Source: an uncultured Chloroflexia bacterium
Lineage (GTDB): Bacteria > Chloroflexota > Limnocylindria > Limnocylindrales > CSP1-4
Length of the DNA stretch: 64,000 nt
NCBI GenBank assembly: GCA_963764515.1
Contig: CAVXSS010000001.1
Span: 991,672 to 1,055,671, forward strand
Direction: 5' to 3'
Shown here: positions 1 to 64,000 of the stretch, in pieces
Layout: the number at the start of each line of letters is the position of its first letter
Numbering within the stretch: the stretch's first letter is position 1
The notes under the pieces: model-generated
What the model was told of the DNA's origin: nothing
Databases searched by the model: none
Seen by the model: only the letters and a program-made list of their open reading frames with translations
Made by a program: the position numbers and the translations under genes

Positions 1-220
1 AGGTCGCGTTCGGGCTGTAGACCTTGACGACATTCGAGGTGTACTTGATCGCCTCGGCGTAGGCCGAGTTCGCATCCGAGCGATACGAGGAGGTCGCGCC
101 GTGGGTGGCCCCGACGATGATGACGACCCTCGGGCCGGCTGGGGCGGCACTGGCCGCGGGCGCGAAGGCTCCCAATGCGGCGAGCATGGCAAAGACGAGA
201 ACGGCGACTGACTTGCGCAA
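1..220 (-). CDS. Secreted protein, 5' part only (runs off the window)
   Basis: Manual translation MRKSVAVLVFAMLAALGAFAPAASAAPAGPRVVIIVG...; TTG start with upstream GGAG; signal peptide with an AxA site. Confidence 0.75.
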   Translation of the reverse strand, partial: MRKSVAVLVFAMLAALGAFAPAASAAPAGPRVVIIVGATHGATSSYRSDANSAYAEAIKYTSNVVKVYSPNAT

Positions 221-359
221 GAGGACTCCGGGAGAGATGAGTGCGATGTCATCACTCTTGCCGGTCGATCGCCCGCGCCCAATCCCGGGAAGGTCCCGAC
301 GCTCGTAGGCCCATCGGGCCCACCCGAGTGGAGAGACGTGGGGCTAGGTGCGGTCCGGG

Positions 360-971
360 TCAGAACGCGCTGTCGCGCAGGCGCACCAGCAGGTCCGCGA
401 GGGGCGGGTTCGATCGGTCACGGTCCGAGAGGATCGGTCGACCGTCGGGGCTGCCCGGCGCGGGCGGCCAGGGCACGCCGACCGCCGGGTCGTCCCACGC
501 GAAGCCCATCTCGTCGGTGCCGTCGTATTCGTTGGTCACGAGGTACATCAGCCGGACCGGCTCGAGGGCCAGGAAGCCATGGGCCACCCCGGCCGGGATG
601 ACGACCCAATCGTCCTCGGCCAGTTCGCGTGTCTCGACCGTCGGCCTGGCGCTGCGCCCCTCGAGGACGGTGCGCACGTCCACGAGGGCCACCAGGGCAC
701 GCCCGGAGATGACGATCCAGTAGTCGAGCTGGCGGCGGTGGTAGTGGAGTCCGCGCAGGACGCCGGTCGCTGAGGTGGACAGGTTGGCCTGGACGAAGAC
801 CGGGCGCGAGCGCGGCGCTCCGGCGCCGGCAAGGCCGGCGTCGGCCGGGTCGATGGGATCGGACGCACTCGCCCGCCAGAGCTCCCGGAACGATCCTCGC
901 CGATCCTCCAGGCGCGCGACGGCACCGAATCGGACGCCGGGCAGGCCCGAGGCGGGGCGCTCGAGGCTCAT
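360..971 (-). CDS. rmlC: dTDP-4-dehydrorhamnose 3,5-epimerase
   Basis: DRRGSFRE, VLRGLHYH and GVAHGFLAL motifs; last gene of the rml cluster. Confidence 0.93.
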   Translation of the reverse strand: MSLERPASGLPGVRFGAVARLEDRRGSFRELWRASASDPIDPADAGLAGAGAPRSRPVFVQANLSTSATGVLRGLHYHRRQLDYWIVISGRALVALVDVRTVLEGRSARPTVETRELAEDDWVVIPAGVAHGFLALEPVRLMYLVTNEYDGTDEMGFAWDDPAVGVPWPPAPGSPDGRPILSDRDRSNPPLADLLVRLRDSAF

Positions 972-1897
972 CGGGCGACGCGATCCCGACGCCAGGCTCG
1001 CTCGAGCGTCGGGGCATAGTCGGCCATCGCGTCGGGCCAGGCCCGCAGCGGCTCCCCCGACGGTGTCGGCGTCGGCGCGAGGACGCCCCAGCGCGGCGGC
1101 GCCGAGGCCCGCTCCCAGGTCGCGCCCGGGACGCGCTCGACGGCGACCGCCAGCGAGAACCTGCCGACGACGTATTCGGCCCAATCGGCCCGTGTGGCGA
1201 CCAGGCCGTTCACCACGTGGTGGATCCCCGCGTGTGCGTCCTCGGCCAACAACGCCACGATCGCGTCCGCGACGTCGGCGGCGAACGTCGGAGTCCCCCA
1301 CTCATCGCCGACGACCCGGAGCGGTTCGCCGTCCGCTTCGGCACGCTCGGCCGCCTCGAGAATCTTCCGCGGGAAGTCGCGCCCGGGAGGACCGAACAGC
1401 CACGCGGTCCGGACCACGCCCAGCCGGCCGCCTCGATCGGCGCCGGTGTCGAGCGCGCCGAATGCGTCGGTCGCCGCGCGCTCGCCTGCCAGCTTGGACT
1501 CGCCGTACGGGTTGGCCGGCGATGTCGGATCGGTCGGGTCGTAGCCGACGCCGTCGGTCCGCCGCCCATCGAAGACCTCGTTGGTGGAGACGATGACCAG
1601 GTCGATCCCACGGTTCGCACAGGCGCTCGCGAGGACGCCGGTCGCGGCCCCGTTGCGCCGCTTGGCGAGCTCGGGTTCGCGGGCGCACCCATCGACATCG
1701 GTCCAGGCTGCCGTGTGCACGACGACCTCGGGACGGTCGCGTCCGAGTCGTTCCCCGACCGATCCGGGGGCGTCGAGGTCGAAGGCCGAACGGTCCCAGG
1801 CGAGGGGCCCGCCCGGTCCCGTGAACGGCGCATCCGAGAGGGCGGTCACCAGGGCGCTGCCCAGCCTGCCGGTCGCACCCGTCACCGCGACGCGCAT
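968..1897 (-). CDS. rmlD: dTDP-4-dehydrorhamnose reductase
   Basis: GATGRLG, AAWTDVDGCA, STNEVFDG and YGESK motifs. Confidence 0.93.
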   Translation of the reverse strand: MRVAVTGATGRLGSALVTALSDAPFTGPGGPLAWDRSAFDLDAPGSVGERLGRDRPEVVVHTAAWTDVDGCAREPELAKRRNGAATGVLASACANRGIDLVIVSTNEVFDGRRTDGVGYDPTDPTSPANPYGESKLAGERAATDAFGALDTGADRGGRLGVVRTAWLFGPPGRDFPRKILEAAERAEADGEPLRVVGDEWGTPTFAADVADAIVALLAEDAHAGIHHVVNGLVATRADWAEYVVGRFSLAVAVERVPGATWERASAPPRWGVLAPTPTPSGEPLRAWPDAMADYAPTLERAWRRDRVAR

Positions 1898-2973
1898 CAG
1901 CCGGTGGGGCGCTCGGTCGCCGCCGTCGCCTCGGCGCCGGCCAGCCGCGCCCCGTACTGGCGCTCGTAGTAGGCGTCCCAATCGCCGGAGCGAGCCGCGC
2001 GCCACCAGCCCTCGTTGGCGACGAACCAGTCGATGGTCACGGCGAGACCCTCGGCGAAGGCGGTCTTCGGTCGCCAGCCGAGACCGGCCAGCCGTGACCC
2101 GTCCATGGCGTAGCGCCGGTCGTGCCCGGGTCGATCCTCGACGTGACGGACCAGCGACCACGGCTTGTCAAGGCGATCGAGCAGCAACTGGACCGTGTCG
2201 CGGTTCGCCATCTCCGCCCCGCCCGGCAGGTTGTAGGTCTCGCCGCTCTTTCCGTGGCGAAGGACGAAGTCCACGCCGTCCGCGTGATCGGAGACGTACA
2301 GCCAGTCGCGACGCTGCAGGCCATCGCCATAGAGCGGCAGCGGCCGGTCGTCGATCGCGTTGGTGATGAAGAGCGGGATGAGCTTCTCGGGGTGGTGATA
2401 CGGGCCGTACGTGTTCGAGCCACGTGTCACCACCGCATCGATGCCGTGCGTGACGACGTAGCTGCGGACCAGCAGCTCACCGGCCGCCTTGGCCGCCGCG
2501 TAGGGCGAACGTGGGGCGAGGGCATCGCCCTCGTGGGACTCGCCGACCTCCACCGAGCCGTAGACCTCGTCCGTCGAGACCTGGAGAAGGCGCGGCGGCT
2601 CGGGCGCCGTGCGGCACGCTTCCAGCAGGACATGGACGCCGATCACCCCGGTCCGAAGGAACGCCTCCGGGTCCAGGATGGACCGATCGACGTGCGACTC
2701 CGCCGCGAAGTTGACGACGCCGTCCGCCTCGGCCACGAGGGGGGTCACGACCGCCGTGTCGGCGATATCGCCCTTCACGAACCGCAGGCGCGCCGCCAGT
2801 TCGGGGTCGGCGCGGACCGGCGCCAGGTTGGCCTCGTTCCCCGCGTACGTCATCTTGTCGAGGACCGTGATCCGGGTCCCGTCGCGGCGCGCCAGGACGT
2901 CGCGGACGTAGCACGACCCGATGAACCCGGCCCCGCCTGTCACCAGGAGGCGGCGGAACTCGCGGTCGGACAT
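1897..2973 (-). CDS. rmlB: dTDP-glucose 4,6-dehydratase
   Basis: GGAGFIG, FAAESHVDRSI, STDEVYG and RPGHDRRYA motifs. Confidence 0.96.
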   Translation of the reverse strand: MSDREFRRLLVTGGAGFIGSCYVRDVLARRDGTRITVLDKMTYAGNEANLAPVRADPELAARLRFVKGDIADTAVVTPLVAEADGVVNFAAESHVDRSILDPEAFLRTGVIGVHVLLEACRTAPEPPRLLQVSTDEVYGSVEVGESHEGDALAPRSPYAAAKAAGELLVRSYVVTHGIDAVVTRGSNTYGPYHHPEKLIPLFITNAIDDRPLPLYGDGLQRRDWLYVSDHADGVDFVLRHGKSGETYNLPGGAEMANRDTVQLLLDRLDKPWSLVRHVEDRPGHDRRYAMDGSRLAGLGWRPKTAFAEGLAVTIDWFVANEGWWRAARSGDWDAYYERQYGARLAGAEATAATERPTG

Positions 2974-2981
2974 CTGGATCG

Positions 2982-3743
2982 TCAGTCCGTGGGTCGCTCG
3001 ACCGGCGGTGCCAGCCGACCGGCCGCATCGTCGTCGCGGGCAAGCTCGGCGGCCCGCAGCAGCGAGGCGACGGTGCCCGCATCCGCCCAATGCCCGTCGT
3101 AGACGCGGCTGAACAGGCGTCCGCCCGGCACGTAGTGGTTCAGGACGTCGGTGATCTCGAACTCGCCGCGGCCCGACGGCGCGAGGTGCTCGATGACGTC
3201 GAACGCGTCGGGGCGCAGGAAGTAGACCCCGATCGGGATCAGGTCGCTCTTCGGGGCGGCAGGCTTCTCCTCGAAGCCGATCACACGCCCGTCCGCATCG
3301 AACTCCGCCACCCCGAACCGCTCCGGGTCGGGGACGCGGTACAGGAGCGTGCCCGCGCCATGCGGGCCGGCATCGAACTCCGAGGCGACGTCCGCCAGAT
3401 GGCGGCCGCGCAGGATGTTGTCACCGAGGATGCAGCAGAAGGAATCGTCACCGACGAAGCCGCGCGCCAGCCCGATGGCGTGGGCGATGCCCAGGGCGCC
3501 TCGCTGATATCGATACGTCAGGTCGAGCCCGAAATGGGAGCCATCCGCCAGCAGTTCGACCACGTCGCCGACGCTCTTGCCACCGACGATGACCAGCACC
3601 TCCCGGATGCCCATGCCGGCCAGGGTCTCGATCGGGTAGTAGATCATCGGCCGGTCGTAGATCGGCAGGAGATGCTTGTTCGTGACGATGGTCAGCGGAT
3701 AGAGCCGCGTCGCGGTCCCGCCAGCGAGGACGATGCCCTTCAT
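2982..3743 (-). CDS. rmlA: Glucose-1-phosphate thymidylyltransferase
   Basis: MKGIVLAGGTATRLYPLT, KHLLPIYDRPMIYYP, EKP and RGEFEITD motifs. Confidence 0.93.
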   Translation of the reverse strand: MKGIVLAGGTATRLYPLTIVTNKHLLPIYDRPMIYYPIETLAGMGIREVLVIVGGKSVGDVVELLADGSHFGLDLTYRYQRGALGIAHAIGLARGFVGDDSFCCILGDNILRGRHLADVASEFDAGPHGAGTLLYRVPDPERFGVAEFDADGRVIGFEEKPAAPKSDLIPIGVYFLRPDAFDVIEHLAPSGRGEFEITDVLNHYVPGGRLFSRVYDGHWADAGTVASLLRAAELARDDDAAGRLAPPVERPTD

Positions 3744-3804
3744 CGCGAGGAGCGTAGCAGGCGTCAGGAGCGGAAGCCCGCTCGGCCGAGCGGGGCCAGC
3801 CGGC

Positions 3805-4773
3805 TCAGGGCCCGGGCTTCGCGGTCTCGGCGGCGGGAGCGGGAGTGGGCGTGTAGCACGGCTGCTCACCCACCGGCAGCGTGCCGGAGCCGCTGCAGTC
3901 GATCGGCTGCTGCTCGATCGGTGGGAGGCCGCCCTCGTAGTCGAGGATGACCAGCACGTACTCGAGCAGGTCCAGGTCCGCGGTCGGCTGCAAGAAGGCG
4001 GTCTGGACGACGTCGTTGGCATCGCGCCGGACATCGACGACCTGGCCGATGAGGAGGCCCTTCGGATACGGCGACCGGATGCCGCTCGCGAGGGTGAGGC
4101 CGGCTGTCACGACCTCGTCGTTCAGGGCGACGCGCATGCTCGAGTCGATCTGGTTCATGACCAGGACGCCCCCAAGCTGGCCGACGACCTCGCCCGTGGC
4201 CGCGTTCGAGGCCAGCTGGCCGATGACCGTCGACTCGGCATCGGTCAGCAGCACGACCGTCGCGCTGCCGGGACCGATCTCGGTGATGCGTCCGGCGAGG
4301 GCGCCTCCGCCCGCGATGACGACGTCCCCGACCGCGAGGCCATCGGCGGTGCCCTTGTCGATGGTGACGCGCCGTCGGAACTCGTTGGACTCGCGACCGA
4401 TGACCGAGGCGGCGGTGGTCTTGAAATCGAAGCCGCTCTGCAGCTGCAGGAGCCCCGTCAGCTGGTCGTTCTCACGCTTGATCTCCTGGAGCCGGGCGTT
4501 CTCGTTGGACAAGCGCGTGTTCTCATCGTGCAGCGCGGCGTTGTCGATGCGTAGCCGATCGATCTCCGTGATGGCCGTGCCGACCGATGCGATCGCCCCG
4601 GCGATCTGGCCGAGGGCTGCCTGGGCCGGCCGAAAGGCGAAGCCGATGCCGTTCTGGAATTCCTGGACCGCCGGATTGGAGGAGAACGCCATCATCAGGA
4701 GCGTCGTCGCCAACAGCACGATGTAGGCGATCCCGCGTCGGCGTGCGGAGCGGTTGGCGAGCAACGAGGTCAT
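3805..4773 (-). CDS. mreC: Rod shape-determining protein MreC
   Basis: N-terminal TM, coiled coil, IDKGTADG and PKGLLIGQV; follows mreB. Confidence 0.93.
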   Translation of the reverse strand: MTSLLANRSARRRGIAYIVLLATTLLMMAFSSNPAVQEFQNGIGFAFRPAQAALGQIAGAIASVGTAITEIDRLRIDNAALHDENTRLSNENARLQEIKRENDQLTGLLQLQSGFDFKTTAASVIGRESNEFRRRVTIDKGTADGLAVGDVVIAGGGALAGRITEIGPGSATVVLLTDAESTVIGQLASNAATGEVVGQLGGVLVMNQIDSSMRVALNDEVVTAGLTLASGIRSPYPKGLLIGQVVDVRRDANDVVQTAFLQPTADLDLLEYVLVILDYEGGLPPIEQQPIDCSGSGTLPVGEQPCYTPTPAPAAETAKPGP

Positions 4774-4798
4774 GCTCGATCCCCTTGGTGGCGACCGC

Positions 4799-5851
4799 TC
4801 AGCGGGGCGGCCGCGAGTAGGTCTCGGCCACGAGCACGCGGTCCATGCCGTCGAGTTCCTGGAGGACGATGCCGGTCCCCCGGACGACGCAGGTCAACGG
4901 ATCGTCGGCGATGTGGACGGGCATCTGCGTGGCCTCCGCCACCCGCCGATCGAGGCCGGCGAGGAGGGCGCCGCCACCCGCGAGCACGATGCCCTGGTCC
5001 ATGATGTCGGCGACGAGCTCCGGCGGCGTCTCCTCGATCGTGTCCTTGACGGTATCGACGATCTGCGCGACCGACGGTTCGATGGCCTCGCGGATCTGGT
5101 CAGCGCCGACCTCGACGCTGCGCGGCAGGCCGGTCAACAGGTCCCGGCCGCGGAGGGTGACGCGCTGGGCGTCCCACTCGCCCGGGTAGGCCGATCCGAT
5201 CGCGATCTTGATGTCCTCGGCCGTTCGCTCGCCGAGGAACAGGTTGTACTCGCGACGCGCGAACGTGACGATGTCCTGGTCCATCTCGTCACCCCCGATG
5301 CGGATCGAGCGCGACACCACGATGCCGCCCAGGCTCAGCACCGCGACCTCGGTCGTGCCACCGCCGATGTCCACGATGAGGCTGCCGGACGGCTCGCTGA
5401 CCGGCAGACCGGCACCGATCGCGGCCGCCATGGGCTCCTCGATGAGTCGTGCCCATCGGGCCCCTGCGTTGAGGGCGGCGTCGCGAACGGCACGCTTCTC
5501 CACCTCGGTGACACCTGACGGGATGCCGAGCAGCATCCTCGGTCGCGGGATCAGCCCGATACGATCGTGCACCCGGTTCACGAAGTACTTGATCATCTGC
5601 TCGGTGACGTCGAAGTCGCTGATGACGCCGTCACGGAGCGGTCGGATCGCGATGATGTTCGCCGGGGTCCGGCCGACCATCCGCTTCGCCTCTGCCCCGA
5701 TCGCGAGGACGCGCCGCGTCTTGGCGTCGATGGCGACGACCGACGGTTCGCTCATGACGATGCCGCGGTCGCGGACGTGCACGAGCGTGTTGGCGGTACC
5801 GAGGTCGATGCCGATGTCGCGGGAGAAGAGGCCGAGGATGCGGTCGAACAT
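4799..5851 (-). CDS. mreB: Actin-like rod shape protein MreB
   Basis: IGIDLGTANT, EPMAAAIGAG, DIGGGTTEVA and GGGALL motifs. Confidence 0.98.
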   Translation of the reverse strand: MFDRILGLFSRDIGIDLGTANTLVHVRDRGIVMSEPSVVAIDAKTRRVLAIGAEAKRMVGRTPANIIAIRPLRDGVISDFDVTEQMIKYFVNRVHDRIGLIPRPRMLLGIPSGVTEVEKRAVRDAALNAGARWARLIEEPMAAAIGAGLPVSEPSGSLIVDIGGGTTEVAVLSLGGIVVSRSIRIGGDEMDQDIVTFARREYNLFLGERTAEDIKIAIGSAYPGEWDAQRVTLRGRDLLTGLPRSVEVGADQIREAIEPSVAQIVDTVKDTIEETPPELVADIMDQGIVLAGGGALLAGLDRRVAEATQMPVHIADDPLTCVVRGTGIVLQELDGMDRVLVAETYSRPPR

Positions 5852-6084
5852 GCTGGGGAAGGCGTCCTTCGTCGTGATCGGGTCGCGGCGCGGGCGCCGT
5901 CGGCGTCCAGGGGGCCGGGTCGCGCGGCGCGGGCGGCAAGCCCGGGCAGTATACGCGCTCGCCTCCGTGTGGCTGGGCGCGGTCGTTGATCGGCCGTGAC
6001 CCGCGGCCCGGACACCGGATCGTCGTGCGGGTCGACCCGGTTCCAGACACGCCCGACTGGGACGGGGACCCCGGATGCGTCGCG

Positions 6085-6837
6085 TCAGGCGCCCCGGTCC
6101 GAGGCTCGGGCGACGGACGTCGGACGGTCGAATGCGATCCCGCGATCGCGCAGCGAAACGTATGCGTCGTGGCCGATGACGAGGTGGTCGAGCAGGTTGA
6201 TGTCGAGCAGCCGACCGGCGGCCAGGGCCTCAGCCGTCAGGTGCAGGTCGTCGGGCGATGGTGTCGGGTCACCCGAGGGGTGGTTGTGGACCATGATCAG
6301 GCTTGCGGCGTTCAGCCGGACCGCATCGCGGAAGAGCTCGCCGATGCGAACGAGCGAGGCACTGACGTTGCCCTGGTAGACCGTCGCAACGCGGAGGACG
6401 TGGTTCTTGGTGTCGAGCATCACCACGCGCAGTTCCTCGCGTTCCAGCCGACCCATCTGGAGGATCAGCCGGTCGGCGACGTCGCCGGGTCCGCGGATCG
6501 ACCATCGACCGGCGGGCCAGTCGGCCAGCAGTCGCCGGCCGAGCTCGAACGCGGCCACCAGCTGAGCGGCGCGAGCCTCGCCGATCCCGCTCAACCCGGC
6601 AAGCTCGAGATCGGTGGCCCGCGCGAGGCCCGTGAGCCCGTCGTAGCGAACCAGGACATCGCCGGCAAGATCGACGGCGGATCGCCCGCGCGTCCCGGAT
6701 CCCCAGATGAGGGCCACGAGCTCGGCGGCGGTCAGCCCGGCCGCACCGCGAAGGGCCAGTCGTTCGCGCGGCCGCTCGGTGGCCGGGAGCTCACGGATCG
6801 CGCGCCCGTGGGTCGTCTGTTCGGTCGGATCGGTCAC
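6085..6837 (-). CDS. radC: RadC (UPF0758, JAB domain) protein
   Basis: ERPRERL, HhH region, HNHPSGDPTPSPDD and LLDHLVIG; GTG start after GGAGG. Confidence 0.95.
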   Translation of the reverse strand: MTDPTEQTTHGRAIRELPATERPRERLALRGAAGLTAAELVALIWGSGTRGRSAVDLAGDVLVRYDGLTGLARATDLELAGLSGIGEARAAQLVAAFELGRRLLADWPAGRWSIRGPGDVADRLILQMGRLEREELRVVMLDTKNHVLRVATVYQGNVSASLVRIGELFRDAVRLNAASLIMVHNHPSGDPTPSPDDLHLTAEALAAGRLLDINLLDHLVIGHDAYVSLRDRGIAFDRPTSVARASDRGA

Positions 6838-7020
6838 CGCGGCACCTCCCCTGGACGCTGGCACGGGCGGTCTCGGCGTCCCCGGGCCCGGACGACGGGA
6901 GCCCGCCGATTCCCCCCGCCATCCGGACCTCGAGGACGGGGCCAGACTACCGATGACCCCTCATCATCGACTCAACCGGCGCTTCGCCACCGCTCACCCG
7001 GGTCGGCACCACTCCCGCGC

Positions 7021-8013
7021 CTACGGTGCGAGCTCCCCGATGATCAACAGGATGCCGTTGAAGGCCATGTGGAGCCCGAGCGGCGCCCAGATCGAGCCTC
7101 GGCGAAGGAACAGCCAGCCGAGGGCCAGCGCGACCGGGAGGCGCGTGGTGAAGCCCACGACGGCGAGCCCGAACGCCTCCTGCGTGCTGCTCCCGGTCAC
7201 CGTGATGACGTGGGCCAGGGCAAAGACGAGGGCCGCCCGCAGGAGCCCCTGCCGCGCGCCCAGGGCACGCACCCAGGCCGTCGTGGCGAGACCGCGGAAA
7301 AGCAGTTCCTCACCGAGCGGCGCGAAGACCGCGCCGGCGGCGAACTGGAGACTGAAGCCGACCGCCTCGCCGGTGGGTGGCAGAGGGCTGACCGGGGTGA
7401 CGGGGAACAGCTGGAGGAGCACGACCGAGATCGGGATCGTGGCCACGATGACGGGGATGGCCCAGAGCGCGCCCCCGGCGAGCTCCGCGAGGGCACGTTT
7501 GTCGGGCGGGCGAACGCCCATCTCCGCCCACGTCAGCGCCCGCGTATCGACGACCAGGAGCCGGATCAGCCCGACATAGACCAGGGTCTGGACGACGACG
7601 GACAGGAGCCGGCCGAACGGGCTGTCGACCTCGACCCCCAGCGCAACCAGCGGCAGGCTGACCACGATGACGGCCACGAGCGACACGGGGATCGCGGCGA
7701 CGAAGACCAGGAGCGGTGACGGACCCTGGTACGGGAGATCGCCGCGTGCGCGCCGCTCGATCCCCTGCGAGCCCGCGGCGGCGATCAGGCCGATCGACAG
7801 CACGACGAGACCGGCGAGCAACAGCACGACCGCTCCGCCACCGGCCCGCGACATCACGCCGATGACGACGATGCCGAGTCCCAGGATCGTGGCCAGCCAG
7901 CCGACGATGAAGAGGGCCGGGGCCGCGCGACCTTCGATGGTGAACGTGGTCGCGCCGGGCCGAGGTGGCGGTGTCGGCTCCGGGTCGGGTCCCGCCCCGT
8001 CGGGCGCGGTCAA
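7021..8013 (-). CDS. CPBP (CAAX/Abi) family intramembrane glutamic endopeptidase
   Basis: EELLFRG, FALAH and HMAFN motifs; multi-TM. Confidence 0.9.
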   Translation of the reverse strand: MTAPDGAGPDPEPTPPPRPGATTFTIEGRAAPALFIVGWLATILGLGIVVIGVMSRAGGGAVVLLLAGLVVLSIGLIAAAGSQGIERRARGDLPYQGPSPLLVFVAAIPVSLVAVIVVSLPLVALGVEVDSPFGRLLSVVVQTLVYVGLIRLLVVDTRALTWAEMGVRPPDKRALAELAGGALWAIPVIVATIPISVVLLQLFPVTPVSPLPPTGEAVGFSLQFAAGAVFAPLGEELLFRGLATTAWVRALGARQGLLRAALVFALAHVITVTGSSTQEAFGLAVVGFTTRLPVALALGWLFLRRGSIWAPLGLHMAFNGILLIIGELAP

Positions 8014-8660
8014 CGCTCTGGCAGCGGGTCCTGCGCGGGCGCCGTCCGGGCGCTTCCCCCCGCGGCCATCGGTGTCCGGACCGATGGGCGGATCTGCGCC
8101 GGCGCCGAGGCCGTGGCCGCGATCCGGCCCCCAGTTTCACGCCGGCTCGAGGTCGGCTCCAACACCGCGGCCGCGATCTCTCGGCGCTCGAAGTCCTTGC
8201 CGCACCAGGCGCACAGCGACCAGTCCATCCCGACCAGGCGGCTGCAGTTCGGGCACACCCGGTTCAGCCGCGTGCGGCAGCTCGGGCAGATGATCCATTC
8301 GTCGTTGATGCGCCGGTCGCAGCCAGGGCAGTGGTGGATGGCATCGACCTCGGCCAACAGCGCCTCTTCCGCCAGGTTGCGCTCCCACACCTCGCCGATC
8401 TTCTCGTGCGGTCGGATGATCTTGTAGACCCACACTGCGAGGATGAAGAAGATGGGGGTGAAGAGGATGATCCCGGTCGCCGCGAGGTACGGGAGGATGA
8501 CGTTGTCCGAGCGCTGCTGCATGTCCCGGAACGCCCAGTAGGCCGTGGCCAGCCAGATGACGACCAGGTAGATGCCGATCGCGCGGATGCCGAACTGGAC
8601 GATCGGGCTGCCGAAGATGCCACCGATCGTGTCGCCGATCTGAGCGAGGATCTGGTCCAT
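8010..8660 (-). CDS. Membrane-anchored double zinc-ribbon protein
   Basis: Two N-terminal TMs, then CPGC/CPSC/CPNC/CAWC. Confidence 0.85.
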   Translation of the reverse strand: MDQILAQIGDTIGGIFGSPIVQFGIRAIGIYLVVIWLATAYWAFRDMQQRSDNVILPYLAATGIILFTPIFFILAVWVYKIIRPHEKIGEVWERNLAEEALLAEVDAIHHCPGCDRRINDEWIICPSCRTRLNRVCPNCSRLVGMDWSLCAWCGKDFERREIAAAVLEPTSSRRETGGRIAATASAPAQIRPSVRTPMAAGGSARTAPAQDPLPER

Positions 8661-8829
8661 GGCGCCTGGTCAGGTGCCTCCATGCCGCGTCTAGGGCGTG
8701 GATCCGTCCGGATGTTGCCGGTCGCCGGCCACGTCCGGCGCAGTGTAGCAGGGGTCGCGGGGGCCCTCGGTCGGGGTCGCCGGCCGGTCAGATCGGGTCG
8801 TCGAGGGCCCGTCCCCCCACCGGAATCCG

Positions 8830-9753
8830 TCAGACGGACCGATCGTCCGCTTCGTGACGGTCGCGCCAGGCGGAGGCGAGGCCCGTGGCCGTCAGCACGA
8901 GTCCGCCGACGGTGACGACCAGCACCCCGATCCCGGCACCGAGCGGACCGACGACGTACGGCCACACGAGGCCCAGGCTGAAGACCCCGAGCGCGAGTCC
9001 GGCCAAACCGGTACGAAGGGAAACCGGGATCCGGTTCGGCAGGATGGACACGGCCATGACGGCCACGGCCCACAGGAGGACCAGGATGTGGCCCGGGCCG
9101 GCCAGGCCCCACGTGTCGAACAGGCCCGAGACGCCCTTGGCGCCGATGACCGACGACGACCAGGGCATGAGCATCCCGAACGCGATCAGCCCGGACCCGG
9201 CGGCGGTCGCGTACCCGATCGCGTGGTCCAGCCCGGCGAGATCGAACGCCGGGCGTGCAATTCCCGGCTCGCTCGTGGCCGGGCCGGGCGCGGCTCCAGC
9301 GTGCGGGATGGCCGGGGGCGGCGGGGAAACGGGCGCCGGAACCGGCAGCGGCGCGGACACCGGTGTCCCGGGCGGGAGGTAGCCGCCGTCGGACGTCGCG
9401 GCGGCGGCGGCGACTGGCCCGGCCGCCCCCGAGACGTCGAACTCTGTCTGGCGGATCGAACTCGGCGTCATCGGGATGGCCGGACCACGGCCTTCGGGTG
9501 AGGCCGTGCCAGGAACCTGCGCGCCATCGGACGACGTTTCAGGCAGCGACTGGCTCTGGATCCGGGCCGGGGCCATGGCCGACGGATCGTCGCCAGGGTC
9601 GTGGTCTGCGAGAACGCGATCGACGACCGGGCCGGTCGGACGCGCGACCCCGACGGCCAGCAACGCAAGCGACGCGCCGCACGAGGGACATGCGGAACGT
9701 CCCGACGGAACGGTCTCGCCGCAGTCGGGGCAGACGATCGAGCGAGGAAGCAT
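8830..9753 (-). CDS. Zinc ribbon, Pro-rich linker and 4-TM membrane protein
   Basis: MLPRSIVCPDC..CPSC, Pro/Ala linker, hydrophobic C-terminus; GAGGT RBS. Confidence 0.75.
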   Translation of the reverse strand: MLPRSIVCPDCGETVPSGRSACPSCGASLALLAVGVARPTGPVVDRVLADHDPGDDPSAMAPARIQSQSLPETSSDGAQVPGTASPEGRGPAIPMTPSSIRQTEFDVSGAAGPVAAAAATSDGGYLPPGTPVSAPLPVPAPVSPPPPAIPHAGAAPGPATSEPGIARPAFDLAGLDHAIGYATAAGSGLIAFGMLMPWSSSVIGAKGVSGLFDTWGLAGPGHILVLLWAVAVMAVSILPNRIPVSLRTGLAGLALGVFSLGLVWPYVVGPLGAGIGVLVVTVGGLVLTATGLASAWRDRHEADDRSV

Positions 9754-9791
9754 GGGCACCTCGGATCCGCGCCCAGCGCAATCGGGCGTGC

Positions 9792-10829
9792 CTAGAGCGT
9801 GCCAGACCCTCCGGCGGCCTTCCAGTCCCCCGGACGGCTGATCGGAGACCCCCCGAACGTCCGGTGCCCGCGCCGGACCGCGTCGACGGTCCAGGCCGCG
9901 TGGCGCCATGCCGCGACCGTGCCCGCGAGGACCAGTCCGCCGGCCCACAACCCCACGAACACGAACAGCACGACCAACCCTGCGACCATGTCTTGATCGA
10001 TGAGCGCAGCTCGCAATGCGGCCCACGCGACCGACGCGGCGCCGGCGGCCGGCACGAGCACGAGCAGCAGGGTCGCGGTCGGGACGAGGAACAGCACGAG
10101 CATCCGCAGGGGGTGCGTCATCGCCTCGACCACCGCGTCCCGCAGCCCACCGGCGATCGAGGCGCCTTCGAGGGCGATCCGCCGCGCGGCGATGCCGCCG
10201 ATGACCTCGCCGACCAGCCAGACGAACACGACAACGACGATCGCATCGGGGACGGCGGCGAGGATCCGCCAGACGATCGGAGTCGCGACGTCACTCGGTA
10301 GCGTCAGTTCGGCGTACGTGACGGCCACGGTCCGCGCGGAGGCCCATCCGATGGCGGCGAGGAGCGGGAACAGCATGGCCATCCGGGCGGCGAGGATCCG
10401 GAGCGCCTGCCGGGTCGGGTCGAAGGCGTGCGGGGACGCAACGGGGATCTCGCGGGTCTCCGCGGGCAGGGCATCGTGATCCATGAGCGGACTCCGGGCT
10501 GCCACGTCCTCATCCCTGGCGATGATCGCGATGCCCTCGACCTCGATGACCGCCGCCAGGAACCCTCCGAACACGATCCAGGCCAGGGCACCGCCGACAC
10601 CGACGGCGACGAGCACCACGAGCATCGGCGATAAGCCACCGAACACGAACTCGACCAGGGTCGGACCGACCACGTTGGCGAGCCCGACCGGGGTGGGGAG
10701 CACGAGGATCGGGACCAGGAATACGACGATACCGCCCCGGACGAGGAAACCGGCCAGCGCGAGCATCCAGGTCGCCGGATGCGCGAGCGTCGCGAGCAGG
10801 GACGTGACGAGGGTCGCCCCCGGGGTCAC
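9792..10829 (-). CDS. Hypothetical polytopic membrane protein
   Basis: Several hydrophobic helices; GTGA overlap with the UPF0182 stop. Confidence 0.75.
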   Translation of the reverse strand: MTPGATLVTSLLATLAHPATWMLALAGFLVRGGIVVFLVPILVLPTPVGLANVVGPTLVEFVFGGLSPMLVVLVAVGVGGALAWIVFGGFLAAVIEVEGIAIIARDEDVAARSPLMDHDALPAETREIPVASPHAFDPTRQALRILAARMAMLFPLLAAIGWASARTVAVTYAELTLPSDVATPIVWRILAAVPDAIVVVVFVWLVGEVIGGIAARRIALEGASIAGGLRDAVVEAMTHPLRMLVLFLVPTATLLLVLVPAAGAASVAWAALRAALIDQDMVAGLVVLFVFVGLWAGGLVLAGTVAAWRHAAWTVDAVRRGHRTFGGSPISRPGDWKAAGGSGTL

Positions 10830-13800
10830 GGCGCGGGGCTGGGGGAGGCTCCGGGCGCCAGGCCGAGCCCGGGCGCGAGTTCGTCGAGTCGATCGATGGC
10901 TGCCTGGACGCGGGCGATCTCCTCGCCGTAGCGGGCGAGGTCGCCCGCGCGGAGCGCCGCCTGCGCCAGATCGGAATGGAGCTTTGCGTACGCGATGATC
11001 CCGGCGATGTCGGCCGGGAGCGGCTCCACCGGGCCGCTCGACGGCGTCGGCGCCGGGGTCGTGACGGGGCCGGGCGATCCACCAGGCGACGGCGAGGGCG
11101 TGGGCGTCGGCGATGGCGATGGCGTCGGGCTCTCGCCTCCTTCCGCGCGGAGCAACAGGTCGATCGCCCCTCCGAGCGTCGGACCCCACACGACGTTGCG
11201 GGTCGAGGCGACGACGATCCGCTGGAACTCGGGGAACGACGTCGCGGTCGATTGGAGGTAGACCGGCTGGAGGTAGATCAGTGACTGGCCGAGCGGGATG
11301 ACGATGAGGTTCCCGCGGATCACCTTGCTGCCGGACTGGTTCCAGAGCGAGACCTGCTGGCTGATGATCGGGTCCTGGTCGATCCGGGCCTCGATCTGCG
11401 TGGGCCCGAACACGGTCGTTTCCGCCGGGAAACGGTACACGCGGGTGGCGCCGTAGTTCGGGGCGTCGTTGCGTGCCGCGACCCAGGCGATCATGTTCGG
11501 CCGGTTCACCGGGACCATCGGCTGGAGCAGCAGGAACTCGGCCTTCGACTCGCCCGGCATGCGCATCACCACGTAGTAGGCCTCTGACGGCAGCGTTTGC
11601 TCGCTCTTCGTGCCCGTGGGAACCGTCCATAGGTCGTCATTGCGGAAGAACTGCTGCGGGTCCGTCACGTGGTACCGCCCGAACACCTGCGTCTGGACGT
11701 TGAACAACTCCTCGGGGACCCGCAGGTGGTCGCGCAGGCCGGCCGGCATCTGGTCCATCGAGGTGAAGAGCGTCGGGAAGACGCCCTGGTACGCACGGAC
11801 GATCGGATCGGTCGGATCGGCAACGTAGAAGTGCATCGTTCCGTCGTAGGCGTCCATGGTGATCTTGACGCTGTTGCGGATGTAGTTGAAGCCCGACGGG
11901 CCGATCCCCGTCGAATCGAGGGTCGTCGGATCGAAGCCCTGGGCATTCGGGAACCGGTCCGAGGTCGTGTACGCGTCCTGGATGTACACGAGGCGGCCCG
12001 ATCCGTCGACCACCAGGTACGGGTCCTTGTCGAAACGCAGGAAAGGCGCGATGCGCCCCAGGCGGTCCGCGAGCGAGCGGTGGAAGAGCAGTTGGCTGCT
12101 TCCCGTCACCTGGTCGCTGATGAGCAGGTCGAGGTCTCGGAAGCGCAGGGAGAAGAGCAGGCGCATCAGCGTGCTGTCGATCTTCACGCCGGTCTTGCCG
12201 GTCCAGTACGTCTCGGTGCCCGCCGCCGCGGATTGGTCACCCTCGCCGGTCGGGTAGTCGAACTCGGCCTGCTTCGCGCCGACGACGACGTAGTCCGACG
12301 GCCGCTCGCCGAAGTAGATACGCGGCTCGGTGATGGTCGGCGCACCGGGTACCGACTGTGGCGGCAGGTTCCCGATGAACTGCTGCGGCTGGCCCTCGCT
12401 GGTCACCTCGTTGACGGGCACCATCGCCAGGCCGACCCCGTGGGTGTAGACGATCCGCTGGTTCACCCAGCCGGTGGCGTTCGGGTTCTGGTCGAGGGCC
12501 AGCTCGCGGCCCGACAGCATGACCTGGCGCTGGACGTCATTGATGATGTACCGATCGGTGTCGACGTCCTGGAAGGTGTAGTAGCGACGGACCGTCTGGA
12601 GTTGGTCCAGCGTGTCCTTGAGCGGCCGGTAGTCCCACAGACGGGCGTTGCGGAACGTGTCCTCCTCGCTGTCGACCAGCGCCTGGGTCACGACCCCGTC
12701 ACCGCGGAATGGCTGGTCCGTCCAGGTATCCACCCCGTAGGCGAGACGCGTCATCGCAATGTTGTTCGCGATGTATGGCTGCTCCTGCACGAACTGGTTC
12801 GGGAGGACGGTGAACCGCTGGATGGCCTCCGGGTAGACCCGCCCGACGACGATAGACGCGAGGAACCAGACCCCGAGCGTCAGCCCGAGCGGCCAGATCT
12901 GGCGGGTGAGCGCCCCACCGACAAGGAATGCCGCGGCAAGGCCGGAGATGACGGTCAGGACGTCGAACGCGAAGAACTGCGCGTTCTGGTCGGTGAAGCT
13001 GACGCCCGTCGCGACCCCTCGCGTGCTGTAGACCAACTCGTACTTGTCGAGCTGGTAGCCGAAGGCGACCGACAGCAGGAACAGGCCACCCAGCACGGCG
13101 AGGTGGAGGCGGACCGGGGTGCCGAAGACGAGTCCGCCCCGGGTCGCCCCGACGACGTAGCGCACCAGGACGACGATCAGCGTCGCGACCACCAGGCCGT
13201 TGAACAGCCCTTGGACCAGGCGCAGGAACGGCAGCTGGAACAGGAAGAAGCCGATGTCCCGTCCGAAGACCGGATCGGTGACGGCCGGGCCGGATGGCGC
13301 GAACGGCACCTGCTTCACCCACAACAGGACCGTCTCCCACGCCGCGCCGAGTGACCCGCCGATGGTCACCGCGAGGAAGATGGCGAAGATCGTGAGCGCC
13401 ACGCCGGCCAGTGGCGTCAGGTCAGGCAGGTCCTCCGCCTCGAACGTGAGCGTCCGCGGCTCCCCGAAGCCCCGCGGGCCGCGCCGGGTGCCGGCGCTCG
13501 CCTGGGCCGCGGCGTTGACGCGGTCGATGAGGCCCCGGAGGCTGCCCGCTCCTTCTCCAGGCGGGGGGCTCAGCCGCGTCGCGAGCCAGAGGTTCGTGAG
13601 CAGGACCACGAGGGCCAGGAGGAAACCGCCGACGAACAGGCCGGCCTGGGCGCCTAGTCGCGTCCAGAAGACGCCATCGAAGCCGACGCTCGCGTACCAC
13701 AGGGCGTCTGTCCACAGGTCGATGCCGAAGCTGAACAGGATGATGAGGGCGACGACGACGACGATGATGACGCTGAGGCCGATGCGCCGCCCGGTCCGAC

Positions 13801-14206
13801 CGTTCTCACGGCCGTCGTCCGGGCCACCCGGCGGGCGGCGGCGGCGCGGAGGTTCGTCGGATTGGCGCGCCGGCCGAGACTGGTCCAGGCGTTCCGGCTC
13901 GCGATCGTGGTCGGAGTCACGCCCCGGGTCGGCGCCGCCGCCGTCGTCCGGGCCACCCGGCGGGCGGCGGCGGCGCGGAGGTTCGTCGGATTGGCGCGCC
14001 GGCCGAGACTGGTCCAGGCGTTCCGGCTCGCGATCGTGGTCGGAATCACGCTCCCGGTCGGCGCCGCCGTTCCCCTCGTCGTCGTCGTCGTCGGACGGTT
14101 CGCGATCGTCACCGGGTTCGTCCGGGGATCGGCCCGGGGATTCGCCCCGGACCTGCGCCTCGCGCCGCCGAAGCTCCTCCATGAAGTCGTCGAACATGTC
14201 GCGCAT
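10826..14206 (-). CDS. UPF0182 family membrane protein
   Basis: DPVFGRDIGFFLFQLP, NARLWD, DVDTDRY, YTHGVG, PRIYFGE and NYIRNSVK motifs. Confidence 0.95.
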   Translation of the reverse strand: MRDMFDDFMEELRRREAQVRGESPGRSPDEPGDDREPSDDDDDEGNGGADRERDSDHDREPERLDQSRPARQSDEPPRRRRPPGGPDDGGGADPGRDSDHDREPERLDQSRPARQSDEPPRRRRPPGGPDDGRENGRTGRRIGLSVIIVVVVALIILFSFGIDLWTDALWYASVGFDGVFWTRLGAQAGLFVGGFLLALVVLLTNLWLATRLSPPPGEGAGSLRGLIDRVNAAAQASAGTRRGPRGFGEPRTLTFEAEDLPDLTPLAGVALTIFAIFLAVTIGGSLGAAWETVLLWVKQVPFAPSGPAVTDPVFGRDIGFFLFQLPFLRLVQGLFNGLVVATLIVVLVRYVVGATRGGLVFGTPVRLHLAVLGGLFLLSVAFGYQLDKYELVYSTRGVATGVSFTDQNAQFFAFDVLTVISGLAAAFLVGGALTRQIWPLGLTLGVWFLASIVVGRVYPEAIQRFTVLPNQFVQEQPYIANNIAMTRLAYGVDTWTDQPFRGDGVVTQALVDSEEDTFRNARLWDYRPLKDTLDQLQTVRRYYTFQDVDTDRYIINDVQRQVMLSGRELALDQNPNATGWVNQRIVYTHGVGLAMVPVNEVTSEGQPQQFIGNLPPQSVPGAPTITEPRIYFGERPSDYVVVGAKQAEFDYPTGEGDQSAAAGTETYWTGKTGVKIDSTLMRLLFSLRFRDLDLLISDQVTGSSQLLFHRSLADRLGRIAPFLRFDKDPYLVVDGSGRLVYIQDAYTTSDRFPNAQGFDPTTLDSTGIGPSGFNYIRNSVKITMDAYDGTMHFYVADPTDPIVRAYQGVFPTLFTSMDQMPAGLRDHLRVPEELFNVQTQVFGRYHVTDPQQFFRNDDLWTVPTGTKSEQTLPSEAYYVVMRMPGESKAEFLLLQPMVPVNRPNMIAWVAARNDAPNYGATRVYRFPAETTVFGPTQIEARIDQDPIISQQVSLWNQSGSKVIRGNLIVIPLGQSLIYLQPVYLQSTATSFPEFQRIVVASTRNVVWGPTLGGAIDLLLRAEGGESPTPSPSPTPTPSPSPGGSPGPVTTPAPTPSSGPVEPLPADIAGIIAYAKLHSDLAQAALRAGDLARYGEEIARVQAAIDRLDELAPGLGLAPGASPSPAP
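13811..14068. repeat. Near-perfect in-frame tandem duplication of 129 bp (43 aa), 2 copies
   Basis: 13811-13939 versus 13940-14068 differ at about 3 nt; encodes DHDREPERLDQSRPARQSDEPPRRRRPPGGPDDG twice. Confidence 0.95.
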
Positions 14207-14231
14207 CGCCGTCGAGTCTACCGGTGTTTGC

Positions 14232-14690
14232 TCAAGGCCGATGCAGACCCTCGACCGCGCGTCGAAAGGCCACCAGGACGGTCTCGGCCAACTCGTTGCC
14301 GCGCATGGTGGCGACCCTGGCCGGTTCGAACCGGAATGCAGCCCTGATCGCCGCGGGCGAGCGCCACGGACGGGTCGGGTCGTCAGGCGGGGCGATGGCG
14401 CCCAGGCGGAGCTGGAGTCGCCCGGCATCCTCGAGGATGAACCCCGAGAGGGCGCCCGCGACCGCTGGACCGAGGCGGGCCAGGGGAGGGTCCGGCGGTG
14501 GCCCGGCGACCGGAGCCAGCTCGCGGAAGCTCACCACGCCTTCGTCGTCGGCGACCCACAGCATCGTCAGCCACCAGCCGTCGGGTGCCTCGGACGGCCT
14601 GGCCATCCCGGCACGCAACCGGCGGTCACCGACCCGGACCTCGTGCTCGCGAAGGAACGACGGGCCGGGCGACGGGAGACGATCGGGCAC
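14232..14690 (-). CDS. Hypothetical protein
   Basis: Globular-looking 152 aa ORF; TATCCT -10 box 6 nt before GTG. Confidence 0.7.
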   Translation of the reverse strand: MPDRLPSPGPSFLREHEVRVGDRRLRAGMARPSEAPDGWWLTMLWVADDEGVVSFRELAPVAGPPPDPPLARLGPAVAGALSGFILEDAGRLQLRLGAIAPPDDPTRPWRSPAAIRAAFRFEPARVATMRGNELAETVLVAFRRAVEGLHRP

Positions 14691-14728
14691 GGCCGCAGGA
14701 TAGCGGCTCAGCCTGGGGACAGCCGCTT

Positions 14729-15259
14729 TCAGGCGGGCGGGTCGGCCTCGGGCTCGGCGGACGAGACCCCGGACGGAACCGGTCCGGCGTCGGCTCCACC
14801 GTCCTCCTCGGTCGTGCCGATCGGCGTGAGACCGGCTGCCTCGGCCAGGTCCGGCGGGATCCTGAGGGGGCGGCCTTCGGCGGCGGCTTCGGAGAGGATC
14901 GCATCCGCCTCCGCCTGGAGGTTCGCAAGATCGGCCTGGATCTCGAGCTTGAGCATCTCCCGCCGGACGTCGAGGTCCGGGAACGCCACCGCCTTCGCGT
15001 CGCCGGGCCGGTAGACATCGTCATCGGACTCGCCGCTCAGCCAGGACAGCAGGCGGCTCCTGGGCTTTGGCTGGTTCTTGGAGCGTATGAGCGCCTGGGC
15101 GTCGATCGCGGTCAGGCCGGGCAGCTGCTCCCCGACCTCGCCGCGCAACGCGGCACCGCAGGTCGGGCAGGTGTCGGTGTCGGCCACCGAAAGCGGTGCC
15201 GAGCACCAGGGGCAAACGGAGGCGGCGGTCTCGCCAGCGGGGTTGGAAGCTTCGACCAT
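14729..15259 (-). CDS. Zinc-ribbon protein
   Basis: CPWC..CPTC; TAGCAT -10 box 7 nt before ATG. Confidence 0.75.
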   Translation of the reverse strand: MVEASNPAGETAASVCPWCSAPLSVADTDTCPTCGAALRGEVGEQLPGLTAIDAQALIRSKNQPKPRSRLLSWLSGESDDDVYRPGDAKAVAFPDLDVRREMLKLEIQADLANLQAEADAILSEAAAEGRPLRIPPDLAEAAGLTPIGTTEEDGGADAGPVPSGVSSAEPEADPPA

Positions 15260-15346
15260 GTCGCGAATGCTACCGCGCGGCGATAGCCCGGGAATACCCC
15301 ACAGGTCCGGGGTGGTGGGTCGCCGAGCGGGCTACTCGCAGGCCGC

Positions 15347-17128
15347 CTACTCCCATTCGATGGTGGCTGGCGGTTTCGAGGATATGTCGTAGACGACGCG
15401 GTTGACGCCCGGGACCTCGTTGACGATGCGGGAACTGATCTTGCCCAGGACCTCGTAGGGCAGCTTGGCCCAGTCCGCGGTCATGCCGTCCTCGCTGGTC
15501 ACCGCGCGGATGGCGACGACGTTGGCGTATGTCCGCCCGTCGCCCATCACCCCGACACTCCGGACCGGCGTGAGGATCGCGAAGCTCTGCCAGAGGCTCC
15601 GGTACAGGCCCGCGGCCTTGATCTCATCGATGACGATCCAGTCGGCGTCGCGCAGGGTGTCGAGCCGTTCCGCGGTGACCTCGCCGATGATGCGGATCGC
15701 GAGCCCGGGGCCGGGGAACGGCTGCCGGAGCACCATCGCGTCCGGCAGGCCCAGCTCCAGTCCGACCTTGCGGACCTCGTCCTTGAAGAGGTAGCGCAGC
15801 GGCTCGATGAGCTGGAAGCGCAGGTCCGCCGGCAGCCCGCCGACGTTGTGGTGGGTCTTGATCTTCTGGGCCGTCTTGGTCTCGGACGTCGCGGATTCGA
15901 TGACGTCCGGGTAGAGCGTGCCCTGGGTCAGGAAGTCGATCCGACCCAGTTTCGCGGCCTCCTCCTCGAAGACCCGGATGAACTCGTCGCCGATGATCTT
16001 GCGCTTCTGCTCGGGGTCCTCGACGCCGGCCAGTCGATCGAGGAACCGCCCGCGCGCCTCGACCATGACCAGGCGCATCCCGAGGTCTCGCTCGAAGGTG
16101 ACCCGGAGGAGCTCCGACTCCCTCTTGCGCATCAGGCCGTGGTCGACGTAGATGCAGGTCAGCCGGTCGCCGACGGCACGGTGGACGAGGGCGGCCGCGA
16201 CCGCCGAATCGACGCCGCCCGAGAGGGCGCAGATGACGAGCCCGTCCGAGCCGGTCTCGGCCGCGTGACGGTCGACCCGTTCGCGGATGCCGGCCACGGT
16301 CGTGTCGATGAAGTTTGCCGCCGTCCAGGTCCGCTCCACACCGGCGATGCCGACGACGAAGTTGCGCAGGACATCGCGGCCGCTGGGCGTGTGGACGACC
16401 TCCGGATGGAACTGGATCCCGTACAGGTTGCGCTCCGGGGCGGCGAGCCCGGCGAACGGTGAGGAATCGGTCTGCGCGGTGGCCCGGAACCCATCCGGGA
16501 GGCGGGTGATGGAGTCGCCGTGGCTCATCCAGACCGGCTGCTCGCGCCCGATACCGGTGAACAGGCCGTCGTCCTCGGTGATCGTCACGTTCGCGGGGCC
16601 GTACTCGCGGCGGTCGGTCGGGAGCACGTCGCCACCGAGCTCGAGCGCCATCATCTGCGCCCCGTAGCAGATGCCCAGGACGGGGATCCGCCCGCTCCAG
16701 ATGGCCGGGTCCGGGTGCGGCGCGTCCGGGTCGTAGACCGACATCGGGCCGCCGGACAGGATGATGGCCTGCGTCCCGCGCCGCAGCAGTTCCTCGAGGG
16801 TCGTGTCGTGGGGCAGGAGTTCCGAGTACACGTCCAGCTCACGAACGCGTCGCGCGATGAGCTGGGCGAACTGGCTGCCGAAGTCGAGGACAGCCACCGT
16901 GCCGGGTGCCGCCGGGGCAGACCCGATGGGTCGGTCGTCGGGAGACCGGTCGGCGGGCGGGGCGTTCAGCGCGGCCTCGAGGTACGCCTCTACCTCGGCG
17001 TCGTCCGGGGCCAGGACGCGGTGGCCCGCGTTGGCTTCCTCGCCGTGGACTGTCTTGCCGCGCGTCTTCGGCTCGTCGGCCGCCCGCCCGGCCGCCGAAC
17101 TTGACGTGTCTTCCGTGCCCTCCGTCAT
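15347..17128 (-). CDS. guaA: GMP synthase (glutamine-hydrolysing) with an N-terminal extension
   Basis: LDFGSQ, GICYG, QFHPE, SGGVDS and KPPATIEWE motifs; start uncertain. Confidence 0.97.
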
Positions 17129-17226
17129 CCCCGATCCGCCCTCCCACTCCGGTGTCGCCGCCCGCCTGGCACCAGTGTACCGGCGCGACGGCGGGGCGAA
17201 CCTTGTGAGCCGCGCGGCGATGGGCC

Positions 17227-17613
17227 TCACCCCCGGTTGCGCATCGCCTCGGCGGCCATCTCCAGGTAGCGGTCCAGCTCCGCGGCCACGTCGGGTGGCG
17301 GGGCGACGGCGGCCAGCGCCGCCCGCATGTGGGCCAGCCACGCGTCGCGCGCGTCGGGGCCGATGGCAAACGGGGCGTGGCGCATCCGGAGACGGGGGTG
17401 GCCGCGCTCCTGGTCGTAGGTCGTCGGGCCGCCCCAGTATTGGGCGAGGAACAGGGTCAGTCGGTGGCGAGCGCCCGCGAGATCGGGTTCGGGGTAGAGG
17501 GGACGGAGGATCGGATCGGTCTCGACCCCTTGGTAGAACCGGCCGACCAAGGCCTCGAAGAAGGGCATCCCGCCAGCTCGCTCGTAGAGGCTGGCCGCCG
17601 GCGTGTCGGTCAC
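17227..17613 (-). CDS. glbO: Group II truncated hemoglobin
   Basis: [16 protein letters not shown] and [13 protein letters not shown] motifs. Confidence 0.92.
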
Positions 17614-17623
17614 GCCGTGGAGT

Positions 17624-17740
17624 CTATCGAGGTCGGCGAGCCCTTCGCCGTGCCCGGTCGGCGGCCGCCATCTGCGACGCCGCGAGGTCGAGCAGGATGA
17701 GGGCAGTCAACGTGATGGCCAGCAGACCGAAGGGATCCAT
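17624..17740 (-). CDS. 38-aa single-TM microprotein (not in the ORF track)
   Basis: MDPFGLLAITLTALILLDLAASQMAAADRARRRARRPR; CATGCT -10-like box 6 nt upstream. Confidence 0.55.
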   Translation of the reverse strand: MDPFGLLAITLTALILLDLAASQMAAADRARRRARRPR

Positions 17741-17890
17741 GCCCTGAGCATGGCGGTCGGATCGCCCCATGGTCATCCAGCGAACGTCCCATCTCGCATC
17801 GGGCAGATGACGTAGACGCGCCCCCCGAACGGATGGAGGGCGTGTCCGTCCGCTGCCCGAGGATCGATGCGGTGGACGCCGCCCGCGGTG

Positions 17891-18166
17891 TCAGGCCGTG
17901 GCGGCAAGCATGCCGGCTGCGCGGCCGGCCGAGACGACCCCGCGGATGGCGAACCGGGCGGCGACGAGCCACGGGCCGATCATCCAGACCATCAGGCCGA
18001 GGCCCTCGGCACGTGCCTCGGGAGCGGGCAGCGAGCTCGTCGCGCCGAACGGGTCGAGGCCCACCAGGGTCACGAGCAGCCCATACCCGGCGACGCCGAT
18101 CCCGATCGCGGCGACACCAACGACGAGCAGGGCCGCGGCGGTCAGGCGTGGGAACGAGATGGTCAC
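17891..18166 (-). CDS. Small 2-TM membrane protein
   Basis: Hydrophobic 91 aa; AGGAG RBS. Confidence 0.6.
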   Translation of the reverse strand: MTISFPRLTAAALLVVGVAAIGIGVAGYGLLVTLVGLDPFGATSSLPAPEARAEGLGLMVWMIGPWLVAARFAIRGVVSAGRAAGMLAATA

Positions 18167-18187
18167 GATGAAGGTCTCCTGCGCCCG

Positions 18188-18430
18188 TCAGTCAAGAGTC
18201 GGAACGTCGAGCTGGTCAGCGACGGGCAGCTGCCAGGTCGGATCGACGGCGATGACGCGGTCGGCGGTCTCGCCGGTCCGGCGCGCGACGGCAGCGAAGA
18301 AGGCGGCCCGCCGGTGGGACACGATGCGGGCGTCCTTGCACGGGCAGCCCGCGACGAGGCAGGCGCCGCTCCGGGTCGGATCGATGGTCGCGACCGCCGC
18401 GGGGGCGGTCAGCTGGTCCGGGTGGAACAT
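18188..18430 (-). CDS. 80-aa protein with a C-x4-C-x-C..H motif
   Basis: MFHPDQ...GACLVAGCPCKDARIVSH...; strong AAGGAG RBS. Confidence 0.6.
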   Translation of the reverse strand: MFHPDQLTAPAAVATIDPTRSGACLVAGCPCKDARIVSHRRAAFFAAVARRTGETADRVIAVDPTWQLPVADQLDVPTLD

Positions 18431-18565
18431 GGCGCCTGGCTCCTTCCTGCCGGGCCCCGAATGCCGGGTCCCGATGCAGGCACGATGAACCCCGGGGTCC
18501 TCGGAGGGCATGGTCGACAGACGCAGCGGGGAGTGGACGGATGTCGGGTCCCACGGCGTCGCGCG

Positions 18566-19021
18566 TCAGGCCCCGGCGGTCGACTCCAGGCGCTGCCGGA
18601 ACGCTTCGAGATCGAGCGCCGCAGCGCGACGGACCTGCGGTGTCGCCATCGACTCGAGGACGCGGTACCGGAGCGGCAGTCCGACCTCGAGGTTCCATCG
18701 GAGACGGGTCGTCGGGCCGTCGGGCAGGACCGTGGCATCGATCTCGACCGTGATGCCGTCCTTGTCGCGGCCGGTCACGGCGAACCGGTTCGGGGCGTCG
18801 AACGCCGTGACATGGCCTTCGAGCGTCGCGGCCCGGCCGGCGACCCGCTGGTCGATGCGGAGCCTGGACCCTTCCGCGATCGCCCCCGGGTCCAGCACCT
18901 CGACGCGCACGATCCCGCTGGCGATCAGCCACTCCGGCCAGCGCTCGACGTCCGTGAGATGGGCGAAGACCTCGGCCGCCGGGCGTCCGAGCGGGACTTC
19001 CAACTCGAGCGAGATGGTCAC
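18566..19021 (-). CDS. SRPBCC (START-like) family protein
   Basis: RPAAEVFAHLTDVERWPEW signature. Confidence 0.85.
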   Translation of the reverse strand: MTISLELEVPLGRPAAEVFAHLTDVERWPEWLIASGIVRVEVLDPGAIAEGSRLRIDQRVAGRAATLEGHVTAFDAPNRFAVTGRDKDGITVEIDATVLPDGPTTRLRWNLEVGLPLRYRVLESMATPQVRRAAALDLEAFRQRLESTAGA

Positions 19022-19374
19022 GATCCCTCCCGGACCGGGCGGAGGCGGAACGAGGGGCCGCGCCCCAGTGCCTCCGACGGGGTCCCGTAGCGGATGATGA
19101 GGGCACCGACGGCACGGATGTGCTCGCCGCGCGACAGCGGCTCGGCGATCGCCTCGAAGCGTCGGGTACCAAGGATGACGCGGCAGCGCGGATCGGCCAA
19201 CAGGTTCCTGGCCCAGTCGGTCTCGTCGGACGCGGCGGCCACGAGCAGGCTCCCGCCCTCGGCATCACCGGGGTCCGGGACGAACCCGACCGGCACCGAG
19301 CGGGGCAGCCCGCTCGTCCGACCGCGTGTCTCGAGACGGATGACCCGGCCCCCGGCGACGAGGTCGTCCTCCAT
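19018..19374 (-). CDS. Nitroreductase / deazaflavin-dependent oxidoreductase (DUF385-like)
   Basis: LETRGRTSGLPR and DWARNLLADP motifs. Confidence 0.82.
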   Translation of the reverse strand: MEDDLVAGGRVIRLETRGRTSGLPRSVPVGFVPDPGDAEGGSLLVAAASDETDWARNLLADPRCRVILGTRRFEAIAEPLSRGEHIRAVGALIIRYGTPSEALGRGPSFRLRPVREGS

Positions 19375-19403
19375 CGGTGTCGGGGTCGGGTCGGGACGCG
19401 GCG

Positions 19404-21536
19404 TCAGGCGGCCGCCTTCAGGTTGACGATCTTGCCGTCGAAGGTGCCCTTGACGGTCGCGCCGCCATCGGCGTCGCGCTCGTAGTGGAGCCTGTCGCCG
19501 CGGCTGGTCACGTCGAGCACGAAGGTCCCGGCGTCGTCATCGGTCGATCCGGTCCCGGTCACCGGCAGGTCCGGGGTGAATGCGCAGCGATCCAGTCTGA
19601 CCGTCGTGCCCGTATCGCCCGGCGTGTAGGTCAATGTGCCACCGAAGTCGCACCCGATCGCGAGTGGATCGGTGTCGAAGCGGCTGTAGTAGTCGTCGGT
19701 GTTGAAGATCTGGTCGTCGAGCGAATGCATCATGGCCAGCGCGTTCTTGTAGCCCGATGCAGCGGTCGGCGCGTTCGCGACGTACGGATCCGCGACCGAC
19801 CATATGCACGTCGTCACTCGCGTCGTCGGCACGGTCCGGTCGACGAGGTACCTCGTGACGATATCGTCAGGACACGACTGGCCCCAGGCGTAGATGACGT
19901 GCGGGCCGCCGATCGCCTGGATGAAGTAGGCGTTGTCGAGGCGCGAGAAGATGCGCATCGCGTTCGCGATGGGTGTTGCCGGATCGGTCGTCGCAGTCAT
20001 GACGAACGTGGGATACGGGGGGTCCTTGATCGGCGCAGGTCGCAGGTCGCTGGTCGTCGCGGTCGGCCAGTACAGGCACGGAACATCCCCATAGAAGCTC
20101 GTCTCGAGACGCGTGCCGTTGATGTGGTCGGCCTCGGCCCGGGCGATCCACGCATCGAGCCGGGCGCCCGGGTCGCCCGCGCCCGGCAGGAACGCGTAAT
20201 CCTGGCACTCGACCGCGTAGTAGAGCGCATCCGACCAGGTCGGGTCCTCCTCGGCCACGAGCGTCTCCGGGTCGATACCGATGCTGTCATAGGCGAGCCG
20301 CGCCAGCGGGACGTCGTCCCCGTTCGAGGCGGCGGCGATCGCGCGCTGGAGCATGAGCCGGTCGCCCGGGCTGTAGATGTACCCGAATGCGGCGTTCTCG
20401 AGGTCCGCGATGGTCAGCTCGCGGCTGACCGTCGTCCCTGTCGCGGTCGGGAAGTCGAATGACATCGGAGCGCCCTGGAGGCGCCGGGCCAGGTCGTCGT
20501 ACACGGCGAGCGCGTCACCGCCCTTGACGCCGGTGCGGCAGGTCGCATCGGCAGAACACGCGTCGAGGGTTTCGACCAGGGTGTCCTCGGCCGCCCGGGC
20601 CGCCTCCACGTAGTAGGTCATGCCGTCGATGGTCAGGTCCACCGGCCCGTCGAGGTAGAGCGTGGCGATCCGATCCGGGTGGGCGGCCGCGTAGTACTGG
20701 ACGAATTGGGTGCCGTAGCTCTCGCCGTACAGGTCCAGCTTGTCGACCGCGAGGTAGTCGCGGATGGCCTCCAGATCCTCGACGGCCTGAGTGGTGGCGT
20801 AGAGCGGCAGGTCCGCCTGGGCGACGCCCGATTCAGCCAGGCAATCGGTCACGAACGTCTTCGCGGCGGCGGCCGCCGCATCGCGCTCGGCCGGTTCCTG
20901 GGGCCGCGCGGGCGAGGCATAGTAGGCGGCCGCCGCATCGATGCACTGGATCGGCCCGGAGAGGCCGATCCCTCGCTGATCGATGAAGACGATGTCGTAC
21001 GCGTCGGTGACACCGGCCGCGTAGTAGTCGGTGTAGCTGTCCGCCGAGGAGATCCCGCTCGATCCAGGACCGCCGGTGATGACGACGAACGTCCCCTTGC
21101 GTTCCTTGGCCGCGCGCTGGATCGCGAACGTGATGTCCCACGTCGGGCCGCCCGCGGGCGCGAAATGATCCTTCGGGACCGAGAGCGTGACGCACTCGAA
21201 CCGGCTCTCCGGACACGCGGCCTTCTTGACGAACGTGTACGACGCGTTCGAGCCCGACGCCGAGGGGGACGGGGACGCCGAGGCAGCTGGTGCGGATGCG
21301 GGGGCCGACGCCGACGCGGCCGGTGAGGCCGAGGGCCCGGGCGAGGCCTCGCTCGAGGGCGTCGGCGACGTCGATGCGCCGGGTGAGCCGGCCCCGGGAC
21401 TCGCCGACACCGGGGCGAACGTCCATCCCCCTGCCGCCGACGAGGCACAACCGGCGACGAGGAGCGCGATCACGCCGATCGCCAGCATGCCGATCGACAA
21501 CGACTTCGTGGAGGAGGAACGGTGACGGGTGCGCAT
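19404..21536 (-). CDS. Lipoprotein alpha/beta-hydrolase (TAP-like peptidase)
   Basis: Lipobox LVAGC, S/P/A linker, GGPGSSG, DQRGIG, GESYGT nucleophile elbow and DPATP. Confidence 0.88.
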   Translation of the reverse strand: MRTRHRSSSTKSLSIGMLAIGVIALLVAGCASSAAGGWTFAPVSASPGAGSPGASTSPTPSSEASPGPSASPAASASAPASAPAASASPSPSASGSNASYTFVKKAACPESRFECVTLSVPKDHFAPAGGPTWDITFAIQRAAKERKGTFVVITGGPGSSGISSADSYTDYYAAGVTDAYDIVFIDQRGIGLSGPIQCIDAAAAYYASPARPQEPAERDAAAAAAKTFVTDCLAESGVAQADLPLYATTQAVEDLEAIRDYLAVDKLDLYGESYGTQFVQYYAAAHPDRIATLYLDGPVDLTIDGMTYYVEAARAAEDTLVETLDACSADATCRTGVKGGDALAVYDDLARRLQGAPMSFDFPTATGTTVSRELTIADLENAAFGYIYSPGDRLMLQRAIAAASNGDDVPLARLAYDSIGIDPETLVAEEDPTWSDALYYAVECQDYAFLPGAGDPGARLDAWIARAEADHINGTRLETSFYGDVPCLYWPTATTSDLRPAPIKDPPYPTFVMTATTDPATPIANAMRIFSRLDNAYFIQAIGGPHVIYAWGQSCPDDIVTRYLVDRTVPTTRVTTCIWSVADPYVANAPTAASGYKNALAMMHSLDDQIFNTDDYYSRFDTDPLAIGCDFGGTLTYTPGDTGTTVRLDRCAFTPDLPVTGTGSTDDDAGTFVLDVTSRGDRLHYERDADGGATVKGTFDGKIVNLKAAA

Positions 21537-21603
21537 GGGTCGCAGCGTACCGACCGTCAAGCGATCGAGGGAAGGAGCCGCGGGCGATGTCGCGAGGGCC
21601 GGG

Positions 21604-22797
21604 TCAGCGGCCGCGCTGCCAGGACTTGCCCTCGGTCTGGGTAGACGGGGCGTAGACCATCTCGACGCGCTGCATGTCGCGGATCGTGGGGGCACCCAGC
21701 GCGGCCATCGCCTGGCGCAGGGCGCCGACGAGGTTTTCGCTGCCATCTGTCACGTGAGCCGGACCGAACAGGATCCGCTCCAGGCTGCCGATGGTCCCCA
21801 CCTTGATCCGTGTGCCGCGGGGCAGCGTGGGCGAGGGCGCGGCCATCCCCCAGTTCGTGCCGCGACCGGGCGCCTCCTCGGCGCGGGCCAGCGGTGATCC
21901 GATCATCAGGACGTCGGCGCCGGCGGCGACCGCCTTGGCGAGCTCGCCCCCGCGCCGCATCCCGCCGTCGGCGACGACCGGGACGTAGCGCCCGGACTCG
22001 GCGAAGTACGCGTCCCGCGCGGCCGCCACGTCGCTGATGGCCGTGACCTGCGGGACCCCGATGCCCAGGACCTCCCTCGTGGTGCACGCGGCACCCGGGC
22101 CGACGCCGACGAAGACCGCAGCCGCACCCTGTTCCATGAGCGCGTAGGCCGCCTCGGCGTTGGTCGTATTGCCGACCGCGACCGGGATGGGCATGTAGCG
22201 CGTGAAATCATCGAGCGACAGAGGGTCGTACTGGGTGGCGAGGTGCCGGGCGCTCGAGACCTGGCTCTGGACGAGGAACAGGTCGGCGCCGTGTTCCGCA
22301 CAGAACGGACCGAATCGGCGGGCCGCGGCGGGCGTCGCCGCGACGGCCGCCTTCGAGCCCGCGGCATGGATGGCCTCGAGGCGCGCGGCGATCAGGTCCT
22401 CGCGGATGGGCTGGCCATAGGCCTCGGCGAGGAGGTCATGGACCTGGTCGTCGGGTGCGGTCGCGATGCGCTCGAGGATCACGTCGGGGTCGTCGTATCG
22501 CGCCTGGACGCCCTCGAGGTTGAGGACGGCGAGGCCACCGAGGCGCGACAGCTCGCCGGCCAGGCGCACGTCGACCACGGCGTCCATCGCTGACGCGAGG
22601 ATCGGGATCGGCAGATCGATCCCGGCGAACACCTGGGCGAGGTTGACGTCGGCGGGTTCGATCGTGTCCGTGCCGGGCGCGAGCGAGACGTCCTCGAATC
22701 CGTACGTCGGACGGATGGTGTCGACCTTCGAGTGGAAGACGCGTCGCTGGGCCGCCGCCGGATCCGAGATGTGCGTCGTCGCCGTCCGGTCGATCAC
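21604..22797 (-). CDS. guaB3: IMP dehydrogenase family protein (GuaB3-type, no CBS domains)
   Basis: ASAMDAV, GVGPGAACTTR, ADGG and WGMA motifs. Confidence 0.9.
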   Translation of the reverse strand: MIDRTATTHISDPAAAQRRVFHSKVDTIRPTYGFEDVSLAPGTDTIEPADVNLAQVFAGIDLPIPILASAMDAVVDVRLAGELSRLGGLAVLNLEGVQARYDDPDVILERIATAPDDQVHDLLAEAYGQPIREDLIAARLEAIHAAGSKAAVAATPAAARRFGPFCAEHGADLFLVQSQVSSARHLATQYDPLSLDDFTRYMPIPVAVGNTTNAEAAYALMEQGAAAVFVGVGPGAACTTREVLGIGVPQVTAISDVAAARDAYFAESGRYVPVVADGGMRRGGELAKAVAAGADVLMIGSPLARAEEAPGRGTNWGMAAPSPTLPRGTRIKVGTIGSLERILFGPAHVTDGSENLVGALRQAMAALGAPTIRDMQRVEMVYAPSTQTEGKSWQRGR

Positions 22798-22910
22798 GTT
22801 GCCCTCCTGTGCCGCCTCACGGTTGGGCCGCCAACTGTCGCGAGTCTACCAGCGACCTGGCCGGTCGGAGGGTTGCGCGAAAGGACCGGTGCCAGGCGGC
22901 CACATCTGCC

Positions 22911-23408
22911 TCAGCCCGGGCGCGGCCGACGGTCGCCCTCGAGCGTCAGCTCGAACCAGGCGGCGCGGGCCGGGTCGGACAGATCGTCGCGGATCCGCTC
23001 GATCGCGGTGCGATAGCCGGGCCAGACCACCCCGCGATGCGCGTCCGCCAGCGGGAGCCAGCGCGCGTCGTCGTGCTCATGGGAGCGTCGCGGTTCGGCA
23101 CCCGGTACGACCCGGACCGCGAAGACGGCGGCCGTGACCACGGCGTCCACGGTCGGCTCGTGGAACTGGTTGACGAGGTCCAGGTCGTAGAACGCCTCGA
23201 TGGTCGAGTGGTCGAAGCCGGTCTCCTCCTCGAGCTCGCGCAGTGCGCCGGCCGCGACCCGCTCCCCCGCCTCGAGCGATCCCGAGACGCACTGCCACAG
23301 GCCAGGCAGGATCCGGCCGGGCGCGCGCCGCAGGAGCAGGACCTGCGGGCCGTCGTGATCGTTGCGGTAGATCCAGCAATCGACGAGGTCCGGCCGGAAC
23401 GGGCTCAC
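22911..23408 (-). CDS. NUDIX hydrolase (NudB-like)
   Basis: WQCVSGSLEAGE...ALRELEEETG Nudix box; EHDDARW. Confidence 0.9.
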   Translation of the reverse strand: MSPFRPDLVDCWIYRNDHDGPQVLLLRRAPGRILPGLWQCVSGSLEAGERVAAGALRELEEETGFDHSTIEAFYDLDLVNQFHEPTVDAVVTAAVFAVRVVPGAEPRRSHEHDDARWLPLADAHRGVVWPGYRTAIERIRDDLSDPARAAWFELTLEGDRRPRPG

Positions 23409-24022
23409 GAGGCGGGCTCCCTGGTCGCGAGCAGGCCGTGGAGCTGCTCCAGGTGCATGAGGTCGTGGACGCCTGCGAAGACCAGCCACTCGCCGCAGCG
23501 CAGGCGGCCGACCTGTGGGTGAACGAGCGGGCAGGGCTCCGTCTCGTGCCCGGCGACCGTTCGGGCGGCGCGCTCGACGATCCGCTGGCTCTGGGCGATC
23601 TTGCGCAGGAGCGTCGTCCGATCTGCATCAACCGCACCGGGGATGCCGGGGGTCACCGCCGGGGCGTCCGCCGGCCAGCGACCGCGCGCCGCGAGCGACG
23701 CGGCGAGGCACAAGCCGGCGCGCGACTCGCCGTCGTGCCCAACGGCCTGTGCCACGTTCCAGTCGCCCTCGCCGCCGGGCAGGGTCAGGGCGGCATCGGA
23801 TAGCCCTTCGACGGCGGCGGTCAGCGCGTCCGCGAGCGACGCCAGTTGCGCCGCGATGCGTTCCGCCGTCCCGGGGCCGCCACGTCGCCGGACCTCGCGG
23901 CGGACCTCGATGAGCCGCCCGGCCTCGATCCCTCGCCACGCCGCGACGATGTCCGGCGCCCCGGTTTCAAGGGCATCGACCCAGGTCGTCCGTGTGGAGG
24001 ACATCGCAGCTGGTTCGGTCAT
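23405..24022 (-). CDS. DinB/YfiT family protein
   Basis: WNVAQAVGH and HDLMHLEQL metal-binding His pattern. Confidence 0.82.
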   Translation of the reverse strand: MTEPAAMSSTRTTWVDALETGAPDIVAAWRGIEAGRLIEVRREVRRRGGPGTAERIAAQLASLADALTAAVEGLSDAALTLPGGEGDWNVAQAVGHDGESRAGLCLAASLAARGRWPADAPAVTPGIPGAVDADRTTLLRKIAQSQRIVERAARTVAGHETEPCPLVHPQVGRLRCGEWLVFAGVHDLMHLEQLHGLLATREPAS

Positions 24023-24229
24023 CGCGACGTCAGCGTAGACGGTCTCCGTGATCACTCGCCGCTGGTTCACCCATCGACCATTCGACGAAGCTGGCGGGTT
24101 TCGGCCGTCCGATGGTCGACGAATGGACCGATCAGCGTCTGAGGTCGCCGTTCGCGCCGGGAACGCGGCCGTCCTGCGCCGGATGGTCCATCGATGGACC
24201 GGACGCTGCCCGCGCTCGCAGTAGCAGGT

Positions 24230-24524
24230 CGTCCTCGATGTGGCCGGCCTTCGTGGGCAACGACGACCACGCTCCCTTCGGTCCGTAACCGGATTTCGGC
24301 GTCCTCCAAGGCGGAAGGAATCGACTCCGACTCGAGATATTTCGGACGGTCGGTCACGTGTTCTCGGCAAGCGATCCGGACGGACCCCTTTGAGGCCAGC
24401 CGAGAAGTTCGTCCCGAAAAGGGATGACCTTGGCGACCTATTCCGAGAGCTCCCAGAGCGCGCAGGCGTCCTCGGTCACGCGATCCAAGATGATCCATCG
24501 GAGGTCGTCTTCCTGCTCTCTCAT
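24230..24524 (-). pseudogene. Probable decayed gene remnant of unknown family
   Basis: MREQEDDLRWIILDRVTEDACALWELSE, then TAG at 24438-24440, then protein-like continuation across a frameshift; visibly lower GC. Confidence 0.4.
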
Positions 24525-24539
24525 CGCTGGCAACCAGAC

Positions 24540-24869
24540 CTAGAGACGTTCGAACCGCTCCACCGGCAGGACGAAGACCGTGGCACCGCCCACCTCGACC
24601 TCGAGCGGGTAGGGCATGAAGAATTCGCCAGGCTCCATGATCGGTGGCATCGGGTTGACGACCTGCGTCCGTGACGTGCAGTTCTCGCGGACGATCGCGA
24701 GGATCTCCTCGACCTCGGCATCCTCGACACCGACGATGATCGTGGCATTCGACTGCTTCAGGAAGCCGCCCGAACTGTGCAGGCGCGTGGCCCGGAACTC
24801 CTTGTCGAGCAGGGCATCGACCAGGGCGCCGGCGTCCTCGCTGTGAACGATCGTGACCACGAGCTTCAT
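24540..24869 (-). CDS. darA: PII-like cyclic-di-AMP receptor (DarA/PstA/YaaQ)
   Basis: MKLVVTIV..EDA, SGGFLKQSNAT and EVGGATVFV motifs; near tmk. Confidence 0.92.
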   Translation of the reverse strand: MKLVVTIVHSEDAGALVDALLDKEFRATRLHSSGGFLKQSNATIIVGVEDAEVEEILAIVRENCTSRTQVVNPMPPIMEPGEFFMPYPLEVEVGGATVFVLPVERFERL

Positions 24870-24966
24870 CGCCCGGAGTATCGGTGCGCCGAGCGACCCG
24901 GGTCAACGCGTTTTCGCGGGGTGTACGATGCCCGCTCCGACCGAACGAGTGCGTGCAGGAGTACCG

Positions 24967-25989
24967 GTGGCCACCGACGGACCGTCTCGCGATCCCCGAA
25001 CGTCCCTCCCCGCGGCCATCGAATCGGTCGCGAACACCGACGATCTCGACACCGCCCTCGCGGCGATCCTCGTCGCTGCCGACAAGGCCCTCTCGCCCTC
25101 CATGGGCGCGGTCGTCATCGCCGACCCGGATCGCGCCGGGTTGCAGCTGGCCGCCGCGCACGGGATCGATGAGGCCGGCCAGATCGCGCTCGTGGCCGAG
25201 ATGACCGATCCGACCCATCCGTTCAGCGTGGCGACCGACAGCCGGGCGACGACGTTCGATCGACAGGCCACGTCCACATCGGGTGACGCCTTCGTCGGGG
25301 CCTACCTTCCGCTGCTCGTCACGAGCGGCGGCATCGAGGTCGCGTTGGGGGCGATCGGGTTCGGGTGGCCGGCCCCGCACGAGTTGACCGACGCGGATCG
25401 CGAGGCACTCACGGCATTCGCCGGGTTGGCGGCGATCGCCGTCGACCGAGCCCGCCTGTCGGCGACCGCCGCTGAGCGCTCGGAGTGGTTCGAGCGGATG
25501 GCCCATAGCGACCCGCTGACCGGCTTGGCCAACGAGCGGACCGTCGGCCGGATCCTCGAGCTGGAACTGGCTCGGGCCGCCCGCCAGGGCGGTGAGGTGT
25601 CGCTCGCGATGTTCGACATCGACGACTTCAAGGCCACGAATCGCGACGGCGGGTTCGCCGCCGGCGACGATGTTCTGCGGCGAGTGGCGGCCGTGCTGGC
25701 GGAGTCGGTCCGGCTCGTCGATACCATCGGGCGGATCGGCGGCGACGAGTTCGTCCTGATCGCCCCCGGCTCGGCCGGCATGACGGTCGCGCAACGGGTC
25801 CTCGAAGGGATCGCGGCACTCCCCGCGGTGGCTGGGCGGACCGTGACGGTCTCCGCGGGCGTCGCCCATTTCCCGGCCGATGGCACCAATTCCGCGTCGC
25901 TCATCGCGGCCGTGACCGCGGCGCTCGATCGGGCCCGCACCGGCGGCGGCGGCAACGTGGCGGCGACCGAGACCGTCGGCGAGAGCTGA
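24967..25989 (+). CDS. GAF + GGDEF domain protein
   Basis: DPLTGLAN, DIDDFK, RxxD I-site (RLVD), GGDEF; GTG after GGAG. Confidence 0.9.
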   Translation: MATDGPSRDPRTSLPAAIESVANTDDLDTALAAILVAADKALSPSMGAVVIADPDRAGLQLAAAHGIDEAGQIALVAEMTDPTHPFSVATDSRATTFDRQATSTSGDAFVGAYLPLLVTSGGIEVALGAIGFGWPAPHELTDADREALTAFAGLAAIAVDRARLSATAAERSEWFERMAHSDPLTGLANERTVGRILELELARAARQGGEVSLAMFDIDDFKATNRDGGFAAGDDVLRRVAAVLAESVRLVDTIGRIGGDEFVLIAPGSAGMTVAQRVLEGIAALPAVAGRTVTVSAGVAHFPADGTNSASLIAAVTAALDRARTGGGGNVAATETVGES

Positions 25990-26116
25990 CGCGCTCGCGT
26001 TCCTTATCCCGACGCGGCGACGACGGTCCCGCTCGAGACCGGCGCTGAGGACGGCACCGTGGCGCTGGACCCCGGCTCCAGGGTCAGCGGAAGACGCTGC
26101 GGCGCGTGATCGTCGC

Positions 26117-26806
26117 TCATATGGTGTTGCGTTGCAGCCTGGGTTTCGGTTCACCCTCGCGGAGCGCGCGGTCAACGGCGAGCGCGGCGGCGGAGGCGAC
26201 CTCGGCGGCCGGTCTCGATGCGTCGACGACCGCGAAGCGGCCCGGTGCCGCGACTGCGAGCGCAAGGAAGCCCTCGCGCACGCGACGATGGAAGGCGAGG
26301 TCGAATTCGGCCTCGAAGCGCGTCACGTCGCCGGGCGCCTTGCGCGCAAGGCCGGCCTCGACCGGCAGGTCCAGGAGGATGGTCAGGTCCGGGGAAAGGC
26401 CGCCCGTCGCGACCGACGCGAGCGCCCGAAGGTCGTCGAGTGGGACCCCGGCGCCATAGCCCTGGTACGCGAGCGTCGAATCGGCGAATCGCGTGCAGAT
26501 CACGGTGCGTCCGGCATCGAGCGCGGGCGCGATCACCTCGGCCACGAGTTGCCGCCGGGCGGCGTTGAAGAGCAACGCGTCGGTCACCGGGTCGGGTCGG
26601 AAGGTCGATGCTGTCCGCGCCAGGAGGAGCTCGCGCAGGCGTTCACCGAGCCACGTCCCTCCCGGTTCGCGGGTGACGTGGACGTCATGGCCCGCCGCTC
26701 GGAGGTGCGTGGCCAGCCGTTCGGCCTGGGTCGTCTTTCCGGCCCCATCCGGGCCTTCCAGCGTGATGAACCAGCCGCGGCGGGCCGGCCTCCCGGGACG
26801 AGTCAC
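26117..26806 (-). CDS. tmk: Thymidylate kinase
   Basis: FITLEGPDGAGKTT, TREPGG and RFADSTLAYQG motifs. Confidence 0.96.
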   Translation of the reverse strand: MTRPGRPARRGWFITLEGPDGAGKTTQAERLATHLRAAGHDVHVTREPGGTWLGERLRELLLARTASTFRPDPVTDALLFNAARRQLVAEVIAPALDAGRTVICTRFADSTLAYQGYGAGVPLDDLRALASVATGGLSPDLTILLDLPVEAGLARKAPGDVTRFEAEFDLAFHRRVREGFLALAVAAPGRFAVVDASRPAAEVASAAALAVDRALREGEPKPRLQRNTI

Positions 26807-26904
26807 CGACCGAGTGTAGCCGACGCTGTGGCGCCGCCCACCCCGCGTGGAACGAACGATCTCGACCTCATCCATCCGCGCCCGAAGCGCGTACCCTCGC
26901 CACG

Positions 26905-28683
26905 ATGGGACGTCGACGCGGTCGCTCGCCGCATCCCCGAAGCCTGGTCCGGGCCGCGCTTGCGGCGTCGGTCGCGGCCGTCCTCCTGCCTGCCGTGGCG
27001 TTCGCCCACCCGCTGGGCAACTTCACGATCAATCACTACGCGGGGGTGCGAGTCGAGACGAACCGGATCCTCCTCGATGTCGTCATCGACCAGGCGGAGA
27101 TCCCGACCTTCCAGGCACGACTCGACCTCGACACCGACGGTGATGGAGAGGTCTCCGACGCGGAGGTCGACGCCGGCCGCAAGCTCGTATGCGAGAACCT
27201 GCGGCCATCGTTGGGCCTGCACGTCGGAGCGGTCACACAGACGCTGACGCTGACCGAGGCCGGGCTGGCGTTCCCGCCGGGCGCGGGCGGTCTCTCGACC
27301 ATGCGCGAGGTGTGCGGTTTCCGGGTGGACCTGGCAGAGCCGCTCCCGGATGGTGCGACCGTGACCTTCGCGGACTCGTCGTTTGCCGAGCGGCTCGGCT
27401 GGCGCGAGATCGTGGCCGTCGGGTCGGGTGAGACGCTCGCGGCCTCCGATGGAAGCGAGTTGGCGACGACGAGCGTTTCGAACCGGCTCACCAGCTACCC
27501 GCAGGAACTCATCACGAGGCCGCTGGCGCAGACCTCGTTGACGGTGATCGCGACAACAGGCGGGCCGACGCTGCCGGCGTTCGACATCGCCGATGCCGGA
27601 CCGCTCGACGAGGTCTGGACCGAGCCGGTCCCCGGTCAGGTGAGCGTGGTGAGTGCGGCGCCCGCTCCGGTGGCTGGGACGCCGGCGCCCGGGGCGGTCG
27701 CCAGTCCGGTCCCGGCTGCCGTGGCCAGCCCAGTCGCGGCGGCCAGCCCGGTCGCGGCGAGCGTGCCTGGCGGCGTCAGCGCGTCCGACCTGCCGGCCAT
27801 CTTCCGCTCGGCCGACCTCACGCCGATCGTCCTCATGGTGTCGCTGCTGACCGCGGCGGCCCTCGGCGCGGGTCATGCCCTGACGCCCGGGCATGGCAAG
27901 ACGCTGATGGCTGCGTACCTTGTCGGGACTCGCGGCAGGCCGCTCCATGCGCTCGGTCTGGGGCTGTCGGTGAGCGTGTCGCACACGGTCGGGATCCTCG
28001 TGCTTGCGGCGCTGGTCGTCGGCGCGCAGGGGATCCTCGCGCCGGACGTGGTCGTTCGCGCGGCGCCGGTCGTGGCGGCCATCTCGATCGCGGCGATCGG
28101 CGGCTGGATGCTCCTGAGCGAGGTCCGTCGACGACGCGTGCGGCGGTCGCAGGCCGCGGCGCACCACCACGAAACGGCATACCACGTCGATCATGCGCAC
28201 CCGCTGAGCGAGGACCAAGGTCCCGCTCACGCACACCCACGCGACGCGGCGCATCCGCACGCAACGGCACACGTTCACCAGCACGAGGCCGCCGCTGCCC
28301 TCGAGCACCGTCACGGCAGCATCCGCCATGGCCACCTGCCCACCGCGGGCTCCACGATCACCTGGCGCGGCCTGTTCGTGCTCGGGCTGGCCGGGGGACT
28401 CATCCCTTCGACGAGCGCGCTGCTCATCCTTCTCGGCTCGATCGCCGCGGGTCGGCCCACCTTCGGGTTCGTGCTGGTCGTGGCGTTCGGGCTCGGGATG
28501 GCAGCGGTCATGACCGGGATCGGGCTCGCGATGGTCTTCGCGCGTGGCCGCCTGGACCGCCTGGGTTCAGGCTCGCCGATCGGTCGAGCGACGGCCTATG
28601 TGCCGCTGGTGGCCGCGGTTCTCGTCTTCGGCCTCGGGCTCTACCTCACGGCCCAGGCCATCGGGGGCGCGCCGACGCTTTGA
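26905..28683 (+). CDS. RcnA/HoxN-type Ni/Co transporter with an N-terminal extracytoplasmic domain
   Basis: Signal peptide then HPLGNFTINHY; HALTPGHGK, SHTVG, His-rich loop and GGLIP. Confidence 0.88.
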   Translation: MGRRRGRSPHPRSLVRAALAASVAAVLLPAVAFAHPLGNFTINHYAGVRVETNRILLDVVIDQAEIPTFQARLDLDTDGDGEVSDAEVDAGRKLVCENLRPSLGLHVGAVTQTLTLTEAGLAFPPGAGGLSTMREVCGFRVDLAEPLPDGATVTFADSSFAERLGWREIVAVGSGETLAASDGSELATTSVSNRLTSYPQELITRPLAQTSLTVIATTGGPTLPAFDIADAGPLDEVWTEPVPGQVSVVSAAPAPVAGTPAPGAVASPVPAAVASPVAAASPVAASVPGGVSASDLPAIFRSADLTPIVLMVSLLTAAALGAGHALTPGHGKTLMAAYLVGTRGRPLHALGLGLSVSVSHTVGILVLAALVVGAQGILAPDVVVRAAPVVAAISIAAIGGWMLLSEVRRRRVRRSQAAAHHHETAYHVDHAHPLSEDQGPAHAHPRDAAHPHATAHVHQHEAAAALEHRHGSIRHGHLPTAGSTITWRGLFVLGLAGGLIPSTSALLILLGSIAAGRPTFGFVLVVAFGLGMAAVMTGIGLAMVFARGRLDRLGSGSPIGRATAYVPLVAAVLVFGLGLYLTAQAIGGAPTL

Positions 28684-28763
28684 CGCCGGTGTCCGATCAC
28701 ACGAACCCAACCAGGCGTCCGCTCGGGCCACGAGGAGCGGTCGGCGGGATCGACCGAGTTTCC

Positions 28764-28926
28764 GGCAAATGACACAGAGGCGGTCCCTCGTCACGGCCTT
28801 GCTGCCAAAAGGCGGCGATCTGGAGCATTTGACCGAGATTCGGGCGGAGCAGCCGTCGGCTCACGCTCGGCGGCCCTGACCGCACCGGTCGGTCGGTGAC
28901 GAGTGACCGTGTGAGTGTCATCTGGC
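28764..28926. repeat. Imperfect inverted repeat pair of about 31 bp (REP-like)
   Basis: GGCAAATGACACAGAGGCGGTCCCTCGTCAC (28764-28794) versus the reverse complement of 28896-28926, GCCAGATGACACTCACACGGTCACTCGTCAC. Confidence 0.7.
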
Positions 28927-28982
28927 GAGAATCGGCGCGTCGCCGAACGGTCGACGCCGATGCGGCCCCGACCTTCTGACGA

Positions 28983-29158
28983 AAGCCGGGCGGCCGTTGC
29001 GTGGGACGCACCGTTTCCTGCGTCGGACGGCATCCAGACAGGCGAATGAGCGTGCCGCGACCGACTCGGTGCGTGGGACGCACCGATCCCGGCTTGGTCC
29101 GCCCCTCCGAGCCCTCCGTGAGCCCACCGCGACCGATCCGGTGCGTGGGACGCACCAA
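28983..29158. repeat. Three palindromic units at an exact 72-bp period
   Basis: TGCGTGGGACGCACC at 28998, 29070 and 29142; hairpin CGGTGCGT-GGG-ACGCACCG. Confidence 0.88.
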
Positions 29159-29264
29159 CGGCCCGCCCGCACCCCCCCGCCGCCGGCCGCGCCGCCCAAC
29201 CGCCGCGGATACGGCGTCCGCCGTAGTGCCTTCCCGAACACCCCTCTGCTAGGCTGGCGGCCGC

Positions 29265-30714
29265 ATGCGAGACCTGACCGATCGCGCCCTCGATACCGCC
29301 GCAGCGCTGGGCGCAAGTTACGCGGATGCGCGCGTCGTCAGGCGGCTCGACGAGAGCATCGCCATCAAGACCGGCCGCGTCGAAGGGGTCGCCTCCGGCG
29401 AGAGCGAAGGCTTCGGTGTCCGTGTCGTGGTCGACGGGGCGTGGGGCTTCGCGGCAAGCCACATCCTGACGGCCGCCGAGGCGGATCGCGTCGCGGGCGA
29501 GGCAGTTCGAATCGCCAGGGCGTCGGCGACTGCCATGCGCGAGCCGGTCGTGCTCGCCGCCACGGCCGCAGGCCGTGGGGCGCTTCGAGACGCCGGTCGG
29601 CGAGGACCCGTTCACGGTCCCGCTCGACCGCAAGATCGCCGATCTGCTGGCCGCCGACACCGCCGCCAGCGGGGTCAAGGGCATCGCGTTCACGGAGTCC
29701 ATCTATGCCGCCCAGCGAGAGTGGAAGACGTTCGCGGCCACGGACGGCAGCTTCACCGAGCAGGTCATCACCCACGTTGGCTCGGCGATCGAGGCGAACG
29801 CCGTCGACGGCGATGAGCACCAGCGCCGCTCGTATCCCGACTCCGGCGGCGGCTGGAACGCAGCCGGCTACGAGTTCATCCGGGGGTTGCGCCTGGCCGA
29901 CAGGGCGGAGCCACTCGCCGAGGAGGCGGTCGAGCTGCTGACCGCGCCCCAATGTCCGTCGGGCCGGTTCACGATCATCCTCGATCCGTCGCAGCTGTAC
30001 CTCCAGGTCCACGAGTCGTGCGGCCACCCGACCGAGCTCGACCGCGTGTTCGGCACCGAGGCCTCATACGCGGGCACCAGCTTCCTGACCACCGACAAGC
30101 TCGAATTGGGGTTCCGGTACGGCTCGGACCTGATCGACATCGTCGCCGACGCGACCGCGCCCGGCGGCATGGGCACCTTCGGCTGGGACGACGAAGGGGT
30201 CGAGGCGCAGGCCGTGCCGCTCGTCAAGGAGGGCATCTTCGTCGGCTATCTCACGAGCCGCGAGACCGCGCCAAGGATCGGGCGGACCAGTGGCGGGGCG
30301 ATGCGCGCCGACGGTTGGAATCGCATCCCGCTCATTCGGATGACGAACATCAACCTGCTGCCGAAGCCGGGCATGAGCCTCGACGAGATCGTCGCCGATA
30401 CCGACGACGGCCTGTATCTCGCGTCGAACCGGTCCTGGTCGATCGACGACCGCCGTCTCAACTTCCAGTTCGCGACCGAGGTCGCCTACGAGGTCAAGGG
30501 TGGGAAGAAAGGCCGGCTCTTCAAGAATCCGACCTACACCGGCATCACCTACGAGTTCTGGCGTTCGTGCGACGCGGTCGGCGACGCCAGGAGCTACGTC
30601 ATGCTGGGCACGCCCAACTGCGGCAAGGGCGAGCCCGGCCAGGTAGGGCACGTCGGCCACGCGGTCCCGGGCGCCCGCTTCCGGAACGTCCAGGTGGGTG
30701 TCGGCAAGTGGTAG
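29265..30714 (+). pseudogene. tldD: TldD metalloprotease, frameshifted near 29559 (sequencing error or recent lesion)
   Basis: The N-terminus (YADAR, GFGVRV..GAWGFA) is in one frame; the remainder with HESCGH, RMTN and CGKG is in the +1 frame. Confidence 0.85.
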
Positions 30715-30730
30715 GCGCGGTGGTGACCCG

Positions 30731-32083
30731 ATGATCGACGACCGCGCACGCGATGCGCTGAAGCTCGCCGAGACCGCCATCGCCCACGCCGAGAAGGAAG
30801 GCGCCACGGAGGCCGAAGCGCTGGTCATGGCCGACGAGGCCGCCCTCACCCGGTTCGCCAACAGCCAGATCCACCAGAACGTCGCCGAGCGCAACGTCGT
30901 GGTGAACCTTCGCTTCGTCGTCGGCAAACGGGTCGGGGTCGCCTCGAGCGGTCGGACCGACGACGAGGGCCTGCGCCGCCTCGCCGCCAATGCCGGAGCG
31001 ATCGCCCGGGTCGTGGAGGAACTCGCCGACTGGGGCGGGCTGCCCGGACCGACCACGGCCGAGGACGTCGCGGCCGGCTACAGCGACGGCACCGCGAACG
31101 CCAGCCCCGAGTCCCGGGCCGAGGGCGTACGGCAGGTCATCGCGGCCGCCGATACGGCCGGCGTCACGGCCTACGGCTCGTTCTCGACCGGCACCGAATC
31201 GATCGCGGTCGCGAACTCGAAGGGCACCCGCCAGCACGGGACGCGGACCGTCGCCCAACTGCTGACCGTGTCGATGGGGCCCGACGGAGGGAGCGGTTAC
31301 GCGGAGACGGCGGCGGTCGACAGCAGCACGATCGATGCGGGCGCCCTGGGCCGGGAAGCGTCGGCGAAGGCTCGCGCCACGGCCAACGCCGTGGCCGTCG
31401 AGGCCGGAGACTACCCGGTCGTGCTCGAGGAGTACGCGGTCGTCGACGTCATGGACATGCTCGGCTATCTCGGTTTCAGTGCCCTGGCGATCCAGGAGGG
31501 CCGCAGCTTCGTCGAGATCGGCAAGCGGATCGGCAGCGACCTCGTGACGATCACCGATGACGGGCATGACCCGGCCGGCCTGCCGCTCTGGTTCGACTTC
31601 GAAGGCGTCGCGAAACAGCGGGTGCCACTCGTCGAGGCTGGCGTTGCTCGCGGCGTGGTCTACGACGCCCAGACCGCGGCCCGCGACGGCGTCCGATCGA
31701 CGGGCCACGGGCTCCCTGCCCCGAACGCCTACGGCCCGTTCCCCCTGAACATGGTGATGGATCCCGGAGACGTCTCGCGCGACGACCTCGTCGGCGGGCT
31801 GGATCGTGGCCTGCTGGTCACGCGCTTCCACTACACGAATCCCGTGCATCCCAAGCTCGCCATCGTGACGGGCATGACCCGCGACGGCACGTTTCTCGTC
31901 GAGGACGGCAAGGTCGTCGCGCCGGTCAAGAACCTGCGCTTCACCCAGAGCTACCTCGATGCGCTTGCCGGGATCGCCGCGATCGCCCGTGAGCGGCGCA
32001 CGCTCAAGGGGTTCCTCGGCGGCGTCGTCGTCCCGGCCGTCCGCATCGATGGCTGGACGTTCACCGGTACCACCGAGCACTGA
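30731..32083 (+). CDS. pmbA: PmbA/TldE family protein
   Basis: TRFANSQIHQN, FDFEG, STGH and TGMTRDG motifs; follows tldD. Confidence 0.9.
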   Translation: MIDDRARDALKLAETAIAHAEKEGATEAEALVMADEAALTRFANSQIHQNVAERNVVVNLRFVVGKRVGVASSGRTDDEGLRRLAANAGAIARVVEELADWGGLPGPTTAEDVAAGYSDGTANASPESRAEGVRQVIAAADTAGVTAYGSFSTGTESIAVANSKGTRQHGTRTVAQLLTVSMGPDGGSGYAETAAVDSSTIDAGALGREASAKARATANAVAVEAGDYPVVLEEYAVVDVMDMLGYLGFSALAIQEGRSFVEIGKRIGSDLVTITDDGHDPAGLPLWFDFEGVAKQRVPLVEAGVARGVVYDAQTAARDGVRSTGHGLPAPNAYGPFPLNMVMDPGDVSRDDLVGGLDRGLLVTRFHYTNPVHPKLAIVTGMTRDGTFLVEDGKVVAPVKNLRFTQSYLDALAGIAAIARERRTLKGFLGGVVVPAVRIDGWTFTGTTEH

Positions 32084-32090
32084 CTGGGCG

Positions 32091-32510
32091 TCAGGGGTAG
32101 CCGAGGAGGATCTGACCCTCGACGCCGGTGACACAACCGCCGCCGATCAGCTCGCCCTCGTGGTGGACCACCCGGCCGGACGCGTCGAGGACTTCCAGGG
32201 ACGGGTCGAACCGTGCGCTGAACCCCGTCGGCCAGAGCACCTCTGTCCGCAGGCCGGACCGTCGGTCCACGATCCAGGTCAGCCCCGGGTCGGAGGGGTC
32301 GCCATGCAGGATCGCGTCGAGCCCGACACCGCCGCAGGCGGCGGCTGTCCCGGGCTGGGGTGGCTGGAACGCCGTGGTCGGCAGCGGCGTCCCGAAGGCG
32401 GGTGTGGCTGGAGCGACGGACGGCACGGTCGACGAGCAGCCCCCGGCGATCGCGACCGCCGCGGCGAGACCGGCAGCGACGACCCATGGCGTGCGCGGGA
32501 CGCGAGTCAT
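32091..32510 (-). CDS. Putative lipoprotein
   Basis: Lipobox-like IAGGC; TATGCT -10 box 6 nt upstream. Confidence 0.7.
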   Translation of the reverse strand: MTRVPRTPWVVAAGLAAAVAIAGGCSSTVPSVAPATPAFGTPLPTTAFQPPQPGTAAACGGVGLDAILHGDPSDPGLTWIVDRRSGLRTEVLWPTGFSARFDPSLEVLDASGRVVHHEGELIGGGCVTGVEGQILLGYP

Positions 32511-32645
32511 CGACGGAGCATACGGTGACGCCGTCGGTCGGTCGGTCGGTCGGCGATCGTGCCCGATCTCGAACGCGGACGGGCGAGCCCTAAGTGTCCG
32601 CGGTCCGGTACGCTCGCGGTCCTGAGCCGACCAACCGGAGGACCG

Positions 32646-33911
32646 ATGCCCGCGTTCGATGTCGATGCCCTGCGTCGTGAGTTCCCGGCCCTCGCGCGTG
32701 AGCAATCCGGACGGCCGGTCGCGTTCCTCGATGGCCCGGGCGGCACCCAGGTCCCGCAGCGGGTGATCGACGCGGTCGTCGGCTATTACCGCGACTCGAA
32801 CGCCAACGCCGACGGTGCCTTCGCGACGAGCCGCCGCTCGGATGAGATCGTCGCGGAGGCCCACGGCGCGGTCGCCGACTTCGTTGGCGCCGGTTCACCG
32901 GAGGAGATCAAGTTCGGCTACAACATGTCGACGCTCACGCTCCACATCGGTCGGTCGATCGGGGCGACGCTGGGGCCACGCGACGAGATCGTCGTCACGA
33001 CCCTCGATCACGAGGCCAACGTCTCGACCTGGAAGGCGATGGCCGCCGACCGGGGCGTCACCGTCCACCAGGTGGACATCCACCTCGACGATGTCACCCT
33101 CGATCTCGAGGACCTCGAGTCGAAGCTGGGGCCGCGGACGAGGCTCGTCGCGGTCGGCTACGCGAGCAACGCGGTCGGCACGGTCAATCCGGTCCGGGAG
33201 ATCGTGGCGCGAGCCCACGAGGTCGGGGCGCTCACGTACGTCGATGCCGTCGCCTACGCCCCCCACGGTCCCATCGATGTCCGGGCCCTCGACACGGACT
33301 TCCTCGTCACGTCGGCCTACAAGTGGTTCGGGCCGCATCTCGGAGCCCTGTACGGCAAGGCGGAGGTCCTCGATCGGCTGCCGGTCTTCAAGGTCCGGCC
33401 GGCGCACGACCGGTTCGAGACCGGGACACCGTCGTTCGAGTCGATCGCCGGGACGCTCGCGGCGACCGACTACTTGCGCGACGTCGGACGGTCGTACGGC
33501 GATGTCACCGGCGCGCTCGGAGCGGCGGACGCGAGTGAGCGCCGGCGAGAGCTGGTGGCCGGGATGACCGCGATCGCCGCCTACGAGCGCGGGCTCGTGA
33601 CCCGCCTCATCGACGGGCTGGAGGGGATCGGGGGCGTGCAGATCCACGGCATCACCGACCGCGCCCGGTTAGACCAGCGGGTCCCGACGGTCTCGGTCTC
33701 GATCGACGGCGTCCATCCGAGGGCGGCCGCCGAGGCCCTCGGCCGCGATGGCATCTACGTCTGGGACGGCGACTTCTACGCGACCGGGCTCATCGAGCGC
33801 CTCGGCAAGGCCGAGGCCGGCGGCGTGCTGCGCCTGGGCCTCGTCCACTACAACACGGCAGCCGAGGTCGACCGGACGCTGGAAGCGCTCGGGCGGATCG
33901 CGGCGCGGTGA
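32646..33911 (+). CDS. Cysteine desulfurase-like class V PLP aminotransferase
   Basis: FLDGPGGTQ, DHEAN, DAV..APH, SAYKWFGPH and FETGT motifs; GGAGG RBS. Confidence 0.92.
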   Translation: MPAFDVDALRREFPALAREQSGRPVAFLDGPGGTQVPQRVIDAVVGYYRDSNANADGAFATSRRSDEIVAEAHGAVADFVGAGSPEEIKFGYNMSTLTLHIGRSIGATLGPRDEIVVTTLDHEANVSTWKAMAADRGVTVHQVDIHLDDVTLDLEDLESKLGPRTRLVAVGYASNAVGTVNPVREIVARAHEVGALTYVDAVAYAPHGPIDVRALDTDFLVTSAYKWFGPHLGALYGKAEVLDRLPVFKVRPAHDRFETGTPSFESIAGTLAATDYLRDVGRSYGDVTGALGAADASERRRELVAGMTAIAAYERGLVTRLIDGLEGIGGVQIHGITDRARLDQRVPTVSVSIDGVHPRAAAEALGRDGIYVWDGDFYATGLIERLGKAEAGGVLRLGLVHYNTAAEVDRTLEALGRIAAR

Positions 33912-34030
33912 CAGGCGCCGGGCCGCCGGTTTCTGGCGTCACCGCGATGGTCAGGTTGCGCGTTCGGCCCGCGCCACGCATCATGCCGCCGGGCCGGCGG
34001 GTGATCGGCCATCTCACGGGGAACGCATCC

Positions 34031-34756
34031 ATGATCCGATCCACGCGCGCGGGCTTCGGTGCCGCGCTGCTCTTGCCGGTCATCCTCGCCGTCGCCGCCT
34101 GTGGCGGCGCGACGAGCTCCGCGACGCCCGCTGGCGCCGCGACCCCGACACCGGCGGGCGACGACAACGGCCAGCCGACCGTCCCGGCCGGCGCCATCCC
34201 GTCCTTTGACATCAGTGCGCTGACCGGCGGCATCCCGGGCCTCGATTCGTATCGCACCGAGTTCAGCACCAACGGCGTCAAGAACTACGAGAGCGTCGTC
34301 GTGACGAAGCCCGAACTCTCGAAGCACATCACGACGTTCAAGGACGACGGCACGGTCGATACCCAGTTCATCGTGATCGGGAAGGATGCCTGGTCGGCGG
34401 ATGGACCGGACGGCACGTTCGCGGCCGTCCCGGAGGGATTGGCCGGCACCATGCTGCTGGCATTCGATCCGACCTTGCTGCTCGGCGCCTACACCGCCCT
34501 CGACTGGGGCACGGTGGCGAGCAACGTGGGCACGGAGGACAAGAACGGCGTCTCGGCGCATCACGTCAGGGTCGATCCCACGGCCCTCATCGGCGCGGGG
34601 GCGAACATGCCGGCCGGGTCGTCGATCGATGTCTGGATCGCCGACGCCGGCTACATCGTCGCCTGGGAGATGTCCGGGTTCGAGGGGGATTCGAACATCT
34701 CGATCCAGGTCACCAACGTCAACGACTCGTCCAACAAGGTCGATCGCCCGGCCTGA
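34031..34756 (+). CDS. Lipoprotein, LppX/LprG/LolA-like fold (inferred)
   Basis: Lipobox VAAC, beta-rich, VGTEDKNGV..HHV and DVWIADAG. Confidence 0.72.
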   Translation: MIRSTRAGFGAALLLPVILAVAACGGATSSATPAGAATPTPAGDDNGQPTVPAGAIPSFDISALTGGIPGLDSYRTEFSTNGVKNYESVVVTKPELSKHITTFKDDGTVDTQFIVIGKDAWSADGPDGTFAAVPEGLAGTMLLAFDPTLLLGAYTALDWGTVASNVGTEDKNGVSAHHVRVDPTALIGAGANMPAGSSIDVWIADAGYIVAWEMSGFEGDSNISIQVTNVNDSSNKVDRPA

Positions 34757-34765
34757 CCGTCCAGG

Positions 34766-35473
34766 CTACGCGACCACCTCGGGCCCGGCTTCGGCCGGGC
34801 CCGGTTCATGCCGGAGCCACCAGCCGAGTCCCAGGGCCCCGACGGCCGGCACGGCGGTCCACGCGGTGAATACGAGCAGGGCGAGCGTGACGATCGCCTG
34901 CACGTCGGCCACGGTCCCGATGCCGGTCCGCAGCCGATCGGCCAGCGACCCGAAGCGCACACCCAGCGAGGCCAGCGTCGCCGCACTGCGGTCCAGCGAC
35001 GTCCGGTTCTCGAGCAGGCTCCCGCTGACGAGGTCCAGCTTCGTGTCGAGGCCCTCGAGCCCGGTCTTGATCTCGGAGACGAGGTCCGCGGCGCTCGACA
35101 AGGGCTGATTCCCCAGGATGTTGATCGAGCGGAACTGGGCCTCGACATCGGTGAGTCGAGGCCCGACGGCGCGGACCGTGTCCGCGGCCTGGCTGACCGC
35201 CGATGCGGTCGTGTCCAGCGTGCCGGAGAATGATCCCGCGCTCGTGCCGGCGACCGTCATGACGTTCGCGGCCTCGTCCAGGGTGGCGATGACCGAATCG
35301 ACCTGCGCCCGTGCGCGGTCGGCCAATGCGTCGATCCGACCAGCGACCCACATGAGTGCGACCAGGCCGAGGATGGCGATCACCAACCCGATCGCGCCGT
35401 AGGCAATCAGGCCGTTGCCGAGGCGGCGCAGGCGGGTCCGATCGCCGACCGATCGCTCGGGGCTCGCCGTCAC
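34766..35473 (-). CDS. Membrane protein with a coiled-coil domain
   Basis: TM, long heptad region, TM; GTGA overlap with the upstream stop. Confidence 0.72.
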   Translation of the reverse strand: MTASPERSVGDRTRLRRLGNGLIAYGAIGLVIAILGLVALMWVAGRIDALADRARAQVDSVIATLDEAANVMTVAGTSAGSFSGTLDTTASAVSQAADTVRAVGPRLTDVEAQFRSINILGNQPLSSAADLVSEIKTGLEGLDTKLDLVSGSLLENRTSLDRSAATLASLGVRFGSLADRLRTGIGTVADVQAIVTLALLVFTAWTAVPAVGALGLGWWLRHEPGPAEAGPEVVA

Positions 35474-36237
35474 CACCGGAACTCGATGACCTCCCCGATG
35501 GCGGTCGGGATCGTGCGGACCTCCGGCGACAGCTCAGCGGCGAACGCCGTGAACTCGGCCGGTGGATCGACGAGTCGCTCCGGGTAGACGCGACGCATGG
35601 CACTCGGCCAGTACGTGCCCCAATGGATGGGCACCGCCGCGCGGGGCTGGATGAGGCGCAATGCCTCGGCGGCACGCCGTGGATCGAGATGCCGCCCGCG
35701 GCCCAGCATCGGACCCCAGCCCCAGACAGGGAGCAGCGCGAGGTCGATCGTGCCCGCGAGGTCGGCCATCGCCGGGAACAGGTCGGTGTCGCCGGCGAAG
35801 TAGACCGACCGGCGGCCCCTGAGCACGAAACCGAGCGTGCCGGCCGTCGGACCGAGCGGCGGCCGGAAGCCGGAGTGTCGAGCTGGCACGCCCTCGATGC
35901 GGATGCCGCCGATCTCCAGGTCCTGACCCGGTCGCAGTTCGTGGACCTCGTCGAAGCCCGCTGCACGGAGCCATGCGCCAGAACCGACCGGGGACACGAT
36001 CGGGACGTCCGGATCCAGGTCGCGCAGCGAGGGCATGTCGAGGTGGTCCCAGTGGAGATGCGACACGAGGACGACATCGATGCCGGCCAGGCGCCGCCGG
36101 TCCGGGACCGGGACGACCCGACGGAGCGGTCCGATCCGCGCGCGTGTGGCCGGGTCGGTCAGGACGCGCAGGCCATCGAGCTCGATGACCGACGTGGCAT
36201 GGCCGATGAGATCGATCGTCAGCGACCGCTGCGTCAT
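35470..36237 (-). CDS. MBL-fold metallo-hydrolase
   Basis: SHLHWDHLD, FAGDT and PIHWGT motifs. Confidence 0.9.
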   Translation of the reverse strand: MTQRSLTIDLIGHATSVIELDGLRVLTDPATRARIGPLRRVVPVPDRRRLAGIDVVLVSHLHWDHLDMPSLRDLDPDVPIVSPVGSGAWLRAAGFDEVHELRPGQDLEIGGIRIEGVPARHSGFRPPLGPTAGTLGFVLRGRRSVYFAGDTDLFPAMADLAGTIDLALLPVWGWGPMLGRGRHLDPRRAAEALRLIQPRAAVPIHWGTYWPSAMRRVYPERLVDPPAEFTAFAAELSPEVRTIPTAIGEVIEFRW

Positions 36238-36244
36238 CGATGGA

Positions 36245-36685
36245 TCAGTCGACCGGCGGCGGGACGTCGCAGGCCGGACCCTCGAGCCGCAGGGCGCGCC
36301 CGATCTCGTGCCGGTGGCCCGCGATCGCGTCATACCCTGCCCCGACCACCCAGCGGAACGGCGCGACCCCACGCCACGGATCGAGCACGTGGCCGCCGGG
36401 CAGCTCATGCACGATGGCGAGCGCCGCATCGCCGCCCGCGAGGACCCGGCCGTCGGCGGCCACGACGTGGAGCGCCGACTCGAGCGGCGACCCTGCACCG
36501 GCAGTCCTGATCGCGGGATCGCTCGAGGCCAGCGCCGATTGCAGCGCGACCATCGCCAACCGGCCGCGACGGTCCCATCGCCGGAGCTGCTTGATCGTGG
36601 CCTGGCACAGGCCGCAGTCGCGGTCGTACAGGACGGTCAGCGCAGGGTCACCCCGCGGTTGCGCTTCGATGGCGACTTCAGCCAT
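36245..36685 (-). CDS. DCC family thiol-disulfide oxidoreductase
   Basis: VLYDRDCGLC (DxxCxxC). Confidence 0.9.
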   Translation of the reverse strand: MAEVAIEAQPRGDPALTVLYDRDCGLCQATIKQLRRWDRRGRLAMVALQSALASSDPAIRTAGAGSPLESALHVVAADGRVLAGGDAALAIVHELPGGHVLDPWRGVAPFRWVVGAGYDAIAGHRHEIGRALRLEGPACDVPPPVD

Positions 36686-36690
36686 CGGAC

Positions 36691-38769
36691 TCACCGCCAG
36701 GTGCTGCGGGCTGCGTCCGGGTAGAGCCGCACCCGTCGATACGGTTCCCGGCCGCGTGAGCGCGACACGAGGTTGGCTCGCTCGGCCATCTGGTGCTGGA
36801 GCCGGCGGATGTAGGCGTTCTGGGGTGCGAGCTCCACGGGTTCGGATGATGAGAGCACCGCCCCGATCGCGTCCTCCGTCTCCCGCAGGGCCGCCTCGCG
36901 TGGGTCGATCTCCAACGAGAAGATCGAGGTCAGGCTGGACTGCATCTGCGGGATGGTGTTGCTCTTGAGGACGTAGATCGGCATCGCCCGGTCCTCGGCG
37001 TCGCGGAGCATCGGCGTCTTCTGCTTGTACTCGTTCTTCAGCGTCATGACCACGTCCGCCTCGTCCACGTCCCGGGCGATGACGACGGGGAGTTGCAGGT
37101 CGCGGATGGCCTGCTCGAGGCGCTTGCGGCTGATACCCTGCGGCAGGATCCGGAGCGTCGGCAGCGGCGAGCCACCCGGCACCAGGACGGTCTCGCCATG
37201 CGCCCCTTCCTCGGCGCCCAGCGGGAGCGTGTCCCCTTCGAGCTCGTCGAGGTCGTCCGCATTGACCGGGCCGGTCCCCTCTTCGGCCTTGAGGGCGTTG
37301 AGCGCGCGCGACGCCTGGTCCCGCCACGCCTTCTGACGCTCGAGCTCGCGAGCCTCGCGAGCGCGGGTCTCGGCGGTGGATGCCGTGCCTGCCCGCTCCA
37401 GCGGTCCGCGATCGGCGATCTCACCGAGGACGAATGGCGCATCGACGCCCGGAGCCGACAGCGTGAATCGTTCACCGGGCATCGCGCCCGATGCGCCGCC
37501 CTCCGTCGTACCGCGCGACGCCGGCTCGCGCCCGGAGCCGCCTCGCGTCTGTCGCCAGCCGCCCGACGCACCGGGGCGATAGCCTGGCCGGAAGGCCCCG
37601 CCGCGGTCCGCCTCGCGGTAGCCACCCGCCCGGTATGCTCCGTCGCCGCGCCAGCCGGGCTCCATCCGCCACGGCGATCCCGAACCGACCAGGCCCGCGA
37701 ACCGCTCCGCGCCCAACTGCTCCCGCGGCGATGGGCGGGGCCGGCCCTGGGATCGGTGCACGCCTTCCTCGTCGCGCCAGCGCAGTTCGGGCGCCACGGG
37801 ATCGCCGCGCAGCATCGCATCGACGGTGTCGGCCACGTCGCTATGCACGGCCACGCGCTCGCGGTCCTGGATCTCGACGATGACATCGAACGTCGGCGGC
37901 GCCTTGCGCTCGAGCACGCTCTTCTGCGTCCGCCGGCGGCGGGCCTCCTCATCGCCCAGGGTCACGCTCTGGATGCCACCGATGAGGTCGGACAGGGTCG
38001 GGTTGAGCATCAGGTTGTCGAGGTTGTTGCCGTGGGCCGTCCCGATGAGCATGACGCCGCGCTCGGCGATCGTGCGCGCCGCCTGGGCCTCGAGCTCCGT
38101 GCCGATCTCGTCGATGACGATGACCTGGGGCATGTGGTTCTCGACCGCCTCGATCATGACCTCGTGCTGGAGCGACGGCGTCCGGACCTGCATCCGTCGC
38201 GCCTTGCCGATGGCCGGATGCGGGATGTCGCCGTCGCCGGCGATCTCGTTGCTGGTGTCGACCACGACGACACGCTTGCCCATGTCGTCGGCGAGGACGC
38301 GGGCCGCCTCTCGCAGCATCGTCGTCTTGCCGATCCCGGGCCGACCCATGATCAGGATCGACTTCCCGCTCTCGACGAAGTCGTTGATGATCTCGATCGT
38401 GCCATAGACCGCGCGACCGATCCGGCAGGTCAAGCCCACCACCTTGCCATTGCGGTTCCGGATCGCGCTGATCCGGTGGAGCGTGCGCTCGATGCCAGCC
38501 CGATTGTCGTCGCCGAACGTGCCGATGTGCCCGACGACGAACGAGAGGTCGGCCTCGCCGACTTCGCGGTCCAGGAGCGACACCTCCGAATCGGGGAACC
38601 GGGCCTCCGGCCGGCGGCCCAGGTCGAGCACGACCTCGATGAGGTCGGTCCGATCCGGGAGCGCATGGACGGCCTCGACGACCTCGGGCGGCAGAGCGCC
38701 CAACAAGGCGTCGAGATCGTCCATCGATTCGATCTGGCGGTCCTCGTGGCCCACGTGGTCCTCCGTCAA
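36691..38769 (-). CDS. Ycf45-like AAA ATPase with a C-terminal R3H domain
   Basis: [29 protein letters not shown]; R3H motif [11 protein letters not shown]. Confidence 0.9.
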
Positions 38770-38776
38770 CCGACGC

Positions 38777-39844
38777 TCACCGCACCCCGGCCGGCACCAG
38801 GGCCGGTTCCGCGACGCGGACGAGGGTTTCCTTCATCAACAAGACGACGCTGGCGATCGAGTCGAAGCCGGCGTCCTCCAGGCGCCGGTCGACCGGTGAT
38901 TCGTAGGTTCGCACGGGCGCGATGACACCGTGTTCCGAGTGGCGATCGCCGTCCCTGGTCGTACGCGCGGCGATGACGCCGAGCGCGAACCCGACCAGCG
39001 CCGACGCGTCGGCATCGGACTTGGCGACGACCTTCAGGTAGTGCGGCTGCGCCTCCTTGGCGACGCCGATCTGGACGAAGCCACAGAGCTCGGTCCCGTC
39101 GCGGCCCCCGCCTGGTTGGACCTGGACGAAGCCTTCCACGTCGGCGAAGCGCAGGATCGGCGCGAGGCTCGAGCGTGGCACTCGCGAGTGGGTGCCCTGA
39201 CGCTCCCAGTCGGGCAGGCGGATCGCTTCGAGCCTGGCGACCGGAGCCGGTGTCGCCGCGGCATACAGCCGGGCGAGCGCGAGCGCGTCGAGCGGCACCG
39301 TGGGACGGATCCCGGCAGCGGCGGCGCGCTTGTCCGTCCACGGCGCCGGCAACGGACGGTCGGCCGGGCGGGCCATGATGCGTTCCTCGCCGTAGCGGAT
39401 GAAGCCGGCCTGCATGAGCAGCTCGACGTTGCCATCGGCATCGGCGCAGGCCACGTGGAAGCGCGCGGCACCGCGCTTCGAGCCCTCGCGCAGGAGCTGC
39501 TGGACCAACCGGTAGCGGATGTCGCCCGCGTCGGCCATGCCGACCGCGTCGAGCTCGACGATCGTCCACTCGTCGCGGACCGACTCGCGCTCGACGCGGA
39601 CGAGGCCCGCGATCCCGCCGTCATGCTCGTAGACGTACATGAGGTCGTTCGGGCGGAACGCGCCAAGGGGCAGGCGGAACAGGCTGAACACGCCGATCGG
39701 CGGGCCGCTGACCGGCAGTCCAAGCGACCGGGTGTCGGCCCCGTCCGACTGGCACAGGCGCGAGAGCTCGCCGAGCGCGGCCAGGTCCGTGAGGCGCGCG
39801 GCTCGGACCTTGCCGCCGGGGCGCGCGGTCCGTGCCTCGCTCAT
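38777..39844 (-). CDS. Tandem GNAT-like protein
   Basis: Two GNAT-like repeats (VRAARLTDL...QAGF; IRPTVPLDA...DAGF). Confidence 0.7.
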
Positions 39845-40479
39845 CGGGGCTGCCTCGTTCGGCGGGTGGGGTGCGGACGCCGGCCGGAGCCCTCGCCCGG
39901 GTCGTCGTGCTCGGCGGCCATCGTGGCGAGCAGCCGGTGGAACCGGGTCTCGCCGGCCAGTTCCGGGTGGAACGCCGTGGCGATGACGTTGCGCTCGCGC
40001 ACGGCCACGATGCGTCCGTCCTCGAGACGGGCAAGCACGTCGACACCCGGTCCGGTCCGGTCGACGATCGGCGCGCGGATGAAGACGCCGTGGACCGGGG
40101 TATCGCCAAGGATCGCAACCGGCAGCTCGGCCTCGAACGACTCGAGCTGGCGCCCGAACGCATTGCGCTCGACCGTGATGTCGAGCAGGGGCAGGATCGG
40201 CGGCTCGCCGCCGGCGATCTCCGTGGCGAGCACGATCATCCCGGCACACGTGCCGAACACGGGCGCACCCGTTTCTGCGAGGGCCATGATCGGATCGTGC
40301 AGGCCCCATCGGTCGATGAGCTGGCGCATCGTCGTGCTCTCGCCGCCAGGCACGATGAGCCCCGACACACCGTCGAGATCGGCCGGCTCACGCACGCGGA
40401 CCCCCTCCACGCCGATGGCGTGCAGCGTGTCGAGGTGCTCGCGAAAGGCCCCCTGGAGGGCCAGCACCCCGATCCTCAT
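39841..40479 (-). CDS. pdxT: PLP synthase glutaminase subunit
   Basis: GVLALQG, PGGEST, GTCAG and FHPEL motifs. Confidence 0.97.
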   Translation of the reverse strand: MRIGVLALQGAFREHLDTLHAIGVEGVRVREPADLDGVSGLIVPGGESTTMRQLIDRWGLHDPIMALAETGAPVFGTCAGMIVLATEIAGGEPPILPLLDITVERNAFGRQLESFEAELPVAILGDTPVHGVFIRAPIVDRTGPGVDVLARLEDGRIVAVRERNVIATAFHPELAGETRFHRLLATMAAEHDDPGEGSGRRPHPTRRTRQPR

Positions 40480-40509
40480 CGGGTGGCCGCCGGTGTCGTT
40501 CGTGTCGGC

Positions 40510-41397
40510 CTACCAGCCGCGGACGGCGAGTCGCTCCTGGTCGGGGATCTCCTCGAGGGCAATTCCCCGCATCGGGGCACCCAGGCCCTTGGAGACTTCG
40601 GCGATCTTCTTGGCGTCGTCGAAGAAGGTCGTCGCCTGGACGATGGCGTTCGCCATGCGCGCGGGATCCTCGCTCTTGAAGATGCCCGACCCGACGAACA
40701 CGCCCTCCGAACCGAGCTGCATGACCAGGGCCGCATCGGCCGGGGTGCTGATGCCCCCGGCGACGAAGTTCACCACCGGCAGCTTGCCATCGGCCGCGAC
40801 TTGCTTGACCAGCTCGTACGGGGCCTGGAGCTCCTTGGCCGCCGCGAACAGCTCGTCCTCGCGCATCGCGCCGAGTCGCCGGATCTCGCCGAGCACGTCG
40901 CGCAGCTGGTGGACGGCCTCGACGACGTTGCCCGTGCCCGCCTCGCCCTTGGTCCGCATCATCGCGGCGCCCTCGTTGATCCGGCGCAGGGCCTCGCCCA
41001 GGTTTCGGCAACCGCACACGAACGGGACCTTGAAGGCGTGCTTGTCGATGTGGTTGTGCTCGTCCGCGGGTGTGAGGACCTCGGACTCGTCGATGTAGTC
41101 GACGCCGAGCGCCTCGAGGACCTGGGCCTCCACGAAATGGCCGATGCGGGCCTTCGCCATGACCGGGATCGTCACGGCGTCCATGATCCCCTCGATCATC
41201 GAGGGATCACTCATGCGAGCGACGCCACCTGCCGCGCGGATGTCGGCCGGGACGCGTTCGAGCGCCATGACGGCGACCGCGCCGGCATCCTCGGCGATCT
41301 TGGCCTGATCGGGCGTGACGACGTCCATGATGACGCCGCCCTTGAGCATCTGGGCGAGGCCGGTCTTGGTCGCCCAGGTGGACGTTTCGACAGTCAT
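40510..41397 (-). CDS. pdxS: PLP synthase lyase subunit
   Basis: [16 protein letters not shown] and RTKGEAGTG motifs. Confidence 0.98.
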
Positions 41398-41520
41398 GAG
41401 GACTCTGTTTCCTTTGATCGGTGCGCTCGGTTCGCCGGCCGGGTCTGGCCCCGGGGTCCTCGCCCGTTCGAGTCGACCGAGCCCCGCGCGCGGCCCGATT
41501 ATGGCACGAGCGTGGCAAGC

Positions 41521-41605
41521 GTCCCATCCGTTGGTCCAGCAGATTGGTCCATCCCGGTCAGTCGCAAGCCAGGTCACGGGTGGGCCTGTCCCCATCGTTG
41601 GCCCA
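41521..41605 (-). promoter_or_regulatory. Candidate operator repeats upstream of the pdxS promoter
   Basis: TTGGTCCA at 41531 and 41544, TTGGCCCA at 41598; extended -10 TGCCATAAT nearby on the minus strand. Confidence 0.5.
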
Positions 41606-41664
41606 CGGATAAGAGTCCCAGTCGTCACGGGCGAGATCATGCGGTCCTCGCCGCGCGACCTCGG

Positions 41665-42162
41665 TCACCCCGCGGGGAAGCGGAAGCGCGTCATGTCGTC
41701 GGGGAAGACGGACCACGCGAACGCCTTGACCGGACGCAACTCCCAGAGCCCGCCCTGGGACCAATTCGCAGGATCGACCCGGTAGTCCTTCGCATCGATG
41801 TACTTGGCGTATCCGGCGACGATCCTCTCGGCCAGCCCGGCCGCGGGTGCCACGATCTCGTGCGCCGTCCCTTCGACGATGACGACCTCGTCGCCGAACT
41901 CGACATGGATCGCCATCTGCGCGTTCGCGCGAAGGTTGCGCTGCCAGCGGGTCGGACCGCCTTCGATGTACCAGCGGCCGTCCACCCATGCACCCCAGAT
42001 CGGGATCAGGTGCGGCGCCGCGTCGCTCGAGGCCGTCGCCAGCCAGTAGACGAGCGCGCGGTCCAAGCGTTCACTCGCCCATGACCAGGGGAGGATGCCG
42101 TCGGTCGACTCGGGGACGCCATAGCCGGGGATATGGGGGCGATCGGCGGTCGGTTCGGTCAT
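41665..42162 (-). CDS. Pyridoxamine 5'-phosphate oxidase-like (PPOX) flavin-binding protein
   Basis: LPWSWA..RL, YWLAT, PHLIPIW and RNLRAN motifs. Confidence 0.85.
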   Translation of the reverse strand: MTEPTADRPHIPGYGVPESTDGILPWSWASERLDRALVYWLATASSDAAPHLIPIWGAWVDGRWYIEGGPTRWQRNLRANAQMAIHVEFGDEVVIVEGTAHEIVAPAAGLAERIVAGYAKYIDAKDYRVDPANWSQGGLWELRPVKAFAWSVFPDDMTRFRFPAG

Positions 42163-42171
42163 TCCCGCATG

Positions 42172-42954
42172 CTATCGCCCGACGGTCCGCACCACCCCCG
42201 ACATCAGCTTCGTGGCTCGTCGAGCCGCCGTCGGCGACAGGCGCGAGAGCGCATCGACCAGGTCCAGGACGTCGGCGTCGTCGAGGCCGCCGAGCAAGTC
42301 GAACAATCGCAGGATGGTGGCATCGGGGACGCGTCCGAGCAGTCCCAGCGACCGCTCCAGCTCGCGAGGCTCCAGCTGGGGGACGAGCCCGAGTGCTCGA
42401 TCGAAGAGGCGGACGAAGACGAGGAACGCCGCGAGCCATTCGCGCAGCGCGGCGAGCTCGCGATCGTCGGGGTCGGCGGCGAGGGCCGCCGCCGCCTCGC
42501 GCTCCTTCGCTTCAAGGACGACGACGATCGGATCGCCCTCGCGGACCTTCCGTTCGGCGATAACTCGGCCAAACCACTGCCAGTGGTCGCCGACGGCAAG
42601 GTAAGCCGTCCCAGCGGGCCCACGCCGACCCACGCGTCGGGGCTCCTTGACGCGCTCCACGATCCCCCACAATTCGGCCTCGGCCAGGGCGAGGCTGGCG
42701 GCGCGATGGGACAGGCCCAGCGCCTCGCGAACCTCCCGCTCGGTCAGCGGCTCCTGACGCGCCATCAGGTAGGCCTGGACGCGCGCGATCGCGGGCGTGA
42801 CGCCCCAGGCCGCGCCCATCTCCCCCCACGCGGCTGCGAGTTCGAGCCTGATGGCCTCGGCGGTCGTCGCCGGGTACCCGTTCGACGACGAAACCGGGCC
42901 CGCGCGTTCGTGCGCAGAAAGATGCGCCTTGACAGTAGCGAGTTTTTGGTCCAT
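42172..42954 (-). CDS. GbsR/MarR-like transcriptional regulator
   Basis: WGEMGAAWGVT..IARV..YL; winged HTH (SLALAEAELWGIV); start uncertain. Confidence 0.8.
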   Translation of the reverse strand: MDQKLATVKAHLSAHERAGPVSSSNGYPATTAEAIRLELAAAWGEMGAAWGVTPAIARVQAYLMARQEPLTEREVREALGLSHRAASLALAEAELWGIVERVKEPRRVGRRGPAGTAYLAVGDHWQWFGRVIAERKVREGDPIVVVLEAKEREAAAALAADPDDRELAALREWLAAFLVFVRLFDRALGLVPQLEPRELERSLGLLGRVPDATILRLFDLLGGLDDADVLDLVDALSRLSPTAARRATKLMSGVVRTVGR

Positions 42955-42976
42955 AACTTGCTATAGCAGGGTAGCA
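42929..42976 (+). promoter_or_regulatory. Sigma70 promoter with a palindromic operator for the yndJ operon
   Basis: TTGACA (42929)-17 bp-CATAAC (42952); perfect palindrome TGCTATAGCA at 42959-42968. Confidence 0.65.
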
Positions 42977-42991
42977 CGCTTAGGCGATGAC

Positions 42992-43468
42992 ATGACAACC
43001 GATCCGCTCGAACATGATGACCCCACCCCCGCCTCCGCCGCTGCGCGCCTGGGCGCGTTGGCGGCCACAACGCCGATCGTGATGTTCCTCGCCTGGGCCA
43101 TCATCTCGGGCGGGATCGGGACGTCGATGGAGTTCCTCCTCGCGCTGTGTGTCGGCTCGGGGATCGCCGTCGTCGCTGGCTGGGTCGTCGGGTCCCGAAC
43201 CGGGTCCTCCGTGCGAGGCAGCCTGTTCGGTGCCATCGCCTACGTGGCAGTCGGCTGGCTGGTCGCACTGCCTGTCGGCGCCATCTGGTCGACCTGGGCG
43301 AGGGTCAAGGAAGGCACCGTGAGTGGTCCGGCGGATGTCCTCGCGTCAATGGGCTTCCTGCTGCTCTACGGCCTGGTCTCATCGTTGTACGTCATCCCCC
43401 TCCTCACGCCCTTCGGGGCGGGATGGGCGCTGACCAACTTCGCGCTTCGGCGGGCGATGCGGGTATGA
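42992..43468 (+). CDS. Hypothetical 4-TM membrane protein
   Basis: Hydrophobic 158 aa; ATGA overlap with the next gene. Confidence 0.7.
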   Translation: MTTDPLEHDDPTPASAAARLGALAATTPIVMFLAWAIISGGIGTSMEFLLALCVGSGIAVVAGWVVGSRTGSSVRGSLFGAIAYVAVGWLVALPVGAIWSTWARVKEGTVSGPADVLASMGFLLLYGLVSSLYVIPLLTPFGAGWALTNFALRRAMRV

Positions 43469-44658
43469 CCGTCGTCACCGCGTTCTTCCTCATCGCGCCG
43501 CTGTTCGTGGTGCCGTTCGGGCTACGACTGCTCGACGTTGCCACCCCCGGGGCCGAGCCACCCCGACTCGTGGCTCGGGCCGTTCTGCCTGCCGCGGTCG
43601 CGCTGACCCTGAGCTTCATGTCGGAGCCGGGCCTCGCGGCGGCCATCCTTTCACTCCCGTGGCTCGGCCTGACCGCCGTCGTGGCGCTCGCCGCCGGCCT
43701 CCGGCTGCTCCGCGATCCCGCTCGATTCCGCCCGAGCGTCCGGCACGCGACCGATGGGGCCGTCGCGTTCCTGGCTGTCGGGGCCGCCTTTGCCATGATC
43801 GATCGACTCGGGGCGACACCACTCGACTTCTCCCCCGAGGTCATCCTGCTGACGGCGGTGCATTTCCATTTCGCGGGCTTCGTCTTGCCACTCGCTGGCG
43901 CCCTGGCGTATGGACATCGCCCGACACGCTGGCTCGAGGTCGCGATCGGGGCGGTCCTCTTCGGCATCCCGATGACCGCGCTCGGGTTCATCGGGATGCC
44001 CTACGCGAACTGGGTCGGTGCGATGCTCACCGCGATCGGCGGGTTCGGCATCGGCGTCGCGACCATCCTCGTCGCGGCGGGCCTCGGTCCTCGCCGTTCC
44101 AGGTTCCTCGCCGCGATCGCCGGCGCGAGCCTGCTCGTGTCGATGCCCATGGCCGTGATCTACTCGACGGGCGTCCTGCTCGGGTCGGCCTGGCTGGATC
44201 AGGACACGATGGCCCGCGTCCACGGCGCGCTCAACGCGCTCGGCTTCGCACTCCCGGTGATCCTGGCTTGGACCTTCGAGCAGACCGTGCACGAGGGTAG
44301 GAGCCGCCCGGTGAGGACAGCGACCGCCCCGCCCGGGCGACGCTGGGCGATCGGTCTGCTCGTCGGACTCGTGGTCGGGGTCGGCGTCCTCATCGGGGGT
44401 GTGTTGGTCGCCCTGATCGGTCTCATCGCGGTCATCCTGCTCACGATCGAGCCCGGGCGGGACGCACCCGTCGGCGGACTCATGGCGGGCTTCGGGGCGG
44501 CCTGGCTCGCGCTGTTCCTGCGTGCCGATGCGAGCTGCGGCGCGGGCTGCGACGGGCCGGACCTGACGCGCTGGTACGCCCTCAGTGCGGTCATGCTGGT
44601 CGTGGGCATCGTCCTCACCGCCCGGACGCTGCGCGCCGGCCTGCGGGACGGCGCGTGA
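43465..44658 (+). CDS. YndJ family membrane protein with an extra C-terminal TM domain
   Basis: LTAVHFHFAGF and MARVHGALNALGF motifs. Confidence 0.82.
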   Translation: MTVVTAFFLIAPLFVVPFGLRLLDVATPGAEPPRLVARAVLPAAVALTLSFMSEPGLAAAILSLPWLGLTAVVALAAGLRLLRDPARFRPSVRHATDGAVAFLAVGAAFAMIDRLGATPLDFSPEVILLTAVHFHFAGFVLPLAGALAYGHRPTRWLEVAIGAVLFGIPMTALGFIGMPYANWVGAMLTAIGGFGIGVATILVAAGLGPRRSRFLAAIAGASLLVSMPMAVIYSTGVLLGSAWLDQDTMARVHGALNALGFALPVILAWTFEQTVHEGRSRPVRTATAPPGRRWAIGLLVGLVVGVGVLIGGVLVALIGLIAVILLTIEPGRDAPVGGLMAGFGAAWLALFLRADASCGAGCDGPDLTRWYALSAVMLVVGIVLTARTLRAGLRDGA

Positions 44659-45560
44659 TGAAGATCGCGATCACCGGCGGGACCGGCTTCGTCGGGCGCC
44701 ATCTCGCAGAGCGATTGCGCGCCAACGGCCACGAGACTGTCGTGGTTTCACGCCGGACCGGTCATGCGCTCCAGTCCGACGGCTCAGGTCTCATCGATGC
44801 ATTCCGGGGCTGCGACGCGGTGGTCCATTGCGCCGGGATCAACCGGGAGATCGGCCGTCAGACGTACCAGGCGGTCCACGTCGATGGGACCCGGGCGGTC
44901 GTCGAGGCTGTCCGGGTCGCCGGCGTCGAGCGACTGGTCATGCTGAGCTTTCTGCGCGCTCGCCCGGACGGGCCGACGGCATACCACCGCTCGAAATGGG
45001 CCGCCGAGGAACTGGTGCGAACCTCCGGTCTCACCCACACGATCCTGAAGGCGGGGGTCATCTACGGGCGGGGCGATCACATGCTCGACCACCTGAGCCA
45101 CGCGTTCCACACGTTCCCGGTCTTCGGACTCGTCGGGTTGCACGACCGTCTCGTCCGCCCCGTCGCGGTCGACGACGTCGCCCGACTTCTCGAGGCGGCG
45201 GCGGCGGGCGATCCACGCTTGACTGACCGCTCCATTGCGGTCCTCGGACCCGAGCGGATGACCCTGGAGCATGCCGTCCGCCGGGTGGCTCGCGTCATCG
45301 GGCGGCACCCGCTGTTCGTTCGGATGCCGATCGCCGCGCATCTGGCGATCGCGCGGATCGCCGAATGGGCGATGCATGTGCCGCTCATCTCCTCGGCCCA
45401 GGTCCACATCCTCGCTGAGGGTGTCGTCGTCGCGCTGCCATTCGCCGACCAACCGCCGGCCGACCTCGCTCCGACAACGCCGTTCTCGTCGGACGCCATC
45501 CGAGCGGGCGTGCCGGCGCCCGGCGGCTTCGGGCGTTCGGACCTGCGGTGCGAGACGTGA
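44658..45560 (+). CDS. NAD-dependent epimerase/dehydratase (NDUFA9-like atypical SDR)
   Basis: ITGGTGFVG and YHRSK motifs. Confidence 0.88.
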
Positions 45561-46015
45561 CGCGGCTTCTCCTGGAGACCCGCATCCGCGCGCCCATCGA
45601 GGTCGTCTTCGAACTTGCGCGCGACATCGGGTTCCACGAACGATCGATGGCCGCGAGTGGCGAACAGGCCGTCGCCGGCCGGACATCAGGCCCGATCGCG
45701 CTCGGGGAGACGGTCACCTGGCGCGCCCGACACTTCGGCGTCTGGTGGACGCTCCAGAGCCGGATCACGGCGATGACGCCACCGACGGCCTTCGTCGACG
45801 AGCAGGTCCGCGGGCCATTCGCATCGTTCCGCCACGAACATCGGCTCGAGACGGTCGATGGCGGGACCCTGATGACCGACACGTGGCGGCACGCATCGCC
45901 CTTCGGGCCGCTCGGCTTCCTGGCCGATCGCATCGTCCTCGATCGCCACATGCGCCGGCTCCTCGAGACACGCAATGCCGCCCTCAAGACAGCTGCCGAA
46001 GGTCGGCCGGCCTAG
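45557..46015 (+). CDS. SRPBCC family protein
   Basis: [12 protein letters not shown] and [15 protein letters not shown] motifs. Confidence 0.88.
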
Positions 46016-46050
46016 TCTCCCTCTGGGAGGGCGATGGGCCGGGCGATGGG

Positions 46051-46533
46051 TCAGGTCGTCGGGATCGGCAGGAACGGCCCGACGGCCGTCGAGGTCGCAA
46101 CGAACAACGGCAACCCGAAGTCGACGTCGATCTCGCACGTGGCGATGCGCTGCGTACCTCCGGGTGCGCCGAACTCGAACACGACCTCCTGCCCATCGAA
46201 CGCGGTCGGGCACTCCCCGGTGAACGGGTGGCTCTTGAGGACCGCGAAGTCGGTGGTCTTGATGGCCGCGTCGAGGGCCGCGAGCTGATCGGCCGGCACC
46301 TTCCCGAGCAGGTTGGGCGGCTTGGCGGCCGCGTGGACCGTTCCATCGCGCTCGACCACCACGGTCGACCCGCACGGAGCCGCAAAGCATTCGCCGCCGC
46401 GTGCCTCGACGGTCAGGAGTGGGCCGCTCGCGACAGGGATCGGGATGGGCGCATCGGAACAGCCGGCGGCGATCGTTGCGACTGCGATCATCAGGGTCGT
46501 CGCGAGGACGAGAGCGCGTCGGTTCGTCGGCAT
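46051..46533 (-). CDS. Putative Cys-containing lipoprotein
   Basis: Lipobox IAAGC; GGEC..PC, CPTAFDG. Confidence 0.72.
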
Positions 46534-46541
46534 GGCCGCCG

Positions 46542-46567
46542 GACGACCGCGGCACCAGGTCGGTTCC
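46542..46567 (-). promoter_or_regulatory. Candidate ECF sigma promoter
   Basis: GGAACC-16 bp-CGTC, ending 8 nt before the ATG at 46533. Confidence 0.45.
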
Positions 46568-46593
46568 CGCGGCGAGGGACTATCCTCGCGGCC

Positions 46594-48192
46594 ATGCCCG
46601 TCCTGCGCAGTCGCCTGGACCCGAACGCCCCGGAGACCCGCGCGAACCACGACGCCATGTGCGATCTCGTCGCGGGGCTCCGCGCTCGCCAGGTGGATGT
46701 CGCCGGACGCGGCGCCGGCGGCGACGAGTCCTCCATCGAGCGCCACCGCGACCGCGGCAAGCTCCCCGTCCGCGAGCGGATCGAGCGCCTGCTCGACCCG
46801 GGTTCGGCATTCCTCGAGCTTTCCCCGCTCGCGGCCACCGGGCTCTACGACGACGACGCGCCCGGCGCCGGCATCGTCACCGGCATCGGCCGGATCGAGG
46901 GCACGACCTGCGTCGTGGTCGCCAACGACGCGACCGTGAAGGGCGGCACCTACTACCCGATGACCGTCAAGAAGCACCTGCGGGCGCAGGAGATCGCCCT
47001 CGAGAACCGGCTCCCCTGCCTCTACCTCGTGGACTCCGGCGGCGCGTTCCTTCCGCTCCAGGCCGAGGTCTTTCCCGATCGCGATCATTTCGGGCGGATC
47101 TTCTACAACCAGGCGCGGATGTCGGCCGCCGGCATCCCGCAGGTCGCCCTCGTCATGGGCTCGTGCACGGCCGGCGGTGCGTACGTCCCGGCGATGAGCG
47201 ACGAGACCGTCATCGTCAAAGGGACGGGCACGATCTTCCTGGGCGGTCCGCCGCTGGTCAAGGCCGCCACCGGCGAGGAGGTCACACCCGAGGAGCTCGG
47301 TGGCTCGGACGTCCACACCCGGCTCTCGGGCGTCGCGGACCACGAGGCGCTCGACGACGAGCACGCGCTCGCGCTAGGCCGGTCGATCATCGCCAACCTC
47401 AACCGGAAGGCGCCCGAACTCCCCTGGGATCGGACGGAGCCCGAGTCTCCGGCCGTCGATCCTGCTGGCCTCTACGGGGCGGTCTCGCTGGACGCGCGCC
47501 GGCCGATCCCGGTCCGCGAGATCATCGCCCGGCTGGTCGATGGCTCGCGGTTCCACGAGTTCAAGCCGCGCTACGGCGAGACGCTCGTGACCGGATTCGC
47601 GCATCTCGCCGGCTATCCGGTCGCGATCGTGGCCAACGACGGGATCCTGTTCGGCCAGTCCGCGTTGAAGGGCACGCACTTCATCGAGCTCGCGTGCCAG
47701 CGCCGGATCCCGCTCGTCTTCCTCCAGAACATCACCGGGTTCATGGTCGGGCGCGAGTACGAGGAGGCCGGCATCGCCAAGGACGGGGCGAAGCTCGTGA
47801 CCGCGGTCGCATCGGCGGAGGTCCCGAAGTTCACGGTCCTCATCGGGGGCAGCTTCGGGGCCGGCAACTACGCGATGGCGGGGCGCGCGTACCAGCCGCG
47901 CTTCCTGTGGTCGTGGCCGAACAGCCGCATCTCGGTCATGGGCGGACAGCAGGCGGCCCGCGTCCTGTCCACGGTCCGTGGCGGCTTCGCTGGGGACGCC
48001 GAGCGAGACGCGTTCGAGGCGCCGGTCCTCGAGACGTACGAACGCGAGGGCTCGCCGTATTTCGCGACGGCTCGCCTCTGGGACGACGGGATCATCGACC
48101 CGCTCGACACGCGCCGGATCCTGGCGATGGGCGTCGAGGCGGCACTCCACGCGCCGATCCCGGAGACGCGCTTCGGGGTCTTCCGCATGTGA
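46594..48192 (+). CDS. liuB: 3-methylcrotonyl-CoA carboxylase beta (carboxyltransferase) subunit
   Basis: [31 protein letters not shown] and FGVFRM motifs. Confidence 0.95.
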
Positions 48193-48243
48193 GGTCCAGG
48201 TCCGCTCGGACCGCCGGTGTCGTGGTCCGGTAGCATCGCGGGG

Positions 48244-49020
48244 ATGCCCCGTGTCAGCCGCCTGAACATCGCGCCGGTGCGCAGCCTCGGGCTGGAGTCG
48301 CGTGACGAGATCCGCGTGGAAGCGAAGGGCGTTGTCGAGGACCGACGGTTCTTCGTCGCCGACGCGGACAACCGGCTCGTCGACCAGCTGATCGCCGCGG
48401 CGATGGTCCAGGTCTCCGCCTGGACCGATCCCGACGCAACGGTCCTTCGGCTCACGTTTCCCGATGGCCGCGTCGTCGAGGACGGCGTGCGCCTGGCCGA
48501 GCCCATCGAGACGCCGATCCATGGCCGGACCGGGGTCGGGCACGTCGTCGATGGGCCTTTCGCGGCCGCGCTCGGCGAGTTCCTCGGGAGGGAGGTACGC
48601 GTCGTTCGGTGCGACCGGCCCGGAGGGACGCGGGTCAAGAGCCCGGTCACGCTCGTCACCGACGGTTCGCTCGCCGTCCTGGGCGCCGCGCTCGGGGTCG
48701 GGGCAGTCGACGCCCGCCGGTTCCGGATGCTGGTCGAGCTCGAAGGCGGCGGTCCCCACGAGGAGGACACCTGGGTCGGCGGGCGGATCGGACTTGGCGG
48801 GACGATCCTGCGCGTCAGCGGCGCGGTGCCGCGCTGCGCGATGACGACCCACGACCCGGACACCGGCGACCGCGACCTCGACACGCTGCACGCCATCAAG
48901 GCCTATCGCGGCCTGGTCGACGGCAAGGACCTGATGTTCGGGGTCTACGGCGAGGTGGAGCGACCGGGCACCATCCGGCTCGGCGACGAGGTGACGATCC
49001 TCGGGCCTCAGCCCGCCTGA
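48244..49020 (+). CDS. MOSC domain protein
   Basis: PVRS..DRRF, RRFR..V, EDTW and PRCAMTT motifs. Confidence 0.88.
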   Translation: MPRVSRLNIAPVRSLGLESRDEIRVEAKGVVEDRRFFVADADNRLVDQLIAAAMVQVSAWTDPDATVLRLTFPDGRVVEDGVRLAEPIETPIHGRTGVGHVVDGPFAAALGEFLGREVRVVRCDRPGGTRVKSPVTLVTDGSLAVLGAALGVGAVDARRFRMLVELEGGGPHEEDTWVGGRIGLGGTILRVSGAVPRCAMTTHDPDTGDRDLDTLHAIKAYRGLVDGKDLMFGVYGEVERPGTIRLGDEVTILGPQPA

Positions 49021-49562
49021 TCCCGCCGCTTGCGGGCCGCCTCGACGGCCGGATCGATCCAGCGTCGGACGACCACCACCCAGCTCACGGATGCGATGGC
49101 GATGAGCGGTGCGACGCGCTCGGCGGCGGTGACCCCATCGCGCAGCACGACGCCCGCCATTTCTGCGGCGGTCCCGATCGCGTCGCGGCCGGGTGTCGGG
49201 TCCATGGCGAGGATGAGGCTGGTGAGGACGAATGTCCCGAGCATCGCCGAGGCGACGGCCGCCACCGGCGCCCCGATGCCGATGGCCAGTCCCGCACCTG
49301 CCGCGTCCATCCGCGACCCGAGCGCCGCTCCCGTCAACGCGGCGCCCAGCAGGGCGAGGCCCGGAAGGCTCATCACCAGCACCCACACGCCCGCCCCGTT
49401 CGGTGCCCCGAGGGCTTCCGGCGGTTGCATGTATACCGCGATCGCCACGACCAGACCGAAGTACGCCCCAGCCAGCAGTCCGCCTCGCCGCGATGCGCGG
49501 ATCCACGCCAGTCGCTGCCCCGTGGGATCGGGCGCCCAGTTCGGGTCGGTCGGCGAGATCAC
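49008..49562 (-). CDS. Hypothetical membrane protein (true start may be 49594; see findings)
   Basis: Four or more hydrophobic helices. Confidence 0.65.
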   Translation of the reverse strand: MISPTDPNWAPDPTGQRLAWIRASRRGGLLAGAYFGLVVAIAVYMQPPEALGAPNGAGVWVLVMSLPGLALLGAALTGAALGSRMDAAGAGLAIGIGAPVAAVASAMLGTFVLTSLILAMDPTPGRDAIGTAAEMAGVVLRDGVTAAERVAPLIAIASVSWVVVVRRWIDPAVEAARKRRDQAG

Positions 49563-49666
49563 GCCGGCGGGTCGTCGAGCAGGTCGAGACTCATCAGCCG
49601 AGGCTAACAGCGTGCCCGGGCCGTCAGGATGACCCAGTCAGGGCAGCGCGGACCGCCCGAACGTAC

Positions 49667-50416
49667 TCATCTCGGGCGAACGATCCACCGGCAGCCGAGG
49701 AGATCGGCCTGATGGGCTGACGCGCCAGCGATGCCCAGATGGATGGTCGTCGGGGGTGTCCGATCGTCCCGGGACGGACGGAGTCGAAGGATCTGGGCAC
49801 CGATGCCGGCATCGCGGGCTCCCCCGCCGGCCAGCGAGGGCCGGAACCGCAGGCCGGTCGTCCGCAGGAACCGCCCGATGGTCGCGCTGACGTCACCGAC
49901 CGCGATCTCGAGCGTCGTGAGCTGAGCCGGCCCGGCCGCGCGGGCCGTCCGGTCGGCGGGCGTCCACTCCGCGGCCGCTGCGTCGTGCTCGATCAGGAAC
50001 GGCGGCAGGGCTGGGTCGAGTCGCCCGGCGGCCGACAGCCGCCAGCGGACGAGCCGGCCGTCCGGCCGCACCCGCTCGCCTGGGGTCGGGTCCGCCAGGT
50101 CCGAGCCGCGTTCGCGCAACGTCCGGACATCGTCATCGATGGCGTCGCTCGCGATCGCCCACGTCGCCAGTCTCCCGCCGGCGGCGAGGGCGCGGAGCGT
50201 CGGAGCGCCGACCCAGGAGCTCGCCGCGAGGTCCTGGTCGAAGACGCCCATGAGCTCGAGGTACGTGTCGCCAAGCCAGACGAGGCGATTGAACGTGCCC
50301 AGCCGTTCGTGACGGCCGCCCCCGCCAGGCACGAGTCCGAGGGTCGCCTCGAGATCCGACGCGGCCCCGTCCGGATCCGCGACGGCGATCACGAGGTGGT
50401 CGATCGCGGTCAGCAC
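49667..50416 (-). CDS. VOC / glyoxalase-like family protein
   Basis: IDHLVIAV, GGRH..GTFN, YLEL and PFLIEH motifs. Confidence 0.88.
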   Translation of the reverse strand: MLTAIDHLVIAVADPDGAASDLEATLGLVPGGGGRHERLGTFNRLVWLGDTYLELMGVFDQDLAASSWVGAPTLRALAAGGRLATWAIASDAIDDDVRTLRERGSDLADPTPGERVRPDGRLVRWRLSAAGRLDPALPPFLIEHDAAAAEWTPADRTARAAGPAQLTTLEIAVGDVSATIGRFLRTTGLRFRPSLAGGGARDAGIGAQILRLRPSRDDRTPPTTIHLGIAGASAHQADLLGCRWIVRPR

Positions 50417-50459
50417 GAACGGAGCCTACCCGGTCCCGTCCGGTCGCTACGATGGGCCG

Positions 50460-51272
50460 ATGAGCCCCGCCATCCGCGTCGAGCGCCAGGGTCCCGATGG
50501 CACGGTCGTTCGTGTCACCCTGTCCCGTCCCAAGGCGCATAACGCCTTCGATGCGACACTCGGGGCGGACCTGCGCACGACATTCGCGGCACTGGCGCGC
50601 GAGGCGCCGACCGCCTTGCGGGTGGTGGTCCTGGCCGGCGACGGCCCCTCGTTCTGTGCCGGAGCCGACGTCGATTGGATGCGCGCGGCGAGCGCGCTCG
50701 ACGTCGAGGGCAACGAGCAGGACGCGATGGGCATGGCCGACATGTTCGAGGCCATCGACACGTGTCCGGCGCCCGTCATCGCGCGCGTGCACGGCGCCGC
50801 GCTCGGCGGCGGCATGGGACTCTGTGCCGTCGCCGATCTCGTGATCGCGGAGAGCGGCACGCGCTTCGGGTTCTCCGAGACGCGGCTCGGCATCCTGCCC
50901 GCGGTCATCTCGCCGTTCGTCATCGCCAAGATCGGCGAGAGCCAGGCGCGCGCCCTGTTCCCGAGCGGGCGTCGGATCGATGCGGTCCGGGCTCAGCGGA
51001 TCGGCCTGGTCCACGAGGTCGTCGAGGGAGAGGAGGCCCTGGATCGCGCCGTGGACGCCGCCGTCGCGGACGTGCTGATGGCCGGACCGACGGCGGCGCG
51101 CGCGGCAAAGGCCATCGTTCGTGAGGTTCGCGGCCTCGGCCACGGCGCCGCGAAGTGGCACACGGCGCGGGTCATCGCCCGCCAGCGCGTGACGGACGAG
51201 GCTCGCGAGGGATTCGCCGCATTCGACGAGAAGCGCCGTCCGAACTGGGCCCCCGAGCCGGGCCCCGACTGA
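50460..51272 (+). CDS. liuC: Enoyl-CoA hydratase (probable methylglutaconyl-CoA hydratase)
   Basis: FCAGAD, ALGGGMGL and ETRLGILPA motifs; liu context. Confidence 0.88.
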   Translation: MSPAIRVERQGPDGTVVRVTLSRPKAHNAFDATLGADLRTTFAALAREAPTALRVVVLAGDGPSFCAGADVDWMRAASALDVEGNEQDAMGMADMFEAIDTCPAPVIARVHGAALGGGMGLCAVADLVIAESGTRFGFSETRLGILPAVISPFVIAKIGESQARALFPSGRRIDAVRAQRIGLVHEVVEGEEALDRAVDAAVADVLMAGPTAARAAKAIVREVRGLGHGAAKWHTARVIARQRVTDEAREGFAAFDEKRRPNWAPEPGPD

Positions 51273-51355
51273 CGCGATCGAGGCCCCCTCCGGGCGCTGG
51301 CGACCGATCACGCGGCTAGCAAGTCGGCACGGGAAATGCGACACTCGCGACAGAC

Positions 51356-53365
51356 ATGACCGAGGAGTTGGCGCCAAGCGAGGTCGCGCGGCGCCTGGGA
51401 ACGTCGACCCGGACGGTCCAACGGTGGATCGCGCACGGCGTCCTGCCCGCCAGGAGGGTCGGAGGACGTTGGCGTGTCGCGTTTGACGCGTTCGACGTAT
51501 CGGCAGCGCCCGATGAGCGGTCACCGGCGACGATCGGCACGCTGTTCATCGCGAACCGCGGGGAGATCGCCAGGCGAATCGAGCGCACCTGCCACCGCCT
51601 CGGGATCCGGGCCCTCGTGCCCGAGACGGACGGCCCGACCGCCCTGGACCTGCTCGACGCGGAGGCCGTCGTGGCGGCGGCGCTCGCGAGCGGTGCCGAC
51701 GCGGTCCACCCCGGCTTCGGATTCCTCGCGGAGAACGCGGACTTCGCCGGACGCGTCATCGACGTGGGCGTCCGCTGGGTCGGACCGCCGCCCGCCGCCA
51801 TTCGCGCGATGGGCGACAAGGCGGCCGCGCGACAGTTGGCGGCCTCCCTCCGAATCCCGGTGCTCGCCGGCTATGACGGCCCGGACCAGGCGGACGGCAC
51901 CCTTGGGGCCGCGGCGGAGGTGATCGGATACCCGTTGCTCATCAAACCGGCCGCGGGCGGCGGCGGCAAGGGGATGCGGGTCGTCCACGAACCTGCCCGC
52001 CTCCTCGACGCCCTCGCCGCGTCGCGGCGCGAGGCGCATGGGGCGTTCGGCGACGATCGCCTCATCCTCGAGCGGTACGTGGAGGGGGCGCGTCACGTCG
52101 AGATCCAGGTGCTGTTCGATGCCAACGGGGCGGGCATCCAGCTCGGTGAACGCGACTGCTCGATCCAGCGCCGCCACCAGAAGATCCTCGAGGAGAGCCC
52201 GTCACCGGCAGTCGACGCCGGCCTGCGCCAACGCCTGGGCGAGGCGGCCCTGACCCTCGCACGCGCGGTCGGATACGTGAACGCCGGCACGTGCGAGTTC
52301 CTCGTCGACGAACGCGGCGAGCCGACGTTCATGGAGATGAACACCCGGCTCCAGGTGGAGCACCCGGTGACCGAGCTCGTCACCGGGCGGGACCTGGTCG
52401 CCGACCAGCTCCGGATCGCGGCCGGCGCACCGCTCGGCGTCCGGCAGACCGGGATCCGGCACGCCGGCCATGCGATCGAGGTCCGCCTGTATGCCGAGGA
52501 CGCTGAAGACGAGTTCCTGCCGGCGATCGGACGCGTCGAGGCCCTCCGCTGGCCGGCGGGAGACGGCATCCGCGTCGACGCGTGGATCGATCTCGGAACC
52601 AAGGTCGGTTCGCAATTCGACCCGATGCTCGCGAAGATCATCGCGTGGGGCCATGACCGCGAGCAGTCGCTGGCGCGGCTGACGGTCGCGCTCGACGAGA
52701 CCCTGGTCCTCGGACTCGTGACGAACCTGCGGTTCCTGCGCTGGTTGGTGCGGCAGCCGGTGGTCCAGGACGGGTCCGCGCGGACCGATACGCTCGAGAG
52801 GATCTGGCCGCCGGACGACTGGCACGAGCGCGCGTCGATCCCTGACGCCGCGTGGGCCGCGGCGGCCGCCCTTCTCGCGGCATCGAGCGCGACCGGAACG
52901 ATCGACGACCCGTGGTCCGGTGGCTGGCGCCTCAACGGCGAACGACGACTCCGGCTGGAGGCCGACGGCCTCATCCGATCGGTCGCACTCGATGGCGAAG
53001 CAGCGGGGTTCGAGGCCGTCGCGGTCGACGGGTTCGTGCACGTCGACATCGCCGGTCGGAGCGTTGCGTTCGAGCTCGCGCCGGCCCCCGACGTCGATCG
53101 GGCCGCGGCCGCCGCTCGCACGGGTCACGGGATCGGGATGGCGAGCGGTCCGGCTAGCCTCGTGGCCCCGATGCCGGGCACGGTCCTCGCCGTCCACGTC
53201 GAGGTTGGCGGGAAGGTCGCGACCGGCGATGCGGTCGTGACGCTCGAGGCGATGAAGATGGAGCACGTGGTCGTCGCGCCCGTGGCCGGTCGCGTGACCG
53301 AGCTCCGGGTCCGGCCAGCCGACCAGGTGGTGCGCGGCGAAGAGCTCGGGCTCATCGAGCCCTGA
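51356..53365 (+). CDS. liuD: MCC alpha subunit (biotin carboxylase + BCCP) with an N-terminal excisionase/MerR-type HTH
   Basis: HTH EVARRLGTSTRTVQRWI..G.LPARRVGGRWRV; ANRGEIA, GGGGKGMR, EMNTRLQVEH and EAMKM motifs. Confidence 0.92.
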   Translation: MTEELAPSEVARRLGTSTRTVQRWIAHGVLPARRVGGRWRVAFDAFDVSAAPDERSPATIGTLFIANRGEIARRIERTCHRLGIRALVPETDGPTALDLLDAEAVVAAALASGADAVHPGFGFLAENADFAGRVIDVGVRWVGPPPAAIRAMGDKAAARQLAASLRIPVLAGYDGPDQADGTLGAAAEVIGYPLLIKPAAGGGGKGMRVVHEPARLLDALAASRREAHGAFGDDRLILERYVEGARHVEIQVLFDANGAGIQLGERDCSIQRRHQKILEESPSPAVDAGLRQRLGEAALTLARAVGYVNAGTCEFLVDERGEPTFMEMNTRLQVEHPVTELVTGRDLVADQLRIAAGAPLGVRQTGIRHAGHAIEVRLYAEDAEDEFLPAIGRVEALRWPAGDGIRVDAWIDLGTKVGSQFDPMLAKIIAWGHDREQSLARLTVALDETLVLGLVTNLRFLRWLVRQPVVQDGSARTDTLERIWPPDDWHERASIPDAAWAAAAALLAASSATGTIDDPWSGGWRLNGERRLRLEADGLIRSVALDGEAAGFEAVAVDGFVHVDIAGRSVAFELAPAPDVDRAAAAARTGHGIGMASGPASLVAPMPGTVLAVHVEVGGKVATGDAVVTLEAMKMEHVVVAPVAGRVTELRVRPADQVVRGEELGLIEP

Positions 53366-53417
53366 CGCGTCCCGTTCGGGTACGCTCAGCGACGCCCGAA
53401 GACCGGAGGACCCGTTC

Positions 53418-53600
53418 ATGGCCCAGCCCCCGCTCCCCAAGACCCGCGAGGCGCTGCTGGAGCTGCACGCCGAGACGCGTCGGCGGCGCAACGAGGCCGC
53501 GCACCAGAGCACGGAGCAGGCAGCCGCGATCGACCTGCTCGGTCGGATCGAGGTCGAGATCGCCCGCATCGAACGGGCGATGGATCCACCGCGGGTCTGA
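53418..53600 (+). CDS. 60-aa helical-hairpin hypothetical protein
   Basis: GGAGG RBS; TACGCT promoter-like box upstream; amphipathic helices. Confidence 0.7.
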   Translation: MAQPPLPKTREALLELHAETRRRRNEAAHQSTEQAAAIDLLGRIEVEIARIERAMDPPRV

Positions 53601-53620
53601 GCCAGGCCTCGCATCGACCG

Positions 53621-54547
53621 GTGGGCGAGCACGTCAGGATCTACGAGGTCGGGCCGCGCGACGGCCTCCAGAACGAGTCGACCGCCGTCCCGACCGCCAC
53701 CAAGGCCCAATTCATCGAACTGCTCGTGGACGCCGGCCTCCGCGAGATCGAGGCCACCTCGTTCGTCTCGCCACGAGCCATCCCGCAGCTGGCCGACGCG
53801 GAGGAGCTCATGGCCGCGCTCGCCCGCCAGGGGGGCGTGCGCTACCCGATCCTGGTCCCCAACGAGCGAGGCATGGCGCGCGCCGAGGCCGCGGGTGCGG
53901 ACGCCGTGGCCGTCTTCACGGCCGCGAGCGATGCCTTCACGAAGGCGAACATCGGGATGACGATCGCGGAGTCGATCGCCGCGTTCAGGCCGGTCCTCGC
54001 GCGCGCGGGCGAGCTCGGCTGGTGGCGGCGTGCGTACGTCTCGACCGCGTTCGGGTGCCCGTACACGGGACGGGTCGAGCCACGGGCGGCCGTGGACGTC
54101 GCCCGCCGGCTCCAGGAACTCGGGGTCGACGAGGTTTGCTTCGGGGACACCATCGGCGTGGGCGTGCCAGACCAGGTGGCGACACTCACCGGGCTCGCGG
54201 CCGAGGCGGGGATGTCGCTCGGGCGCATGGCGTTCCATTTCCACGACACCCGCGGGACGGCACTGGCGAACGTCGCAGCCGGCCTGGATGCGGGGGTGCG
54301 CTGTTTCGATTCGGCCGCGGGCGGGACCGGCGGCTGCCCGTATGCGCCGGGCGCGGCCGGCAATCTCGCGACCGAGGACCTCGTCTACTTCCTCGAAGCG
54401 TCCGGCTGGGAGACCGGCGTCTCGCTCGAGGGGGTCCTCGAGGCGGCCCGGTTCATCGCCGATGCGCTCGGCAAGCCGCTCTCCACGAAGGTCGGCCAGG
54501 CCGGGGGCTGGGATCGATCGTCGGGAGCGTCGATCGGCCGCGCGTGA
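53621..54547 (+). CDS. liuE: Hydroxymethylglutaryl-CoA lyase
   Basis: EVGPRDGLQNE, HFHDT and GGCPYAPGAAGN motifs. Confidence 0.95.
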   Translation: MGEHVRIYEVGPRDGLQNESTAVPTATKAQFIELLVDAGLREIEATSFVSPRAIPQLADAEELMAALARQGGVRYPILVPNERGMARAEAAGADAVAVFTAASDAFTKANIGMTIAESIAAFRPVLARAGELGWWRRAYVSTAFGCPYTGRVEPRAAVDVARRLQELGVDEVCFGDTIGVGVPDQVATLTGLAAEAGMSLGRMAFHFHDTRGTALANVAAGLDAGVRCFDSAAGGTGGCPYAPGAAGNLATEDLVYFLEASGWETGVSLEGVLEAARFIADALGKPLSTKVGQAGGWDRSSGASIGRA

Positions 54548-54614
54548 GGCTGTGGGCCACGCCCGTGCCCGCGCGTCGCAAGGTCGGACCGGAGTCTCTG
54601 CTATCTTCCGCGCG

Positions 54615-55130
54615 ATGGACGGCGTCGTTCTTGTCTTGAACCAGAACTACGAACCGCTCAACGTCTGTAACCTGCCTCGAGCCTTCCGTCTCCTGTTCGG
54701 CGAGAAGGCCGAAGTGATCGAGTACGACCACCAGGTGATCCGGACGCCGCGGACGGAGTTCCGCGCGCCCTCCGTCATCCGCCTACAGCACCTCATCCGC
54801 CGGCCGCGACCGCGGGTCAAGCTGTCTCGCCGCGAGGTCTTCGCCCGGGACCGGCACGTCTGCCAGTACTGCGGCCGCCAGGCGCACGACATGACGCTCG
54901 ACCACGTCATGCCCCGGCATCGCGGAGGCGGGCACACCTGGGAGAACCTCGTGACCGCGTGCAAGAGCTGCAACCACCGCAAGGGCGGCAAGACCCTCGA
55001 GGAGGCACGGTTGCGGCTGCTCCGGCCGCCGTTCGAGCCCCGCAACGACATCTACTCGCTGTTCACCCCATACCTCGCCGACGAGAGCAACGAGGCGTGG
55101 CGCACGTACCTGTTCCTGGGACGGAACTGA
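54615..55130 (+). CDS. HNH endonuclease family protein
   Basis: VLVLNQNYEP, RD..CQYCG, TLDHVMP and NLVTACKSCNHRKG motifs. Confidence 0.92.
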   Translation: MDGVVLVLNQNYEPLNVCNLPRAFRLLFGEKAEVIEYDHQVIRTPRTEFRAPSVIRLQHLIRRPRPRVKLSRREVFARDRHVCQYCGRQAHDMTLDHVMPRHRGGGHTWENLVTACKSCNHRKGGKTLEEARLRLLRPPFEPRNDIYSLFTPYLADESNEAWRTYLFLGRN

Positions 55131-56512
55131 CCGCGGCGAGCCCCGAGGCCGCGATCCGGGCGGGCATCCCGGAGCCCGTGCGAGGCCTCCTCGCGACGCT
55201 CTGGGAGGCCGGACACGCCGCCTACGTCGTCGGTGGCTCCCTTCGAGACATCGTGCTTGGCCGCCCGGCCGCCGATTGGGACCTGGCATCCGACGCCCGG
55301 CCGGAGCAGGTGTTGGCGCTGCTGCCCGACGCGGTGTACGAGAACCAGTTCGGGACCGTGGCCGTGCGGCGCGGCGGTGAGGTCTACGAGGTCACGACGT
55401 TTCGCTCGGACCACGACTACGCGGACTTCAGGCGTCCGCACCGCGTGGAGTTCGGCGACACGATCGAACTCGACCTGGCGCGGCGCGACTTCACCTGCAA
55501 CGCCATGGCCTGGGGTGCCCGCGCCCACGGCGCCGGGACGCCCGGGCTCGTGGATCCGTACGGCGGCGCGCCCGACATCGAGGCCCGCCTGCTCCGGGCC
55601 GTCGGGGACCCGCTTGCGAGGTTCGAGGAGGATGCGCTGCGGATGGTTCGCGCGATCCGGCTCGCGGCGACGCTCGATTTCGACGTGGAGCCCGCGACGC
55701 TCGCCGGGATCGGGGCTCGGGCCGGTCTCGTGAGCCACCTGTCGGGCGAGCGGATCGCGACCGAGCTGGACAAGCTGCTCGCCGCCGCGCGCCCATCGAG
55801 CGGTCTGCGCCTGCTGGGCGACACCGGCCTGCTGGCCGGCATCTCGGCCGAGCTGGCATCGCAGCGGGGCATCCCCCAGAACAAGGTCGCGGGAGAGGAC
55901 CTGTGGGACCACACCATGCGCTCGGTTGACGCCAGCCGGGCATCGCGCCCGGTCGTGCGGTTGGCCGCGCTCGTCCACGACATCGGCAAGCCGGCGACCT
56001 TCGCCGACGGCCACTTCATCGGTCACGACACGGTGGGCGCCGACCTCGCCGCGGCGTTCCTGGAGCGACTGCGGTCGCCGCGGGCCGTTCGCGAGCGCGT
56101 CGTGCACCTCGTGCGGAACCACATGTTCAGCTACGAGCCCAACTGGTCGGACGCGGCCGTTCGCCGGTTCATCGCCAAGATGACCCTCGAGGGGACGGCG
56201 ACCGAGGCGCTCGAGGAGCTATTCGACCTGCGCGCGGCCGACAACGTGGGCTCCGGGATGCCGGCCGGGGCCGGCGGCCTCGACGAGCTCCGGGCACGGG
56301 TCGCCGCGGCGCTCAAGGAGGGGGTCGTCCTCGATCGTGCCGACCTCGAGGTCGATGGTCGCGACCTGATGACCGAACTGGGCCTGGAGCCCGGCCCGCA
56401 CCTCGGCCGGATCCTCGACGCATTGCTCGAGCGGGTGCAGGCCGACCCGGCCGTCAACGACCGTCCGACCCTGCTGATGCTCGCGCAGGCCATGCTGGCG
56501 GACGACGCGTGA
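55127..56512 (+). CDS. cca: CCA-adding tRNA nucleotidyltransferase family protein with an HD domain
   Basis: VGGSLRD, DWD, RRDFT.NAM, EDALR, ERI..E and HDIGK motifs; start uncertain (CTG?). Confidence 0.88.
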
Positions 56513-56889
56513 TCGAGCTCCTGCTCGAGGCCGAACGGGCGATGGAGATGGGCCGCGTCGATGCCGCCGAGACCCTCTACCGGCAGGTCGCCGGCGCAGA
56601 TCCGCGCAACGCCATCGCGGTCGTCGGCCTGGCGCGGGTCGCGCTCGAGCGGGGCGACGAGCTCGGCGCCTACGTGATCGCGGGACGAGCGCTGGCCATC
56701 GACCCCGAGAACTCGGCGGCGCAGCGCATGGCATCTCGCCTCGCCGAGGTCCTGCGATACCGTGGCGAGGCGGTGCCCGACCTCGAGCCAGCTCGGCAGG
56801 GCCCGGAGGCCGCCCCGGACCACGAGTCGTCGCCGCCACCGGAAGGGCCGCGCCGCTCGCTCATCGATCGCGTCATCCGACGGCGCTGA
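56509..56889 (+). CDS. TPR protein
   Basis: [12 protein letters not shown] and [11 protein letters not shown] patterns. Confidence 0.8.
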
Positions 56890-57160
56890 AGGAGGCCGTT
56901 CGACCTACTGGCCTCCCGCCTGCCGTCCGGCTACGGCCGTCCGCCAGTCGATCGATCGGCGCTGGCGGACGTGCCGCACCTCGAGATCGACCTCGCGGTG
57001 CGGGGCTTCGACAGCCGCGCGATGCTCCTCGACGAATCGCGCCCCGCACGACGACGTCAAGGTGCGGGCGAGCGAACTCGACGTGGCCCTCGGGCTTGCG
57101 AGCGGCGAATAGCGCGGGCATCGGGTGCGCCGACCTGCCGGGGACCGTATCGTTCGAGCA

Positions 57161-58156
57161 ATGACTCGCATCCTCGTCACTGGTGGTGCCGGATACGTCG
57201 GCTCGGTCTCGGTGGCGGCCTTCCTCGCGGCGGGGCACGAGGTCGTCGTGGTCGACGACCTCACGACCGGACATCGCGCGGCGGTGCCGGCCGGTGCGCG
57301 GCTCCACGCCGGGACGTATGGCGATGCAGACACGGTGGGCCGGCTCCTGGCGGACGAGCGCATCGAGGCGATCCTCCACTGCGCCGCGCGCTCGCTGGTC
57401 GGGGAGTCCATCGCGGACCCCGCGAAGTACTACCGGGACAACGTCGCCGGCGGGGTGGCGCTGCTCGAGGCGGCACGGACCGTCGGCGTCGCGAGGATCG
57501 TCTTCTCGTCCTCGGCCGCGGTCTATGGCACGCCCGACTCGACGCCGATCCCCGAGGACGCCCCCCTCCGGCCGATCAACCCGTACGGCGAGACCAAGCG
57601 GACCTTCGAGGCCGCGCTCGACTGGTACGGCCGGGCCTACGGGATCCGGGGCGTGAGCCTTCGCTACTTCAACGTCGCGGGTGCGACCGCGGAGCTCGGC
57701 GAGGACCACGATCCGGAGACGCACCTCATCCCCAACGTGCTCGCGGCCGCCGAGGGCCGAGGGCCACTGACCGTCTTCGGCGACGACTACCCCACCGCCG
57801 ACGGCACGTGCGTCCGCGACTACATCCACGTGGAGGACCTCGCCGACGCACACCTGCGGGCGATCGAGGCCACCGCCCCCGGCGATCCGCGGACCGCCAC
57901 CTTCCTCGCCTGCAATCTCGGGATCGGTGGCGGGTTCTCGATCCGTGAGGTCCTCGCCGCGGCCGAGCGCGCGATCGGGCGCGAGATCCCGTTCACGATC
58001 GGGCCCCGCCGCGTCGGCGACCCACCGGTGCTCGTGGCATCCGCGGCGCGTGCCGGCGAGGTGCTCGGTTGGCGGCCTGCGCACCCGTCGCTCGATGCGA
58101 TGGTCAGCAGCGCGTGGGCGTGGCGCCAACGCTTCCCGGACGGCTACCCGGACTGA
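57161..58156 (+). CDS. galE: UDP-glucose 4-epimerase
   Basis: GGAGYVG, VGES, YGETK, LRYFN and DGTCVRDYIHV motifs. Confidence 0.95.
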   Translation: MTRILVTGGAGYVGSVSVAAFLAAGHEVVVVDDLTTGHRAAVPAGARLHAGTYGDADTVGRLLADERIEAILHCAARSLVGESIADPAKYYRDNVAGGVALLEAARTVGVARIVFSSSAAVYGTPDSTPIPEDAPLRPINPYGETKRTFEAALDWYGRAYGIRGVSLRYFNVAGATAELGEDHDPETHLIPNVLAAAEGRGPLTVFGDDYPTADGTCVRDYIHVEDLADAHLRAIEATAPGDPRTATFLACNLGIGGGFSIREVLAAAERAIGREIPFTIGPRRVGDPPVLVASAARAGEVLGWRPAHPSLDAMVSSAWAWRQRFPDGYPD

Positions 58157-59535
58157 ACCGCGTCGGGATCCGGGCCCCCGGCGCCGGGGGACTCCTCACT
58201 CCCCGCCCAGCGGTCGCTGACCGGCCAGACCAGCCACACGCCGATGAGCATCGTGACGAGCAGGCTGCCGATCGCGAGCTGGTACGCGCCGTTGCCGAGC
58301 GAGTCGATGAACAGGAACACGATCGCGCTGTACAACAGCTGGCCGATGACCTGTGAGCCCTTGCCGACCAGCCCGTACAAGCCGAAGAACTCCCCGAGTC
58401 GCGCGGGCGGCGACAGCCGGATCATGAACACGCGGTCGGCGACCTGGACGCCGCCCAGGCCACTGCCCAGGATCGCGCCGGCGAGGACGAAGATCGCGAT
58501 GCCCGGGGTCGTGCCACTCAAACCGAGCGACGCGACGCCAAGCAGCAGCCCCACCACCCACGACGCGAGGACCGCGATGAGCGTCCGCTTCGGGCCGAAC
58601 CGATCGACCAGCCAGCCCCACGCGAAGCTCGCCACGATGGCCACGACCGTCAGCAGGACCGAGGTGATGAGCCACTGCCCCTGGGTGAGTCCCACGGCTT
58701 TCACGGCCACGACGCTCATCACGACGATCAGCGTGTTGACCGCGTCGCTGTAGAAGAACCGGCCGAGGAGGAAGCGCAACAACCCAGGCACGGTCCGAGC
58801 GTGATCGATCGTGACCCGGACCTGTGCCAGCGATGACGTGATGTCGCTGATCCGCACCCGGGACGCCGTCGCGCCGATCGGGTCGCGCACGACGAGGAAG
58901 ATCGGCACCGCGAAGACGGCGAACAGGACCCCGGCGATCTGGAAGATGGGGTCAGGGATCTCGGTGATGCCCAGCAGGATCAGCGTGAGCGCTGCGAAGA
59001 TCGTCCCCATGTAGCCGACCCCGACGCCGATCCCCGATAGCTTGCCGCGGGTCTCCGGGTAGCTGACCGCAGACAGGGTCGCGTCGTAGTAGATGAGCGC
59101 GGCTTGGTACCCGAAGTTCGCGATCGTGAACAGCAGCGCCCCGAGGAGCGCGGGCGACGGCCCGATGAGCACGGTCGGGACGATCGTCAGGACCGTGAAG
59201 AAGAGCAGGAACGGAAGGCGCCGGCCACCGCGGTCGCTGAGCGCCCCGAGGATCGGCGAGACCAGCGCATTGAGCCCGACGCTGGTGGCGATCGCCAGGC
59301 CCTGGACGAGCTGGCCCGGGCCCTGCCCGAACCGACTGTCATCGGTCAGCCACAGGCCGATCGCCGTCGACACGATCGCGTAGCTGAAGATCGTGTTCGC
59401 GAAGTCGTAGAGGGACCAGGCGATCGGGACCGCCGCCCGGCCGCTGGGCGTGAGGCCGGCCAGGCCACCCTGCCGCCCGATGCGCGGCGCGTCGGCGTCG
59501 GACGCAGGCCCGCGGTGCGGGGCGTCGCTGGTCAC
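58144..59535 (-). CDS. MFS transporter (UMF1/Atg22-like)
   Basis: WSLYDFAN, LGALSD, GYMG and GEFFGLY motifs; about 12 TMs. Confidence 0.88.
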   Translation of the reverse strand: MTSDAPHRGPASDADAPRIGRQGGLAGLTPSGRAAVPIAWSLYDFANTIFSYAIVSTAIGLWLTDDSRFGQGPGQLVQGLAIATSVGLNALVSPILGALSDRGGRRLPFLLFFTVLTIVPTVLIGPSPALLGALLFTIANFGYQAALIYYDATLSAVSYPETRGKLSGIGVGVGYMGTIFAALTLILLGITEIPDPIFQIAGVLFAVFAVPIFLVVRDPIGATASRVRISDITSSLAQVRVTIDHARTVPGLLRFLLGRFFYSDAVNTLIVVMSVVAVKAVGLTQGQWLITSVLLTVVAIVASFAWGWLVDRFGPKRTLIAVLASWVVGLLLGVASLGLSGTTPGIAIFVLAGAILGSGLGGVQVADRVFMIRLSPPARLGEFFGLYGLVGKGSQVIGQLLYSAIVFLFIDSLGNGAYQLAIGSLLVTMLIGVWLVWPVSDRWAGSEESPGAGGPDPDAVQSG

Positions 59536-59558
59536 TGGCGGATGATAATCGGGACACG

Positions 59559-59605
59559 GCGGCCGTTGTCAGGGTTGCGGCCGTTGTCGGCCTGCGGCCG
59601 CTGAC
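59559..59605. repeat. Three direct repeats GCGGCCG(T/C)TG(T/A)C in a divergent promoter region
   Basis: Copies at 59559, 59577 and 59594, between two -10 boxes. Confidence 0.65.
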
Positions 59606-59623
59606 GACCGCTAGGATGACCCG

Positions 59624-60328
59624 ATGACCGTCATGACCGTCGTCCATGACCTGCGGCCGCAGCGGTTCGGCTCCCGCCATCCGAACGCGGTGCGCGACCC
59701 GATCGTCGAACCGATGTGGACCGGCGTCCGGGTACTGGCAGCCTTCGAGCGCTCGGGCGTCGACGGCGGCTCGGCAACCCTTCTGAAGGACGAGCGCGGG
59801 AACCGCGTCGAGGGTCACGAGGCCATCGAGGGGGCCCTCCTCGCGGCCGCCGGCGCCAACGCCCTCATCGTCGACGCGTGCCTCACCAAGCAGATGGCCC
59901 ACGATGGCAGCGGCGTGTACACCGGCATCGAGACACAGATCCCGACCGGCAGGTTGATCGTCCAGTCGATGGTCGGCGTCCGGCGCAACCGAGCGGCCGA
60001 GACCGTCGAGCGACGCGAGCAGACGCGACAGGCACAGACCTTCGAACCGACCGACACGGTCACCCTGGTGGCGACCGACCTCCTCTGGCTCGACGACGAG
60101 TCCTTGCTCGACGTCCCACTGCTCGAGCGCAAGCGCCTGCTGGAGGCGGTGCTCGACGAGTCCGACATGATCCGACGGGGGCTGTACGTCCGACCACCGA
60201 TCGAGAGCTGGGTCGGCTCGTGGCGGGCCCTCGGCTTCGCCGAGCTCACCTTCAAGGCCGCCAACAGTCGATACCGGCCAGGTACCGCCACGGACGACTG
60301 GTCGGTCGCCCCGATGCCGCGCCGCTGA
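59624..60328 (+). CDS. ATP-dependent DNA ligase adenylation-domain homolog with a degenerate active site
   Basis: EPMWTGVR (canonical ExKxDGxR), DLLWLDDESLLDVPLLERKRLLE, FKAANSRYRPG...W. Confidence 0.8.
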   Translation: MTVMTVVHDLRPQRFGSRHPNAVRDPIVEPMWTGVRVLAAFERSGVDGGSATLLKDERGNRVEGHEAIEGALLAAAGANALIVDACLTKQMAHDGSGVYTGIETQIPTGRLIVQSMVGVRRNRAAETVERREQTRQAQTFEPTDTVTLVATDLLWLDDESLLDVPLLERKRLLEAVLDESDMIRRGLYVRPPIESWVGSWRALGFAELTFKAANSRYRPGTATDDWSVAPMPRR

Positions 60329-60374
60329 CACCGTCCGTGTGGCACGCCACGGAGCGGGATGGTACGGTGGGCTC

Positions 60375-61766
60375 GTGCCCCAGACCGCTCTGACGACGGC
60401 CATCCGCGACGAGATCTCGCGACTCGGCCGGGCCGACATCATGGTCGGCATCCCGAGCTTCAAGAACGCGGCAACCATCGGCTACGTGGTGCGCGCCGCC
60501 CAGGCCGGCCTGGTCCAGTACTTCCCGGACCTCCAGCCGGTCGTGGTCAACTCGGACGCAGGCTCGCCCGACGGCACGGGCCGGGTCGTCGTCGAGACCG
60601 AGCCGCCCGACTACGTGGAACAGATCCTCCTCGTCCGGCCGAACCACAAGCTGCAACGCGTCAGCCTGACCTATCCGGAGATCGATGGCGTCGGCGGGAA
60701 GGGCGCGGCCCTGCGCACCATCTTCGAGATGGCGGCCGCGCTCGATGTCGAGGCCCTCGTCGTCGTCGACAGCGACCTGCGGAGCATCGTCCCCGAGTGG
60801 ATCGAGCTCCTGGCCGGGCCCATCCTCAAGGGCGGCTACGACTTCGTCGCGCCGCTCTACGCTCGGTACAAGTACGACGGAACGATCACCAACACGGTCA
60901 CCTATCCGTTGACCCGGGCGCTGTACGGCCATCGCATCCGCCAACCGATCGGTGGGGACTTCGGCGTGTCCGGCGACCTCGTCCGCCACTACCTCGAGCT
61001 CGACGACTGGACGCCCGAGATCAGCCGGTTCGGCATCGACATCTGGATGACCGTCTCGGCGCTGACCGGTGGTTTCGCCGTCTGCCAGACCCGCCTCGGC
61101 GCGAAGATCCACGACCCCAAGGACCCCGGCTCGGATCTCGGACCGATGTTCCGACAGGTGGTGGGCACGATCCTGCGGTTGGCCGACCGATACGCCGACC
61201 AGTGGCTGACGATCCGTGGCAGCCACGACGTACCGGCATACGGGTTCGAACGCATCATCGACCCGCCACCGCTCGAGGTGAACACGCTCCGGCTCCTGTC
61301 CGAGTTCCATGTGGGCTCGCTGACGCTCGCCGACACGTGGCGGGTCATGCTGGCCCCGGCAACTGCGGCCACGGTCCTCGAGCTGGCGGCCGAGGCGGGC
61401 GATCTGGCCGATGTCGCGCGCACGAAGCTCGGCATCGGTGGGGACGTGGCGTCAACCACCGCCAGCACGCTCGAGATGGCCGAGGCGGCCAGCTCGTTCC
61501 ATTTCCCCGACGACGTCTGGGCGCGGGTCGTCTACGACTTGGTGGTGGCCGCCCGCGACGCGATCTCGACCACGACGACGGGCCCGTCGCTGGAAACCCT
61601 CGTCGCGGCGCTGGTCCCGATCTACTTCGGACGCGTCGGCAGCTTCGTCATCGAGAACCGGCACATCCCGACCGACGCTGCCGAAGAGCGGGTCGAGCGC
61701 CAGGCGCGGGAGTTCGAGCTCCTGAAGCCGTACCTCGTCGACCGGTGGGAGGCCGCCGCCCGATGA
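60375..61766 (+). CDS. Glucosylglycerate/mannosylglycerate synthase-like glycosyltransferase (single-step, Ggs-like)
   Basis: VGIPS..NA.TI, GKGAA, DSDL, RYKYDGTITN, RQPIGGDF and FGIDIWMT motifs. Confidence 0.8.
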   Translation: MPQTALTTAIRDEISRLGRADIMVGIPSFKNAATIGYVVRAAQAGLVQYFPDLQPVVVNSDAGSPDGTGRVVVETEPPDYVEQILLVRPNHKLQRVSLTYPEIDGVGGKGAALRTIFEMAAALDVEALVVVDSDLRSIVPEWIELLAGPILKGGYDFVAPLYARYKYDGTITNTVTYPLTRALYGHRIRQPIGGDFGVSGDLVRHYLELDDWTPEISRFGIDIWMTVSALTGGFAVCQTRLGAKIHDPKDPGSDLGPMFRQVVGTILRLADRYADQWLTIRGSHDVPAYGFERIIDPPPLEVNTLRLLSEFHVGSLTLADTWRVMLAPATAATVLELAAEAGDLADVARTKLGIGGDVASTTASTLEMAEAASSFHFPDDVWARVVYDLVVAARDAISTTTTGPSLETLVAALVPIYFGRVGSFVIENRHIPTDAAEERVERQAREFELLKPYLVDRWEAAAR

Positions 61767-61776
61767 CCGGTCGTCG

Positions 61777-63720
61777 ATGACCAGCCGACCGCCGCTTCCC
61801 GTGCGGATCCTCATCCCGGTCGCGAATCCGATGACGGCCGAGGAGCTGATCCGGCTCGGCGCGGCGATGCTCGACCGCAAGCACGGGGAGATCTCAGCAC
61901 TCGGCATCGTCGAGGTGCCGGAGGGGATGGCCCTGTCTGAAGGCGCTACCCGCGCCCGCCACGCCCGGCGGCTGCTCCAGCGCGTGCTGGACTACGCCCC
62001 TGACGGCACGACGATCCATCCCATCGTGCGCATCGGGCGGCACGCGGCCGAGGGAATCGTCGAGGCTACGGCCGAGCAGGAAGCCGACCTCATCATCTTT
62101 GGCTGGGGCGGTCGCACCGCGGGTGCTCGCGACAGGACCGGCACGACGGTCTTCTCACCGACGATCGACGAGGTCGTTCGCGAGGCGCCGTGCGACATCG
62201 CCGTGGTCAAGCAGCGTGGCGCGAAGGAGATCAAGCGCATCCTCGTCCCGGTCCGTGGTGGCCCTCACGCCGAGCTCGCGGTCCGGTATGCCGATGCGAT
62301 CGCCGGCTACCACGATGCCACCGTCGTCGTCCTCCACCTCGTTCCGCCCGGCATCACGCTCGCGGTGCGGGCCCAGGCGGAGCGGGCGCTCGCGTCGTTC
62401 ATGAAGCAGCACCTGCACGGCCACGGCGAGGCCATCCTCCGCGAGGCCCCCAACGTCCGAAACGCGATCCTGCGCGAGGCCGACAAGGCGGATCTCGTCG
62501 TCATGGGTGCATCGGCCGCACCGGCCGGCTCGGACGGGGAGAGCCATCTGTTCGGCGCGTTGCCCGAGGCCGTCGCCGCACGGGCGAAACCGTCGGTGAT
62601 CGTGGTCCGGACGCGGGAGACGATCGCCCGCAGCACCTTCGACCAGCTGGCCGCGCGGGCCGAGACCCTCGCTGCGGCCGACCGAGCCGCCGAGGAGGCC
62701 CGGGCCGTCCCGGTCCGGGTCGAGCGCTGGTTCGGCGAGTCGAACTTCCACCACTCCGAGTTCGCGGATCTGCGCCGCCTCGTGACCCTCAAGGAGAAGC
62801 AGCATCTGACGGTCAGCCTCGTGCTCCCCACGCTCGACGAGGAAGAGACGATCGGACCGATCGTCCGCCGGGCCATCCGCGAGATGGTCGGCCGCGTCCC
62901 GCTGCTCGACGAGGTCCTGGTCATCGATTCCGCATCCACCGACCGGACGCGCGAGATCGCCGAGTCCGAGGGCGCTCGTGTCGTCCAGCACCACGACGTC
63001 CTGCCGCGATACGGCTCGTTCAAGGGGAAGGGCGAGGCGCTCTGGAAGTCGCTCTATGAGACCAGTGGCGACATCGTCATCTGGGCCGACACCGACGTGA
63101 AGAACTGGCACCCGCGGATGGTCTACGGGACGCTTGGCCCGCTCCTCCATGAGCCTCGCCTCCAGTACGTGAAGGGCTACTACCAGCGGCCCATCGTGGA
63201 GGGTGGGGTACTCAAGGAGGGCGGCGGCGGCCGGGTGACCGAGCTCGTCGCACGGCCCCTGATCAACCTGTTCTTTCCGGAGCTCTCGGGGATGATCCAA
63301 CCGCTCGCCGGGGAATACGCCGGTCGGCGGTCGCTGCTCGAGGGCATCCCGTTCTTCACCGGGTATGCCGTGGAGATCGGGCACCTCATCGACGCCGCGG
63401 AGCGTGTCGGCATCGAAGGGCTGGGGCAGGTGGACCTCGAGCGGCGCGTGCACCGCAACCAGGAGCTCGAGGGGCTTTCACGGATGTCGTTCGTGATCCT
63501 CCAGGCCGTCATGCGGCGTCTCGAGGAGCGTCGCAAGGCCCGTCTGTTCGCGGAGATGGGCTCGACGATGAAGCTGCCACGCTCCGGTCACGGCCGGCTG
63601 TCCCTCGAGGTCATCGAGCTGGCCGACCAGGAGCGCCCACCGATGATCCGGATCCCGGAGTACCTGGAGCGGCGGCGAGTAGCGGGTGCCGATTCGGCCG
63701 TCGAGCCGACCCCCAGGTAG
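61777..63720 (+). CDS. gpgS: Tandem universal-stress-protein domains fused to glucosyl-3-phosphoglycerate synthase
   Basis: Two Usp domains (RILIPVAN; RILVPVRGGPH), then GKGEALWKS, DTD, GGRVTEL.ARP, QPLAGEYA and GYAVE motifs. Confidence 0.88.
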   Translation: MTSRPPLPVRILIPVANPMTAEELIRLGAAMLDRKHGEISALGIVEVPEGMALSEGATRARHARRLLQRVLDYAPDGTTIHPIVRIGRHAAEGIVEATAEQEADLIIFGWGGRTAGARDRTGTTVFSPTIDEVVREAPCDIAVVKQRGAKEIKRILVPVRGGPHAELAVRYADAIAGYHDATVVVLHLVPPGITLAVRAQAERALASFMKQHLHGHGEAILREAPNVRNAILREADKADLVVMGASAAPAGSDGESHLFGALPEAVAARAKPSVIVVRTRETIARSTFDQLAARAETLAAADRAAEEARAVPVRVERWFGESNFHHSEFADLRRLVTLKEKQHLTVSLVLPTLDEEETIGPIVRRAIREMVGRVPLLDEVLVIDSASTDRTREIAESEGARVVQHHDVLPRYGSFKGKGEALWKSLYETSGDIVIWADTDVKNWHPRMVYGTLGPLLHEPRLQYVKGYYQRPIVEGGVLKEGGGGRVTELVARPLINLFFPELSGMIQPLAGEYAGRRSLLEGIPFFTGYAVEIGHLIDAAERVGIEGLGQVDLERRVHRNQELEGLSRMSFVILQAVMRRLEERRKARLFAEMGSTMKLPRSGHGRLSLEVIELADQERPPMIRIPEYLERRRVAGADSAVEPTPR

Positions 63721-63874
63721 TACGTTCCGCCCCGCGATACGACTCCCCGTCGTCTGTCCCGGACTCCGCGTCCGACACGTGCCCACCATCGAGCGGACAC
63801 GAGGCGCCGCCACCTCGCGCCGACGCTTGGCATGCACCCCGATCCATCGTCCAGCGCCACGTTCGGCCCCGATG

Positions 63875-64000
63875 TCATCCCGATGGCGCCAAGATACGGC
63901 TGTGAGTCTTAGCGGCGGACCCATCGATCAGCGCGACCACGTCGACGCGGCTCGCAAGCCGACCATCGAGCGTCTTGACCTCGAGGGGTACCTCGCCGCG
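63875..64000 (-). CDS. 3' end of a gene entering from outside the window
   Basis: Open frame RGEVPLEVKTLDGRLASRVDVVALIDG...SG*. Confidence 0.4.
   Translation of the reverse strand, partial: RGEVPLEVKTLDGRLASRVDVVALIDGSAAKTHSRILAPSG

Follow-up and report, generated by a model that had tools for sequence, protein, structure and literature searches.

A methylcrotonyl-CoA carboxylase (MCC) alpha subunit with an N-terminal HTH domain is predicted from an open reading frame of 669 amino acids at 51356..53365 (+ strand) of the window, the whole 64,000-nucleotide stretch of DNA analysed here. Enzyme and DNA-binding-type domain are joined on one polypeptide, as in trigger enzymes. Two short elements, O1 next to the start codon and O2 within the HTH coding sequence, are candidate operators. 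On balance, we favour the view that the alpha subunit acts as a trigger enzyme and represses transcription from its own promoter, with its tethered BldC/Xis-like HTH acting at O1 and O2.

Domain architecture and distribution of the fused carboxylase

From its N-terminus, the protein consists of an HTH_17/MerR-like winged helix (aa 1-47, 51356..51496; delimited by Pfam, NCBIfam, and AF2), a flexible linker (aa 48-60, 51497..51535; low pLDDT and variation among orthologs), a biotin carboxylase (BC) domain (aa 61-490, 51536..52825; Pfam, paralog alignment, and AF2), and a BT-like region with the biotin carrier domain (52826..53365; carrier at aa about 600-669, with an AMKM motif), all encoded on the + strand. 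The codon of the biotin lysine K634 lies at 53255-53257 (+), and the biotinylation motif E631-A-M-K-M635 is almost invariant in 44 sequences. The in-frame fusion described in the first-pass annotation is borne out by Pfam, which places HTH_17 (PF12728) at aa 7-47 with 39.9 bits (cut-off 27) and matches Biotin_carb_N (77.4 bits), CPSase_L_D2 (220.6), Biotin_carb_C (110.7), and Biotin_lipoyl (56.2) in the same ORF. NCBIfam assigns the HTH to TIGR01764, 'excisionase family DNA-binding', at 38.8 bits against a cut-off of 28.8. Neither the MerR nor the MerR_1 profile reaches its cut-off, and both cover aa 8-40 only. For a translation start downstream of the HTH, no in-frame ATG or GTG is available after codon 1 up to codon 80. 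The best solved relatives include P. aeruginosa MCC alpha (3u9s, 441 bits, alignment over aa 59-661) and M. smegmatis MCC (9yx0); no full-length NCBIfam model reaches its cut-off for this ORF.

The BC domain is modelled by AF2 with a pLDDT >90 over most of its length. The gap suspected in its N-domain is real: Biotin_carb_N is matched as two stretches, and exactly 19 residues are missing after about aa 93 (about 51634), corresponding in an alignment to the DAGALHVRLADDAVRIGPP segment of the two other biotin carboxylases in the same genome. The linker has a pLDDT <50 at aa 48-56, and its length (about 12-35 aa) and sequence differ between orthologs.

Structurally, the HTH is modelled as a short strand, two helices, and a β-hairpin wing (E4-5, H7-14, H18-27, E32-35, E38-42; pLDDT about 80-92). 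Its best Foldseek match is Pukovnik Xis (4j2n, TM 0.73-0.78), and BldC-DNA complexes (TM 0.74-0.83, rmsd 1.4-1.6 Å, about 30% identity) and RacA are also among the top matches. As far as described in PMC5859096, BldC contacts DNA through K26, T27, R30, W31, and the wing residues R47/R48. These positions align with R19, T20, R23, W24, and R38/R40 of the carboxylase HTH. Across 44 sequences, R19, R23, W24, and R38, together with Q22, never change, though their codons do; R40 is nearly invariant. The wing reads G-G-R-W-R and contains no histidine. Judged by its residues and modelled fold, the HTH is predicted to be a DNA-binding type of domain.

The fusion is kept in two families of one Chloroflexota class (Limnocylindria/Limnocylindrales). 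Of the 120 closest database homologs (66-83% identity), 117 contain PF12728, and 69 of 80 loci read show the in-frame fusion of the HTH with the 610-residue enzyme, the loci being drawn from related genomes so that such ortholog counts represent non-independent events. The HTH-carboxylase architecture also recurs in a 401-genome sample of the phylum. There, 25 genomes gave a match and every one of them has the HTH; in 24 it shares the reading frame of the carboxylase, and in L070 it lies in a different one. The fusion was not found in about 360 other sampled Chloroflexota genomes. Where HTH relatives of at least 62% identity have a further Pfam domain, BC domains are present in nearly all cases, the exception being P0170, whose called frame continues from the upstream enoyl-CoA hydratase. 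The single HTH-less ortholog found (G432, 61% identity), the one genome from which the HTH-less comparison is drawn, shows the N-domain deletion as well. Invariant residues with varying synonymous codons, together with the homolog and genome counts, argue that the fusion is real and under selection. The pipeline name 'excisionase family DNA binding protein' given to such homologs is misleading.

Gene neighbourhood and the O1 and O2 elements

The carboxylase gene is surrounded by genes of leucine catabolism. A carboxyltransferase (MCC beta-type) subunit gene (46594..48192, +; Carboxyl_trans 484 bits) scores 742.6 bits against P. aeruginosa MCC beta (3u9r), compared to 435 against geranyl-CoA carboxylase beta and about 250 against PCC beta. 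An enoyl-CoA hydratase gene, methylglutaconyl-CoA hydratase-like (50460..51272, +; ECH_1 152 bits, with NCBIfam matches under their cut-offs), ends 83 nt before the carboxylase gene in the window and abuts its start codon in L078. The hydroxymethylglutaryl-CoA lyase gene follows at 53621..54547 (+; NCBIfam NF004283 371.4 bits, cut-off 246; Pfam HMGL-like). Upstream of the carboxyltransferase gene lies its own leaderless-type promoter, TATCCT-N7-ATG, and upstream of the hydratase gene its own TACGAT-N6-ATG promoter. The cluster had been described as lacking a separate regulator, and Pfam indeed shows none from 43.4 to 56.5 kb. A sub-threshold MarR_2 match at 42172-42954 is the sole hint of a regulator. 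Pfam and the neighbourhood reveal no recombinase, integrase, attachment site, or mobile element near the carboxylase gene.

O1 is a 16-nt element, TGCGACAnTCGCGACA, located 0-5 nt before the start codon. It comprises the two copies of GCGACA reported at first reading, now placed at 51338-51343 and 51347-51352, 9 bp apart and followed by the ATG at 51356. O1 recurs with at most one mismatch at 40 of 44 orthologous loci and, in a second set, at 71 of 80. Of the 44, 35 agree with TGCGACnnnCGCGAC at each of its 12 fixed positions, and the base that follows is A 37 times, G 6 times, and T once. The sequence flanking O1 upstream, even the upstream gene itself, differs between loci. An exact 15-mer of the O1 region has a single occurrence in the window and two in the 3.5-Mb genome, and a looser pattern with two mismatches stays at chance level in the window alone (12 found, 12.8 expected). 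The significance of O1 derives from its conservation in orthologs. When the genome was scanned with an O1 matrix, its own site scored 34.6 bits and the best other site 21.9. O1 and O2 sites are seen only at the carboxylase gene, not at the remaining genes of the cluster.

The first half of O1, TGCGACACT (51337..51345, +), is an extended -10 element (TG-n-GACnnT) that holds the first GCGACA, and the second half, CGCGACA (51346..51352, +; about -6..+1), is a gene-specific conserved unit. Nine of the 15 genomic occurrences of TGCGACAAT/TGCGACACT sit 6-11 nt before the start codons of long ORFs, and a genome-wide TANNNT spike at -7/-8 indicates that leaderless promoters are common in this genome. 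In orthologs of a methyltransferase gene, TGCGACAAT is kept in 9 of 10 read and the next 6 nt are variable; conservation is lacking in the discriminators of other leaderless promoters, unlike in CGCGACA. The GCGACA pair pointed out in the first-pass annotation is conserved, but its first copy belongs to a general extended -10 promoter (TGCGACA[AC]T) used by other genes, so that only the second half of O1 and the intragenic copy are gene-specific. Since promoter function alone explains the first half, the evidence for the first unit of the O1 'direct repeat' is less strong than it appears. The methyltransferase site at C2:1058440, one mismatch from O1, is discounted as a further regulon member because its orthologs keep the promoter half only.

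The carboxylase mRNA is probably leaderless or nearly so, with the transcription start predicted from the sequence at the final A of CGCGACA, 51352. A scan of 51100-51700 for canonical -35/-10 motifs and terminators found none; for an extended -10 promoter that lacks a -35, the missing promoter match is no surprise. Enrichment of 9-mers before candidate starts was too noisy to define a promoter class. An upstream ORF at ATG 51336 (MRHSRQT followed by a stop, overlapping the main ATG) was discarded, its frame and stop being unconserved and its start reading TTG or CTG in two loci. A search of sequencing runs for the locus gave no RNA run; the 17 runs found are of DNA type, with a best share of 0.37.

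O2 is an inverted operator copy of two 9-bp-phased units in the HTH coding sequence (51475..51490, - strand), about 122 nt downstream of O1. It reads TGTCGCGTTTGACGCG on the + strand and CGCGTCAAACGCGACA on the - strand, and consists of TGTCGCG and a second unit in phase. The run of three units earlier reported at 51476-51502 is present as described, and TGTCGC, which is GCGACA read from the other strand, lies at 51475-51480. The first two units are conserved in the DNA of orthologs; the third, GACGTATCG, is unconserved and follows from an amino-acid repeat. Over the 3.4-kb locus, O2 ranks second among matches to the O1 matrix in 33 of 44 loci, and first in one more. Of 43 loci, 37 have TGTCGC at +121..+127; in the second set, 77 of 80 have it at +121..+143. 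Family f1 encodes O2 by R-V-A-x-D-A and family f3 by V-S-R-S-S-L, and the element is upheld by CGT, a rare codon, and by a third base that is always T. An entropy scan of synonymous sites (columns with at least 80% identical residues) gave no low-entropy window; O2 escaped it, since the residues that encode the element differ between the two families, and was revealed by codon tables. The 9-bp-phased GCGACA repeats, the intragenic opposite-strand run included, are conserved cis-elements.

Units of the candidate sites are 9-bp phased, with two or three units per site. Natural variants show that neither element is obligatory: L078 carries the HTH and a perfect O2 without O1, while L074, L075, L059, and L060 carry the HTH without O2, and in L059 and L060 a third direct unit stands beside O1. 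The HTH-less G432 keeps the ACAAT -10 geometry and has no GCGAC units. A search for operators in five exceptional genomes with GCGACNNTCGCGAC and one mismatch was uninformative, the pattern being too frequent in GC-rich coding DNA.

O1 and O2 are mutually complementary, which suggests an RNA-based alternative. O1 would be a promoter only, and in transcripts reading through from the upstream gene a long-range O1-O2 stem around the start codon and the HTH-coding region would control translation or stability, the HTH acting elsewhere or being unconnected with these elements. The minimum-energy RNA fold of 51325-51505 does join the two elements (6+2+7 base pairs), 84.1% of cells are paired across 41 orthologs, and the hydratase gene from which transcripts might arrive is close upstream. 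The pairing is, however, no better than in shuffled sequences (84.8%) and shows no compensatory changes; the O1 variants GCGCCA, CACGACA, and GCGTCA are uncompensated in O2, and the fold has a z-score of -0.57. A stem cannot explain L078, where O1 is gone, or L059 and L060, where O2 is gone, and transcription from the predicted A would leave O1 outside the RNA. An Rfam scan returned no family, isrL at E 0.64 being chance level. We regard an RNA-based function as quite improbable.

The inverted 16-nt repeats bracket the HTH-coding segment almost exactly, and the HTH belongs to the excisionase family. Both would suit a recombination substrate in which the repeats bound an invertible or excisable segment of about 105 bp, or the remnant of an HTH insertion, with the domain as directionality factor. 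This is hardly credible given that no recombinase gene lies nearby, that neighbourhoods vary among loci, and that the elements point the same way in each of the 44+80 loci read. In L059 and L060 the units are all direct, and conservation across two families with well-diverged synonymous sites argues for a standing function, not a relic.

Candidate autorepression by the carboxylase

For the repression that we favour, transcription would proceed from the extended -10 promoter (TGCGACAnT), with the A of the neighbouring CGCGACA as its first nucleotide. The oligomeric enzyme would use its tethered HTH domains to bind the 9-bp-phased nGCGACA units head-to-tail in two places, O1, which covers the -10 element and the predicted start, and the inverted unit pair of O2 further downstream. 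Occupancy would silence the promoter by occlusion, possibly via an O1-O2 loop or a roadblock. We infer the fused HTH as the binder of both elements, and repression as the outcome. More speculatively, the free, unassembled, or unbiotinylated alpha subunit may be the active repressor, which would match alpha to the supply of beta or biotin.

The first-pass annotation suggested that the carboxylase may regulate 'its genes'. Of this, self-regulation stands as a prediction, with sites where an autoregulatory operator would be, whereas the liu-like cluster as a whole does not appear to take part: the restriction of the sites to the carboxylase gene, with the difference in matrix score, points to self-regulation of one gene.

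A separate transcription factor might bind the sites instead, the fused HTH binding other DNA, such as numerous TGCGACA-type promoters or the nucleoid at large, or serving protein contacts within the holoenzyme. TGCGACA[AC]T promoters before at least nine other genes make single GCGACA units available genome-wide, HTH_17 also occurs in non-regulatory proteins such as terminase small subunits, and the 19-residue deletion leaves an altered surface on the BC N-domain. In addition, the AT-rich minor-groove reading of the BldC type, via His46, is unmatched by a wing without histidine and by GC-rich sites. Against this, the gene-specific elements are found only at genes encoding this HTH, the single HTH-less ortholog is without them, and O2 lies inside the HTH-coding sequence itself. 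The variable, low-confidence linker is what is expected of a tether, not of a docked domain; G432 has the N-domain deletion as well, so the HTH does not compensate for it; and the DNA-contact residues are invariant. We consider a separate factor unlikely, and return to the fused HTH as the candidate reader of O1 and O2.

A more far-reaching form of autorepression, which we put forward tentatively and with some doubt, would make the holoenzyme of the 750-kDa class the transcription factor. Several BldC-like domains from a single alpha oligomer would bridge both operators in a loop of about 130 bp, and binding would depend on the state of the enzyme. States that might matter are unassembled versus beta-bound alpha, apo versus biotinylated carrier, and substrate-driven domain movements.

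Known systems and biological meaning

Direct metabolic feedback on transcription has its textbook examples in enzyme-repressors such as BirA and PutA, which are few in number. PutA is a trigger enzyme. LiuR, which governs leucine/isovalerate use in Proteobacteria, is a free-standing, full-length MerR protein; it forms a dimer, has an effector domain, binds palindromic operators, and controls the whole liu operon. It resembles the present case in tying a MerR-superfamily HTH to liu/MCC genes and differs from it in that here the enzyme itself carries a minimal winged helix, and direct and inverted 9-bp units lie at a single gene. Xis proteins such as lambda Xis bind arrays of direct repeats head-to-tail. 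The carboxylase HTH shares with excisionases its Pfam and NCBIfam family and its top Foldseek match (4j2n), but it is fused to a metabolic enzyme and lies on no mobile element.

RbkR is described in PMC5397151 as an archaeal riboflavin kinase/regulator. PutA and RbkR are alike to the MCC alpha subunit in combining catalytic and DNA-binding domains on one chain, with an operator at the promoter of their own pathway (here predicted). Their folds and enzymes are different, and their substrate or redox switch was shown experimentally, whereas a switch in the carboxylase would be a prediction.

BirA, in the account given by PMC4016012, is a group II biotin protein ligase and repressor of the bio operon with an N-terminal winged helix. 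It offers the likeness of an enzyme of biotin-dependent metabolism bearing an N-terminal winged-helix DNA-binding domain; the differences are that BirA is a ligase, not a carboxylase, and that its HTH comes from another family. BirA binds a palindromic operator as a biotinyl-AMP-induced dimer. Its targets are the biotin synthesis genes, and not primarily itself.

BldC of Streptomyces is the founding member of its family of MerR-like winged-helix proteins. According to PMC5859096, the direct repeats that it binds head-to-tail consist of 9-bp units and vary in their number. The carboxylase HTH has the same fold, no MerR coiled-coil, and aligned contact residues, and its candidate sites show 9-bp phasing with two or three units. 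BldC is a free pleiotropic regulator of 68 residues that recognises AATT-N4-C by a wing histidine; here, the HTH is the N-terminus of a 669-residue enzyme, and the candidate sites are GC-rich nGCGACA at one gene, with only A-A/C-T between units. The carboxylase HTH thus departs from the small free-standing format of the BldC family.

No biotin-dependent carboxylase acting as a trigger enzyme, and no regulatory element for Limnocylindria, was found in the literature searched. If autorepression is true, MCC alpha would, as far as that literature shows, be the first biotin-dependent carboxylase among the enzyme-repressors, and a 'monomeric' winged helix of the BldC type would have been recruited as an enzyme appendage. 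Should the holoenzyme itself bind, leucine-catabolic demand or biotin supply would be read directly through the enzyme, and the operator would have co-opted the promoter -10 and be partly written in the codons of its reader domain. The leaderless TGCGACAnT/TANNNT promoters can be of use in placing start codons in this clade. O1 and O2 would provide a first defined promoter/operator pair for Limnocylindria, a widespread soil and freshwater class, with a candidate operator that lies in the coding sequence of its presumed reader and shapes codon and amino-acid choice there.

The fusion protein and its enzyme part

The HTH-carboxylase fusion gene (51356..53365, + strand) encodes 669 residues, of which residues 7-47 match HTH_17 (Pfam, 39.9 bits against a cut-off of 27). 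The excisionase-family model of NCBIfam is also passed (38.8 bits, cut-off 28.8), and the helix-turn-helix that the first-pass annotation placed at the carboxylase N-terminus is thereby confirmed. Further Pfam matches comprise CPSase_L_D2, Biotin_carb_C, Biotin_lipoyl, and a Biotin_carb_N match split into two stretches. The window's own genome holds two other biotin carboxylases, namely an ordinary accC in an accA/accB/fabZ neighbourhood and a PCC-like gene adjoining a carboxyltransferase and a mutase. Alignment with both reveals a clean 19-residue gap in the biotin carboxylase (BC) N-domain of the fusion, in agreement with the missing segment noted earlier. By sequence, MCC alpha (3u9s) can be aligned over residues 59-661, and the predicted structure of the alpha chain (AF2, pLDDT 86.7) resembles MCC and PCC alpha chains. 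The enzyme is filed as an MCC-type alpha subunit of predicted substrate specificity.

The fusion gene is flanked on the + strand by an enoyl-CoA hydratase (ECH) gene (50460-51272, Pfam) and an HMG-CoA lyase gene (53621-54547, above the NCBIfam cut-off). The carboxyltransferase (CT) gene at 46594-48192 (+) is of the MCC beta type, scoring 742.6 bits to P. aeruginosa MCC beta, 435 bits to geranyl-CoA carboxylase beta and about 250 bits to PCC beta. Between the MCC beta and hydratase genes, the leucine-catabolism cluster is split by a MOSC-domain gene (48217-49020, +) and a Glyoxalase_3 gene (49667-50416, -). As the first-pass annotation had stated, no transcription factor gene was found within the cluster. 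Of the ORFs scanned at 43.4-56.5 kb of the window, none was seen to encode isovaleryl-CoA dehydrogenase. Downstream, a small HNH endonuclease gene (54615-55130, +) overlaps by 4 nt with the chosen start of a CCA-adding/poly(A) polymerase-family gene with an HD domain (55127-56512, +).

Among the 120 best database homologs of the fusion protein (66-83% identity), 117 carry PF12728; of the other three, the two that were aligned (P0014, P0020) start within the BC N-domain and resemble truncated gene calls. In a sample of 401 genomes of the phylum, a match occurs in 25, namely 8 of 23 in family f1 and all 16 in family f3, both of the class Limnocylindria, plus the window's own genome; the remaining approximately 360 sampled genomes of 80 families gave none. 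All 25 have the HTH, in frame with the carboxylase in 24 and in another frame in one (L070). Eighty further loci are labelled Chloroflexota, Candidatus Limnocylindrales/Limnocylindria or 'uncultured Chloroflexia', except for one Alphaproteobacteria and one Eisenbacteria label, and 69 of them pass an in-frame test. All 11 failing loci stem from one series of large-contig assemblies. One of them, L094, reads through in one frame and was missed by the test; in ten species representatives (L104, L107, L117, L119, L126, L134, L148, L156, L164, L167) the HTH and BC parts are contiguous but occupy different frames, a pattern that indel errors or a genuine division into two genes could explain. Since all loci come from metagenome-assembled relatives, these locus counts are not independent events. 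R19, Q22, R23 and W24 of the HTH are invariant, yet their synonymous codons vary, and no in-frame ATG or GTG occurs between codons 1 and 80 of the window's gene. Judged from sequence, the fusion is real, translated and clade-wide.

Five f1 genomes lacking a match were followed up: four contain no ortholog, and the fifth, G432, has one that is 61% identical and without the HTH. It shares the N-domain deletion, but there a Pro/Ala-rich loop, PTAPGAPGASVPAP, occupies the site (L079, start region). Deletion and HTH are therefore separable, and the deletion would be either older than the presence of the HTH or independent of it.

Fold and relatives of the HTH domain

The AF2 model of the HTH consists of a short strand, two helices and a β-hairpin wing (pLDDT ~80-92), followed by a linker (pLDDT <50) whose length in orthologs lies between about 12 and 35 residues. 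Its Foldseek neighbours are the Xis of mycobacteriophage Pukovnik (TM 0.73-0.78), RacA, and BldC bound to DNA (TM 0.74-0.83, rmsd 1.4-1.6 Å); a sequence search returns the same trio. BldC occupies a 9-bp site per subunit, with sites in head-to-tail direct repeats, and contacts DNA through K26, T27, T29, R30, W31 and K33 and the wing residues H46, R47 and R48 (PMC5859096). In a HMMER alignment, the former correspond to R19, T20, Q22, R23, W24 and A26 of the fusion HTH, and the wing contacts to R38 and R40; none of R19, Q22, R23, W24 and R38 varies in 44 sequences. The domain thus resembles BldC and Xis in DNA-binding style. In contrast, members of the BldC family are free small proteins that read an AT-rich groove; the fusion HTH is part of a large enzyme and does not share that readout, and on these two counts it is not filed in the family.

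The closest HTHs (at least 62% identity) in a library of 1.8 billion proteins nearly all belong to the same fusion where a second domain is visible, the exception being P0170, in which the HTH is preceded by the upstream enoyl-CoA hydratase. Next in similarity (35-47% identity) are proteins with 4-8 tandem HTH_17/MerR-like repeats, P0122 (417 aa) and P0130 (1015 aa) among them. Such proteins may correspond to head-to-tail arrays on direct repeats in which the subunits are covalently joined. In full-text searches covering the main texts of papers, we found no description of an HTH-carboxylase fusion; the one MCC paper with the term 'helix-turn-helix' applies it to a structural motif in the beta subunit (PMC12776079).

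Conserved elements at the start codon and within the gene

The two GCGACA copies reported by the first-pass annotation at 51338 and 51347 are present in the window and belong to O1, a 16-nt element at the start codon. We read O1 in 44 orthologous loci (28 f1 including the window, 16 f3). The repeats proved conserved: 35 loci match TGCGACnnnCGCGAC at each of its 12 fixed positions, and 40 match it with no more than one mismatch. Next comes A in 37 loci, G in 6 and T in 1. The gap to the start codon is 0 nt in 15 f3 loci and 2-5 nt in 27 f1 loci, and sequence further upstream varies, including the identity of the upstream gene. At most one mismatch is likewise found in 71 of 80 loci of a second set, which is not independent because its source collection overlaps that of the first.

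Part of O1 is a promoter-like signal. Leaderless-type promoters are common in the window's own genome: the last T of TANNNT lies at -7/-8 from candidate starts 144/99 times against about 15 at other offsets, with no -35 signal; such a pile-up is the leaderless-promoter signature described by Zheng et al. (PMC3160421). Within the window, TATCCT (46581-46586), TACGAT (50448-50453) and TATCTT (54602-54607) precede the CT, ECH and HNH genes, respectively. The discriminators of the 144 promoters have no base preference. TGCGACAAT/TGCGACACT read TG-n-GACnnT, an extended -10, and TGCGACA[AC]T is a recurrent variant of it, with G for T at -12 and TG at -15/-14; of 15 copies in the genome, 9 sit 6-11 nt ahead of a long ORF's start codon, and at least 9 unrelated genes are preceded by the variant. 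The O1 matrix scores 34.6 bits at the fusion gene versus 21.9 bits at the next-best genomic site, the promoter of one of these genes, a SAM-methyltransferase (G000 C2:1058440-1058461; L168/L169). Of 20 methyltransferase loci fetched as a control, 10 orthologous ones could be anchored; TGCGACAAT is exact in nine, and the next six bases differ in all. Extended -10 use at other genes and this control therefore explain the first GCGACA by promoter function. The conserved CGCGACA at about -6..+1 goes beyond promoter function and is specific to the fusion gene.

Scanning the O1 matrix over both strands of each 3.4-kb locus revealed an inverted copy, O2, inside the HTH-coding sequence (minus strand; 51475-51490, TGTCGCGTTTGACGCG in the window). 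O2 (+121..+133) is the second-best match in 33 of 44 loci (21/28 f1, 12/16 f3). The third-best match of the window's locus, TGCGACACTCGGGGC (50552-50566, +; 10.0 bits), falls within the hydratase gene, some 800 nt before O1, and covers the promoter half only. TGTCGC is placed within +121..+127 in 37 of 43 loci and, in the second set, within +121..+143 in 77 of 80. The 9-bp-phased run that the first-pass annotation described at 51476-51502 is present, although its third unit, GACGTATCG, shows no conservation; D-A repeats alone may account for further GACGCG units in f1. In f1, the codons of O2 spell R-V-A-x-D-A. Arg is CGT in 26 of 28 rows, a codon that accounts for 191 of the 2541 Arg codons in the rest of these genes, and the x codon ends in T throughout, across five different amino acids. 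In f3, this DNA word sits 2 nt off and reads V-S-R-S-S-L in translation (TGTCGCGTTCGTCGCT); as its reverse complement, AGCGACGAACGCGACA, it equals O1 at 13 of 16 positions. Retention of the word through a rare codon, a T-ending codon and different residues shows that the DNA (or RNA) word is under selection, which shapes the protein sequence at the wing end.

Were RNA the conserved entity, O1 and O2 would pair. Such pairing is physically possible and is present in the minimum-energy fold, yet across 41 sequences it occupies 84.1% of cells, no more than in shuffles (84.8%). No pair has changed on both sides, and the O1 variants GCGCCA, CACGACA and GCGTCA lack compensation in O2. As the 41 sequences offer little variation, this only weakens the RNA model.

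Several natural variants help to discriminate between the models. The HTH-less G432 ortholog starts with GTG, preserves an ACAAT hexamer 6 nt ahead of it and has GCCAC and CAGTG at the positions expected for GCGAC units. L059 and L060, two f3 loci of one genus, have no O2 but three direct 9-bp-phased GCGAC units, GCGACaatcGCGACgtgcGCGAC, extending into codons 2-3 (V-R-D), a lineage-specific rearrangement of sites. L078 has the HTH and a perfect O2, there the best matrix match, and no O1; its start codon abuts the stop codon of the upstream gene.

Proposed regulation by the fusion enzyme

The mechanism we propose builds on the observed fusion, its conservation and fold, and the two elements with their geometry. 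RNA polymerase would recognise TGCGACAnT and probably start at the A of CGCGACA, yielding an mRNA that would be leaderless in f3 and have a 2-5 nt leader in f1. The tethered winged helices of the enzyme itself, as the presumed binder, would occupy nGCGACA units head-to-tail in BldC style, covering the -10 element and start site at O1; a second pair of units in opposite orientation would be bound at +122. In solved holoenzymes, including the 750-kDa P. aeruginosa holoenzyme (related structure entries), MCC alpha is oligomeric, so that several HTHs would be available for cooperative binding, a loop of about 130 bp, or a roadblock. We postulate negative autoregulation as the outcome; any choice of the enzyme state that binds DNA would be speculative. 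In concept, the fusion would be a trigger enzyme of the kind of BirA, PutA or RbkR. The remaining genes of the cluster are served by promoters of their own and carry no nGCGACA units, and the proposed regulation would therefore be limited to the alpha subunit. This suggests a control of subunit balance or biotin demand, more than of pathway induction.

Follow-up and report, generated by a model that had tools for sequence, protein, structure and literature searches.

What does a bacterium keep when it keeps a DNA ligase domain without the residues that ligate? The question is raised by a small open reading frame, here called PSL (for pseudo-ligase), in the window, by which we mean the whole stretch of 64,000 nucleotides analysed, from an uncultured Chloroflexia bacterium (GTDB class Limnocylindria). 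The initial annotation had described a stand-alone, uninterrupted ligase-like ORF with its catalytic residues replaced, its own −10 box and a position upstream of compatible-solute genes, and had taken it for a maintained pseudoenzyme and not a decaying copy. The frame is indeed uninterrupted and encodes 234 aa, and neither the translation nor the structural model contains anything beyond a nucleotidyltransferase (NTase, or adenylation) domain, with no OB or DNA-binding domain. The features of the locus are listed in Table 1.

Table 1. Features of the PSL locus, in positions of the window
Feature	Position	Strand	Basis or remark
MFS/Atg22-like transporter, divergently transcribed	58144..59535	−	Pfam PF11700 1.5e-30, MFS_1 9.1e-19
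TAGGAT, −10-like hexamer, predicted leaderless-type PSL promoter, 6 nt before ATG	59612..59617	+	Read from sequence
PSL ORF, 234 aa, stand-alone ligase NTase domain without catalytic residues	59624..60328	+	Translation, profile, fold
PSL motif I remnant EPMWTGVR, residues 29-36	59708..59731	+	Aligned to LigD FEGKWDGYR
PSL motif III remnant DAC (family consensus DG[Y/F])	59873..59881	+	Alignment, column counts
PSL family-specific insertion between motifs III and IIIa, residues about 90-145	59891..60058	+	Alignment gaps against PSL2 and LigD
PSL motif IIIa region VATDLLWLD, residues 149-157	60068..60094	+	LigD alignment; D152 conserved
PSL conserved structural helix PLLERKRLLE, residues 165-174	60116..60145	+	48 diverse members
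PSL motif IV remnant GFAELTFKAANSRYRPG, residues 204-220	60233..60283	+	Glu lost (A206); K211, N214, Y217 kept
TGGTACGGT, extended −10-like box of GT475, 6 nt before GTG	60360..60368	+	Read from sequence
GT475, glycosyltransferase, distant GpgS relative	60375..61766	+	Likely true start GTG 60375, not 60339
Usp domains fused to glucosyl-3-phosphoglycerate synthase (Usp-GpgS), 647 aa	61777..63720	+	PRK13915, Pfam Usp

PSL is a stand-alone NTase domain descended from an ATP-dependent DNA ligase of the LigD/LigC type. Structure prediction, one of the checks that the annotation had proposed, bears this out: the AF2 model is confident (pLDDT 91.4, pTM 0.86), and in a Foldseek search of the PDB (best E-value 2.2e-11, TM(query) ~0.6) the top 50 matches, LigD included, are all ATP-dependent DNA ligases but for the last, which is the ligase domain from C. 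thermocellum PNKP. Among solved structures, the best match in sequence is the LIG domain of Mycobacterium tuberculosis LigD (Rv0938; 1VS0, 6NHX, 6NHZ; TIGR02779), to which a profile of PSL homologues aligns motif by motif (E-value 1.7e-10), the alignment also covering the K481M-type chain 6nhx; the Foldseek E-values are 2e-8 for 1vs0_B and 4.1e-8 for 6nhx. The window protein falls below the cut-offs of the family models, with 25.2 bits against a gathering score of 26.2 for Pfam PF01068 (residues 129-180 only) and 30.6 against 227.75 for the NCBIfam LigD ligase-domain model TIGR02779. Some orthologues exceed the PF01068 threshold (41.8 and 35.0 bits), and many have a precomputed PF01068 label. 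In the ESM Atlas a search found nothing but the protein's own family and clusters of ordinary ligases, and PADLOC and PHROGs each gave 0 families, so no tie to known defence or phage families emerges.

The alignment with LigD also supports the motif replacements reported initially. Motif I (residues 31-36) reads MWTGVR where LigD has KWDGYR, with M31 at the Lys and T33 at the Asp position and with E29, P30, W32, G34 and R36 conserved; motif III (residues 84-86) is DAC against DGE, the Glu being replaced; motif IIIa (residues 151-152) is TD against FD, with T151 at the aromatic position; and motif IV (residues 204-211) is GFAELTFK against GWEGVIAK. The protein stops 8 residues past W226, which leaves no room for motif V (KxK) or an OB domain. 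The structural signature DLLWLD..L...PL.ER..LLE and K..S.Y.PG..W is intact, as claimed, and appears in the translation as DLLWLD..PLLERKRLLE and KAANSRYRPG....W. PSL and LigD thus have in common the EP/G-x-W-x-G-x-R frame, the DG of motif III, the D-L-L-x-L-D-G segment, the ER helix and the motif IV pattern K...S.Y.PG....W. Unlike LigD, PSL has neither the Lys and Asp of motif I, the Glu residues of motifs III and IV, motif V and the OB fold with motif VI, nor POL and PE domains, and it has gained an insertion between motifs III and IIIa, which is modelled partly with low confidence (block means of 58, 55 and 66 over residues 91-120) and contains one helix at residues 123-138. Since motif I Lys and Asp, both Glu residues, motif V and the OB domain are lost, PSL is predicted to be unable to carry out the lysine-AMP chemistry that defines a ligase.

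These replacements are a property of the family. At the Lys position, 207 aligned homologues with a residue there have mainly Leu (123), followed by Met (31), Val (15), Ala (14), Gln (7), His (4), Phe (3), Glu, Gly and Ile (2 each); Lys is absent from these ten commonest residues, which account for 203 of the sequences, and occurs in a single homologue, P0155, that still has no motif I Asp or motif III Glu. Position 86 is Tyr in 96 and Phe in 83 of 222 sequences, with Glu absent from the ten commonest residues (220 of the 222), and the DAC of the window protein is itself a rare variant (Ala at 85 in 7 of 222, Cys at 86 in 4). Glu is found at position 206 in 12 of 237 sequences, and position 151 among 48 members is Val (30), Ile (7), Thr (4), Leu (4) or Phe (2). 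Other positions are nearly fixed: E29 in 206 of 207, R36 in 203 of 207, D152 in 248 of 250 and K211 in 202 of 233, with Arg instead in 28. R36 is gone in one member of genus g2 (EPSWEGLA). None of L166, E168, R169, R171 and L173 varies among 48 diverse members. The column counts show the loss of catalytic residues to be ancestral to the whole PSL family and not a matter of local decay.

The family comprises 2462 proteins at E<=1e-3, with relatives encoded in 460 species genomes and intact ORFs of ~220-250 aa in hundreds of species. In a sample of 401 Chloroflexota genomes, small-ORF matches were confined to the window's own class; records of related loci are labelled Limnocylindrales or Chloroflexota. 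No longer forms were seen among the relatives. Open frames of 400-670 aa represent upstream read-through in GC-rich DNA and not fusions, and the 710-aa protein P0272, which joins PSL to GT475, was rejected as a true fusion, since it reads as a frameshift on a single contig in which the +1 frame replaces the PSL C-terminus.

PSL is under purifying selection, yet evolves 4-5 times faster than its neighbours. Among 10 independent close pairs dN/dS (NG86) has a median of 0.25 and ranges from 0.08 to 0.50, with upper bootstrap bounds of 0.19-0.83, all below 1; distant pairs were dropped, as the NG86 dS reaches a plateau near 0.55 in GC-rich DNA. The corresponding values are 0.067 for GT475 (7 pairs) and 0.046 for Usp-GpgS. 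No other gene of the block evolves as fast as PSL (39-67 % identity, against 74-94 % for GT475), mean column identity in the family alignment is only 35 %, and 12 residues are invariant across members just 33-54 % identical to the window protein. The gene is missing, by clean deletion, from 5 of 41 genomes of the class that retain GT475 and Usp-GpgS (G221, G277, G058, G097 and G142). Its role is therefore not essential, and PSL is dispensable, with several independent losses. These losses, the rapid evolution and a Pfam score just under threshold are what might be cited for a ligase pseudogene in decay or an ORF that arose by chance in GC-rich DNA, an explanation that deserves practically no credence: intact frames in hundreds of species, a confident fold, a conserved predicted promoter, the dN/dS bounds and the invariant residues have already refuted it. 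Close homologues keeping the Lys beside a neutrally evolving window copy, the pattern by which the annotation would have recognized decay, did not materialize.

The same genome encodes three Lys-bearing ATP-dependent ligases together with Ku, and therefore has no need of PSL as a ligase. It also has a second Lys-less ligase-domain paralogue, PSL2 (FEPWWGG.R), found in other Limnocylindria too. Like PSL, PSL2 is an acidic, stand-alone NTase domain of ~250 aa, occurs in the same class and is misnamed LigD or ATP-dependent ligase in databases; the two are related by hhalign (probability 99.2, E-value 2.4e-19, 24 % identity). PSL2 nevertheless differs from PSL in keeping Glu in motif III and Phe in motif IIIa and in having Trp at the Lys position, and its conserved terminal peptides, DQLSLRLE... 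and ...APVLALISRLPLDD, are absent from PSL. It lies in another genomic context and is far more conserved (72-92 % identity among top matches). In a tree from which L120 was left out, the two form separate, well-supported clades (SH-aLRT 100 for PSL), so PSL lies outside the PSL2 clade, and they group weakly with each other (SH-aLRT 81) next to LigD-type domains. In genome G253 a PSL2-like gene adjoins a LigD.

The −10 box claimed for PSL is well placed. Of 80 related loci, 79 have a TAnnnT hexamer beginning 11-15 nt ahead of the PSL start codon (background 0.00066 per position), and this conserved hexamer, placed as in leaderless genes, belongs to PSL itself as a predicted promoter; a promoter-like site on the minus strand at 59572-59545 lies on the transporter side. 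GT475 has a box of its own, TAnnnT occurring 11-14 nt before its start in 70 of 83 loci, compared with 1 of 74 for Usp-GpgS as a control gene. An arrangement in which PSL leads an operon that includes the glycosyltransferases, with stop and start sometimes overlapping, was rejected, since the conserved GT475 start, GTG 60375, has this −10 box; the overlap arises because GTG 60339 was taken as the start. As PSL and GT475 each have a conserved box, co-transcription of PSL with the glucosylglycerate genes is not required.

By gene order the annotation was right to place PSL upstream of compatible-solute genes. Usp-GpgS matches NCBIfam PRK13915 with 369 bits (cut-off 262) and Pfam Usp with 3.9e-24, a glycerate kinase is found downstream of the three genes, and some GT475 homologues are named glucosylglycerate synthase by JGI. 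Neighbourhood conservation, another proposed check, holds, but with the losses noted above: almost every one of the 80 loci has the order PSL, GT475, Usp-GpgS, the few without it being loci cut by a contig end, and so have 9 of the 11 loci in a divergent family whose GT475 is only about 55 % identical (locus L009, with an in-frame stop, was excluded from the GT475 alignment). The whole eight-gene block around PSL is syntenic, GalE and EndoIII included. PSL is not consistently inherited with the glucosylglycerate genes: besides the five losses, the cassette of GT475, Usp-GpgS and glycerate kinase has been relocated in G022, leaving PSL with a DEAD-box helicase on one side and an EndoIII-like glycosylase on the other, in G325 PSL is unlinked from the cassette and lies two genes from a DinG-like exonuclease-helicase, and 14 other Chloroflexota genomes have GT475 homologues and no PSL. 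The positional hint linking PSL to compatible-solute genes is accordingly weaker than it looks, because GT475 has its own conserved predicted promoter, PSL is lost in 5 of 41 genomes and it was left behind by a moved cassette.

What PSL does is best approached through the residues it has kept. According to an excerpt of PMC7470946, in ligases the motif I acidic residue contacts adenine N6, the motif I Arg the ribose and the motif IV Lys adenine N1. E29, R36 and K211 would be the surviving counterparts of these adenosine contacts, and they are among the best-conserved positions of PSL, whereas the residues that would handle phosphate, metal and nucleophile have all been replaced, mostly by hydrophobic ones (Lys by Leu or Met, Glu by Tyr or Phe). 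The same excerpt reports that changing the motif I Lys to Met blocks step 1 yet permits cofactor binding, and that such mutants are used to trap ligases with unreacted ATP. PSL resembles these engineered proteins, of which the LigD chain of 6NHX/6NHZ is one, in having Met at the same site (the profile aligns to FEGMWDGYR); the mutants, however, retain all other catalytic residues and the OB domain, and as PSL has lost these, cofactor binding should not be assumed from them. Because the adenosine contacts are kept, the remaining catalytic residues are replaced and Met is the ATP-trapping substitution, we tentatively regard PSL as most likely a non-covalent binder of an adenosine-containing (adenylate-type) ligand, or an adaptor. 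Candidate ligands would be ATP or AMP, or an App-X compound such as ADP-glucose; through contacts with other proteins PSL may relay ligand information or serve as an adaptor, and its clients could lie in the neighbouring glucosylglycerate pathway, in DNA repair or elsewhere. Several observations weigh against a binder: PSL has Val, Ile or Thr where ligases stack an aromatic residue of motif IIIa on adenine, motif III has lost the Glu that contacts the ribose, the hydrophobic replacements could merely occupy the pocket, the conservation of E29, R36 and K211 might have a structural cause, and neither R36, in the g2 member, nor PSL itself, in the class, is universally retained.

A pocket that is simply filled belongs to a rather doubtful alternative, that PSL is a ligand-free adaptor or scaffold, a protein-protein module possibly serving DNA repair or replication. 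Hydrophobic residues at most catalytic positions (Leu, Met, Val or Ala at 31, Tyr or Phe at 86, Val or Ile at 151) would suit it, as would rapid evolution around a conserved core, and a repair connection could be read into the weak grouping with PSL2 beside LigD-type domains, the PSL2-like gene next to LigD in G253 and the helicase, glycosylase and exonuclease-helicase neighbours in G022 and G325. A pure scaffold would not, though, need the near-invariant charged pocket residues E29, R36 and K211; PSL is acidic (median pI 5.4, net charge −5), without an OB or DNA-binding domain and without the conserved terminal peptides of PSL2, LigD is present in the PSL-less genomes G221 and G277, and ancestral gene order accounts for the repair genes nearby. 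The polar residues around the old site are strongly conserved (E29, R36, D84, D152, K211, N214, Y217), and the insertion of about 35-55 residues could form a lid, which might suggest an enzyme whose chemistry dispenses with lysyl-AMP, for example direct nucleotidyl transfer to, or hydrolysis of, a small molecule. This seems very unlikely: with few exceptions the invariant residues belong to the ligase core that PSL inherited, and no conserved nucleophile or pair of metal ligands has been gained. The acidic residues that bind metal in motifs I, III and IV have all disappeared, most members have an aliphatic residue at position 31, and the literature search gave no precedent.

An improbable reading, in our estimate, makes PSL a dedicated accessory or regulator of glucosylglycerate synthesis that senses ADP-glucose or ATP and modulates the GgS-like glycosyltransferase or Usp-GpgS. 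It draws on the gene order, on a same-strand spacer between PSL and GT475 (median 76 nt) that contains no detected terminator-like site and would allow read-through, on the glycerate kinase downstream, and on ADP-glucose, which is an App-X compound like the ligase intermediates and, according to an excerpt of PMC3736172, is used by GgS and many GpgS enzymes. Against it stand the conserved extended −10 box of GT475, an adjacency shared by the whole eight-gene block, the deletions that spare GT475 and Usp-GpgS, the cassette moved without PSL and the 14 genomes with GT475 homologues alone; a predicted complex between PSL and the downstream glycosyltransferase scored 0.00 and weighs neither way. 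Within the preferred reading of a non-covalent adenosine-ligand binder, the narrower proposal that PSL is an App-X sensor, binding ADP-glucose (or ATP or AMP) unreacted through its adenosine half-site and tuning glucosylglycerate synthesis or another stress response in Limnocylindria, is likewise an outside chance.

Whatever its partner, PSL is a real pseudoenzyme, retained under selection by most members of one bacterial class, as the initial annotation supposed. Pseudoenzymes are well documented among kinases, phosphatases and proteases. A full-text literature search found no catalytically dead bacterial member of the DNA-ligase/capping-enzyme nucleotidyltransferase superfamily, a search for Limnocylindria together with glucosylglycerate returned nothing, and the accessible part of PMC10140301 held nothing relevant. 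The class to which the window belongs consists of abundant soil and freshwater Chloroflexota. Databases name PSL-type proteins 'ATP-dependent DNA ligase' or 'LigD', and for this reason repair-ligase counts in metagenome surveys are inflated. With about 2,460 proteins that selection maintains in the greater part of this class, and accompanied by a second, independent-looking Lys-less family, PSL shows that a ligase adenylation domain can be kept for a non-ligase purpose, and it is a natural Lys-to-Met/Leu counterpart of the mutants that trap ligase-ATP complexes. If the App-X sensor proposal were true, PSL would be the first case of a ligase-superfamily domain turned into a receptor for small molecules, and PSL and PSL2 would define a class of bacterial 'pseudo-ligases'.

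PSL, the stand-alone nucleotidyltransferase (NTase) domain that the initial annotation read as a pseudo-ligase, is a real, conserved pseudoenzyme rather than a decaying copy. Its ORF is uninterrupted and ends eight residues past W226, and the annotated motif readings are all correct, with EPMWTGVR (residues 29-36) at motif I, DAC (84-86) at motif III, TD (151-152) at motif IIIa and GFAELTFK (204-211) at motif IV. Taken alone the window protein matches ligases only marginally, scoring 25.2 bits against Pfam PF01068 (gathering score 26.2) over residues 129-180 only and 30.6 bits against the NCBIfam LigD ligase-domain model (cut-off 227.75). A profile of 23 homologues aligns motif by motif with the ligase domain of M. 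tuberculosis LigD (E-value 1.7e-10; family versus LigD, vEPlWaGvR/FEG(K/M)WDGYR, vDGy/LDGE, aiD/AFD and aGLTFK/EGVIAK). An AlphaFold2 model made with 48 diverse homologues has a mean pLDDT of 91.4 and a pTM of 0.86, with uncertainty only at residues ~95-125, and among the best 50 Foldseek matches listed from the PDB, the first 49 are ATP-dependent DNA ligases and the last is the ligase domain of C. thermocellum PNKP (best E-value 2.2e-11; LigD 1vs0, 2e-8; query-normalised TM ~0.6). PSL has the ligase fold, as had been claimed for it.

Coordinates of PSL, its neighbours and related features
Feature	Position	Strand	Description
-10-like box of MFS/Atg22-like gene	within window 59538-59572	-	Divergent transporter gene; box close to its GTG start
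TAGGAT hexamer	window 59612-59617		Six bases 5' of the PSL ATG
PSL	window 59624-60328	+	234 codons; ligase NTase domain
Extended -10-like box TGGTACGGT	window 60360-60368		6 nt 5' of GT475 GTG 60375
GT475	window 60375-61766	+	Glycosyltransferase gene 3' of PSL
Usp-GpgS	window 61777-63720	+	647 aa; N-terminal Usp region (two Pfam stretches) fused to glucosyl-3-phosphoglycerate synthase
PSL2	G000 contig 2, L004 1354-2160	-	268 aa; motif I FEPWWGGVR; Lys-less, stand-alone; outside the window
GT475 orthologue	L009:6860-8242		One in-frame stop codon; sequencing error or pseudogene
Exporter genes	L104 (PSL-less G221, contig 26) 2044-6243	opposite	About 4.2 kb; MacB/FtsX-type ABC exporter and HlyD-like adaptor between MFS gene and GT475

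When proteins were searched with PSL by a word-indexed method, 2462 were found at E<=1e-3, the best 120 having 51-99% identity and lengths of 198-253 aa; an exhaustive search of 50%-identity representatives gave 297 relatives at E<=1e-3 and 169 at E<=1e-10. Twelve residues (E29, P30, W32, L166, E168, R169, R171, L173, G204, N214, Y217 and W226) are invariant among 48 representatives with 33-54% identity to the window protein. At the position of the Lys nucleophile these 48 carry L (26), V (6), A (6), H (3), Q (2) and one each of M, Y, K, R and F, and at the motif IIIa aromatic position V (30), I (7), T (4), L (4) and F (2). Residue 31 is covered by 207 of the 271 collected family sequences, and no Lys occurs among the ten commonest residues there (L123, M31, V15, A14, Q7, H4, F3, E2, G2 and I2; 203/207). 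In P0155, the sole sequence with Lys here, the Asp of motif I and the Glu of motif III are missing all the same. Tyr (96) or Phe (83) mostly stands in for the motif III Glu, with no Glu among the ten commonest residues at that position (220/222), and the motif IV Glu is present in 12/237. The motif I Lys is thus kept by almost no PSL homologue, close ones included; judged from these alignments, loss of the catalytic residues is a trait of the whole family and not local decay. PSL is predicted to be incapable of lysyl-AMP chemistry.

Because Nei-Gojobori dS saturates near 0.55 in the GC-rich DNA of this region, dN/dS was restricted to 10 non-overlapping close pairs. The PSL median of 0.25 (range 0.08-0.50, upper bootstrap bounds 0.19-0.83) indicates purifying selection rather than neutral evolution, and the corresponding medians are 0.067 for GT475 (7 pairs) and 0.046 for Usp-GpgS (the same 10 pairs as PSL). 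Identities to the window copies are 39-67% for PSL, 74-94% for GT475 and 69-93% for Usp-GpgS; despite purifying selection, PSL is the fastest-evolving protein of the gene block.

The genome encodes four further PF01068 genes and one Ku. Three of the four have a canonical motif I, namely KYDGIR, KWDGYR (in a LigD-length frame) and KWDGFR (LigC-like). PSL2, a second Lys-less family with a member in this genome, carries Trp in place of the Lys, retains DGE in motif III and FD in motif IIIa, and bears conserved peptides at both termini; the member in this genome is flanked on one side by an ABC-2-type membrane protein gene and on the other by a large beta-propeller/peptidase-like gene, and is not near Ku or LigD. 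There are 2550 PSL2 homologues at E<=1e-3, and the best 120 have 72-100% identity, many being labelled LigD by JGI. In G253 contig 2, a PSL2-like frame (L123, FEPWWPGIR) and a LigD-length ligase (L129) share a strand and are ~0.9 kb apart, and another PSL2-like frame (L119 of G352, a 386-aa ORF) has Arg for Lys in motif I (EVRWDGLR). PSL and PSL2 are homologous (hhalign probability 99.2, E-value 2.4e-19, 24% identity). A quick maximum-likelihood tree of 46 NTase domains places PSL in one clade (SH-aLRT 100, stem 0.93) that includes the forms of families f3 and f4, and PSL2 with the Arg variant in another (SH-aLRT 89; PSL2 core alone 99); these clades group together weakly (81), beside LigD-type domains, and may go back to one ancient Lys loss.

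Among contigs taken from one genome per species, 460 stretches encode a PSL relative, and with few exceptions the titles of the best 80 name Chloroflexota, Chloroflexia or Limnocylindrales MAGs. Three loci (L042, L044 and L054) are titled Verrucomicrobiia or Patescibacteria, yet they have the same GalE, (MFS), PSL and GT475 block and are thus probably mis-binned Limnocylindria contigs; their GT475 identity is 80-88%, Usp-GpgS follows on L042, and L044 and L054 stop within GT475. Across 401 evenly sampled genomes of the phylum, small-ORF PSL matches are confined to the class of the window, and elsewhere the profile finds long ligase frames, mostly LigD-sized, with some LigC-sized ORFs (the PSL-match and GT475-homologue tallies for 'other families' include three unpublished genomes, G173, G272 and G038, none of which singly carries a conclusion). 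Within the class, PSL is present in 21/23 genomes of the window's own family f1 (absent from G221 and G277), in 13/16 of f3 (absent from G058, G097 and G142, where a DEAD-box helicase abuts GT475), in 2/2 of f4 and in 0/4 of f2, which belongs to the same order and has genomes of 1.1-1.4 Mb, 91-93% complete.

The gene block (GalE > < MFS transporter, PSL > GT475 > Usp-GpgS > (GNAT) > glycerate kinase > EndoIII-like) is found in essentially all 80 loci as far as the contigs extend; glycerate kinase is present in 72 of 91 loci, the EndoIII-like gene in 60 and GNAT in 33, and in the divergent family f3 PSL is directly 5' of GT475 and Usp-GpgS in 9/11 fetched loci. Downstream of Usp-GpgS in this genome (L098) are a GNAT acetyltransferase, glycerate kinase (PF02595), an EndoIII-like HhH-GPD gene and Tad pilus genes, and the Usp-GpgS fusion is kept across the class at 69-93% identity. 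Usp-GpgS is confidently assigned by the glucosyl-3-phosphoglycerate synthase model (369 bits, cut-off 262), GT475 is a distant GpgS relative (some homologues carry the JGI label glucosylglycerate synthase, a label only), and in other Chloroflexota its homologue follows a DUF4147/MOFRL glycerate-kinase-type gene in 3/6 loci, so the description of PSL as lying upstream of compatible-solute genes is right. An apparent PSL-GT475 fusion, P0272 (710 aa, one ENA contig), in which a +1 frame replaces the PSL C-terminus and runs into GT475, most likely reflects a frameshift or an error of assembly and not a true fusion.

The -10 box assigned to PSL recurs in its relatives, a TAnnnT hexamer starting 11-15 nt 5' of the PSL start in 79/80 loci (background rate 0.00066 per position). 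Boxes of the TGGTACGGT type lie 11-14 nt before the conserved GT475 GTG in 70/83 loci, and the same TAnnnT test before Usp-GpgS, an internal control, gave only 1/74; PSL and GT475 thus each have their own -10-like box in the placement of leaderless genes. The GT475 start is most likely GTG 60375, not GTG 60339. Since the box is conserved before GT475 and absent before Usp-GpgS, these two genes look like one leaderless transcription unit. The PSL-GT475 spacer has a median of 76 nt (>400 nt in 5/82 loci), and as no terminator-like site was found in this region, read-through from PSL into GT475 may occur. Many related loci also have the box of the divergent MFS/Atg22-like gene, which reads GATGATA on the plus strand and is of the TATCAT type on the minus strand; this recurrence suggests frequent leaderless transcription in the lineage. 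The pattern is the same for GalE in 42/75 loci.

Mean column identity in the PSL family alignment is only 35%. Residues retained are E29 (206/207), R36 (203/207), D84 (202/222), D152 (248/250), K211 (202/233, plus 28 Arg), N214 (228/233), Y217 (227/233) and W226 (219/221). According to excerpts of a ligase review (PMC7470946), ligases hold the adenine between motif IV aliphatic and motif IIIa aromatic residues, contact its N1 through a motif IV lysine and its N6 through an acidic motif I residue, and hold the ribose by the motif I arginine; set against the PSL counts, these roles indicate that three adenosine contacts are retained. The same excerpts state that motif I Lys-to-Met changes block step 1 and still permit co-crystallisation with cofactor, and the window PSL has the same Met as these engineered trapping mutants. 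Given the conserved adenosine-contact residues, our preferred reading, held tentatively, is that the PSL pocket would hold a ligand with an adenosine moiety non-covalently and that PSL would serve as a sensor or adaptor. Unlike ligases, PSL has lost the aromatic stack, the ribose-binding Glu and the phosphate-, metal- and nucleophile-handling residues. The hydrophobic replacements and missing stack would fit a filled-in pocket with a role in protein-protein contacts alone just as well, an alternative that we consider rather unlikely. The acidic pI (median 5.4) and the lack of an OB or DNA-binding domain argue against direct nucleic-acid binding.

That PSL is a dedicated factor in glucosylglycerate synthesis is attractive in that GgS and GpgS enzymes use ADP-glucose (excerpts of PMC3736172), but this is improbable given the separate -10-like boxes of PSL and GT475 and the clean loss of PSL from five genomes that still hold GT475 and Usp-GpgS. 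Moreover, in G022 the GT475-UspGpgS-glycerate kinase cassette has moved ~250 kb, beside Na+/H+ exchanger and transporter genes, and PSL stayed behind, flanked by the DEAD-box helicase and EndoIII-like genes. Of the two f4 genomes, G325 has PSL between SPFH/NfeD genes and glutamate dehydrogenase with a diverged GT475 homologue on another contig, and G317 has its PSL and GT475 matches on different contigs; GT475 homologues occur without PSL in 14 genomes from other families of Chloroflexota. All eight genes of the block are syntenic, including those with no obvious pathway link, so PSL-GT475 adjacency alone carries little weight, and PSL is linked to the compatible-solute genes next to it by position alone.

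Full-text searches of freely accessible literature found no catalytically dead bacterial DNA-ligase homologue, and none is mentioned in the excerpts of PMC7470946. The PSL family, mis-annotated as a ligase in databases, is real and conserved and forms a new branch, predicted to be inactive, within a superfamily that is itself very well known.
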